DNA of 64,000 nt from Octopus vulgaris (Eukaryota), in assembly GCA_951406725.2 (NCBI GenBank), contig OX597814.1, forward strand, positions 14,446,001 to 14,510,000. The letters run 5' to 3'. This document shows, one piece after another, positions 1 through 64,000 of this stretch. Position numbers and translations under genes: made by a program. The notes under the pieces were generated by a model. That model saw nothing but the letters and a program-made list of their open reading frames with translations, searched no databases and was not told the origin of the DNA. Each line of letters starts with the position of its first letter. The stretch's first letter is position 1.

Positions 1-1105
1 TTAAAATGTGCTGATAGGAAATGAAAAGGAGACAAATATTATTTTCAATATGAGAATAACAGTTACACTAAATAGAATTTTTAAAAATTTCCAAGGATTC
101 TAAATTAACAAAAAAACGTAACCATATTCATGTAGACAAAATTTATAGTATGAATGTAAACCATAAGTATATTGGCGGAAATCTTTCACTAAAAGTATTA
201 TGGCTAAGAACATATATGGCAAATAACCATCTTAGGATTCAGCAGCTAAAGTTGTGAGACCATTGACTGAAAAGGTTTTAAAATGTTCTTTTCAAAATTA
301 ATCAGTATTTTTCAGCACACAATGAAAATTTAGTTCTACAGAAACACTTCAACATTCTAAAGGAGATCGATAACGCAAATGAGACATAAAAATATATGAA
401 TATGAGAAAGTGGCTATTCACATACTGAACAGCATGATTCGTAAGTGTTGATAAGAAAATCGTTTAACACCTAATATACTTTCGACAGACAAATGAATGT
501 AACAAACGAGTGAAAGCCGATCCTTTCCTCCTAAATTTAGCGTTAAAATCACGAGAGTACATTTTATATAAATAAACTTTAACCACTACATTGACAAACG
601 TTCTATAACATGAAATCCGCTATAGAACTTATACTGAGACACACACATACGTATGTAGGCGTATGTATTATTTAGACAACTACTTACTAACTCGAATATT
701 AATAGAATAAGGCAATTTTATCTTCAAATGTTAACATTTGCACAGTTAAAGTGTGGTTGAGATTTAAGTCTGCTTCACAAACAGCTTTACCTTGATGAGT
801 AGATATGAATGTGGTGCACGTGTGTTCGTTTCTGTGTGTGTACGTGTGTGTGCGCGCACACGCCTACTGATTTCGTTATCACCAAGCGTAAATCTTCATT
901 TATGAATAAATGTGTTGTTCACGAGTAAATATGTTGAGTTAATGACTACCCTGAGCACTATCTGCATAAGAATCATGAATATCTCCTCAACAGTGCAATT
1001 ATCGTAACCGACTCTCGGTTTCTGAACACTAAACCTTACTATACTTACAACTCTTAACTCTTTAACCTCTAATGCTAATGGAATATGTGTTAGATGTGAT
1101 TAGAT

Positions 1106-1640
1106 CCAGCAAAGCCAGCATCCAGAGACAAGTTGGCAACAAAACATCACTTTATCGTGCTGCCACTGTATAAATCTCCCTGAGAGATTTAGGAATGCAA
1201 TATTTCTAATTTTGTAGATAAGTGAATTTATTTCACTTGAAATTCTATAAGTTTTCAAAGGCGAATAAGATTTGATAGTTAGTAAACGAAGCTACCCCAC
1301 ACTGATGGAGAGCAATAACTCTGAAACTAGTCTGTGGATGCTGGCTTTGCTGGGTGGAGGTGCTTATCTCCCCTGTTTGAAAACTTAAGGATGCATAACA
1401 CGTGTGTCACGTAACCAACTGGAAACTATGTTTCCTGGGGCAACATAGCAGTATTATTCGTCCCTTTCCTCAGTCTGCCACATTAAGTTGGCAACAAACC
1501 ATCACTTTATCGTGCTGCCACTGCATATCTCTCTGTGAGATTTACTAATGCAATATTTCTAATCTTGTAGATCAGTGAATTTATTTCACTTAAAATTCTA
1601 TAAGTTTTCAAAAGCGAATAGACATCGACAGTTAGCAAAC
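1106..1640 (+). mobile_element. PLE pLTR / retrozyme-like element: ~355-bp unit in partial tandem with an inverted leader
   Basis: Diverged direct repeat 1130-1287 / 1485-1640. Segment 1106-1134 is the reverse complement of 1325-1353 (2 mismatches). HHR motif inside. Confidence 0.7.
1297..1337 (+). ncRNA. Minimal type I hammerhead ribozyme motif (A9 position reads G)
   Basis: CCACA-CTGATGG-AGAG(caataa)CTCT-GAAA-CTAG-TC-TGTGG. Stem I CCACA/TGTGG, stem II AGAG/CTCT, palindromic ACTAGT stem III, GUC site. Confidence 0.7.
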
Positions 1641-2845
1641 CACTTCTGTTTTTTTGGAGGGACTCTAGCCAAATTTTTGAGCGACGCCGCCATTGCTGGG
1701 TGGTTGTGAATAATTGGAAAAATGAAAAGTTATGCGGAGGCTAGTGGAGGTCGAGTTCCCCTGGATCCACGTGCGCTGAAACCAGAGATGATGCAGTGGA
1801 ATGAGGAGCTGATAAACAAATATCATGTTATGGTAAAGAACTAAGGGTCAAATGTGAAAATGACCCTGCCGGAAGAGGAAAATAAGAAAATGAATAGGAA
1901 AATGGTCATATTCAGAGCATTTTCGAATGAAAATAGGAGAATTGAACACGTTCTGCCAGAAGAGATAGAAGAAATCTTGGAAGAACAAATAGAAGACAGC
2001 GTGAGGTATTTACAGGAGGAAATATATATGCGTCGATAGTAGTAACCTTTGTATCAGACGAAGAGGCGAAAAAAAGCCGACAACAGGCTGATAAAGGGAA
2101 TAAAATGGACGTTGATGCCAAACTGTTTGGGAAAAAGAATTGTTAGGATGAGGGTGGGAAGAATCCCACCGTCGATTGACCCAGAATAGATATAGCCGCC
2201 ATTTTTAATTCGGAGCTGAGGAAGAAAAGCGAAGACCTAATGTAAAATTACAGTCAAACGAACACACAAACACACAGATACAATCACACGGAAGCCAAAA
2301 ACTGCAGAAATATTCCTACATGCAAAACACAAACAAAAAGAAAATTTATAGTGAAATATAGGAAACCCCAAAGTTAAAAGAATTCAAAATTGAAAAACAT
2401 TATGAAAGAGTGAATCAACTGGGGTCGGAGGGGGATGTTAAACCTCGTGCCTCGGTGGTAATTATGGAAAAGGAGAAGTGGTAAGTCGTTATTTTTTGTA
2501 TAAACTGTAACTGAGAAAAACATTTATTTGAACATTTTATTGAGAAAAAAAGGAAAAACAAGTAAATCTTGCAACAGTTGAATGAACAGATGTTCAAAAC
2601 GTTTTTTTTAATGTAGGGTGGAAAGGAAAAGGAAAGTCGCGGTTTCGCCTCCGAGCGAGGCTGGAAATGTATGTTTAAAAAGGAAAACAAAATGGAGTTC
2701 ACGGTTTTATCTCGGAGCAGAACCGACATGACCGTTTCATTTTCATTGAAATTTAATTCATTTTACATTCATTCCTACATGTATTTTTTGTTTCTGCACA
2801 TCTGTGTATGTCCCCTCTGTATTCAGGACTTGTAATAAAGATTTA
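1641..2845 (+). mobile_element. Decayed Tx1/L1-like LINE: ORF1 remnant and 3' UTR, internally deleted
   Basis: ORF1-like peptides (MKSYAEA..., KMVIFRAF...) similar in character to ORF1 of the element at 60470-61883. Ends in ...GTCCCCTCTG...AATAAAG. Confidence 0.5.
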
Positions 2846-3164
2846 AGCCAGCAAATCATGCCTTTTTCTTCTGTGATAATTCGATATCTTCATTTTTGCT
2901 ACCTTATGTTATGTGAGTTTGTTTCTATCTGTTCCTTGTTTATTTGTGCTATTGTGAAAAATCTTGCCTGGATTTGAAGTGTTATCTTTTGACAGGTTAT
3001 AATTTTCGCCCTTCGGGTGGAAAATTTCTCTTAGTTTTTTTTTATAATTCAAAATTTATTGTGAAAAATTGTGAAATGTTGTTTGTTTTAAACTTTACGG
3101 TTGATTTATTCTGAAAATGTTTGTGTCATTCATGACAAGCTTGTGAAATTTCGTTATGGAATTT

Positions 3165-4545
3165 AACATCTCTTCTGGCCAGCGTCTTCGCAACAGAATG
3201 TGAGGATTCCCTGCTCTGTGAGTTGGGGAGTGGTGACGCTGATTCAAAAGGAGCAGAGCAAGGGGTATATTATAAGTAATTACAGGCCCATAACTCTACT
3301 CATTGTAGAGTTAAAGATTTTGGACAAGGTGTTAGCTAAAAGGTTGACGTGTGTCGTGGAGAAACTTGTAGGAAAGGCCCAGACATGCGGAATCCTAGGC
3401 AGGTTGATCTGGGACAATCTTCACCTTATCCGCTACACCTTAGATAGATTGGGTAAATTAACCGGCAAAGGTGGAGTAATTGTCCATTTAGACCAAAATA
3501 AAGCGTTTGATTAGGATAGACCACCAGTACCTGGCGGCGATCTTCGACGCGGCTAGGCTGGGCCCTGACTTCCGTGGTTGGATCTCCGCCATGTATAGCG
3601 GCATTAAATCCACAGTCCAGATAAACGGCTACCTGTCTGAGCTGTCTCTATCAAGCGTTCAGTTCGTCAAGGGTTGTCCTTTGTCTCCGCTCCTGTACGT
3701 GTTGGCTCTTGATCCATTACTGCGGAAGGTGAAGTATTTGGGGGACGTCCCTATGAAATCGGTTGCGGTAAGTCGGTCACAGCTTACGCGGATGACGTCA
3801 CCATCATCGTATCCAATGAAGCTCAGCTACCTCGTGTAGAGGAGGCTATTAGAGGATACGAGGTGGTGGCAGCGGCAAAAGTTGACAAGGACAAGTCCAT
3901 AGGCTTGCGCCTTGGCACCTGGAGGAGCAAGTCGATATTGTCCAGTGTCGTGGGTCACTGGACAGGTGTTCCTGTTAAGTTGCTTGGAGTTTGGTTTGGA
4001 CCGGAATCCCAGACGGAGAAGAATTGGAGAAAGTGAGTAAACATAGTGGAGGCCTTTATCCGGACCTGGTCCAGAAGGTCTCTGTCCCTGGAAGGAAGGA
4101 TAGAGGTGGTACAGGTATTTATTGCATTTGTTATCACCTACCGCCTGACCGTTGTTCCTTGCCCCGACTCGTGGCTGAACAAGTTGGAGCGACTCCTCTT
4201 CCGCGTATTGTTGAAGTGGGGAAAGCCACTTGTGAGGCGCTCCGTTTGCCGCTAAAGGGTGGGTTAGGATGACCTGGTTGATGATGCGCAGACATGTGTT
4301 GAGGCTGAGGCATCTCTGGTGCTACATGGAGGGTAATAAGGTGTGGAGTCCGTTGGCAGAGGAATTGTTTCCGCGACTAGCCTCTTTGGAGCGATTTAAA
4401 CCCGGTTTCATTAAAAGACGTAATCTGAATTGCAAAAAAGTATCAACAGGAACTTGTGCTTATCCACAAGACTGGCAAGGCAGGCAATTGGCATACCACC
4501 TCAGTTTTGTAAAGAGGGATGGTAGAACATAAAAATGATGGCGTC
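3165..4545 (+). pseudogene. Tx1-clade LINE reverse transcriptase fragment, frameshifted
   Basis: NYRPITLL, LDQNKAFD, KGCPLSPLLY, AYADDV (3782-3799), KGGLG motifs spread across frames. Confidence 0.92.
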
Positions 4546-4703
4546 TAAGAAGCAAAACCTGCCAGGTATTTCGCACAAAATGCGAACAATTCTGTCAGCT
4601 CGCAGAATCGTTTGTAAGATTAATTATAACAAAAGACAAGATATTATGTCTTGAATGTTTTTGATGGCAGATAAGCTCAATATGAACTAACTTGAATATA
4701 AGC

Positions 4704-5033
4704 CAAGGGTTCTCAATAAACTTTTACCTATCGACCACTTTGATTCCTTTATTACGTGGGTGGGTCCGTATAGTTATTCTTTTAAAAAATCCTATGGCAT
4801 TTTTATAATTAGATATTACTTGGACTTGTATAAAAATTGTCAAAATAGTTTCTGTACTGGGGACGTAAAACCAATTTCTAGAGCATAAATTATACTAGTA
4901 TGAAGTACATTTTTTTCTTGGCCATTGAGAAATTACCGTTGACTCCCTATTTACTCTATTACACCTGAGGACTCCCATCCCAAATCATATATGGATCCAC
5001 AGGGTCCGTATGGACACCGGTTAAGAACTTCTG
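4704..5033. mobile_element. Possible hAT-type MITE
   Basis: Degenerate terminal inverted repeats CAAGGGTTCTCAA / TTAAGAACTTCTG. No 8-bp TSD recognisable. Confidence 0.4.
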
Positions 5034-5529
5034 CATGCAATAACAAAACAATAGTCAAGTACATAGACTGAATGTAGTACTGATAGTACTGAGAGTGATG
5101 AAAATATATCACACAACAAACTTTATGACCATCATATTATTGGTAGCAGAATAGAACATCGCTCATTTTCAATCACACAAGTCCAAACGGGTGCAAAGAT
5201 GTGAATTAGCAATCCCGCATCTAGTATAATAAACAATTTATTTATCCATTTGATTAGCTTTGAAGATCAAACCGTAAAAGTATTTGAAAATCTTGATGGG
5301 ATCGAGCTATTCAGCTTTCTGCAGAGCTTCAAATAAGTACTTTAGGCACACGCAAAATGAAAATTCTTTATGCTTGGTATAAATCAAAGAGTTAGTGAAA
5401 ATATCATAACACCTCATTAACACCCTTAAACGATATGTCCACTGAAATATTATGTAAATATTACTGAACAACTATCAGATGATCTCTCACACCCTTTGTT
5501 TGACACACGCAAATAAATTTACGTAGGGA

Positions 5530-5534
5530 TATTA

Positions 5535-5612
<78 letters not shown>

Positions 5613-5630
5613 TTATTATTATCATTATTC
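5530..5630. repeat. (ATT)n microsatellite
   Basis: Direct reading. Confidence 0.95.
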
Positions 5631-6825
5631 TATTACTTGGTGTTTGATGTCCGTAAAGCAAAATATTGAAAGTTTAATACCATTAGCAAATAACTCTCCA
5701 GATGAAACAAGCCTTATTCTGCCGTGAGAACAGTCTGTACCTATTCTCTTTTCCATCACCATGCTGCTCATCCACCTCATCATGTTCTTCCTCATCCTAT
5801 TCGTCCTCTTCATCATTATTATCTCTCTTGGTTTACATATGTGTGTGTTTATGCATGTATGTAAACACATACACACACACACTCACACATATATATCTTT
5901 TACTCTTTTACTTCTTGTAGTCATTTGCTGGAGCACAGCCTTAAAGGGTGTTAGTCAAAGAAATCGACTCCAGGATTTATACTATCGGTCTCTTTACAAA
6001 ATCTCTAAGCTACGAGGACATAAACACAAACACACGCACATACACACACATACTCACACACGCTCGCACACATACATAAATACATACATATATATGACCA
6101 CTGCCTACACTCAGTAATTCATTGCAAATGTTCCGGAGTGCAGGCACTTACAGCTCGTACATTTGTTTTGAATGTGTAAAGAGTTACACAGCACTGAAAC
6201 CACTTTTACATAGAAATAGATGAAAAGAACCAGTGGTACAACACAGGTTGAGACGACTAGCAGTCAAGTACACTTCATTTTCTTTTATGTGAGTTTTTCT
6301 TCTCCCAAGAAGGAAAGTCTAACGAGCGTCCTTCAACACCAGTGCATCACAAGCTAGTTAACCAGTTCACCGGAGAACAGTAAGAGCTAAGAGGTGGTTA
6401 CACACTCTTCAAAACCCTGATACTTTCTCACCTGGACCCACTATGTATATATATATATATATACTGCTTTGAATCTGTTCAAGGTTATCTCTCTTCAGTT
6501 TTGAGGGAAGCTTAAGAGCTAGAAACGTATGACTGCCAATCTGTTAGTGGGGGGCACTAGGTAGATCTGATGTCTTTACACCTTTACCATACGAGGGAAG
6601 TTATTCTTCCACGGTAACTGCAGTGAATTTTTAGGTATTTCTGTTCTCATAAATTGATTAATAAACTTGTACCAATGAGAATATATCCTGACCACAGAAG
6701 GTATGGTTGTTAAAATAACTTAATGCAGATGAAAACTATTCTATATAGAAATTCAACAAGTATGTGATTTATGAGTTCTTTTGCTCAGTTATAGTTTGTG
6801 ATAGCATAAAACTTAATTTGTTTAC

Positions 6826-6870
6826 ATAGCCAAGTCTTTCATAGCCAAGTCTTTCATAGCCAAGTCTTTC
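6826..6870. repeat. Three copies of a 15-bp tandem repeat (ATAGCCAAGTCTTTC)
   Basis: Direct reading. Confidence 0.9.
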
Positions 6871-7055
6871 AAAGAAGATTGATGTAGTGCTTAACATTTA
6901 TAATACGTTGCACTACTATGCTTGAAAATCTCCCAATTTTACAAATAAATCGAGATTTTACACCTGTGTGTATAGATGGAAAACATAAGTTTTGCTGTGT
7001 CATTCGTAATAGATATAAGTACATATCTTACGACGAGTGTAATTGTGATGATAGG

Positions 7056-7192
7056 GGCATGAGTGGCTGTGTGGTAAGGAGTGTGCTACCCAACCACACT
7101 GTTCCGTGTTCAGTGCAGCTGTGTGTTATGTTAAGCAAATGTTTTCTACTGTAATCTCGGGCCGATAAAAGCCTTTTCTGTGTCGTTTATAT

Positions 7193-7227
<35 letters not shown>

Positions 7228-7480
7228 AATGCATGTATGTATGTATGTGTCTATGTATCTATGTGAGTGCTTCTGTCTGTGTTTGTTCCCTGCCACCGCT
7301 TGACAACCGCTGTTAATGTGTTTAAGTCTTCGTAACCTTGCGGATCGGCAAAAAGAGAACGAGAGAACAAGTACGAAGTTTCAAAAGAAAAGTAATAGCA
7401 TCAATTCATTCGATGAAAATCCTTCAAAAGTGTGCCCCAGCATGACCGCAATCTATTCACAGAAACAAGTAAATAAAAGA
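7056..7480 (+). mobile_element. tRNA-derived SINE family B, diverged copy with internal (TA)n
   Basis: Aligns by eye to 20398-20820 and 38379-38790. Confidence 0.8.
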
Positions 7481-8714
7481 TATCAGTTTCACCTTGCAAT
7501 AAATTTTTTCAGTAGATTGAATTCGTAATTGTTGTTTGATGTTAGGTTTCGAGTTGGCCACAAATCGTTCTTACTCATTTTCAACATCGACACTAGTTCA
7601 GGTAATGTCCAAATCCATTTTATCTTCAACTATATCAAATGAAATATATTATTTTAGAGTTATATGAGATGAGGTGTGAATCCAAGTAATCTATTTATTG
7701 AAGTAACAGTCTAAATATTTTCATATTTCCTGAAGTTTGTCCACAAATTTGTATCTTTGAGGAGCTGTTTAGTATATTTCTTTAGGTTCAGTGATTTATT
7801 CACTTCCATCATATTAGTCAGACGCTGATATTCGCGATTATTTTAGATTTGTTCTAAAAAAGCACAAGGGTAAAGAAAATAAGAAAGAAAGCATCAAATA
7901 ACACGACCTAAACCTAACCCACTTCACAAAATTCAAAAACCCAGCAATGCTCACAGACTATTTTTAGAAGAGTATCATATCACATTTCAAACTATATTGA
8001 TTTTTTTGTCGTAAACGTGAATCCATACGTACTTGCTGATATCATCAGTGTAAAACCTTAACAAATATTAAATGCTGATTGCCATACATTTCATTATTGA
8101 GCAAATCTATTTTTGTCATTTTTTGGTTTTTACAATTAAGAGAGAAAAAAATGTAGTTAACGATGTTTTGGATGTAAAGTTACTTTCTGTTTTGATTTCG
8201 TAACTAGCTAGACCGTAACATTTTGAACAAAGTTTTTAACAATTTTGCGGATCGACTGTCTCCCAATAACAGCTCGGTCGCAGATATTGTGAATTATGAA
8301 TGGTTTGTAATTCTGAAGAAATCACTATATTTCTATTTTTGAATAGTGTTCCAATCCAAAATGAAAGCTATTTCCTTTAGAGTTTCTATTTTGGATTTTG
8401 CACACAGACATAAACACAAGAACTGGCTTACACGCGCGCACACACCCACACATGCATACGCACTGTCACACCGAAGCATACATACGCGCACGCAAACCCA
8501 TGTAAATATATATATATATATTTCGTTTTGGGATTTGGTTTGCAAGATTCTTTATGTGAGTTCGTGTGTTGAAGCATATTTTGTTGTGTCTGGGCGGAGT
8601 CATTTTCTTTTTGTGCCTTATAATTTAACACACTCACCGGTAAAATTTCCATTTATTGCTTATTTTTATTTTCCTAATATTTGCATCTTGCAACCATTTC
8701 AATAGTCTTGACAC

Positions 8715-8932
8715 CCAAGTCGCGTTGGTGAATCTCTTTGAAACTCTCCCCTAAACCGTCCTTGCACTTCAACTGCGTTTTCACACTTATAGTAATATTT
8801 TAGAAGAATTTCCTTTGTTCAAAGCTTATTCTGACTGCCATCATTAATTCCAATGGGTCTAATCTGGAAAAAAAATAACATCAGTTGAGTTATCAGCTGC
8901 TAAAGTGTGTATACATTTTTTGGGACACCCTG
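8715..8932 (-). mobile_element. Tc1/mariner-superfamily 5' fragment
   Basis: The minus strand begins TA-CAGGGTGTCCCAAAAAATG. It encodes the frameshifted peptide MAVRISFEQRKF/LKYYYKCENAVEVQGRFRGEFQRDSPTRL, typical of a transposase N-terminal HTH (DUF4817-like). Confidence 0.75.
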
Positions 8933-9770
8933 TATATCCCACAGAATCCGAGAAAAGGGTCTTATGAGCCTGTGGCTCGGTATAGACACTTTGGTGATAT
9001 TATTTCATCCAGTTTGTAAAAAGAAAGCCTTTTTTATTACATACAGTCGATTGCATTGACTATTGGAGTGATATTTCAATGGCTGACACGAAATTTTCAT
9101 TTGAAAGTGAACGGAATTGTGTGACGTTCATGTCCTTCTTACCGGTTGCACCAACGAAAATGCATAAAAGAAAATTGAACCTAACGCATACATTGCCCTA
9201 CCAGAAACAATTTGTTTTTTATGTTGTATGCTATTTCAAAGAAAGATAGATATAAGTCTGTCAAGAATTCAAATTGAAATTTATAAATTTATTTTTATAG
9301 TAGTTTACGCTGATGTAGTTGCTTTACCCTTAGCCAACGACATGAGCGTTGTACTCTTCGGCTGTTTGATACAAAATGGCTTTTAAAATTTAGCACAATA
9401 TCAGAATATTTTACAAAACATCTTTAATAATATATTAATATCGTGATTTCATAAAGATTTGTGTACATAATTCCCTTCTAACACAGATGAATACAATTGG
9501 TTATGCGTAATAATTCTGCGTTTAGAAAAGCAAGTATGAATAAAACAACGAAACACTACGTTAAAAATTCATATGACCGTTGTTGTCTTCCACAAATACA
9601 CTGTTTAAAAATAGCAATGTTCATAATAACCTGCTGTGGTATTATTTCTATGAAAATAAAAAAGGAAGATCCATAAAAACAGATATTTCGCATATTATTA
9701 AAAAATTAAATTTTATACTAGCTTTGGATGTCGTTCCAAATCACTATTACTAATTTGTGATGCACTTTAT

Positions 9771-10716
9771 AATATATATTTCTTTACTACCCACAAGGGG
9801 CTAAACACAGAGGAGACAAACAAGGACAGACAAAGGGATTAAGTCGACTACATCGACCCCAGTGCGTAACTGGTACTTAATTTATCGACCCCGAAAGGAT
9901 GAAAGGCAAAGTCGACCTCGGCGAAATTTGAACTCGGAACGTAACGACAGACGAAATACGGCTACGAATTTCGCCCGGCGTGCTAACGTTTCTACCAGCT
10001 CGCCTAATATATATTTCTTTACTACCCACAAGGGGCTAAACATAGAGGGGACAAACAAGGACAGACAAAGGGATTAAGTCGATTACATCGACCCCAGTGC
10101 GTAACTGGTACTTAATTTATCGACCCCGAAAGGATGAAAGGCAAAGTCGACCTCGGCGGAATTTGAACTCGGAACGTAACGACAGACGAAATACTGCTAC
10201 GAATTTCGCCCGGCGTGCTAACGTTTCTACCAGCTCGCCTAATATATATTTCTTTACTACCCACAAGGGGCTAAACATAGAGGGGACAAACAAGGACAGA
10301 CAAAGGGATTAAGTCGATTACATCGACCCCAGTGCGTAACTGGTACTTAATTTATCGACCCCGAAAGGATGAAAGGCAAAGTCGACCTCGGCGGAATTTG
10401 AACTCGGAACGTAACGACAGACGAAATACTGCTACGAATTTCGCCCGGCGTGCTAACGTTTCTACCAGCTCGCCTAATATATATTTCTTTACTACCCACA
10501 AGGGGCTAAACATAGAGGGGACAAACAATGACAGACAAAGGGATTAAGTCGATTACATCGACCCCAGTGCGTAACTGGTACTTAATTTATCGACCCCGAA
10601 AGGATGAAAGGCAAAGTCGACCTCGGCGGAATTTGAACTCGGAACGTAACGACAGACGAAATACTGCTACGAATTTCGCCCAGCGTGCTAACGTTTCTAC
10701 CAGCTCGCCTAATATA
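9771..10716 (-). mobile_element. Head-to-tail array of four 235-bp SINE family A copies
   Basis: Units start at 9771, 10006, 10241 and 10476 and are near-identical. A-box and B-box (GAGTTCAAAT) lie on the minus strand. Solo copies at 30371 and 33985. Confidence 0.95.
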
Positions 10717-12655
10717 GCATACAAGAGCTGTGCATGATCAAGTTTATACTGGAGCAGAAAACAAAGATCAGCTTTCGTATTTTCCATCACTAAAACCACT
10801 TAATTCTCCACAATTCAGTCTACCTAGGTATAAATAATAACTACATGTCCACTAGGTCACTGTTGTAAATAGCAGTACTATATTCATTTGAAGAGTATTT
10901 CATTTTTTTTCTGTTGATTATATATGGGCTCTGCTATGCTGATTTTGCTTTCAATATGTACTATATGAATATGGTGTCTGCAGTTGTCCACTATTCAATT
11001 TGATATGTGATTTACTGTTTTTAAATCGATAAAATAAGCGGGTATAACGCATTGAAGTCCAATCTATCACCGACAAACTTTGCTTTAAAGATATTGATTA
11101 TTGGTTATAAATAGCACGTTGTCTAAAATTGAACATGACGGTGATAATTTTGGAGGGAAAATAAGCATCATCAAATTTTGATGAGAATCTCACTCTACAT
11201 GTATGTGTTATATATAATACACACACTTACATCATACATAGATACATACACACACACATAAATATATGTGTATGTATATATGTGTGCGCGTGTGTGTGTG
11301 TATTTATGTGTGTTTGTTTTTGCATTTGCCTTTCAGCTTGTGTGCATGTGATATATAATAAACAATAGTAAAATAACATTAAGAACCATATATATATAGT
11401 TTAATTGAGGAAGCCGTTCATAAGCGATTAGCTAGGTTAGAGGACGATCAGGTGAAATATGAACGCTTCATATCTCCTCACAGTCACTGCACATTATTCA
11501 TAACTCTTAAACTCAACTCTCACTCACACGGTCGGTCTAGCTGCATATGACTATCATCAGGCATAAACGACATGAAGCGGAAATTTGCACATCGCGCCTC
11601 GTGCAGCCATTTACTTTATAATACTCATAGTAATAAATTACCATGATATCATACAATTTTCTTCGTACTTAATAAATATGATATATTTCTGTGTGTAAAT
11701 TTTATCAGATTTGGCCGTGTATGAAATATTTGTGTAACGGTTTCACTCCAGAGCCGATCACTCTGATTCAACAGTCTTATGATTTTGCTTTACCCAGGGC
11801 TCTCGCATTTGTTGGTATATTAGAAATTACATTTTCTAATGGGTTCTACCATGTGCGTGAACATCACTCTTTATTTTCTCTAGCATTATATGAAGGACAT
11901 TTTCAAATGTTTACACCTGTTTTATGCTTAAGGCAGTAGGTGGTGATTTAATGAGTATTTGGCTACACTTTCTTGCAAATTGGGTGACCAAGCCATAGTG
12001 GTCATAGTTGTGGCAATGATTTCATCATTTGGAGGTTATTTAGAGAAAATCTCATCATGTGTAGTTCCATCAACTCATATTAATTAACTCGCTCAATTAT
12101 TCTGTATTATAGAAACTTATAGCATTGAGTTATGCATACTTACTATACCTACTTTCATGGGAGGCCTGATGTTTTTAAAAGTTGCTATAAGTAGAAAATT
12201 TCAAATCCTGTTAGCTCTGTCATGAAAGGTAAGATGGCGTATAATATGATGATTCTTAATAAAATAGGGTTAAAATATGCGTACAAAAATTTATGAACAT
12301 GCAGAAATTTTGGGAAAATGAATTCATGACTAAATATTCATATTTAGATTCTAGAAGGCGATATACAATAAATATAGTGTGCAGTAAGAGATTTCCGCTT
12401 GACGGTGTTAGGATTGTTTTTAGGATTGAAGGAATTTACGCATTTCTGTATCCTCAGTAAGAAGTTAACAGAGCATAATGATATTTGTGAAGGAAAAAAA
12501 GCAATTAGGAGCTATATAATCAGATGGTAAGTACACTCAGCATAGTTTATTTTTATTGAAGGAATGTGAAAGAACAGCGTTGGTGTTGGCAGTGTGCAAT
12601 TCGAGCATGAAGTAGTTGCTGATAAGGAAAAAAATATTAATCAGAGATTTCATTT

Positions 12656-12727
<72 letters not shown>

Positions 12728-13257
12728 ATACGTTAGATAAATTACACAATTTTTTTATTCCAAGCTCATCCATTCTTATGAGTGACCACATTCATATATG
12801 TATATATATATACACACATAAACATGTAACCTGTGTCTATATGTACGTGCATGTGTATATGATACATATATATTTCAGTATATATACATATAAATGTATG
12901 TGCGTGTATGTGTGTATGTATATGTGTACATGTGCGAACGGATGATGCACACACATGCATACATACATATGTATATGTGCGAACGGAACACGTATACATG
13001 CATATATACATAAATACACACACATACACATACCTCAGTATCTAATTATATAGGCATCGTAAGCTCTTGATTGCATCTCAAACAAAATCCTTCATACTCT
13101 TTCTTTCACCATCAGTGAATGTTACTTTAACCAGCAGGAAGTAATGTCACCAAAGTGTGTCGAATAAATGTTACGAGTTTCAACTCTGAACCGTAACACA
13201 CTCCAAAAAGTGTTCGACTGTGGTGGCTGAATAAAAGCTCACCATTATCTCGTAACT

Positions 13258-13420
13258 ATTCTTTATTATAGGCACTAAGGCCCTAATTAAGAGGGGACAT
13301 TACAAGACAGGACGTGGGGTACATAAATTAAAAAATCGAAAAATATGAAGTGAAATGAATATTTATAATGGATTAGATGGAACGGCTTACGAGCCCCCCA
13401 AAACTCGCAGTTTCATTTAA
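13258..13420 (-). mobile_element. Probable Tx1-like LINE 3' end fragment
   Basis: The minus strand ends ...TGTCCCCTCTTAATTAGGGCCTTAGTGCCTATAATAAAGAATA, similar to the end at 2810-2845. Confidence 0.4.
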
Positions 13421-13606
13421 AATAGTTCTGTTATACTGGTTGTTCATCTGTTATAAAAGTTATATCTGTTATAAAAGTAACTACTTTTTAAACTCTCGCT
13501 GCACAACCAACGCGCTATTTTCCTGCCTGTTTTAACCCATCGCGTTATCCAACTGTACGAAACATATTCTCTTCTATTTGCGATGGGTAAAATGGTAAAA
13601 AGTGAA

Positions 13607-13850
13607 GGCACGTGGCTAAGTGGTTAGGGTGTCAACATCATGATCGTAAGATTGTGGTTTCGATTCCTGGACCGGGCGACGCGTTGTGTTCTTGAGCAAA
13701 ACACTTCATTTCACGTTGCTCCAGACCACTAAGCTAGCAAAAATGAGTAACGCTGCGATGGAATGGCGTCCCTTCAAGCTGGGTAACACATACGCCATTA
13801 AAACTGGGAAACCAGGCCCATGAGCCTGGCTAGACTTTAAAAGGGCGCAA
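13607..13850 (+). mobile_element. tRNA-derived SINE with V-domain-like core
   Basis: TGGCTAAGTGG A-box, GTTTCGATTCC B-box, TTGTGTTCTTGAGCAAAACACTT core. Confidence 0.75.
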
Positions 13851-13934
13851 AAAAGAATTGGTAAAGAATCCCTTCGGTTATAAATTATCACGAGATTGCA
13901 CCTAGAAAGCACAATTCCGGGCGAGGTTGTTTAT

Positions 13935-14175
13935 GGAAGACCAGCAGTCACCCATGCATACCCGCAACCCCTCTCCACATCACCGAGGTTATCCAAGGGA
14001 AAGGCAAAGGTGGATGCCGCTTGGCACCAGTGATGTTGATACTCGTTTCTAGAACAGAGTGAACTGAAGCAACGACAAAAAATATCTTGCCGAAGAACAT
14101 TCACAGCCCGGTCCGGGAATTGCATTCACTACCTCATGATTCTGAGCCCGACGCTCTAACCACTGGGCCATGCCG
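13935..14175 (-). mobile_element. tRNA-derived SINE, diverged
   Basis: Minus-strand head GGCATGGCCCAGTGGTTAGAGCGTCGGGCTC. Confidence 0.65.
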
Positions 14176-15194
14176 CATATATATGTGCATGTGCGTGTGT
14201 GCGTGTGCGTGCGTGTTGTTACACAAGATTCGGGTTAAAACCTAGTAGTATGCTATGCAAAGCTCTTCCACAGTTATTGGCTACCTGACGTCATCATAAA
14301 GTGAAAATGCACTTGCTACTGGATATTATACATCAGGAATTCCATAATATCCATGTGTATACAAGGAGATAATGATAAAAACCTGAGTGAACGGTATTCT
14401 TCCATTAAACACTGTACAATGGTTTCTACACACATTTTCAGCCACAGTACATTGGCGAGATGTTGTGTACATCATTATCATTCATCCGAAGTGTAAAATG
14501 CACTTCCTCCAATGATTATTTAAATAAGTTCTTCGTTGGTTCCATCTGTCATTTCAGTGAATTCTAGAAAATTGTCGTGCCTTTAAAGAAAAGGTAATTT
14601 GATTCCGTCTGTGTAGGACGACAGCTTTGGTTACAGGTCTCTACTTCAACAGGTATCATTGACGCAGATCTTGTCCTACCTTCTCTTCAGACGCCACGAC
14701 TTACACATAAACGAACAGGAGTAGAACACATATATGTCTTCAGCAATTGTTGCATAAATGTAATGAAAACAATCCACTTACTTAAGACATAAATCTGTTA
14801 TGCTTCTGCTTGCATATGTCTATCTGCCTCGTCTGTACTCCTGATGATAGTACTTGTTCACAGCTGTTCTCTTATCTTTAAACGATGAGACAGTCATTTG
14901 TTTTTTTTTCTCTGTCTTTTTTTTTTCGTTTAATCTTTTCTGCAGGCATATCAGTTGTGGAGAATTTTCAACCCTTGAGATTATCTCGTTTTCATATTTG
15001 GTCTTATCTTCCTCTAGAGAAGCGGATATATTATTAATGAGTCAAGAGTCTATTTCATTATTTGAACTAATCTAATTTGCGTTGTTGTTCAAATATATAC
15101 CATTTGTCATTCAGTTATTTCTCTTCTGTCATTTTCATATTACACACATATATACAAACTCACGCACACACACAAACACACACACATTCATATA

Positions 15195-15530
15195 TATTAT
15201 AGTAAGATGAATAAACACAAATACAATGGATACAAATTAATTTATTAATTGGTTAACATATTCACCTACAATTGTTTCATTTCACAAACAAAATTAAAAT
15301 TACAAAACATATATCAATATATAATTTCATATTTTAAACACCTTGTATGGAAAAGCATTAGGGTTTTCCTTACAAGATATTTAAAACGCAAAATTATATA
15401 TTTATATATGTTTTGGAATTCTAATCTGGTTTGTAAAATGAAAATATTTTAAGTGAGTATGATAATTAGTTAATAAATTTGTATCCATTAGATCTCTTTA
15501 TTTTCTAACTCGATAATATCTGATATTTAA
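15195..15530 (-). mobile_element. Hairpin-ended element with a decayed HHR, next to (TA)n
   Basis: Inverted arms 15225-15265 / 15453-15489. Minus strand GAAA-CAATTG-TA half site. The CUGANGA core is degraded. Confidence 0.45.
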
Positions 15531-15556
15531 CGATATATATATATATATATATATAT

Positions 15557-15765
15557 CGCCATGTTGATTCGTTAGCTACTGCACGCATTTTTGTTCTCTC
15601 CTTCTTTCTGTGTTTTTCTCTCTCTGTGTATCTTTCTGTTGAAGAGCGTAGGCTCGAAACGTTAAAGACTTGTTTTATTTATATTTCCTGAGCGCCATAC
15701 TAATACAATTGTTCGTTTGTTTTCCACCTGCCTTCGTCTTTTGTTTATTTTCATAAAGCTTCCCG

Positions 15766-15767
<2 letters not shown>
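15557..15767 (+). mobile_element. Short HHR-bearing PLE-type element embedded in (TA)n
   Basis: Near copy of 17700-17907. Flanked on both sides by (TA)n. Confidence 0.8.
15631..15668 (+). ncRNA. Minimal type I hammerhead motif (core CTGTTGA)
   Basis: TCTTT-CTGTTGA-A-GAGC(gtag)GCTC-GAAA-CG-TT-AAAGA. Confidence 0.65.
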
Positions 15768-15817
<50 letters not shown>

Positions 15818-17340
15818 TATTTATCTCTTTATCTTTTATCGTTTACTAATAGATAGATAGATAGATAGATATAGAAATACATACATACATTCATACATGC
15901 TTATATGCATACTTACAAGCATACATACATGCCTACAAGCATGCGAGCCACCAGGATATATACTGCTCGAGTTAGAGAAAGCTGTTGTACGATTCTACAC
16001 ACCAGCATCTATTTGGTGTTTTGACCATTCGCTTTTCTGTCCACTCTACGACTGCCGGTTCGGCACGCTGAGCCGTAGTTTTCTAAATGGAGATTGAACT
16101 CGGTATGCAATCAATCAGATAGCTACTCTGAAAGAGGTTTACGTCCAATATTCTAAATCCGCCAATCCACTACGGTGTTATTAATCCGAGGCTTGTGTGC
16201 TTATGTGTAATCAAGTTAGGTTCTTTTATTTGAGGACGCTTGAGTGAAGCATTAGAAAATATCAATTTGAATAAAATAAGAAAGCCGTTACAATGCATGT
16301 TCTATTATTATATTTTATTAAGATCCTTTATTTAACTCAAGTTTGACGTAATAAGTTTTATACTATTAATCCAAAAAGAAAGTGGGTGTTTTTACATCAG
16401 AGTTGAATTAATTTGATCCTGGTTGAAATAAATAGTGTGCAAGACATGAATGACTTTTTTAACTACATTTCTCCATTAAATTCTGTTCTCCTCCATTGCT
16501 AAATGTCGTGAAGGCACTTCCCTAGTGAATGAAATCTCTTCTCTAATGTTCTCTGAATATAGCGTTAGTAGTAAAAGTGAGTCGACTATTAGATTGAAGA
16601 ATTCCATTAGCTTCATGTATTTGCCGCCTTTTTTGTTTGTTTGCTTTAGTACCTGTATCTACGTGTTCAGATGCAAGTAATATCACAGGGATATATGTGA
16701 GTGGAGTATATATATATTCTGAAAGCGCTGCATGTAACACTTCAGAGTCATGGACATGTGAAATAACTTACCTTCGATCCCATTTGGGAGTGATGGTCAC
16801 CTGGTGTTTTGACATACTTGTCTATTGTCAACATCACGTACCCGCCAAGGTTGAAAGCAGGTCACCTAGCCAATCAACGACTTATATGCTCATGATTTGT
16901 AAAATTATGAGCTGGTATGCCCAGAAAGTGCGTAAATGAAAGAAAATTTACATATGAAACTAGAAATATTCCACCACGCTAGTGCAGCCACCGGAAAATA
17001 AAGATTATGTGTATGTAGTTAATAATATTTATTACACTAGAGCTGCTTTTATTTCACAGACAGGCAGGTAGGTACTCGGCATCTAAGTGAGGCTGTCCTC
17101 GCATGTATCCCTGTGATATTACTTTCATCTGATCGCATAGATATAGGTACTAGAACTAAAAAAATAAGCCGGACACACATACAGAGCTAGTAGAATATCT
17201 ACTTGCAATAGTCGATTGTATATGTGTGTGTTTGTGTTTGTGTGTGTTTGTGTGTACGTGTGTGCGTTTATACAAAATTCAAGTAAGTTGTCAATATCTT
17301 TAAAAAAAATGATTATATAATATAACCAAAATAGGCAAAA

Positions 17341-17910
17341 CATATATTATTAAAAGCCAGGGTGCATTACGTACTTACTTGCTAGAAAGCGGAATTAAAA
17401 TTCTTCAAAAACCACGCATCTCCCACTATACGTAAACAGGCAAGGAGAATATAGCAAAAATACTAAAAAAAACAAAAACAAAACAGTTGTCCCCATTTGT
17501 AAAACGACAAAGAAGAGAGTGGATATCTCAGTAACAAATAATCTCGCTTTCCGTTGTTTTACAAATGACGAGATTGCTTTTTAGTGTATTTCGTACATCC
17601 TCCGTGTGTGTTTACGTAGTGAGAGATGCGTGGCTTTGGAGAGATTTAACTCTTCTTGCTAGCAAAAAGGTGCATATTGTACCCTGACCTTTAACATATG
17701 CCATGTTGAATCGCTAGCTTCTGCACGCATTTTTTCTCTCCTTGTTTCTCTCCGTGTTTCTTTTCTGTGTATCTTTCTGGTGAAGAGCGTAGGCTCGAAA
17801 CGTAAAAGACTTGTTTTATTTATATTCCTGAGCGCCATACTAATACAATTGTTTGTTTGTACTCCACCTGCCTTCGTCTTTTGTTTATTTTCATAAAGCT
17901 TCCCGTTATA
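17341..17910 (+). mobile_element. HHR-bearing PLE-type element with a ~170-bp inverted 5' duplication
   Basis: Segment 17341-17519 is the diverged reverse complement of 17543-17700. It continues into a copy of the 15557-15767 unit and ends in (TA)n. Confidence 0.8.
17772..17809 (+). ncRNA. Minimal type I hammerhead motif (core CTGGTGA)
   Basis: TCTTT-CTGGTGA-A-GAGC(gtag)GCTC-GAAA-CG-TA-AAAGA. Confidence 0.65.
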
Positions 17911-18842
17911 TATATATGAATGTATATCCGGGGTTTGATTTCAAAGTGCAACCGGTAGCAGGGATCTCATGCAGGGGTTCCAGGATTTTACGGAACGTGA
18001 AACAACATCTTAGCCACTGTTGTTGCGAGATCTACTCTGACCCAAAGGAGGAGTACCTGTAGGGGCCCCAGCTGTGAATTAATTAGCATATGTGTGACGA
18101 CTGGTAAAAAACGCTCGGTTTGGTGTCGATGGTGCAGCAACGCTATTCGGAGTGTGGTGGGATCTCCTCTCTTTGTTAATGCATCCCTCTCGGAGAAAGC
18201 CAACTGGTATATAGAAATCTGTCGCTCTCCTGCGCTGAGGATCTTGCAATTTGCTGATCCCTGTATTGCTAGTGGTTATAGTGCTGTGCAAGCTACACTC
18301 AACTTATAACGCTATTTCACGGGCGTAGCAAACATTTACCTGTCAGTAGTAGTTATACTCGACTGACGAGTAGAGAGTTATCATGTATGTATGTGTGTAC
18401 GTACGCATGCATGCATGCATGAATGTATATACATATGTGTGTTTTTGTGTGTATGTATGTATGTGATACTCGAAGCTGTTTCAATGCAACACCACACCTT
18501 GTCCTTTCCTCGGATACCCTGTGTTTGCACAGATGTATATTGGGATGCCTAAAATGGCAATAAAACCTCAAACTACTACATTTTTATTTATGACATTATT
18601 CTTCCGTGAAGGCCTTACTTCATATTATGTAGGTAGTTCAATAAATATTCTATTATTTCTATTTTCATTGGTATCTCGTATCATATTTTACTAGTGATGA
18701 ATGCATTATGTTTTTGTACATGGATGCATATATTAGTACTGTGGAAAGGGGCAGTGTGTCTGTGGATTTATTACTAAAATGCTATTAGTTCTTATGGTGT
18801 TGTGCATCCATATATGCTAATGTGCATGCATATCTGTACATC

Positions 18843-18932
<90 letters not shown>

Positions 18933-19551
18933 CTTATACATATGTATGTATGCGAATGTATAAACTATGTACGTATGTATATTTATGTATATATATATAT
19001 GTGTGAGTGTGTGTAATATTATTCTTATTCTTGTTACTGTTTTTGTTGTTGTAGTTGTTATTATTGTAATTGTCGTTATTATTTTTTTCTTATTAATATC
19101 TTACTCCTTTGTTATGAGCAGAAACGGCTTATGATAATGTTTTTATTACTGCTTATGTGATTATATGATTTCATTTGTGGTATTGCCAAGATCAGATTGT
19201 AACCATCTTCATGTCTATTTGTCTATGCGTCTGTGAACGTGCATGTGTGCGTGCTTATACGCATATTAACTAATCTGTCCAATCATTTATGAATACACAT
19301 ATATAAAGTTGTAAATTCTCCATATATACACTCGCCTACGTTGCGATATACACATCGACACATGTCACAATGCGCATAGTTGCTCACACGATTACTTATG
19401 TGCATGAATATATATTCACTGTGATATACATATACTGCGCACACCTCTCGTTATTTCGCGTGTATAGTATAATATTGTATCAAGTCACATTGTCTCATGT
19501 TCTGGTTCTTGGTTTAATGTAATATTTCATGATTAAATAATCATCATAATC

Positions 19552-19597
<46 letters not shown>

Positions 19598-19599
<2 letters not shown>

Positions 19600-20130
19600 G
19601 CCCTGATGCAGTACCAGGCTGTCGCTATCATGGCTGCTGATCTTAACTGTTTGGAAGTGTTATCATGTACATTGTTTTTGTCATAAAAGATGGGCTACAG
19701 CAAATATTCTGCTCAATACCACAGATTTGTTTGTCAGGTGTTTGACCATAACCAGTTGAGGCATGTCACTTAGTGGCTGATGATATGTGCATCTCTGATC
19801 ATGAGTAGAAGTAGTGGGGGAGCATCATAGCCATGTGTCGAGAGGGATTCTTTGGGGTTTGAATAATTCACCTCTGAAGACATGGGTGGGGGAGCATGAT
19901 AGCCGTGTGTTAAAAGGAATTATTAGAGGTTTGGATAATTCCTCTTTGGAAACATGGGTGTTTCGTTCAACATCCTTAAACAGCCCTTATTCAGGGTCCT
20001 TTTGAGCAGGATGGGTTACTCGACCAGAAGAAAATTCTAACTAGGCCCCACCTGCAAGGTCATGTGCTGTTTATCTTCATATGAAATCACCATGTCACGC
20101 ACATATGGTTTTTCTGAGACATGTTTATCA
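19598..20130. mobile_element. ~500-bp interspersed repeat inserted in (AAT/AAC)n
   Basis: Reverse-complement homolog of 63290-63783. Carries an internal ~71-bp tandem duplication at 19815-19957. Confidence 0.8.
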
Positions 20131-20397
20131 TGACAAAAACAGCAAGAGCAACAACAACAGCAAGAATAATAGGCTCGAGAATTAGACGGAATGCAACACC
20201 AAAATATAACGGTTATAATTTTTACCGAAATAGACACGAAATCAGTAAGTTGGAATGGGGACGGATTATTCGATAATGTTAATTATTTATTGATAATAAT
20301 AGCAATACTATTTTGTCAGAAATGTAAAAGTGACGTAAAAATGCCTCTGCAGCATTTGATTCGTCTCTTTATTTTCTGAATTATAATCACACTATCA

Positions 20398-20559
20398 GGA
20401 GTGGCTGTGTGGTAAGTAGCTTGCTTACCAACCACATGGTTCCGGGTTCAGTCCCACTGCGTGGCACCTTGGGAAAGTGTCTTCTATTATAGCCTCGGGC
20501 CGACCAAAGCCTTGTGAGTGGATTTGGTAAACGGAAACTGAAAGAAGCTCGTCGTATAT

Positions 20560-20614
<55 letters not shown>

Positions 20615-20838
20615 CGTGTATGTTTGTGTGTCTGTGTTTGTCCCCCTAGCATTGCTTGACAACCGATGCTGGTGTGTTTACGTCCCCGTCATCTTAGGAG
20701 TTCGGCAAAAGAGACCGATGGAATAAGTACTGGGCTTACAAAGAATAAGTCCCGGGTTCGAGTTGCTCAATTAAAGGCGGTGCTCCAGCATCGCCGCTGC
20801 CAAATGACTGAAACAAGTAAAATAGTAAAAAGAGTAAA
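20398..20838 (+). mobile_element. tRNA-derived SINE family B, full length
   Basis: Head GGAGTGGCTGTGTGGTAAGTAGCTTGC, B-box GGTTCAGTCCC, CCTTGGG.AAGTG core, internal (TA)n(TG)n, tail of GTAAAA repeats. Confidence 0.9.
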
Positions 20839-20944
20839 AGTGTATCAATTTGTAATTTGTCCTTCCGAAATCGATAAAAAATGCACCAATCCAATATTGT
20901 GGTCGGTATAATTATATCCTCCCTTTTCTATAACTTTCTCTCTT

Positions 20945-21845
20945 TGATGGCTGTTAGTGGAACAGAAGGATTTGTGGTTTTCAGTTATAGGTTTTTACCT
21001 TCTGTATTCAAATTCCACCGATTTAACTTGATCGCCCTTTCGGGGTCGATGAAATGAAACACCAGTCAGGTACTGGTATTGATCGCATTGACCTCTCCTT
21101 TCAATTTTGCTGGTCACCTGCCTAAATTAGAAATGATAATTACAAACGTGGAAATAGCAGAATCGTTTGTACCCCAGAATAAAATATTGCAGACATTCTT
21201 GTTACAAAATCTGATAGAGATCAACTTCGCTTAGTATCTCTTCTGGGTCGAAAAAAATAAAGTACTAATGAGGCGTTGGGATCGAAGATGTCGGTGTACC
21301 ATGCTCCTCTCAACATTATCGGTCTTCTGTCAGACACAAAGAAGGGAGGGATCTGGAAGCAACATCGAAACAAATGACATCGATTCTACCTTTGCAACTT
21401 ATTCCTTCGATGTCAGTAAAAGAAATTACCAATCAAGTATTTGGGAAGATTTAATCGACTAACCCTCTCACACAACTTCAAAAGTTTGTTCCTATGTTAT
21501 AAATAATATAGGGTCTGTGCTTGTAGAATCTTTAGAGTATTTGAGAAATGTCTTTTTGGAACTTCATTTGGCTCTTTACGTTCTCAGTTCAAATTCCGCA
21601 GAAGTCGAATTTGCCTTTCGTGGTCGACAAAATAAGTACCAGCACAACAATGGGACCGATGTAATGAAATAGATACCCCAGCACACAAACTTCAAGCTTT
21701 GTTCATTCTATGGAAAAATATTATTATACGCCAGCGAGCTGATAGAATTATTAGCACGTCAGACAAAATGCTTAGTGCTATTTCTTCCAACTTATTGCTT
21801 TCAAAATCCGCTGAGGTCGTCTTTTGCCGTTCATCCTTCCCTGTT
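20945..21845 (+). mobile_element. Cluster of ~4-5 decayed SINE family A copies in the same orientation
   Basis: Repeated degenerate AGAATCGTTAG / TTCAAATTCCGC / GGGGTCGA...AAGTACCAG motifs. Confidence 0.7.
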
Positions 21846-22275
21846 TTTTAAGCGAATTAGCTAATTGAAACAAAGCGTCCTATGGGTATGTACATTACTA
21901 GAAATAATGGATATATTGTTGGCTTCATATTTTTCTTCTTTTTTTTTTTGTCTCTGAAATATCACAATTTTTTGAAGCGTAACGTACTCATCTCCAACAA
22001 GGTAGACTAAGCCATTTGAGATTTATTTGATATCTGCACGCCGTTACAAATGTTGTAAGTACTGCTGTCAAGTTTTGGGTTTGATTGCTAGTAGGGCCTA
22101 ATAGATCGTTGGACGAAAGTCAGTAAGCTGTATTTCTGGAGAGTAAAAGCTGAGTGAATTTTTTCAACTGAGTGAATATGACAGGTGAAACGTAATAGGG
22201 ATGATCTGGTACTGAGAGAAATGTCATCCTAGGTGAAAGGATATGTAACTCACTAGCTCAACAGTATATGATCTA

Positions 22276-23476
22276 TCAGGTCATCCCATAAGTTCTATCC
22301 GATTTTACCTTTTTTAAAATTGAATGAAATTTAATAGTATTTTAGAATGTGTAATGGAATTAAAAATTACTTTTATGCATTTGTGTACATTTAAACTAAT
22401 TAAATATTATTTTATAGAATAATAGAATTAAAATTTCTTTGATTAAAACCTTTTCTAACATGGAAGTATCCAAAGAGCATTTGAGGCACATAATGCTTTT
22501 TGAGTACAAAAAACGAAACTCTGCAGCCGAAGCTACTCGAAACATGCACTCAGTTTATGGTTTATGGGAACGAGTGCTTGAATGAAACAACTTGCAGGAG
22601 ATGGTTTGCAAAATTCAGAAGTGGAGATTGTAGCCTTGAAGAGGAAGGTCGAAGAGGACGTTCAGTTGAGTTTGTTGATAAGCTCCTTAAGGCATTACTT
22701 GAAGAAAATCCTGCATTATCAGTTGAAGTAAAGTTTAGTTCAAACCATACAACTGTTCATCATCTTCAACAACTCGGAAAGGTTCCTAAAATTTGAAAAT
22801 GGGTGCCTCATGAATTGTCCGAAAGCAACCGCAAATCCCGAGTTGACATCTCTTCTCTCCATTCTTGCGAACTCATTTCACCCTTTTTGGATAGACTTGA
22901 AAGAGGTGACGAAAAATGGATCTTCCTTCGAAATGTTAAACGTTGTAAACAGTGGCTTGGTAAAAGGGAACTCAACCAAGAAGGGAACTTCATGGGGAAA
23001 AGTTTCTTCTCTCTATCTGGTGGGATATCAAAGGAGTAATTCACTTTAAATTGTGACCACCTAATGCAACAATCAATGCTCAAGCCAACAGTCAGCAGTT
23101 AGAGCGTTTGAACCAAGCTTTGAAGCAAAAAGACCCGCTTTAGTGAATAGAAAAGGAGTGATGTTTCATCAGGCCCATGCCAAAATTCCTCATCCACCTT
23201 GCTCCTTCAGACTACCATTTGTTTTGTAGTTTACAGAATTATTTGGGGGACATAACTTTCGCAAGTCAGGAGGAGTTCGAAACTGACATTTCAGAGTTCT
23301 TCGGTTTGAAACCAAAAGAGTTTTACATTGATTGGATTAAAAAGCTTGTAAAGAGATGGAATGAAGTCATAGATAATCAGCAAAAGTACATTAATGATTA
23401 AATTTCAGTTAAATATAACATTTGATCACTTGTTTTCTTTATTCAAAATTCGGACATAACTTAATGGATGACCTGA
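22276..23476 (+). mobile_element. Full-length decayed mariner transposon
   Basis: TA TSDs at 22274-75 and 23477-78. TIRs TCAGGTCATCCCATAAGTTCTATCCGA / TCGGACATAACTTAATGGATGACCTGA. Confidence 0.95.
22460..23401 (+). pseudogene. Mariner transposase, frameshifted
   Basis: RRWFAKFRSG, WVPHELS, GDEKWI and HLAPSDYHLF motifs. Confidence 0.93.
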
Positions 23477-24869
23477 TACATTAGTTACAAGAAAAAATGC
23501 AAAGAATGCAAACGAGATTTCTATAAGCTAATGGTTGAAAGTAGCTTCACGATGGTGTTGTGTGTGGAGTAGTGGCACCACAAGCTATGGAAGCAGAACA
23601 ATAATGCCTATAATTTCATGGTTCTCATAAGCGAACGATTCTGTATCTTATCAATGCTGAAACACTCCTGAATTTACAAAAAGAATTTAGGTCCGAGTGA
23701 TGCTTTTTGCGAATCATATAAATGTGTAGTGGCAATACGAAATAATAAGAGATTGTCAGGCGTAAAATTTTGATTTTTTACTCGTATGTCGGTCATGACT
23801 AGAGAGGTTGATATATAAGACTGTTTGTTTGATACATGAAATGATTGTTTTGTTGATCTGTAAAAAGAAACAACATCGTATATTCAATTAACACTGTTAC
23901 TATTGTTTAATGTATGTCCCGCGAGAGGAGATTGGGTTAAAGTGCATCGTATCTAAGAGTAGAAGGATATGGAGTGAATGTTGATATTACATGTATAGTG
24001 GATTTGTTGTTAGAAGGAACAATATGTAAGTCAATAACCTGCTTGTGATGTTAAATGAAAGATATTTCCAAACGTTTGGTGTAAATAACACTTGATATTA
24101 TATTGTCTGGTGTGCGTCACAACGGTACAATGGATAAAAGAGAAAAAAAGATTTTGATAAAATGAATCAGGTGCAAATATATGAGATATTCTATGAACTA
24201 GCTAGAAGAGATATATGCGGTGCCACGTTAAAAGCACCCAACTGACACTGTAAAGCAGTCGGCCGTTAGTTAGCAAGGACATCCACCTGCAGAAGCCCAA
24301 GCCAATTTAGAATAGAACCCAGTGCAGTTCTCCCGCTTTCTATCTCTGGTCAAACTGTCCGATCCATACCAACATAGAAAACGAACATTCAATACAACAG
24401 CATTCTCGGAAGCGGTGATATAAGTTACCCACCGGCATATATTACTGTAAGGTAATCATCATTGTCGACAGTGAAGAGGTGATGAAGTGATTCAAAGGGT
24501 GAATAAGAGGAAAACAGAAAAAAAAATCATTTCATATTTTCATGGTACGATATACATACGCACACAAGCACACACACATACACAAACACACATGCACACA
24601 CAAACACACACACTCAATGTATAGGGTCCCAATTTTGGTAAATGTTTCCTTGATTTCTGAAAACTGATAAGCAAAATAAAACAATAAATGTGTGTGCAAG
24701 TGTGTCTGTGTATGCGTGTGTACGTATGAGTGTCAGTGGGTGCGTGCGTGCGTGCGTGCGTGCGTGTGCGTGTGTGTGTTTGAGTTGAGTGATGACATCT
24801 GGTAACGGAAAAAAGTTTGGATGAGATTTACACAGCATCTTACAAGGTGTTTACTTGAAGTGACTTTTT

Positions 24870-26545
24870 TTTTCACTCACAAATGTGAATAGATCTTTGA
24901 CCAGGAGGAACTGATATCATCAGACGGTATCCAACGATTATTGTGTTTTTCGTCCCTGAACCGTAAAATGCTCCCCTTAGTCGGTCAGCAGAGGTGGCCA
25001 AATCACTGCTCCTCATTTCATCCTGGCTTCCAGCTTGACTCTTCTCTTTTCGACCATAACCAACAACAGGCTCTTCCATCTGCCTCTCCCATCCTGCGCA
25101 AAGCCACCCTTAGCTCATTTCCTTTCATTCCGATTGCTGTGAACATCTTGCATACCGACTGCGCAGGAATCCCCTACAGCTAGCCTCGACTAGGAAAAGG
25201 CGTAACTGCTATCCTTTCTCCCTGCAGTCGTTGAGAATGCTCTTATACTTGACATGCTTCAATTCGAGAGCCTGATCACACACGTCTTCCCATGGGACTG
25301 TAAGCTCAATCGAAATCATTTTCTTGGTCTTTTCAGACCACAGAACCTCATCTGGCCTCGGTTGTATGGACAACCTGGGGGAAACCTGCAGTCTCTCTCC
25401 CAGATCCACTTTCATATCCTATGATTAGGCTCCATGTAGTAAGCTATGTGTCTTTTTAGTTGTCCTTACCGCCTCTCTCCCTCTTTCACAAGCTTAATTG
25501 CTGGTGTTGCTTTCTCTTGATGGTGATGTTTCTTGAGCCTTTCCTGTTCCAGTGTGTTAGCGAGTCTTGTAAGCTATATATCATGGCACTACCTGTATCT
25601 CCTTTGTGAAAGCACTATTTTGTACCATGGCAATATATGTGACTTTCTCCACAAAGTCTACAGAGCTGGTCTTCTCTCAAAACTCATATGTACAGGTTTG
25701 TTGGCGTTGGGTGTGCCTCATACAACGCCCGCAGCAGGAAGGAAATTTGAAAAGGATCCAGTCATTACAGATCTGTCCCTTCTTAGGGAGGCTCCGTTTA
25801 GTTTAGTCCAGGCATCCTGAGATATTATCTTCACAAATTTTAATCATTTTCTTTCTTCCTACTGGTTCTGCACTTCTACCCGAATCATGGCCATCTTCTC
25901 CTTGGTGTCCGCCTTTTTCCATTGTTAAAAATGAGAAAACAAGAGACCCTGCCACCATCTGCATATGACTCGAATGAATGACACGTTGCTCCAGCATGCT
26001 TTCAGCCGGTACGACTGTGGTGCTAGCTCTAACTTTCACCCGGACCTTGTTGTAATACCTGCATATCCGACAACCTCATCCTACAAGTCTCAGTACATCA
26101 TTATAGTACGACATTGAGCGAATTTGAATTACTCCATTAAGGATGACAGTAGGAGCTGTAGTTGTCCCAAAGTTATGTACAGGCCTATTCACGTGAAGGT
26201 TTAGGACACACCCAGCCATAGTAGGAGGTATTTGTTTACCTTCCTTTCCACACTTTCCACGCTTGTCATTGGAATTTAATATACTGTCAATAAACATATG
26301 AGTCTTGAAAGTAGCCCATGTTACTAGGGCCATGCCATGTATTTTTCTGGAAAACCTGATCTTTAAAATCTCCTCAGCTACTCCCCTGCTTGATTCTCAG
26401 TATTGGTGATGTTGCTTCTGTCCGATTGCAAATCTAAGACATATGATCGGATTTTCTCCCACTGATGGAAAGGCCTCTCCTAACCACAATGCTCCTAGAT
26501 CTTGGAGCTTCAACTTCATTCTAGTCCATGTTGCCATTTATTCAA
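24870..26545 (-). mobile_element. HERO-like RLE non-LTR retrotransposon, 5'-truncated and decayed
   Basis: RLE domain RPDEVLWSEKTKKMISIELTVPWED...KY. Zinc-finger-adjacent RYR.CHD remnant. Short A tail at ~24865-24873. Confidence 0.85.
24895..24995 (-). ncRNA. Rearranged (non-circularly permuted) hammerhead-like motif in the HERO-like 3' UTR, partly decayed
   Basis: Minus strand: GCATT-TT-ACGGT...GGAC-GAAA-AACAC...ACCGT-CTGATGA-TATC. Confidence 0.55.
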
Positions 26546-26849
26546 TACAGTCAACAGACGTCCATATACATATCTATGAGAAATAATTAAGATTCAGTTG
26601 AATTATGTACTTTCACTGGTCGATTAAATGAAGCGCCAATGCCTTGAAAACCTTATTCCATAGTTGCTTTATATTTGTGTATATATATATATATATATCA
26701 AATATACCACCCTCTTACCGCCTTTTCCTGTCTCATTATATATTCATAGATATTGATATATAATTTATATGTTTTATATACACGCATACACACACGTGCA
26801 CTATGCAGAAATATATAAAGCGACAGAATAAAAATTTCAATGATGATGA

Positions 26850-27550
26850 GAACAAACTGTAAGAGATATCGTTAAGACCAATAGTTGAGCTACGTTGGGA
26901 GGTACCTGATTTACTAAATAGCGTGTGTGTGTGTACATGAAAATTCCCTTGTGAAGCGGCAGTGACATATAGGAAAATTTTTCTTAAGAAAGAAGAATGA
27001 GAATGCTCGTCACCAGTTAAAATTTCCATGTGAATAATAGAAAGATGCTGTCAAGTTGGTAGTGGCTTCTTAGCTTGGAAACAGGGAATTTGTTAGCACA
27101 CTGGTTAATGCAATTTTTCGTTAAGATATCTTTGCAAGTGCTAAGGAAAAGCAATAGTCTCAGAGAACTGTCCTCTGGATATAGAACGTGTTGTCTGTCC
27201 GTGGTGCTCGCTGCAGTTCCGATATAAGAAAAGATATGGGTATACGCCAAATACGGGAATTAGTAGCGAGTGTTGAATAATGAGTCATTCCAACAAATGT
27301 ATTTTGAATCGTATAGCAATGGAAATATGTACTGTAATGATAGTAGGCTTACGATATACAGGGCTTCGACCAAGTAAGCAATGCAAAACGGCAGTGAGTG
27401 AAACAAGTGGGAGTAGTGGGTTGGTAGAAAATAGTGAACGTATATTTACTTGGTAACTTACTTAAACGAATGCAGGGACGTGATAAGTGGGTTAAATTGG
27501 GGTTCGGAAAGAGACGCCAATCAAGTGTATTCACTAGGTCGAAATGACAG
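26850..27550 (-). mobile_element. Penelope-like element GIY-YIG region, heavily decayed
   Basis: SYIGTA and TWKF/WEIL-like remnants in the same order as in 33930-34570. (TA)n on both sides. Confidence 0.5.
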
Positions 27551-27574
27551 ATACGAAAAGGAATTTATGTGTGT

Positions 27575-28052
<478 letters not shown>

Positions 28053-29039
28053 CCATACGTACGGCCATACATAAGGAAATGTACACATATACACATGTGA
28101 TACAGACAGAAAGTGAGGAAGGAAATAAGAGTGAGAGATAGGTAAAGAAAGAAAGAAGGAAGGAGATACGGATATTTTGCAATTTTATAAACAGATGCTA
28201 TGTGCGCGTTATCGCTGAAATGAATCTGTCATATGTGTCGCCAGACATATAGCTGAAACGTCTATAGACACAAGTCATAACACACTGACAAATGCGGCAT
28301 TAAATAGGCATAATTGTATGTAATGTGCATCAGACAGAAGAGTAGTCTCTTTTACATAATCTCAAACCTGGATCTGACATAAAGTAATGACCTGTTGTTC
28401 TCCTCTGTGGGAGATGAGTATTGAACAAAAACCATTTCATATACTCAAGAGGTGACTGTGTACAAATATAGAAATGAGATGTTCTTTTATATGTGATCGT
28501 AAATCTACATACTGACACGGGAGACCTATACGGTGCGTTAGAAAATTATCAAAACACACAAAAGTGTAAATATTTAAAATACACATGCACATTCACAAAC
28601 GCTGGCACAATCATACACATTATACACAGTATACGTACATACAGACACGAACACAACATCATATACAAAAACCAAAACTACATACAACGTCATTTAAATT
28701 TTTTTCCTTTCGTGTTAATGAAAGATAATAGAGTAGAATTTCTGCTATCACGCCACTATAATTTTACATAAAGTTCTTAGCAGACCATTAATGCCGAATA
28801 ATTAGTCTCTTAAATAGCGAGTTAATTTTGATTGGCTAAAATATATTAGATTCAATAAACACTAACATTTTGCAAGAGAGCAACAGTCTCCTCTGAAGTA
28901 ATAACATCTTGGTTCTTAATTTGCGTAAGAAGCTTCATGTCGAATAAAATTTAAACATTCATTGACTTAACCTTAGGTAATGACGAGATTTCTTCAGTAG
29001 ATTTCACAGTGCTTTGCAACATGGACACTGATGTTACCG

Positions 29040-29186
29040 TATACGATAGTTAGGATGATGCTCCGTCTGAAATGTTAAAAGAATTAAATACAGAACGTAT
29101 TCTCTTCATGAGTCGTCCATACTAGGTGGCTTGGACCTCAGGAAAGACAAAAAAGGCAATGGGATGATGATCGGTCGGCTAATAGT

Positions 29187-29229
<43 letters not shown>

Positions 29230-30765
29230 CGTTACCTGGCTCATCTGAAGTGATCTTCATCATGCACCGAATGGGTTCGTTGCCGAGTTCTAAAAGATAT
29301 GGTTGAGAATTAGTGTTGCGAAGACTAATTATAGAGGAATTTCCTTGTTAAAAATCTATGCAGGGTGTCTGAAAAAGAGACATAGCAAACTTTTCTATCT
29401 CAAGTTTTCTAGAGAATAGTGTCGCTTCCATCTTGGACCCAATCGGCGAGAAATTCTACTGCAGGTCTTTGAAAATTGTCAAGAAGTGTACGCTTACTTT
29501 GTAGACCTCGTAAATCCATATGACTTCGAGTCGCAGAACATACTGTGGAGGGTTTTGCAGGAGGTTGGGATTAATGGGGCAACTTCTGATCCTTTTAGGA
29601 ATAACCAGATGTTTGTGTCAGGTAAACGATACCATGTTGGAACATTTCAATGTGCATGCAAAACATCAGCATGGACGTAACGGTTTTCTAAGCGGTAGAA
29701 CAATTGGCAGGGGTAGGATCGGTCGGCTAATAGTTGCATATATATATATATATATATATAGCGTTACCTGGCTCATCTGAAGTGATCTTCATCATGCACC
29801 GAATGGGTTCGTTGCCGAGTTCTAAAAGATTTGGTTGAGAATTAGTGTTGCGAAGACTAAGATATTGGTCCTCTCAAGAAACTCGTCCCAATGCTCTTGA
29901 CATATTAATGAAATATGCATGAGAAAAGTGCAGAAGTTTAAGTATCTCAGAAACGCATTCATAAGTGATGGAAGATAGAAGGCTTAATTAGATGCTAGAA
30001 TTGCAAGTGATGGCACAATAATGCGCCAGATCCAGGATTTGATCCTCAGAAGCAGAGAGGTTGGTCGAAAATCAAACTCGCATTCTTCGATTCGGTTTTC
30101 GGGCGTCTTCTCACCTATGGTCATGAATGTTGGTTAATGACCGGGAGAGTGCGATCTCGAATACAAGCGGCCGAAATATGGTTCCTGCAAAGGATCTCTT
30201 GGGTAGTGTTATTTAACAGGGTGCGTAGCTCAGAAATAAGAAGCCTTACCAAGTTGAACTGCTACTTCTGTGCAGTGAGATGTCACAGGTCCAGGACAAG
30301 GGACATAAGCATGTTGCAGGAAAGGATCACAAGACAGAATCTTCAAGACAAGCCAAGCGGTATGACACCTGGCGGCGAGCTGGGAGAAACGTTAGCGCAC
30401 CGGGCGAAATGCGTAGCCGTATTCGTCTGCCGCTACGTTCTGAGTTCAAATTCCGCCGAGGTCGACTTTGCCAATCATCCTTTCGGGGTCGATAAATTAA
30501 GTACCAGTTACGCACTGGGGTCGATGTAATCGACTTAATACCTATGTCTGTCCTTGTTTGTCCCCTCTATGTTTAGCCCTTTGTGGGTAATAAAGAAATA
30601 GGTGTGAGACCTAAGTGTAGGGCCAGACCGAAATGGCTGGATAATATCCATATCTTCGATTGCTTGTAACCAGTGCTAGGACCCCATGAAGGAGGTATCG
30701 AGGACTCTGCCTCAATGACCATCCTAAGAAAAATGAGTAGAGAAGATGGATGGTTGGTTGGATAG
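29040..30765 (+). mobile_element. RTE-clade LINE RT/3' fragment, interrupted by a duplication and a SINE
   Basis: NYRGISLL, YAYFVDLVNPYD, KFKYL and RSRIQAAEIWFLQRI motifs. (GATG)-like tail at ~30746. Confidence 0.85.
30371..30600 (+). mobile_element. SINE family A solo copy inside the RTE
   Basis: Full head to tail. Degenerate 12-bp TSD GGTATGACACCT / GGTGTGAGACCT. Confidence 0.92.
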
Positions 30766-30852
30766 ATGTGTGTCTATGTCCGTGTGTGAGTATATGTGTC
30801 TATCCACTACTATATTTCCCTCATACCCCGCTTCTCTCTTTCTCTCTACGTT

Positions 30853-30919
<67 letters not shown>

Positions 30920-31175
30920 TTCTCTCCCATCATATGCTTTTGTGTACAAGCTACTGATTGTTTATGAGCAACGATTGCACCCTATTCATGATATTGAGAT
31001 ATCTAAAAATAAAGTTAAGTACGTTGTTGTTTTAGGTTTTACGATGTATAAAATTAACTGTGCTATCCTTATTCTAAAACATAATTGCCGCCATAATTCA
31101 CTGGTTTTTAAATATGAAGGTGCGGCTATAAAAATACCCAGAAACACACTCATAGACACACCACACGCACACACA

Positions 31176-31214
<39 letters not shown>

Positions 31215-31640
31215 GCACGCACGCACGCGCACACGCACACACACACAAATACGCACGCACGGACACACACACATACGCATGTGTGGATATTGGTGTGCAG
31301 GACCGAAACTTGCAGTATCATTCAACTAATTAACTTATGTAAAATAATGTTGTTCTCTGTACTTCAAGCTCCGCCCCCCTCTTCGCAATTTGTTTTTGTG
31401 TGTATGTATGCGTTGTATATGAGTGTGTCGCTGTACAGGAAAATCAAGGCATTTTATGAATGAATTTATGGGACTTATTTTTATGACAGGAATAAAAATA
31501 TACTTCCTCATACAGCCGTGGTATGTGTGAATTTATAGATATATACGTGTATCTCTGTCATAACTTCCTGCAGAACAACACTTTTATACATAACTATATT
31601 TGCATCGATTTTAAACGTATACACACACAGAGACGGTCGC

Positions 31641-31680
<40 letters not shown>

Positions 31681-31682
<2 letters not shown>

Positions 31683-32003
31683 CAAGAATGTTAGAGGTTA
31701 TGAATCCAACCAACTAAGGGATAATATCTATCCAATATACTGCCGGTAGAATGCCCAATTATAAATACACAAGTGTTTTTTATTGCATTGAAATTACATT
31801 ACCTAGAGTAATAAAATGGGTGACGGTAAAGAGATATTTTACCATTAATTTATAGAGCAAGAAGAAAATAGGGGGGATCAATAGGTGGGCCATCCACTTT
31901 TAGACATTAATTTTCATTTTAGTAAATTAATAAATAAATTGACATAATGCAATATCTAAAAGTTGATGGACCATCTATTGATCCCCTCCATTTTCTTATT
32001 GCT
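31681..32003. mobile_element. (TA)n-embedded element ending in a ~53-bp-arm hairpin
   Basis: Segment 31856-31908 is the diverged reverse complement of 31951-32003. (TA)n on both sides. Confidence 0.6.
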
Positions 32004-32062
32004 AAATATATATATATATCTGTGTGTGTGTATATATATATATGTATGTATGTATGTGTGTA

Positions 32063-32126
<64 letters not shown>

Positions 32127-33143
32127 GTGCTTATAACTTCGAAAAAATGTCTGTATATGCATCTATTCACATCGCTTTATCAGTGTCTGAGCGTGTGTTG
32201 GTATTTCAGCAGTTCGACAAATAGAATCCAAATACATGTATTACAATTATATTAATTACATGTTATATGTTCATGTTCAACAAAAGCAATGCTCCTCAGA
32301 GTGAACTTTGCGAACCCTACCATCGCTGGTAAACTTTTGCATGGATTCTGAGACAAAGACAAGCAGTAGGCGAGGTGAAATGTGCCTTTCTACATTTTCT
32401 GAAGTTTTTGTCACTTATTTTTGAGTTAACTTTAAAAATATTTCAGTGTGATATGATAAACCGCATGTTATTCAAAATTCAAAATAACAATAGCTACATG
32501 AACCGTATTAACAACAAATACAGATTTCAAAATATAAACAATAAATGTCATAAGCGAATATATACTACGTATGCATGCATATTATAACAATAAACTAAAC
32601 CATAATTTATGAGAATGCGTCACTATTCGTGCGTATTTCCATATATGAAATAAAGATGCTCACAGCACTTGTAGCACAATGTAAATTGATATGTGCGTGC
32701 AACTATATTCATATGCACACACTTAAATCTGGTTCATTCTATTAGCGAACATAAAGAAAATACAGTTAGATATCACAATCGGAATAGAATTTTCAAGTAC
32801 TGGCTAATGATGGGGTATAAAGAATATGTACGTGAGCTTGACCGAATCTACTTGTAAAAGGTTATACTAAACTAGTGCTGCAATATGTGGAAGCCCGCGC
32901 CATATTCCTTCGTTGATATTGCGTAATATTACATATATGTCTATAATGTAATACGAGCTTGAAGCACAGTCATGTAGCGATGAAAATTGTTAGTAAAAGA
33001 AAAGTTGTAATTGTTTGAAAGAGTCTGAGATGCCTCTGACAAAAACCTTAGAATCTTTGTCAAATAACCGCCATTCTGAAATGTCTGGAAAAGAGTAGAA
33101 TGTTAAGCTCACGCGCACAAACATAGATGTTCGTATTTCTTGG

Positions 33144-33183
<40 letters not shown>

Positions 33184-33246
33184 CATATCAAGAGAGACAG
33201 ACAGAAGAGCGGGCGTAACACAAAGAATTACAATTAGGTCTGAGAC

Positions 33247-33293
<47 letters not shown>

Positions 33294-33429
33294 TGTATCT
33301 GCGCATAACATAGAGGTATGTCTTCATATATTCAGAAGGATAGACACGCACACACACACACACATATATATATACACAGAATATCATTACAGAATACCGA
33401 TATAAGTGTACATGATTTCATAACTCAGG

Positions 33430-35755
33430 AGCAGTTCAGGAAGCTAGAAATTACGTAATAATTGTGGTAGTCAGAATTTTCAGATGGAGTATGAAAGATG
33501 CAACCAGTAAACATTAACACAGATATATTACAATAAGTCCGGCTTCCCTCATCAAGAGAGAGTTAGCAAAAGCAGTTCATATAGTAGGGCCAGAGATTTA
33601 AATATTGAAGAGAGAGAGAGAGGAGACAGAACAAGTACTAAACCAGAGGGAGAATAAGGAGAATATATGTTACGTAGGAAAGAGGAGCAGAGTTAGAGAA
33701 GAAGAAATAAGAGACAGGGAGAAAGGGGAGAATTCAATTCCTTAAAGTGAATGGACTGAGTTAGAACAGCTGAAACAGTGTGAGGAATGGAGAAGGTAAA
33801 GATAAGATCGGTGTCGTGAAATGGGGCGCCCCCGGTCTTAAAGAGCATCTCACCAAGCAGACAGTAATTCAGTCAGGGTCCACATCAGAGCAATTAGAGA
33901 TAACAAATCATATATATTTTACGAAATGGGAAAATGTGGAATAAAGTCTGTGCTTACATGGCAAGAAAACCTATTGAGTAACCTATTTCTTTATTACCCT
34001 CAAGGGGCTAAACATACAGGGGACAAACAAGGACAGACATAGGTATTAAGTCGATTACATCGACCCCAGTGCGTAACTGGTACTTAATTTATCCACCCCG
34101 AAAAGATGAAAGGCAAAGTCGACCTCGGCGGAATTTGAACTCAGAACGTAACAGCAGACGAAATATGGCTACGCATTTCGCCCAGCTTGCTAACGTTTCT
34201 GCCAGCTCGCCGCCTATTGAGGAACCTATTGAGTAACGAGGTATAACGACGGTAAAGTAAAGCGAGCGATTCCTTGCAACACAACTAGAAACACGGTTGT
34301 TCGTGTTTTACTGGGAAACCTCACAAACAACGGACTAGGTATAGGGAATATTCTGGGACTTAAGCTTGTATGTAGTCAGAGATGTAGAGAGTTTAGAGGC
34401 TGCATTTGAAAATGAATTAAGGTGAGCCCAATAGCAGTGCTTGAATCAACAGTGCTGCCAATAGAAACCCAAGCATTGTAGAGTTATTACCCAGCATTTA
34501 TATACGATATTAGTGCGTCAACAGAAACTACACGATGGTCATAGTTGGGAAACCCGACAGGTTTTTCCCACTAGCGGTCACGGGTTTTCCCATTAGCAGT
34601 GAGCTTATGATAAATCTCTATTCTGATCTGATACATATGATACCTTATACTTGAGGTTGCACCAGAAGCATTATCGTTACTAGTATGGGGATAGGAGAGG
34701 GAGTCACCGCTGCCACATGTGTTATGGTTAATAGTCCTGTGGGCGCTATTACTGGGGTTGCTATTATTGAGCTTGGTAGGATTCATGAAGCTCATTGTAT
34801 TAGTATCTTGCGAGTTAGGGTGGGGGTACGGCCCACAGTAAGGCGGCTAAGTTTGCGCTTATTAGAAGAGGCAATCATAGCTCCCATATTTGGTGTTATA
34901 GTAAAATATATTTTAATTAAAGATTTATTTAAGAGTAGTATATATGGTGTGGTAGTAAATTAGAGCTTAGTATTTTGAAAAATAGCTTGGCTAAAGATTT
35001 AACCTGGTGAGAGAAACTTGGCGCAAACAATAATATTTTCAGTTTCTGCTCTTGGGGGGCTTAGAATACGGCGTAGTGACAGACCGGCTACCCTGGGGAA
35101 GTTGGAGATTATTAAACATCCAAGGTGGGCGGAATATCAGGAGAGTACTGGTCGAAGATGAATTCTGTGGCAGGGTGGCAGGATGTGTAAGGGTAGAGGC
35201 AAACCTGGTGGGCTTAGATTCCGCTTTGAGGAAGGGAAGTATGAGTTTTGTTTTGTAGACTAGTATGGAGAATATAGGAGATCGTCTCACGAAAGCTGTT
35301 ACCGGGGACAGCCTGGTTGATGTATGGTACAAGGTTATTAAAGATATGTTCCAAAACTGATAGGTTAGAAATCCCGATAGAAACGCAAGATGTTGCGGTT
35401 AAGGGCAAATCCGAGTTGATTAGACGGGCCATTGATGTATTATAACAACTCATTCGATTTATGGTAAGGGTAACATAAGTTTGCATCTAAGAAGAATCAC
35501 ATCTAAAAAGAAATAGCTAATTTAGTGCTATTTTCGAAAGAGACAGAAAGATTATAATTGAAAAGAACTTATGGAGGCCCTTCAGGGTATGTTCAACGGG
35601 CGTGGTCCCGTAATTCCTCTATAGATCTCTTCGATATAACCATGGGTTCTTTCATCTAGTCGGCTCCTTTTTTGAAAGATTAACCTGCACTTCCCTAGCC
35701 TATCCGGAGGTCTATACAGGGATGATGCTCAGCTCAGCCACTGATGTCTGACCGT
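33430..35755 (-). mobile_element. Penelope-like retroelement (RT + GIY-YIG), 5'-truncated with 5' inversion
   Basis: Minus strand: FLDV, YPYHKSN, TPNMGAMIASSNKRKL, NIVYKC..SIGST, LCCKE, LLNR, CKHR. Plus strand 35575-35750: LFDITMGS...GGLYRDDA. Confidence 0.85.
33985..34214 (-). mobile_element. SINE family A solo copy inserted in the PLE endonuclease
   Basis: Matches the array unit. AACCTATTGAGTAAC is duplicated at 33968-33982 and 34223-34237. Confidence 0.92.
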
Positions 35756-37135
35756 CCGTTATAAATATATACTGTATGATTTTTAAAATGTAATGCAGTT
35801 AAAATTAACGGTATTTTAGACATTCCAGAAGTACAGAAGTCTTTTACATTGAGTAGATTTAAATCATGTTAGAATAATAACTGGATAATTATGATGTGGC
35901 GGTAAATTCAAAAGTAAAATTAGGGCGCTGTTTTTTTTTTTAATATACATAAGCTGTAAAGGATAATGGATACAATAAATTGGGATTCAATAAAAGATAG
36001 AAGTAAGAATATTTCCCCATTTAGCTAATTCGATGTATGTTATGAAAAGATGGTTAATACGGGAGTAAAAGAGAACAATATGTTAAACACAGCTAATTCT
36101 ATTCGAAATACACTGATTTGAATAATAGCAATAAGAAGGAAAATAATCCCATAATGAATCGGAAATTCTAGAAAATATTTATTTAACAGAAAATAATTTT
36201 CGTCTTTCAAATCATTCAAAGTAGTGAACTTGCGTGTTTACAATTGATTGTCAGAGAAAGAACATTTTATAAATCACAAAATAAGAAACATGAAAGCAAA
36301 TACTCTACAGTAAATGATGTGAATGCATCAAAATAACGTTAATTTATAATTTATTAAAGTTATTATTGTTCACAAACATACAAATTGGAATACTGTTTAA
36401 AAATATAAAAACATATATGTGGGAAATCTGTGACAAGGAAATTTTATATTTGAACAGTGATTAAATATATTGAAATAAGTTAAGACAAAATAAAGAGAAT
36501 GCAAAAGAACTATTATTATAAGCTTAATATTATTAGATAATAAGCTCATGTATTCTCAGACTGTTTGTCGCTAGAAAGAAAAATATTAGACTTGAGGTAG
36601 GTAATTATCTTTAGTTTAATCACGAGTTTCTGAGATTAAACGGCTTAAAATACGTTTGGATCTTTCTCTATTGGCATGCAGATTAACATTTTGTAACTTT
36701 CAGATATGGTAATTTTACAAGTTGTGTAAACTTTAAAATGAAACTAATTATTATAGTATACTTTACGTTATATAGTAGGTGTAGGTTGACGTAAATTATT
36801 CAGTAAATCATAAATCTAATTAATGTTTGAAGCCATTTACTCATTCGTATATGGATATATATATATGTGTGTATGTATACACACATAAACACCCACGCCC
36901 ACGCACATACTAACAAAAACACACATGCACGCGCTCACACACACACGTATATTTCTGTAATAGACTGCTGCGGATAACGAACGTATTTCATACCACTGCA
37001 GTTCTTTTGAGAAATCATTCTCTGTAGCAGTCTCCAGGAATTTCTAAGGGATTACAGATGTGAAAGAACGAGAACCAATAATGTAAGGTGAGTAGATGTC
37101 AAATTGGCAGCAGCAACATCAACACAGGCTGCAAC

Positions 37136-37145
37136 ATTATTACTA

Positions 37146-37213
<68 letters not shown>

Positions 37214-37214
37214 G

Positions 37215-37246
<32 letters not shown>

Positions 37247-37292
37247 GGTGGTGGTGGTGGTGGTGTTGTTGTTGTTGTTGTTGTTGTTGTTA
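37136..37292. repeat. Compound trinucleotide (ATT)n(GTT)n(GGT)n(GTT)n
   Basis: Direct reading. Confidence 0.95.
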
Positions 37293-38378
37293 TGGTTAAG
37301 CACCCAATAGCACTTCGAACGTTGAAAGCAGAGTTTTAATCTTCCCCAATGGTGAAAAGTACGTTAAGAACAAATGATGTATACATTTGATAATCATAAT
37401 TCTTCCTAAGTTTGTTCTGTATATCATAACCAGTAATACTATAAGGTATACAAGTAAGTAAACCGCTATATGAATAAGTAGCCCATTGAATGAGAATAAT
37501 CTATATGCAGCTATAATCTGAACCTGTAATAAATACTATATTATATTGTTGTATAGTATATATGTGTGTATGTGTGTGCGTGCGTGTGTATGTGTGTGTC
37601 TGTGTGTGTATGTGTGTGTGTGTGTGTATTGCTTCAAGTGATAGTGAGATATCTTGACCATACTGAGATTTGTTGTGACAATGCACCCTTTGCCGGGTAT
37701 TGTTTATGCGAAAGATTTTATCTTGGCTTCGTGTAGCGATTGTGCTTTAGTATATTACTTTGAAAATATTGCTAATATAAACACATCAGAATGGGCTTTG
37801 TTGTACTTATTGAAGCGAATTTGTGAAGTCAGAATTCATGGCAATTGCTGTTGTTTAACAAATGAATGAGTGCAAATGTGTAAGGAAGAGCGAGTTATGG
37901 TATTGTATGAGGAGTTAGCCTGAGATAATATTGTATGAAATGCTGACGTTAAACAGTATGCACTGAATGGTAAATAGAAATCAATATTGTATATTGATGG
38001 ATTATGCAAAATGTACAGACGGACATCAAGTTGACCAGCAGAGACCAAATCAAAGCATTTACCACTACAAATAGCATGCATGAGATGCATCCATTTAATT
38101 ATTTCCGCAAAATTCTCTATCGCTTCAGTTGAGTGTTTTAGCATAAATGCTGAATTTTCTTTTTAAAATAGTTCCAAACAAGTGCAAGCACTTTTTTTTT
38201 AAGTTACGAAATTTTGCGTGATCTAATTCACGTTCTGTTTACGATCAATACATTACACACGTTTATATAATGGTATGCAATATGTTCCTTATTGTTTTTG
38301 CATCTATTCCGCTGTAATAGTGTAATCTTATGATCAAATGCCTTCCAGCTCAGAAATTCTCTACTTCTTTTTTAAATG

Positions 38379-38792
38379 CAGGAGTGGCTGTGTGGTAAGT
38401 AGCTTGCTAACCAACCACATGGTTCCGGGTTCAGTCCCACTGCGTGGCATCTTGGGCAAGTGTCTTCTACTATAGCCCCGGGCCGACCAATGCCTTGTGA
38501 GTGGATTTGGTAGACGGAAACTGAAAGAAGCCCGTCGTATATATGTATATATATATATATATGCGTGTGTGTGTTTGTGTCTGTGTTTATCCCCCTAGCA
38601 TTGCTTGACAACCGATGCTGGTGTGTTTACGTCCCCGTTACTTAGCGGTTCGGCAAAAGAGACCGATAGAATAAGTACTGGGCTTAGAAAAACAATAAGT
38701 CCCGGGGTCGAGTTGCTCGATTAAAGGCGGTGCTCCAGCATGGCCGCAGTCAAATGACTGAAACAAGTAAAAGAGTAAAGAGTAAAGAGAGT
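38379..38792 (+). mobile_element. tRNA-derived SINE family B, full length
   Basis: Close match to 20398-20838. Confidence 0.92.
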
Positions 38793-41700
38793 ATTCAAAA
38801 CTATGTCCGTCTTTCTTTTTCTCAAGACGTAGAGTGATATTTTCGAGTAATATCATTGCTGTTTCTAATGAGTCGAAAATCGGCATACAATGATGGAAAA
38901 CGAAATACGTAAGGTCCAATATTGACTAGCATAAGCAACATAGTAGTTTTAAGTGAGGAATACAGCTGGATATAGACGCATATCTTATGATGTAGAAACT
39001 CGGCATCCATGTATCGTTTCTAACACGTAATAAGTTTAGACAATGACTGCTGTTTGAAAATGTGTTGTATGCCCCCAGCGGAGAGAAGAAATTATATAAG
39101 TAGGAAAAAAAAAAGATGTAGAGAAAATGGGTGGTATCTGATCGCGTACAGCTGGACATTCAAACGTAGATGATAAAGACGATTGGCATGCAGAAGAGCG
39201 TAAAACATGCCATCATAGAAGAGAAACATTTATGATGATGATGTTGATGATGATAATGATGATGATGATGATGATGATGGCGACGACGACGACGATGAAG
39301 ATAATTGATATCTGTTCGTACATTTACAAATATACATTAATATATAACCACATACGAACACATACACACACTCATATATACATATACACACGCACATACA
39401 TGCATGTGTGTGTATGTGTGTGTGTGTGTGTGTGCGTGCGTTTCGCAAACACGCAAACACACATATATCTAAGTATATATTCATAATATATATGACTGAA
39501 AGAGATGTTATTCATTGAAATTTCTGTGAAATATTCCGTTCTGTGATTACTAATACGTAAATATAACCATAGGGATGTGACACTTGTCAGATCCGGCTTG
39601 AAGACATTGGTTTTTACGCCTTAAATTTATTTACAAAAATGTCACTACTTATAGCGATAAACAGCAGGAGAATACTGACTACAACGAAGCTTTTCATACA
39701 GATTTTAAATATAGTTCAAGGCTTTTAAAGTTTCTTCGGGACCAGTATATATGTACGTATTCGTGTATGTATGCATGTGTATATTATATGCATGTGGATT
39801 TGCAATTCTTAGTATATGCATTTCCTTGTGTGTGTGTGTGTTTTTTTTCTTTTTTTGTAAAATTTTAAAACTTAAATGTTTCGCTATTAGCCCAGAAGAT
39901 AAGAAAGTGTTCTTGCGTTAGAAAGAAATTTAGTAGGTCTACTCTTGCCCTTGGTCCTGTGTATATATAAAGAGGTAAACACACATCATATCGGATATCA
40001 GCCTGTTCCAAATATGATATCCATATCGTAGTACAAAGATGTAGTTTCTTGCCATTTTTGTTCTTATTGCGCGGTCAAACCTGACTGAGGAGATCAATGA
40101 CTAGATATATCGAATCCTGACCATTCCACCGTTTCGGTGATGTAATATTATATCGTCCAATGTGTTCTATCCTTTCCCAGGACAGCACTGTGTGATTTTG
40201 AAGGAGAATTGGCTTCTATTTATATTGGGATGTTTCGATAGAGACAAGTTAGTTATTTATTTCCAGCAGGGGAAACTGACGCAAAGAGGATTTTATTTAT
40301 TTATTTAGCCTCATACTTTGGTTGTTTCCCGTTATTTCCTTATCTGTTAATTTATATGAAAGATAATGGGTGTACAGCATTTTTCGTGCTCTTAGTTTCA
40401 TAAGAATATAAACGAGTCAATACGACGCATTAATGATTCTAACACATTAATCCCTGATATCAATATAATCAAGTGAACTAACATGAGAGCAACTATACTG
40501 AAAGACAAAACGTGAGAAAACGGATTATGTTACTCATCAGTATGTGTCTTAGTGTCTCCAATGAATCAAATAGCTAATACCATCAATTGAGTTTAATAAT
40601 TTCCATTGAGGCTGTTGTTGTTTGATAGAGATATCATAACTTTTGACAAAAGTCTTTTATTAATGTGACTGTTCATGTCTTGATTTAAATTCCCGCAGAA
40701 TTCTATTAAGCCGTGCGAGTTAATGAAATTAAGAACGTGCATATTAATATATATACGATTCATCAATATAAAAAAAAATGAGAATGTCACTTTATATAGT
40801 ATAGTCTCACGTAGCGTTAGACAATACGGGAAATCCTTTAGGTTACATTTCTTCCAAGTGTTGTTTTGAGGATAAGCAATACCAGCGACATAGCTTTTAC
40901 GAATCGTAGCTTTTACGGAATTGAAGCCAAATCATTTTTTATTCACACCTTGTCATCTTTAAAAAGGAAATATGAGTCATGAAACACGTAGAATGTTTTT
41001 AGCCTTACTTTCTGAGGATTAAGTGTCTTTGTTCTTAAGTCTTCTGTATTTAAGAAATTGAGGATTATCAGAACAAGTGATAAATGATCGGGAAGACATT
41101 GCCTCTATGTTGTGTTAAGTAAATTTTGTGGAGCTATGTGTATATTTCTAGAGGACCGTGGCAGTTTTCTGCAGCTGTGCTGCATTACAATTGTCGCTGT
41201 CTCTAATTATGAAAAAGAGGATAAGCTACATCCCTAGGTGAATAGTATCCGACAGCTGAATATCTTTTCATAATAGATAATAACAGCAGCACATTGCAAT
41301 CAATTATCACATTCGGTATACTAGAGATTCATAGATTGACAAGCCGTTTAGTACATGAACTGTTGGATGGAAACAAGGGCAAGATTGGGTAAAGCTGGGT
41401 TTTCTAGGTGAGAAATAGTTTAAAGTTGTCTAAATTACCAGAGTATCTTTGAGCCATAAGTATTTCTACATGTATACATATATATGTATGACTACAACAT
41501 ATGGAATATAACGGCGTGAACAAAATATTTAGAACGAGTTATTAATGATGTATCTTGTGTAACACGCTGTGAGAATACTGTAGTGTAAAAGGAATATAAA
41601 TTTTATAGAAAATATCAGACAAAGTATTCAACACAATGTTTTCTTCTAAGCGGAAAGCTGCGGTATAACTAATACAAAAGTTGGAAACAATATTTCCTTG

Positions 41701-42150
41701 GAATACTTGTTTTCACTAAGATACATGCTAATAATGAAGATGTAATTAAACCTATTTTGAGAATAACCAATGTGTTAAATAAGAAACTAATTACTCACAG
41801 TGAATTAATTAAAATTGTATTGATACCTGCAGCTGCAGAAATATATCCAGAAAAACAGATTTATTCAATAATATTAGTCTTTCAGCTCAATTGCTATTTA
41901 GGGGAGGCGAAGAAATAGATAGGAGGCAACATCCTGCGCCAGTTATTAAGGAATGTTATTTTCATTTGCATGTTTCCGGATCTTGAGTTGACAGATGTTT
42001 CTGACAATTCGGTGTTGCTATTGTTCGGTCGGGAAATTAATGCTAACTTCTGAAGAAATACCGGTGAAAACCACTTTTCAAAGGTGGGGAAGAGGAAACA
42101 TTTATTAAATACAATCGGGTTTGGAAATGTCAAAAATGTATTAGCGCTGC

Positions 42151-42556
42151 AGTTGGTAAAATATGAAGTGTAGAGGAAAGTTTTGTTGGACATGTCTACA
42201 AAATCTGTGGCAGTATGCTGTGTACAAAACGTGTAGTGTTTTATTGCTTTATTTCATTGCATCAGTCATCAGCAGGCACTTGCTAGAAACATTTAGATCT
42301 GTTATGTGTATTAGAACCAGTCATGAAAAAAAAAGAAAAAAAAACAATGAATCTGTTGTTGGTAAGATATGTAGTGTAGAGAAAGGCTTTCTTGAACAAC
42401 TCTACAAAATTTGTGGCAACATGAGATATACAAAACGCATAGTGTTTCATTACTTTTATGTCATCACACTATTCATCAGTAGACACTTGCTAGAAACATT
42501 TGGCTCTGTCATGTACATTAGAACAAGTTATAAAAATAATGAATTATATTCAGTTG
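42151..42556. repeat. Diverged tandem duplication of a ~205-bp unit
   Basis: GTTGGTAA.ATATG.AGTGTAGAG...CACTTGCTAGAAACATTT...ATTAGAAC occurs twice. Confidence 0.8.
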
Positions 42557-42984
42557 TATGCCTCCAATCATCGCCTTTGCAACATGCTCAACCACAAGTT
42601 GCTAATGGTGAGAATTTGGGGTGAGCAAGATTCTTAGCTAAATTAAGAACGCATCTTTGCGAGCTCAGTGTCAATCTGATATTATAGTCGACACTTATTC
42701 AGCAGTGAATGGTTTTGAGCACAAATAAACCATTTTTGTTTTTATTTCCCCTAAAAGAAATTATGACTATTTTCTTTGCCCTAAAAAATATAATGAAGTA
42801 GCAAATTGGTCTATTTCGTTTCAAATCTTCTAAGATCATGTTCATTACTTCATAGTTAGAATTTTAATGATATTTTACATAAGTTTCATGCTTTTGCCTG
42901 GGCTATCACGGTTGTTCTTTCAGATCTTCAACTAGAATTTCTTGAAGATAGAACATACTGATTTCACATTCCAGCACATGGCCA

Positions 42985-43166
42985 GTAATTTCAGTGGAGG
43001 GGGTTAATAGACTCCATCGATCCCAGTGCTCTACTGCTTCTTATTTTATAGAGCCCGAAAGAATGAAATGTAAAGTCAACCTCGGCGGAATTTGAACTCT
43101 GAACATAAAGACAGAGGAAATTATGCCTTGCATTTTCTCCGGCACGAAACGATTCTGCCAGCTCAC
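42985..43166 (-). mobile_element. SINE family A related copy, diverged
   Basis: AAAGTCAACCTCGGCGGAATTTGAACTC...GATTCTGCCAGCTC. Confidence 0.8.
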
Positions 43167-43590
43167 TCCTTTTGAACACATGACATATTAAAAGATGTAC
43201 ACTAGAGGGAAACTGATTGCTTTGCTTATAATCTCAGCCTGAGATGTATACTTTCAAATCCTTTATCCAGAGATGACTACCATATTTCACAATACATATT
43301 TTTTTGTGATGAAATTTTATCAGAACAATAAATTAAATTTCTGCATGTGTAAGGGTTAACTGATCGCCAATTGCTGAAATTTTTATTATGGGAACAGCGA
43401 TTTGATAATCTCTTGTGATAATCACACACCAAAGGATTATACTTTGCACAGATTGATAGCATTTGGCAATTACAATATATTCTTATAATACAAAAAAACA
43501 ATCAGAAAATGTTATGGAAGCATTGTTTTCATTGCCCTAGGTGGTAATTGTAAATATTATCTTTTTCATGGCTTGCACAATAAAACGAAT

Positions 43591-43683
43591 CCACTACGCC
43601 ATATGCCCGTAGGCATAAGGCGTAGTGGTTAAGAGCGCGGGATACTAACCCCAAGATTCCGAGTTCGATTCCAGACAGTGACT

Positions 43684-43729
<46 letters not shown>

Positions 43730-43885
43730 TAATAACAAAAACATCGAAAACTACTTTAGGAATGAGAATCCAGGTTCGAAATTTCCCCAAGACACCTGAT
43801 GAAGGCTAGAGAATATATCAGCCGAAACGTTGTGTTAACAACAAGCAATATGAGGACAAATATCTGCCAATTGTAAATAATGTGA
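43591..43885 (+). mobile_element. tRNA-headed SINE-like element with (AAT)n linker and hammerhead tail
   Basis: tRNA-like head 43612-43682 (A-box GGCGTAGTGG, B-box GAGTTCGATTCC), inverted leader 43591-43607, HHR 43791-43836. Confidence 0.8.
43791..43836 (+). ncRNA. Type I hammerhead ribozyme motif with intact core
   Basis: GACAC-CTGATGA-A-GGCT(12-nt loop)AGCC-GAAA-CG-TT-GTGTT. The ACGT palindrome suggests a dimeric stem III. Confidence 0.8.
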
Positions 43886-44959
43886 TATCCAAATCTTGCT
43901 TAACTCCAAAAATAGGTATTTATGAATTCTGATAGGCGAAGGTTACACAGCTGTCGGTATGATACCAATGAGCACTACATTCAATCTTGTAAGTATTCCG
44001 TGACTACAGATGGCCCTCTTGTAACCATGTACGCATTGGAGCATCAGGCAGTAATTATGCTCAAGCTATAAGAAACACTTCCCAATGTTACACAAGTTAT
44101 GTGCTGGAAGGTTTTTTTGTTGAATATTCTGACAAGCAGTGAGATTTAGTGATATAGGATAAATTGGATTGAAACTATTTATCTCCCTTTTTTTACAGTT
44201 CTCTGCTCTTGACTCTGTATATGTAGATACATATGCCATACATAAATGTGTGTGTGTGTGTATGCGTGCATGCTTGCGAGCACATGTGTGTGTGTGTGTG
44301 TGTGTGCACGTCGGTTGCCAGTTCCAGCGCAATTTTGTGTGTGTCTGCGAATTATGCGTTTCTTATGATATGATCTCTGCGGTAGCCCACTGTTTTCTGA
44401 ATATGGAAGTGAAGAAGTCCCACGAAGCACGGCTAAACGGTGGGAGAACCCTGAGTAACAATGCATTGAATTCCAAACTTAAATAAATGTACGTTCATTA
44501 TATGCTTAGCAATTTACTTTTCAGCTCGGAACATGTAACATTAGTTTTATGATGGGCGCTATATCGGAATATATGCGATAACAAACTAAAATTCTACGCT
44601 GGAGACATTCAAACATTCGACGCCATAAAACTCGTGTGATGCAGGAGATATACTCATGGTTTTGTTACTGCTATGCTGATCTAAATCTTGTTGGCTTTTC
44701 AGCAGTCCGTAATTCTCGTCAGTGTTTACTTAGCTTTACTCACATGCTGGTTCGAATAACCATCTTATGATATTTATAGTAAAACGCATCTTGATTGCTA
44801 TAATGAGAAATATTTTGTCAATTGGTGTTAATTTCCATCACTTATGTGGTATAGATAAATAAAAATATAAATCTTATATATACACAGAAGCACAAACACA
44901 CACACACATATATATGCATATAGTTATATATACACAAAATTCTATGCATGTAGACATAC

Positions 44960-45342
44960 GTGTCTGTGGAGTGCTCAGCCACTTACAGGTTACTTTCACG
45001 AGTAGGCTGTTCCGTTGATTGGATCACCAAGAACCCTCGTCGTCGTAACCGACAGAGTGCCGATACATATATACTAACTACTAACGTAGTTCTCGGGTAG
45101 ATTCAGAGTGACGGAGAGTGTGACAAGGCTGGCCCTTTGAAATACAGTTCAACAGATACAGGAAGAAACAGTCAGAGAAAGTTGTGGTGAAAGCGTACAG
45201 CAGGGTTCGCCACCACCCCCTGCCGGAGTTTCGTGGAGCTTCAAATGTTTTCTCTCAATAAAGACTCACAACGCCCAGTCTGGGACTCAAAACCACGTTC
45301 CTATGACTGCAAGTCGGCTGCCCTAACCCATAGGCCATTGCG

Positions 45343-45346
<4 letters not shown>
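44960..45346 (-). mobile_element. tRNA-derived SINE(s)
   Basis: Minus-strand head GAGGCGCAATGGCCTATGGGTTAGGGCAGCCGAC. Body shared with 49310-49545. Confidence 0.7.
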
Positions 45347-45424
<78 letters not shown>

Positions 45425-45464
45425 TACATGGGAATTATGTGTGTGTATGTATGTGAGTGTGTGT

Positions 45465-45536
<72 letters not shown>

Positions 45537-45833
45537 GTGTTTGAAAATCTTTTTATCGATGCAAGTGGGTAGTTGTGCAAATTATGAAAGCTGATGTTAA
45601 TAAATATAGATAAAGAGAGATGTTACTGGATTCACTTATTGAATAATCGTATATTTAGTGAAATATTGATTACCTTTCCATATATAAGGGGACACAATTA
45701 AAGATTTTGAAGAAATGTATTGTTACTAAACTAGATATCGAAATTGTCTTTTAAACTTAATAATTAGTTAAAATTTAACCAAAATGAAAACTGCATTTCA
45801 ATAATTAATGCAACTAGATGTCATTAAATATAA

Positions 45834-46726
45834 TAGTTGTTGTGTAATGCCAAACGCTTTGCAATATTTTGGTAACTGATTTGTTTTATTAGTCAAGTCA
45901 ATAACAAAACGAGCCTAGCATTCAAAGTAGATGCCATCATTTTGCACTATCTGGAACCACATTTGATCCCACTCTGATTCCAGTTCTAGTCCTTCGAGGC
46001 GAAGAACTCATTCACTGAAACTTCCACTTGCTCTTGGATGCTGAAACATCGCATGCGAGGATGTGAAATATAGATCGGAGCAAGTAATAATCTGAAGAAT
46101 CAAGTCCAGACTCACTTCTGGATATCACCGGTTCAGTTCCCTCAGATTTTTGGAGTGTATTCCAGATCGATCGAGCGCTAGGAGTTCTTGCGTTGTCTTC
46201 CTGCAAAATAAGTTTGCTTTCTCTTAATCAATGCCAGATATTTTGCCGCACAACGACATACATTTGGAATAATGTTCGGAATACAGGCTGGCATCAATGG
46301 TTCAATAGGCCATAACGAACTCGAAGTAAATTATCCCCTCGTACTTCCAGCAGTTGCATACTATCACTTTCATGTTCGAAACGTCCATGTTTGGTGACAG
46401 GTTCCGTGAGTTTTTACCACTGCTTCTGCACGCTGGAATTGCGGGAAAAATAGCTCCCTCAGATTATTACTTGTTCCGAATCATGGCTCACGTCCTGCGC
46501 CCGCGACGCTTCATCAACCAGAATGAGATGGAAATTTCATTAAAGGAGTTCTCCTCGAAGGACAAAAATGGGTATCAGTATGGGATCAAAGAACTGGCAG
46601 AAAGATGCCTTCTGACAATGCATCACGATGGCCTCTATATAGAATGTTTGGCTGTTTTTCTTGTAACATGACGAATAAAGCAAATATGTTACCAAAATAT
46701 TGCAAAGCATTTGATTCAACACGATA
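45834..46726. mobile_element. Mariner derivative made of two inverted 3' halves
   Basis: Minus-strand QEDNART...LDSSDYYLLRS and plus-strand IAPSDYYLFR...HDGLYIE. The same 3' terminal sequence is at both ends. Confidence 0.85.
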
Positions 46727-48720
46727 TTTATTTTTAGTGCACAACTTTGAATTGATTATACCCTGTACAGACATAAGTAAAAATGCATATCAGCTATTAA
46801 ATCCAAAAAAATCTATGTCAGCTATGAAACCAAATTAAAAATTTTTTCAGAGATAAATTTCTTTCTTATCGATTTCTGTCATAAGTTATAATTTAAATTA
46901 ACTCCACCATTTATGTAACCATCTTTATTTCAGACAGACTTAAATATTTTAGTACATGACAAATAGGGCATCCACAAATTTTTTTGTATAGTTTACATCC
47001 TCATTTCATAGCCAATTCTTTACATTAAGATAGATACACCGCTGTCAAAAATGAATTATAGATTCTTTTAGAACATATAAATCTTTTTATTGGTAATTAT
47101 ATTTCTTCTATTCATTTAGGAACTTTTTTATTCGGGAATATTTCTTGTAACCACAAATCTGAAAACCTACATAGATGATGAATGTCTAAGCCTGCGACAG
47201 TTTCTTTTGCGGTCGAATAAACGATAATTGACTTGGCAAATATTTCTGTTCATATGTAGCTTTAGTGAAATTTATTGAATTGATTCCACGCAGTAGAGAA
47301 GAGAAGAAAAATCATTAGTCATATTCTTGCATAAAGATAGTTGAAGCAAAATGTCCTCCAAATAAGATTTACTTTTGATTTCATTAATTTTTATAGTTGT
47401 TACTTTTTAAAATAATTCTATAGTTTCTAGGCTAGCAAATTCGAGAGGAGGGAAGGAGGCGATTCAATACTAAGAAACCCTGTACCAAACTGGTTGTTTA
47501 ATTTAAATATGCCGTAGAGGTGATATGCTGTAGAGGCAAAGTTGATATCAATAGGAATTAAACTGAGATAATGAAGAGACGTAACTTTGTATCCGCAAAG
47601 CATTTTGACCGACAAAATGAAAACAGGGTTTGAGTTAGGCTTCTAAATAAATAGTTATGTGCCAAACAAACTATTTTCAAATTATATTAATTTAAAACAG
47701 ATAAAACATGTCGTTTCCTGCGTTTGAATGTTTAAATTTAAGATAAACTAACCAAAAAAATGTGTGAGGCTTCGATGAAATATCAGCCTCAACTGGATAT
47801 TCATTTGGATTTATGATCACTTAGCTGAGTGGATGGCAGTAATATTTAGTATTTAACAAACTCTAATAGAACTGGAATGCTTAAGCATGCTAAGAAAGCT
47901 AGACTAAAGATAAGGAAAAATTATGAAAAGAAAAAGATAAAAATAAATCCTTTATAAATATTTTGCTCCATTGTTCTTTATTTTGGCGTTGTTTATCCAG
48001 AGATCAGCTCTAATCAAGCTGACATATGATGATTAGTGTTTTAGCTATTACCAGTCTACAGTATTGTATATATAGAACTACACCTTTTTCAAGGAATGGG
48101 AGGTTTTTTTCTGAGAGATTTGGCTGTTATTTCTTGCAGTTCGAACGACAAGTTATATGTCCTCTTCTTAACTCAAGGACTCCATTTAAGTTAAAATGAG
48201 ACGAGGAATTAATCACAGGTACGTTTTATCAATGAACATATTGTTGCAAAAACACTGACATATATGTAGAAAGGAACTGAACGTGTTGTTTCACACAGTA
48301 GAGATAAAATATCACTATTGTACGCATAATTTGAGAATAAATAAAGGCTTCATCGGCATGCTGAATATGAAGGGTCGTTCAGTCAGCAAGCTATCTATTG
48401 CTTACACAGCTAAGGGAATACGGAGTGGGCGAATTTTAATGCACGTACAAAAGGAATAGTTTTCCCGTCGATATATTCTGTAGAAAGCACCTTGAAACTG
48501 GGGATGGGATGAGAAGCATCAGCTATCGTAACTGGTTATCTGTTATGCATTGGTTTGGAAAGTTGTTAATCTAATACACACACATTCGCACGCACACACA
48601 CACACACACACACATACTCACACGCATACACACACGTACAGACACACATGCACAAGAGTACTCGTTTATATATATATATGTGTGTGTGCGTATATAGATG
48701 GATAGATACATACATACATG

Positions 48721-48788
<68 letters not shown>

Positions 48789-48814
48789 ATCACGTCACTT
48801 AAAAAGTACTCGAA

Positions 48815-48834
48815 TATTATTATTAAAATTATTA

Positions 48835-48901
<67 letters not shown>

Positions 48902-48917
48902 CATCATTATTATTATC

Positions 48918-48957
<40 letters not shown>

Positions 48958-48960
48958 ATA
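48815..48960. repeat. (ATT)n microsatellite adjacent to (TA)n/(CA)n
   Basis: Direct reading. Confidence 0.95.
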
Positions 48961-50648
48961 TTCATTGTCTTCCCATGAATGGTGATCGAGAAGTTCTATA
49001 GGTAGAAGTAAAGATTTCATATTCTGTTTCTAAGAAATCGTATACTCCGAAATAAAATAACCGATATGCTCTCTCTTGAGGACTGTTGGATCTCATCTTT
49101 AAGAAATTGCTTGCGTTTGGTATTACTTGTAGCCCCGAGATATGACGTAAATAACCTTCGTTAGCTCAAGGATTTGACATCTCTATTTATAACAAGATAA
49201 GTTAAATGCGGGTATATCGTACGAAACATTAGAATGGATAAATACGTTTTAATGTGCACCAATCAATATGCTTATTGTATACACCTACATATTCATGCAC
49301 GATTATTTTAATGAGCCACGTGAATAAACACTCACCTAGCTCCTCTTGAAAGCAACGTGCAAGTGAAATTAACGTAGTTCTGAGGGAGATTCAGCGTGAC
49401 AAAGAATGTTACAAGGCTGGGCCTTTGAAATACAGGTTCTACATTTTTTTTTTAAAGTGAGTGGACTAGAGCAACATGAAATAATGTGCCTTGCTCAAGG
49501 ATTGTAAGCCGAATAATCCAAACAATGAGCCACGATCCTTCACATATATCCACGACCACTACAATATACATTCATTCAAATATCTTAAACATTTCGAAAT
49601 ATATTTTCTCATTTTAACATGCCTATTTTTGTCCAGTCTATCACCCATCTGTATCAACTCTAGGATTTAGATCCTATACTTTTCCAAGAAAGCCTATGTT
49701 GCATTAGATTTTTTCGATTTTTTATTATTTTTTTCTCTCTAACATTAAAACTACCTACAACAATCAACCCTGATTATTCTCACTTGCACTTACTTAGTTA
49801 CACACAAGCACTTGTTGAGATCTTTGCATTTTAACTTTGTAACTTCAAGTTTTGTTTTAAATTATATAAAAGAGAATTAATGATTTGGCTTCACAACCAA
49901 ATTTGCTTCAATACTGGATTCTGTTATCCTGTGAATAATTGATGACGCATTTCACTAAATTACCATTCGTAATGGATATACTTACGTATATATTAAGCTA
50001 TACGCTTTTTCCAATATACTGTTCAAAACCTACCAATCTTGACTTTAAATTCTACTGATAAATGTCCGTTTCTGACCGCTCTGCACTTCCAAGCATACAT
50101 CAATTTTGTTTTTAATTGTTTTTTTCTGTTTTTGTAATTCTTTAAGAGCCAATCACATTCCCTACTCATATATATATAAACATACATAAATTTACGAACC
50201 TATAAGAAGGAAGACATTTGAAATTTGAGTCCACAGCCACATATTTACAATTTGCTTCCAGTATGCTACACATCTATATCACCGATTCACAAAAGAAGTA
50301 TGCAACATATACACAGACATGTGCATAAATACCTCCCCCGAAATATCTCAAAATACTAAATATTTTTTATGCTAAGTCGCAAATTAAAAAAGGAAAGAAA
50401 CTAAAAATACGATACTAAAAAATTAAACAACTACTTTTACAGAAATACACCAGACATGAAGACTATAAAACATACGAAGTTTCCTAATGCTATATCATTC
50501 CAAAAATTCCCAGTGGAAATCAATATGAGGCATTGAACCGTGTAAAATTCCTATTCTACAATTCAATAGTATTGTGTTCGCATTATCTTAGAGGTAGTAG
50601 TATAAGTTTAACATGTAACATTTAGTAGAAGGCAAAATATAATATCAG

Positions 50649-50781
<133 letters not shown>

Positions 50782-52516
50782 TTGCATATACTTTGCATAT
50801 AGGTATGAATGATTAATGAAAAACATCCTCTTGGGGATCTTTTCTGTCTTTGGATTGCGGTCAGGCTGAAATACTGCGTATTAGTTTTTTAGAAGATCAT
50901 ATCATCGCGTCTAGTGCCTCAATCGTGACTTCGCTAGAGGAGATTCGAAATCTACTGAGACAAAATATTTTAAATTTGTTTCTAAAGTATTAGTCTCACC
51001 AATGTGAACTATACACCTTCTTTCATTATAGATTCATAAACTTAAGAGCATTGTACTTCATGCGGCGATTTATGATATGATCTGAGGATATATTTTTTAC
51101 ATCTGTATCGTTGCATATTCTGTGTATAATTTCAAAAAGGAGGGAAGGGAGGGAGGAGAAAGAATTCGATTTTTCTATCATATGTTTCTTCCCCTCTAAT
51201 AAAGATCATACATCTATAGAACATTTATACATGTCTTACATGTTAAATTTTTTAAAACTAAATTGCGACAATTTAAAATTGTGGTCTGAGCTGATCTTCA
51301 GCATATTGTATAAGAGGTCAAATTTAAATAAAAATAGATATATATGTAGGTATGTATAGGTATATTATATATATATATGTGTGCACGTATGTGTTTGTGT
51401 GTGCGTGTGTACGTATGTGTTTGTGTGTATGTGTGTATGTGTGTATGTGTGTATGTACGTATGTATACAGGTAACGAAATGTTTATTAATGGTTTAGAAC
51501 CGACCATTTCATAATACCGAATAAGTCATCAAAATTATAACTAGGAAGATGAATGGCATTTTCGCCTTCATAAATAAAACTTATTTTAATTCCATTTTAA
51601 AATTTATTAACCACGTCTTTAATACGAAGCACTTCATTTATAATGTAGTACCCCCAGCTATTAATCGGGTATCTACTTACATGCAGAAACATGAATACCC
51701 GCTCGCATACATACACACTCAAATGCATTGCTGCATCTATATATTATCTTATTGGGTATGCATACGTTAATAAATGCATTTGTAAATACGCACACGCGCA
51801 AACACACACACCAAAGCTACATACGTACATGCACACACACACACACACATATATATATACATATACATGCACACACGCACACACATTTACATCCACACTT
51901 ACGTCCAAACATATGTTCGCCGTTGATAAACACCGCCATCTATTTGCCGTCTATTTTCATTTGTTTCTTTTTTTCACTAATGATAAATGCGAGGCTTTCA
52001 TACAACGATCCTGTCTCCGTTGGAAAGAATGTCGTGCTTGTTATTGCTATCAGCAAAAGTGCCTGTCACCGATATTCGAAAGAAGCAATCTACCGGAGGC
52101 GTAACGAAAATACATCATTCGGTTTCGCCGTTGGCCTGCTAAGTTATGAAATAAATCACTGGCAGAAAATTGCCTTTTAAAAATCAATTTCAATTCTTCT
52201 TATTGTGCTTGATCTTGTGTTTTGCTTTTTTTTTAAATCTTGATAAAGCATCTTATTTATTGTATTTTAATAGAGAACTTACTTTGATACAATTTTTTTT
52301 GTTCAGCACACCGTGGTGTCTATGCTATTATTTACTTAAATGTCTTCAATCGCATACATAATAGTATCGTTTTTAGTTTGATCGTAATACACGGTACCTT
52401 TGCAAGTTTCGTCTTATAAGGCTTCCAATAGAACATTGCACACTGAGTGGAATTTGGTTGCAGATTAGCGTTATCTACAGATTCAAATGCGTAACTTAGA
52501 CAGACATATACATACA

Positions 52517-52589
<73 letters not shown>

Positions 52590-52690
52590 ATCAATAAATG
52601 GTGGGGTTATATATATATATATATATATGTTTGTATGTATGTATAGATGTGTATGTATGTATGTATGTATATGTATATACATATATACAT

Positions 52691-52898
52691 CTTTCAAAAT
52701 GTGACTGCGTGTGTATCGTTGGCGATTTTTTCCTCCTTCTTCCTTCTTTGAATCTTTCTTTTTCCTATGTTTCTGACGAAGTATCGAAACGTAAACCCTC
52801 CTTCTTTCCTTCTTTCCTGAGCGTCCAATAATACTATACTTGTTCCACGTCCTCGCGTTTTTGTGTTTTCTCCTTGTGTTTTCATGTTGGGATAACTA
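52691..52898 (+). mobile_element. Short PLE-type element with a collapsed HHR, between duplicated TA-rich flanks
   Basis: GTTT-CTGACGA-AGTATC-GAAA-CGT-AAAC at 52769-52796. The downstream TTCCTGAGCG..AATAC...TTCCAC.TCC.CG resembles the 15557 family. Confidence 0.6.
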
Positions 52899-53348
<450 letters not shown>

Positions 53349-53679
53349 CTAAAATTTTCACCTAAATACTTCTTCCTCGGTGAATGAGACCTGAAATTAT
53401 AAATAATATCACCATTGAATTGTAGTATTATGAAGGGATTAGAAAGGAAACATGATTGTGAAATCATAAGCAAAACCGAAACAGAAACGTAGTTATAAAT
53501 ATGTATTTCAAAACTGGTACTTAATCAGTAACGAAAAGCTGTTTTTCGCCATTAAAAATACTTGTTTACACACTCTAACAACTTTGTGTAGATATTATGT
53601 TTTGTAACAATTAGATGAAATAATTATTTGATATTAAAATAAGTTTTTCCTAGAAAATCGTTCTGTTTTTTGACATGGT

Positions 53680-54115
53680 GTATTATAAATCAGGCTTGTG
53701 CATAGAAGGAATGAATTCAAAGGGAGGTCTGTTTGGTCTGAAACTAAAATTATTTTTCGGACTGGTTTGCGGCGGAGTTGTAATGGTTGTCCTAAGAGAT
53801 TGTCTAAATGTTTCTGGCATTCCTTTTTGTATCATACCTAGAGCACCTACAATAGCAGAAACAGTTATTGTTCTATGATGTCACATCTTTCGTAATTCGT
53901 TATATTTACTTAATCGGTCAAATTCCTTTACAGATATATTTATATCAGCGAGAACGCTTACATTTATTAGTCTACATGTATTTTCTTCACAGTCTTTAAT
54001 AATTGTGTCTTGTGGATTAACTCGGATCGTTCTGTCAGTGTTGACTGGAAATTCCCAGAGGATAGTGACATTTTTACCCTCAATGACTGGCTCACGATGT
54101 TGGTCATATTGGTGA
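53680..54115 (-). mobile_element. R4/Dong-clade retrotransposon RLE-domain fragment
   Basis: Minus strand: HREPVIEGKNVTILWEFPVNTDRTIRVNPQDTIIKD...EFDRLSKY...IVGALGMI. Confidence 0.85.
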
Positions 54116-54664
54116 GTAGGAGTGCAGATATATTGAGTTTACATTTAAATTATTTTTACTAGTTTGTATTGCAGTAAAAAATGAAAACTGGATTATTTTA
54201 CAAAGCGAAAATTTTGGAATGTATATGTGACTCTACATCGTTTACATTGACCATGTTTTGTAAAACTTTTAACAACTTGCATTTCAACACGGATTCCACA
54301 TATTGAAATTGAGGAATGGAAGTATTCATTAAAATTGTAAGAACTCGAAAATTATCAAATACCCTGATTCAAACTGACAAAATAAAAACAAAATTGTAAG
54401 TACAATTAAAAGACGAAAATATCTGTAAAAGAAGGTTAAATACATCTTTAAAAATAGTCATCGGTAGGGAAAAACTGTAGGAATTTAAGTGAGGGTTAGA
54501 AATTACAAAGTAACGGTTAACCCAATGACTGAATTGGATGTCTACATCAGCTCAGTCAGACGATAATGTTTCGGAAATAAATGTCAAACAACCACCTGCG
54601 TGTCTGCTTGTAGAAATTATAGTATACTAGGTAGGAATCATTTAATGAGGAGAGAAAATGAATT

Positions 54665-55558
54665 ATGAGAGATTGCTTCGAATGACCTGTCCTTCTCCGT
54701 CTTTTTATCGTCTGTCTGGCCGGATGTTTTGTTGTCGTCTTTTGCGTTCTTTTTTCATTGTTTGGATTTATATATACACATGGCGCCGTCGTATACTTTC
54801 GCTCAACTTGTAGGTATCTAAATTCTATACGACTCTTTCACTATAGAATCCTCTCATACTTTCTTTTTTCTTTCCTCTTTTCTTTTTTCTCACTCACCTC
54901 TCTCGCATTTCTTGACCTTCCCTTTCTTTAATCTCCCTACTTACCCACCTCGTTTATCCCCCTTGTACCTTTCTCTATGTCCCTTGATTTCCTCTCTTTC
55001 TTGTTCTTTCCCTAATTCTTCTGTCCTTCAGCCCCGTACCACACTCCTTTCGTTCCACGTGACCGGTGATCTTTCTTTCCTGGATCCACTGCATGATCTT
55101 TCTTTCCTGGATCCACTGCCGGCCTCGAAGCATCTTATATTGCTGTCTCATGACTTGCATCTCTTACGTTCATCTGTTATGTTCCTGCCTCACGGCTTTC
55201 ACTCTACACACCCTTGCTCAACTTAATTCGTCTTTGTTGGTCAAAAGACACCGGTTGTTACTTTCTTGTTTGTATTTGTAATTATGTAACATTTTCTCTG
55301 TTTTTTTGTCTTTGTTGCAGTACACATTCGCATGCTTTCTCCAAAAAAATTTGATGCCCTGAGCATAGAATTCTGGGATCGGCCAGATTTGAAGAGTCTC
55401 AAGTTTAATTGACCGAAACTGTAATGAGATACTGCAAACTTGACTGATGAGAGATTGCCGCGAATGATCCGTCTTTGTGTTTTCCTGTCCTTCTTTTTAT
55501 AGTTTATGTCTGAGTATTTTATTGTCATCTTTTGCGTTCTTGTTCAGTTTCTAGGATT

Positions 55559-55562
<4 letters not shown>
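54665..55562 (+). mobile_element. PLE 3' end with partial-tandem terminal repeat (pLTR)
   Basis: 54665-54770 is a diverged direct repeat of 55447-55560, and each copy ends in TA. STCRY remnant at ~54803 resembles the PLE C-terminal CRH. Pyrimidine-rich UTR. Confidence 0.65.
55381..55457 (+). ncRNA. Rearranged (non-circularly permuted) hammerhead ribozyme candidate with all core nucleotides
   Basis: AGAG-TC|TCAAGTTT...GACC-GAAA-CTGT...AAACTTGA-CTGATGA-G. Perfect 8-bp stem I (55399-55406 / 55436-55443). Confidence 0.75.
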
Positions 55563-55595
<33 letters not shown>

Positions 55596-56819
55596 TTATG
55601 TATGAAATGCTGAGGACTTTCTAGATAGGGGAAGAAGACAGGTTCAAACCACAAGGAACTTTAAAAAATATATACTAAGAAATAAGTTGTTTTATTATGC
55701 ATTCAAAGCTCAAATTGATTCGAACCAACTACACAGTTTCACCCAAATACACGTGTGTGTATGCGTGTGTCCGTGTCTGTGTTTGTGTTTACATGCATTA
55801 TAAACATGTAAAATAAATGTTATGGACATAAACATCACGTATTCATATACGCAAAAACAGTTTTGCTTCGGCATGCCCAAATGCGTTCGCGTGCGTATCT
55901 GATTATCCGTTAGCGTGTGCTTCAACGTATGTTTGGCTGCCTCCAGCGCTGAAGAACATCGAAGGTGACACCGACCAAACTTTGTACTCATGTAGAAAAT
56001 GTTGAGGCTGATGTTATACAATACGATCAATCTCAGTATCCCTTAAAATACAGTAATAAGACTTCGATATATTCAAAACGGGAAGTAAAGAAAAAACAAA
56101 CAAACAAACAAAACAAACAAAGAAACAAAATGAAATATAAACAGTAAATGAGATGAGTATATTCGTATTGAGCATGGCATAGTAGGAGTGAAGATGTAGG
56201 GAAGTTTGCAAAAGAGGATATGTGTGTGTTGTAAGATATGAATAGTGAAAAGGATTATTGTTTATCAGTATGTTTATGCGTGGGGTGGCAAACATGTGAG
56301 ACGAGCTGAACTAGAATTCCAAAGATGAATGTCAATTCAGTGATGAAAAGTAAAGAATAACTAGAGATAACCTAAGAAACAAAATATTCAGAGCTAAAAC
56401 CGGTATATAAATAAACTGAAATTCAAAGAAGAAAAAATAAAACTGTAATTTACAAACAAACAAAAATTCTCGGTGTATTAAGAAAAAAAAAATCTAATGC
56501 AAGCTACAACATACACACACACATGCATATGTGTTTGTGTCTATATGTGTGTGTGTGCGTGAGCATGAATAGGTATATGTGTGTTTGTGTGTGTGTTAGT
56601 GTTTGTGTGTGTGTGTGTGTTTGGACAAGCTTTGCATGGACAGTTTCGTTTACATTGCCCCGCTTGTTCCGTTTACTCATTTCTCCTTTTGCCTTTCTCT
56701 TTTTTTTCATCTCGACACTACCATACGAAACGTCACAGTTCACACTTATCATTTCTCTGAGCATGAAATTGGCTTTGATCGTGAACTTTGAACAGTTTTT
56801 TTCTTCTTTCGTTACATAT

Positions 56820-57186
56820 TCTTTTATTATTTTACTTGTTTCAATCAGCTGACTGTGGCCATGCAGGAGCACCGCCATTAGTCGAGCAAATCGATCCAAG
56901 GACTTATTCTTTGTAAGCCCGGTACTTATTCTATGGGACTCGTTTCTGGTTTGCTGAACCGCTATATCACGGAACGTAAACGCACCAGCATCGGCTTTCA
57001 AGCGATGTTGGGTGGAACAAACGAACACGCATGCACACGAACACACGTATATATATATATATATATACGATGGGCTTCTTTCGTCTACGAAATCCACTCA
57101 CAAGGCCTTGATCGGCCCGAGACTTGCCGAACGTGCCACCAAGTAGTACTGAATCTGGACCCATGTGGTTTGTAAGCAAGCTACTT
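56820..57186 (-). mobile_element. SINE family B, 3' portion (split by Tx1)
   Basis: Reverse complement of the family B body. Its head continues at 62290-62325. Confidence 0.85.
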
Positions 57187-57383
57187 TATTTCATAATATT
57201 TGCCATAAGGCAATACATAGAAGTGATGGACAAAAGGATGAAGTAGCTTATATGATTAAAAATTAACAATGGTTATCATACAAATGAAATTTAAAGTGAA
57301 TACAATGCTAAAAGCAATGTTAAACACGAAGGATAGGAATCCTACACTAGAGTAGAAACTTTGCTTTCTTTCTGTGACTCCGC

Positions 57384-60300
57384 TTACTTGGTGCCAGTCA
57401 CTTCCAGCTTTCTCTCCACAAGCTTCCATCGTTTCCGGAATCTCTCACGTGACATGTACATCTTCTCCAGCCTGATCTTACTACTAAGGGGGTAACTAAA
57501 AAAGTTGATTAACCGCTGGCCAGATACAAAGGTACCCGTCACAATCACTTTCAATCGCGTCTTCCATACTGTTTCTTTCAATATGGCCACTACGAAGAAA
57601 AAAACAGGTCTTCCTCTCCCTGCTAAGGGAAGGGGGCAGCACAATCTCGATGATGGACTCAGATGAGAGCTGCACTCTTCCTATCGATGACAATAGTTAT
57701 TCTGTAAAAAATAGCAGTCCCGATAATTCCGGACATTCCACGAATGCGTGCAAGACGGTTTTCCTATCCTGCTAGCACCTTGAACATGTCCATGAGACGG
57801 CACATCCGTGCTTTGACAGTTTATCACGAACTGGTAACGCCACATGGAAGCACTGCCAAGCCAGGGATTTCTGGTAATTATCCAGATACCCCGGCCCGAA
57901 CGTTCTTCTGAGCAGATTGATCATCTGACTTTCATCGTAGCCCAGGTTCTCTCCCGAGGCGTCTTCGGACACGATCCCACTATCCCGCTATTTAAATCCG
58001 CAGTGGAACTCTTGTTGCTGGCATTGCCCGTCTGAGACAGTAGCTGAAGTGCCTGTTGGCACTCCAATTGCCAGTCCCCCAGTGTAGGTCTCTTCTTGCG
58101 GGAGGTAGAAACGAACGTGTGATGACCACACCTGCTCTCCATCCAGGTAAAGCCAGAGGTGCCTCAACCTTAACGCGAATTTTCGCATTTTGACCCAAGG
58201 CATCCCTAACCCACCCTTTATCGGTCTCTGGCAGCAGACAGAGCGCTTCACAAGTGGCTTCTCTCTCTTCCACAAAAAGCGGAAAAGGATTCTCTCCAAT
58301 TTGTTCAACCACAAAGGCACCACAATCAGGCCGTAGGTGATAACTGATGCTATAAACATCTGCACAACCTCTGCCCTCCTTAGCAAGGATAACGCCCACC
58401 CACAACAGGTCTTTGCCAGAGTAGTCGCCTTGCTGGTCACCTCACTCTATTTCTTCTCTATCTGAAGGTCCGGACCAAAGCAGACTCCGAACAGCTTAAC
58501 AGCACTTTCAGTACAACGCCCCACGACGTTGTTAGACGTCATCGGTTTGCCCCTCCAGGTGCTGTGTTGAAAACCGACCGACTTGTCCTTGTTAATAATT
58601 CCTCTTGCCACTGCCTCCTAGTTTTTGATGACCTCTTCCATCCCTGGAAGCTCACACGCATCCGCCACGATGATGGAGATGTCATCCAGATACGTTGTAG
58701 CTCCTCGTTCACACCATAGATCATGCGGCTCACCTCCTAGAGCCTCCAGCTTCCGCAACAATGGCTCAAGAGCCAATAAATACAAAAGCGGGGACAGGGA
58801 ACACCCTTGATGCACTGAACTTCGATCCTGAATGGTTTCGAAAAGAAGCTATTCACTTTAACGACAAACTCGGTGTCGCTGTACAAAGCAGTAATCCAAC
58901 TGCGGAAGGTTGGGCCCAGGCCAGCGTTCCCGAGGACCGCTGCCAAGTACCGATGGTCGACCCTATCAAACGCTTTAGACTGGTTTAAATGTACCGGTGC
59001 TCCTGCTGCACCAGAAAGTTTCCCTACCCTCTCTATGGTGTAGCGTTCAAGATGGAGGTTGTCGTGGATTACCTGCCCGAGATTGCGCAAATTTGCGCCC
59101 TCCCCACAAGTCCGTCCACGACCCGCGCCAACATTTTTGTTAACACCCTGGCCAAAATTCATAGGGAAGGCCATCGAGACCCGGCGACTTCTCGGGGCAT
59201 TCGCCTAGCACCTCGATCACCTCCTCGGCTGTGATTGGACTTTTACAGCACTCAGTCTCTCGCAGGCCAGCATAGTGTAAGTCCCTAAGGGCCTCGCTAT
59301 GATCCCGCTTCTCCCGAACAACTCGGCAAAGTGCCTGTAAAGTGCCTCACACATCTCGTGCCATCCGTCGACGGACCTCCCGTTGTCTTCAATCAGAGAC
59401 ATGATTGTGGCATCATTTTCTACGCTTGGTTTCTACCCATCCGGCAATATTACAGACCTCATGTTTGGCTTTGAGGTGACGGTTCAAGGCTGTTCTCGTT
59501 GCCAAAATGTGGGATGCAGAGCCAAACCTCAACGCCTTTTCTAAGCCCTTAACTAGTTGCCCTTCTATTCTATTCTTGCCTTAACTAGTCTTAGCTGACG
59601 GCTAAATCTTACAGATACAAAACGAGTGGCTCCCTTGAGAGCGAACCACCACTGGTTATTAACCATGGAACCGGTTAACTCCCTCTGTACTAGTTCCTTA
59701 GTCCGGCTACGTTATACCTCGCTAGTCAAATTAGACTATGTTCAGCCTACACTTGATGATTCTATGGTCAGTGTAGGACACCTGAACAAGCTGTGGACAA
59801 CTAAACCTAGCCTTATATCTAGCTCTTATCCCTATCCTGTCTAAGTAAGATTTGAACCTCCCGTCGCCATTCATCCTGATCCAGTCTGGAAGGTTCGGAT
59901 GGTCCATTCTGAAACGATCTGCAAGCTGAAATTTCTTCAGCAGATCTACAAGACGCGTGTTTACTTTCCTATCGGTCGAGCCAACGCTATCGATATGAGC
60001 GTCAACAATAGCACTATAGTATTCTAACACCACTAATATCTTCGACGTCATGAGAAAGTTCTCTAAGCGCCGACAAAAATCAGTTTGTGATCTTCTAGCA
60101 CAGGGTGCATAGATCCCGATCAATCTGAAAGTCTTACCGCTGTATGTCAAATCAAGGACGATCAGCCCACCTTCAGGGTCCACGTAGACTGTACTTGTCT
60201 TCAGAGCCAAGCCTTTAAGGACAAGCACTACTACGCACCCATGACCTCCGGTCTGGGTAGGAGGCATGATTTTCTCATAGACATTCAGGAAAGGTGAGAA

Positions 60301-60441
60301 GGTTTGTAGACTATCCAGCTTGGTCTCCGTAGCAATCATCACATGCATATCATGTGCTGTGAGTTCGTCGAGGAAACAGGCTTGCTTCCACTTCGAGCTC
60401 AGACGACGCACATGCAAATATCCAAGGTTAAGCGAAGCCAT
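57384..60441 (-). pseudogene. Tx1 ORF2 (APE endonuclease + RT), disrupted
   Basis: IATETKL, LIGIYAP, SYLDRI, TDH (APE). QSKAFDRVDH, QGCSLSPLLY, YLDDI, KGGLG (RT). C-terminal Cys motif. Confidence 0.92.
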
Positions 60442-60469
60442 GAATACAGTGGGGAAGAAAGCAAGGGCT

Positions 60470-61883
60470 TTACTTATCCTTGACTGGTGATGTTGGGGCC
60501 GACCTTATCACGTGTAAGGCAGTGCCTTCCTTCTCCTTCATCTTCAAGTACCCGGGCAGGGCCACAAGCCTCTTGATGTTTTAGGATGCCTTTCCTTTAA
60601 CTGTCTGTATAGGGTTTCCCCCTATACAGGCACATTTTTCTTTTAAGTCCCTATGTTTCGGAAAAAGTTTTGTTAGACGATGGCTGACGAAAATCTCGTC
60701 CATATAAATATCTTTAGTGTCATATTCAATTAAGACTTTAGTGTCTTCTTTTTTTTCTTGGGCGATGGGGCGGGGTTTTTTGTAACATGTGGTGCTGTGT
60801 TATTTTTGTGTAGGGATTGGGTGGGGATGGCACATGAACCCATTTCCGAACTAATGTGTACTCCCCCTCAGACACCTCCGTGGTGTCTTGTGGGGGATTA
60901 GTGTTTTTCTTTCAACTGGATACCTCAGATATCAAGGGGGTGGGGGATTTTTTTATTGCAGAGGTTGGGGGTTGGGTCGTTTTGTTTGCGTGTTTTGGGG
61001 ACTGGGAAGGCTTGTCTTTGTAGGGGCTGGTATGTGTGTAGGCCTGGGGTTATTTTTCACAATTGTAGGGCCTGGTATCAGTAAAATGTTATCATTCTTT
61101 AATTTCTCCTCCTCTTTCTTCTTTCTCTCATCACAACGGAGCCGAATGTGACCCTTCTTTCCACATTCATAACAGGTGGGTTTTTCACTCCACCTGTATT
61201 CAAAGGGCCACATTTTCACCAATGAGCACCCGATCCGGAAGCATTTCAATGTCTTCTGGGCCCGTTAGATTATGGCTGAAATGCTCTGTCCCAACCAGTT
61301 CTGGTGGGCAGATCATGTCATTTGTAAAAATTTAATTTTTCTTTTCTGTTGAACAATAGGGCAGCCATCACCTCCCTAGATTCGACTTCAGATGGCACCA
61401 CTTCTGTCACCTTTACACGGGAAGTTCGCCTCCCCTTATAGGTTGGCTTGAGTACCACATCCTTTGTTTGCAAGGGGCTCACCGAGTACCCGTGGATCAT
61501 ATCTGTTGCCATGAATCTTACTTCAGTTGTGGCCTACACCTTGTCCCTGGCGATATAGTCAATGTCCTTCAAAACTGGGGCGAGGAACTTTTCTATTTTG
61601 CCTTTCTCAAAATGTTTAAATCTTTTATTTCCAGACAGTAAGATTTAAAAATAACTGTTTTGCGTTTGGCTTTTATGGCGTTGGGGGCGGGAGATATCTT
61701 AATAACCATATCATCCTCCTTCATTCTTCTAAAGTATTCGTCCAATATTTCAATTGGAATTTCGATAGATTACGTAGCCACCGCAGCGACGGCTGAAAAT
61801 TTCTTGGTAGTGTTGGCACTGCCGCCAACATCTACTCCACTCTCCAAGAGAGTACATCTGTTTTTAATAATTTCGACTGACAT
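60470..61883 (-). pseudogene. Tx1 ORF1 (gag-like) with CCHC zinc knuckle, disrupted
   Basis: CYECGKKGHIRLRC (CX2CX4HX4C) in ORF 60953..61249. Candidate ATG at 61883. Confidence 0.8.
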
Positions 61884-62289
61884 ACTCGGCCGAAATTAAT
61901 TTCACAAAAGGATATTGCTTCCACAGAAAGTAGAGTTCCACAATAAATCTTCCTCTAAATGAGGTCTCCGGTTCAAAGCCTACCCCCATGGGGGCGTGGC
62001 GCAACAAACGAGCCAGCAACAGAAAAAAAAGAATGTTTAAAAATACGATATTGTTTCTCAGCAGGAATTTACAATAAATTTTCCTCTGAACGAGAATATA
62101 GTTAAAATCTCGATCCTACGTGGGGGCAGGGTGCAACAATAAAGCTACTACGGCTTATTAAAGTTCAATTTTTAAAACAAGGAAAAAGTATTTTTAACAA
62201 AAAACATCGTTACCTTCCCTGCACCGGGAAGTGTCTTGTAGCGAAGCAAACACACGATTGAAAGTACTCTACAACCCGGAAGTGGAAGA

Positions 62290-62325
62290 TAAGCAAGCTA
62301 CTTGCCACGCAGCCATTCCTGCGCC
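62290..62325 (-). mobile_element. SINE family B head (5' part, split by Tx1)
   Basis: Reverse complement GGCGCAGGAATGGCTGCGTGGCAAGTAGCTTGCTTA matches the family B head. Confidence 0.85.
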
Positions 62326-63289
62326 AATATATGTGTATTAATTGTTATATTAGTAAAAGAAAAAATAAGTCGTAAATATATATTCACAAATATATTTTCT
62401 CGTAAAATATTTGTGAATTTCTAGCTATTAGCGCTTTTGAGTTTGCCAGAGCTCATGATATTCCAGAAATTGGTCCTATAAAGCAAACGATTCGCTTCTC
62501 TTTTTTTTTTTTTTACGAATAGATTCCCATTTTCTATTTCCTTATATTTCTAATTATCGTTAAAGAATTATAATTTATTGGACATTTAATAGAATTAAAA
62601 GTAATAGAATAATGTTGTCCTAGATTAAAACACAAACATTTGTATATAAAATTCGAAAAAATTCCGAAAAAATTGGTAACAAAATTTCTTGACTACTTAA
62701 ACATAATACAGTTCTATATTGAAGAGATGAGAAATTATGTACATTATTTACATTATTTACATTATTTAAATTCGACGGATATTTGTCCTCATCTTGTTTG
62801 TTGTTAACACAGCCGAACACAGTGTTAACAGAAAATGTTCGTCGAATGTAAATAATGTAAATAATGTACTTAAACATATTCCCATCTAATAGCGTTGTCT
62901 AAAAATACTTTTGGTTTTGAGTATGATATCACAACTTCATTGCTAGATCGCACAAGCTTCGATCTAAGTCAATAAAATATAGTCAAAAGTAAGGATTCAG
63001 CTCGAGTTTTCACGCTAAAAAACATTTTCAGAATTATCGATTTCAGTCTATTTTAGAAAAAAGTTACGTGAATTGACTCTTTAGAGTATCTGACAAAATT
63101 CACTGCAGTTTTAGCTTGGACTCTCTGAATATAGTTACCACCGAGATCAATATAAATTACCAGCCATGTGTTAAAGACTTAATCGATTAACCACTTCACC
63201 AAATTTCCAGACTTATTATTACTATTATTATTATTATTATTATTGTTGTTGTTGTTGTTGTTGTTATTATTATTATCATTAATATCGTT

Positions 63290-63783
63290 ATTGAGTGAGA
63301 GAGCAGTGCATGCCATCAAAGTGACACTGGGGTAAAATGTACACCAGGCACATGCATCACAACCATACGTGGGCGACATAGTGAGCTCATATCAAGATAA
63401 ATAGCGCATGACATTGCAGGTGGGGCCCAATTAGAATATTCTTAAGGTCCAGTTGTTGATCCCGCTCAAAAGGTCGCTTAATTTGGGTCGTTTAAGGATG
63501 TTGAACAAAACACCCATGTTTCCAAAGGTGAATTATCCAAACCACAAACAATTCCTCTCAATACATGGTTATGGTGATTCCCCACTATCCTTGCTTGTAA
63601 TCAGAGAGGCACATGCTCAAGTGGTTAAGGTGAAACAACAGACAAGCAAATCTGTGGTATTGAGCAGAATATTTGCTGTAGCCCATCTTTTATGCCAAGA
63701 CAAAACAGTGTACATGATAACACTTCCAGTCAGCTAACTATCAGAATCCAGGAGAGCCACTGACTGTTACTTCAACTTGACAT
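63290..63783. mobile_element. ~500-bp repeat flanked by (TTA/TTG)n and (TTA/TAG)n
   Basis: Homolog of 19598-20130 in the opposite orientation. Confidence 0.8.
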
Positions 63784-63802
63784 TTATTATTATTATTATT
63801 AT

Positions 63803-63870
<68 letters not shown>

Positions 63871-63880
63871 ATAGTAATAT

Positions 63881-64000
63881 GGTGGCGAGCTGGCAGAATC
63901 GTTAGCACGCCGAGCGAAATGCTTAGCGGTAGTTTGACTGCCGTTAGGTTCTGAGTTCAAATTCCGCATAGGTCGACTTTACCTTTCATCCTTTCGAGAA
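63881..64000 (+). mobile_element. SINE family A head and core
   Basis: GGTGGCGAGCTGGCAGAATCGTTAGCACGCC...GAGTTCAAATTCCGC. Confidence 0.9.

Follow-up and report, generated by a model that had tools for sequence, protein, structure and literature searches.

A hammerhead-like ribozyme fold, apparently opened between A9 and G10.1, in the tails of HERO-like LINEs, and a possible circular RNA route for their copying

The closest described counterparts of the motif considered here are the type-SGC hammerheads, in which the cleavage site, GAAA and CUGAnGA follow one another in this order. Their cleavage has been demonstrated and, in the accessible text of the original report, they are found only in metatranscriptomes, while CUGAnGA and its stem II strand are assumed to be inseparable (Eckert 2023, PMC10085705). 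Hammerheads also occur in non-LTR retrozymes, for which the available text proposes a route from circular RNA to tandem cDNA and describes ligation by RtcB in vitro (Cervera and de la Pena 2020, PMC7229834). The Naiads are reported to be without hammerheads, but some of them contain unexplained 'half cores' 35–50 nt apart, according to the part of the description at hand (Craig 2021), and variants 'containing additional helices' are mentioned, with reference to three works, in the accessible part of another study (PMC13725137). In the literature searched, which lay outside subscription journals and Repbase Reports, type-SGC occurred in the original paper only, and we found no report of a hammerhead in HERO/RLE LINE tails, of an autonomous LINE copied from circular RNA, or of a core opened at A9/G10.1; nor was such a variant found in the accessible parts of Perreault 2011, Forgia 2023, PMC13725137 and two preprints.

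The locus lies in a stretch of 64,000 nucleotides from Octopus vulgaris (contig OX597814.1, positions 14,446,001 to 14,510,000), hereafter called the window, in whose numbering all coordinates are given. A rearranged hammerhead-like motif had been predicted at 24895–24995 on the minus strand, and all of its elements are found at the places given for them: TT (24966–24965), ACGGT (24964–24960), GAAA (24951–24948), ACCGT (24928–24924) and CTGATGA (24923–24917), with ACGGT and ACCGT forming the perfect stem I that had been described (5/5 pairs). A descriptor drawn up after the motif was seen, demanding site-GAAA-CUGANGA order, a stem I of 5 Watson–Crick pairs and at least 3/5 pairs in stem III, matched twice in the whole window, namely here and at 55399 on the plus strand. 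In 300 dinucleotide shuffles of the window it matched 0.01 times on average (three shuffles with one match). Hammerhead families were absent among the 150 listed of 193 matches in an Rfam scan of the window. As predicted, the order of the blocks is not a circular permutation of types I–III, but it is not new either, since S-G-C has been published (accessible text of PMC10085705); what is new here is the break between A9 and G10.1, in a new setting.

The prediction that a hammerhead core in pseudoknotted order sits in the terminal part of a HERO-like LINE with an RLE is borne out: the carrier (24868–26537, minus strand) is a 5'-truncated and decayed copy of such an element, in which the end of the RT region, a zinc-knuckle region, the RLE and the tail are interrupted by several stops and frameshifts. 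The name HERO, taken over from the original prediction, is presumably appropriate for it. In tblastn, the fragment (26537–24868) corresponds to residues 622–1168 of full-length relatives at 33–69% identity, and the RLE motif was found in its sister copies. The genome of the octopus itself (G000) contains 42 matches of the window family, with identities of 74–81% if the window itself is left aside, which stem from 40 of the 499 candidates scored. Full-length relatives occur in fish, lancelets and bivalves, a host range in agreement with that of HERO in the accessible part of PMC9004415; the viral and prokaryote collections searched yielded no relatives. Elsewhere in the window, a weak RT-domain match of about 20% identity (3516–4219, plus strand) marks another retroelement remnant.

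The HERO-type layout, a single ORF with RT and a C-terminal restriction-like endonuclease, is present in the relatives and in a young HERO-like family of the same genome, here called family Y, whereas the window copy is a broken fragment. Family Y was found by protein search, is 37–38% identical to the reference proteins and has a unit of 3738 nt with a 1175-aa frame and an intact motif. This frame contains RVT_1 and the PD..E motif of the RLE; Pfam gives only RVT_1 and zf-RVT, and the GIY-YIG endonuclease of Penelope-like elements is absent, with the RLE motif being there. The genomic-layout tests described below rest on family Y and not on the older family of the window.

For the analysis of the fold, 80 of 148 related metagenome loci were fetched via protein alignment, blind to the RNA. 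A loose core pattern after the ORF matched in 53 of these 80, while 10 loci ended too soon and 17 gave no match; inspected by eye, the latter were mostly decayed forms, and L147, L153 and L156 (33–37% protein identity) were without any trace of the motif. The alignment used for the fold had 23 rows, comprising 19 of 25 cluster representatives, two further loci, one copy from the octopus genome and the window. L112, L120, L136, L137 and L139, which are decayed or near-duplicates, were not part of it, and L129 and L189, misaligned by MAFFT, were omitted from the pair counts and inspected by eye; L129 and family Y have, by eye, the same helices. Six helices forming a doubly pseudoknotted fold were read by eye off these same 23 rows and, because the structure was thus derived from the rows themselves, changes on both sides of a pair weigh more than the pairing percentage. 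Both-sided changes were found in 32 of the 37 pairs, and 92.7% of the 831 cells were paired, compared with 68.3% in shuffled and 33.6–45.0% in slid controls. The covariation in stems I and III on which the original prediction had staked its case was found, with both-sided changes in 5/5 and 4/6 pairs, respectively (96.5 and 94.2% paired). The corresponding values are 4/5 pairs (91.2%) for stem II with its strand upstream of the site, 5/6 (90.8%) for helix IV, 8/8 (87.6%) for the clamp helix V and 6/7 (96.9%) for hairpin P0. G10.1–C11.1 is present in 18 and UH at the site in 21 of the 23 rows; CUGANGA and GAAA occur in all 23, which were selected by this very pattern.

According to these alignments, the core has its opening between A9 and G10.1, and two additional helices clamp it. 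Past A9 the RNA continues into helix V; the partner strand of this helix is located further upstream, and from there the RNA passes through hairpin P0 to G10.1. Helix IV bridges stems I and II on their far sides and meets stem III in 16 of the 23 rows via a kink-turn-like bulge of 3 nt plus tandem GA, which is absent in the window copy. Judged by its predicted pairing, the fold is an SGC hammerhead with its ends joined that has been re-opened inside the catalytic strand.

In the window copy, on the minus strand throughout, the upstream strand of helix V (25014–25026) lies within the last ORF codons, the protein match stopping near 25006, and is followed by hairpin P0 (24987–25010; 5/5 pairs), which runs straight into G10.1, the first base of the stem II 5' strand (24982–24986) upstream of the cleavage block. 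The 5' strand of helix IV, the helix that connects stems I and II at their far ends, lies at 24976–24980 (4/5 pairs) and leads to block S (24960–24971), made up of the stem III 3' strand (24971–24966), U17 (24965) and the stem I 5' strand (24964–24960). The cut is predicted between 24965 and 24964, the position originally proposed, which the comparative data uphold. Block G (24943–24956) contains the stem II 3' strand (24956–24952), GAAA (24951–24948) and then the stem III 5' strand; the decayed kink-turn-like bulge and the helix IV 3' strand occupy 24931–24942, the stem I 3' strand (24928–24924) and the CUGAUGA core (24923–24917) together span 24917–24928, and the downstream strand of helix V (24901–24916; 3/4 plus 8/9 pairs) begins immediately past A9. 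Stems II and III had been described as partly decayed, and they are (3/5 and 4/6 pairs, respectively), but stem II is not built from the bases after CUGAUGA. A plain SGC stem II made from these bases was rejected, as it is paired in 50.9% of cells compared with 49.0% after shuffling and its first pair is unpaired in 22 of 23 rows. The proposed closing helix TGACC/GGTCA had to be given up as well: it has 5/5 pairs here, but the majority sequence of the family forms 4/5, pairing across 24 copies is 71.9%, and TGACC is the stem II 5' strand. In the window family, the upstream strand of the clamp helix and one half of P0 (25026–25004) overlap the last codons of the ORF and its stop, so that the ribozyme could be unfolded by translation; the motif of family Y, in contrast, lies entirely downstream of the stop codon.

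Every helix is fully paired in the majority sequence of the window family. The window copy itself has kept stem I and P0 and, with the losses in stems II and III, is likely to be inactive. Among 24 copies of the family, a set from which six segmental duplicates were dropped, CUGANGA is retained in 13, and the CG that precedes AAA is intact in 7, altered in 13 and could not be located in 4; such core losses fit neutral decay. Ten 9.5-kb stretches contained no full-length copy of this family, all copies being 5'-truncated and seven of them duplicates of one insertion, and a guessed junction pattern found no tail-to-head junction. Eight loci (L006, L007, L019, L020, L024, L025, L026 and L181) represent a single old insertion that was spread by segmental duplication, often near contig ends. 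In L027, L028 and L029, an identical short repeat is inserted at one motif position inside the stem I 3' strand, which reflects either a site preference or a common ancestor. A third HERO-like family of the octopus genome (L169, L170, L177, L178, L182 and L183), close to the metagenome locus L116, has its own version of the motif.

The original prediction had likened the motif to one at 55381 in an unrelated element, and the likeness could be confirmed for the architecture, in what is a separate repeat family. The second motif (55330–55470, plus strand) has its predicted cut at 55398/55399, GAAA at 55415–55418 and CUGAUGA at 55444–55450. The majority sequence of its family has complete helices I, III and IV and forms 4/5 pairs of the upstream stem II, compared with 1/5 in the SGC register. 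An informative upstream ORF that would identify the carrier was not found in 25 loci.

Family Y is abundant, with 696 exact matches in its genome to the 21-mer that starts at the predicted cut. Twenty of its copies were picked for long ORFs, four of them for being paired. All 20 carry the whole ribozyme and stop at +116 to +126 from the cut, and six exceed one unit, continuing upstream through a seamless tail-to-head junction. Copies of the window family likewise include the complete ribozyme and have their ends some 120 nt downstream of the cut, and among the 30 loci listed (L159–L188) none ends at the cut. Of 18 exact junction-crossing copies, two of which are duplicates of each other, 14 run past the upstream ribozyme, four start at +26 to +95 and none starts at the cut; no indel at the cut was found in 93 of 93 crossings counted. 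An R2-like main route, in which the upstream ribozyme makes the 5' end, was rejected on this ground, as 0/14 long copies stop there. Duplicated stretches are present in 14 loci, whose repeats have 72 non-majority alleles in common, including 58 common subfamily alleles, and differ at a single polymorphic site. This ratio of 58 shared alleles to one discordant allele indicates that both repeats of a locus stem from one template lineage; it also led us to reject, for family Y, independent insertion beside an older copy and jumps between random RNAs, with L080 as a possible exception. The shared-allele test took the place of a nearest-copy test, which carries no information for aged copies; in that test, the sister repeat was at least as close as any other copy in seven of nine loci, the exceptions being L343 and L344. 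The G-run just before stem II is unequal between the two ribozyme copies in five of six family-Y loci, which speaks mildly against a single circular template, the run being prone to slippage. Arrays of three units were not seen.

Tail-to-head junctions are present also in the metagenome loci L080, L081, L082, L099, L113 and L118, four of them on contigs with possibly collapsed repeats and L118 with unique flanks. L080 (1–5659) is a head-to-tail pair of two families that are 70% alike and switch near the 3' end, not at the cut; an insertion at a relative's junction, a template switch and a misassembly are all possible. Right after the junction, distant families share another conserved motif, in which TGAC precedes a short hairpin with a GAAA cap (L082:2505, L099:2829, L113:1809, L118:421, L080 at about 2010 and L189:4610), which recurs in degenerate repeats and might be a signal for protein binding, priming or translation. 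L347 and L350 are internally deleted family-Y units that keep two ribozyme ends and thus are candidate non-autonomous derivatives. The 3' flanks of family Y and of the window family are mostly (TA)n, (CA)n or AT-rich DNA; a crude search revealed no clear target duplications around the copies.

The 5' ends of family-Y copies provide a further view on the predicted bond. In a position-fetched set of 80 copies, out of 90 listed on two contigs and minus 9 matches already taken as long copies, 75 start within 900 nt of the cut and four start exactly at the bond. Genome-wide patterns that required two mismatched flanking bases revealed true 5' ends in 9 of 11 matches at the bond, whereas the nearby positions +2 and -2 gave 1 of 7 and 1 of 6, respectively (binomial p 0.0014); the raw counts of 11, 7 and 6 had looked flat before the flanks were inspected. 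The bond had been predicted beforehand, and the nine copies starting there are free of microhomology by construction. At position -122, which is unrelated to the ribozyme and was chosen afterwards as the next-highest peak, 7 of 10 matches are true ends, so that a pile-up of such size is not unique to the cut. The accumulation at the bond is suggestive rather than conclusive evidence of cutting in vivo. We regard it as very probable that intact members self-cleave.

For active relatives we slightly favor a route in which the RNA is cut at the predicted bond, closed again into a circle of unit length and copied from a constant internal position. Transcripts from loci that exceed one unit would contain two ribozymes, both of which would cut, and the resulting 5'-OH and cyclic-phosphate ends could be joined by the ribozyme itself or by an RtcB-type ligase of the host, as for retrozymes. 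The RT-RLE protein would nick AT-rich DNA, prime about 120 nt downstream of the joint and copy backwards round the circle. Each copy would thereby keep the whole ribozyme, and long copies would restore the layout with two ribozymes; RNA that was cut without being joined would give rise to 120-nt copies beginning at the cut. The template appears to be continuous across the bond, readable for more than one unit and sometimes ending at the bond, and copying from a circle would account for all three. For the entire proposal, namely that HERO-like LINEs might replicate autonomously through a ribozyme-made, unit-length circular RNA, with the element inside the clamp helix of a hammerhead opened at A9/G10.1 and the same wiring in a second, unrelated retroelement family, we consider the chances to be about even.

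Circles would be unnecessary if, as in Penelope-like elements, an uncut tandem transcript were primed internally and the active ribozyme had a side role in providing a translatable 5' end, in turnover or in control. Seamless crossing of the cut and shared alleles are likewise expected from donor loci that are tandems, and the unequal G-runs agree with such a linear template. There are also precedents in the accessible parts of the literature, with internal initiation and in vitro dispensable cleavage in the Penelope-like element PAc (PMC11167929) and translation driven by cleavage in viral UTRs (PMC13725137). On this route, however, daughters are never longer than their donors, and most family-Y copies start close to the cut; the junction nonetheless persists in at least seven families, so some step must regenerate the repeat, and we regard a purely linear route as unlikely. 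A repeat could also arise if two cuts released a unit-length linear RNA that was not ligated and the RT, on reaching the 5' end of this RNA, made a precise jump to its 3' end. These two ends would be kept adjacent by stem III and helix IV, which bridge both sides of the cut, and the pile-up at the cut, the shared alleles and the fixed 3' end would all be explained. The RT of R2 is capable of end-to-end jumping, but such jumping is imprecise, whereas none of the 93 crossings has an indel or added base at the cut; jumps between random molecules are excluded by the allele counts given above. This makes jumping within one molecule a rather improbable source of the junctions.

The remaining explanations assign the fold a different task. 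It might be a hammerhead-derived structure without catalysis, kept as a binding or priming signal for the protein of the element, as the constant spacing between the fold and the priming site in two distantly related families and the assumption of Eckert et al. that the A9/G10.1 link cannot be interrupted (accessible text of PMC10085705) would suggest. Against this, the catalytic positions and UH are kept while the stems turn over, and 5' ends accumulate at the exact predicted bond, which leaves a non-catalytic role very improbable. The function originally proposed, in which the ribozyme makes the 3' end of the reverse-transcribed LINE RNA, fits the position of the motif in the tail of the element. 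It is at odds with the ends of the copies: the ribozyme is retained in all 20 protein-selected copies of family Y and in the window family, and since copies end about 120 nt past the cut, 3'-end processing is excluded for these families and hardly conceivable as the general function.

If the fold is as predicted, hammerhead architecture would extend beyond the six block orders of 2023, through a link that was assumed to be unbreakable, and these would be, as far as the literature searched shows, the first non-circularly permuted ribozymes in animal genomes. Descriptor searches with the standard blocks would miss a core split at A9/G10.1, which may explain why such elements have been reported as ribozyme-free. 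Copying from a circle, if correct, would mean that a protein-coding LINE is copied round a ring from an internal start, unlike R2 and L1, which prime at the RNA 3' end; this mode of LINE replication is possibly new. Since family Y is young and intact and has hundreds of copies, the claims on both fold and circle are directly testable.

Compared with the described systems, as far as their accessible texts go, the fold is closest to type SGC (HRIMA-1 and variants; PMC10085705), with which it shares the S-G-C order, the shortness of the linker from stem I to stem II and a helix that connects these two stems on their other sides, which on the wording of that paper is equivalent to helix IV here. 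In SGC, however, the stem II strand directly follows CUGAnGA, whereas in the present fold this strand is found upstream of the site and a separate clamp helix continues from A9; moreover, SGC is not reported from genomes of known organisms or from retrotransposons. R2 and L1Tc are also non-LTR retrotransposons with self-cleaving RNA (PMC3774820, PMC3383444), but theirs is an HDV-like fold at the 5' end and full-length copies begin at the cut, in contrast to the 14 long copies of family Y, none of which stops at the upstream cut. The non-LTR retrozymes (PMC7229834) are, like family Y, hammerhead-bearing tandem retroelements. They are non-coding, 170–400 nt long and equipped with type I hammerheads, whereas the element described here is autonomous, with RT and RLE, and its 3738-nt unit with a long ORF is neither short nor non-coding. 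Penelope-like elements (PMC11167929, PMC8557442) share with it the partial tandems, the hammerhead in the repeated end, internal priming downstream and AT-rich targets, and differ by their GIY-YIG endonuclease, in place of which the present element has an RLE, by their telomerase-like RT and by their canonical hammerheads.
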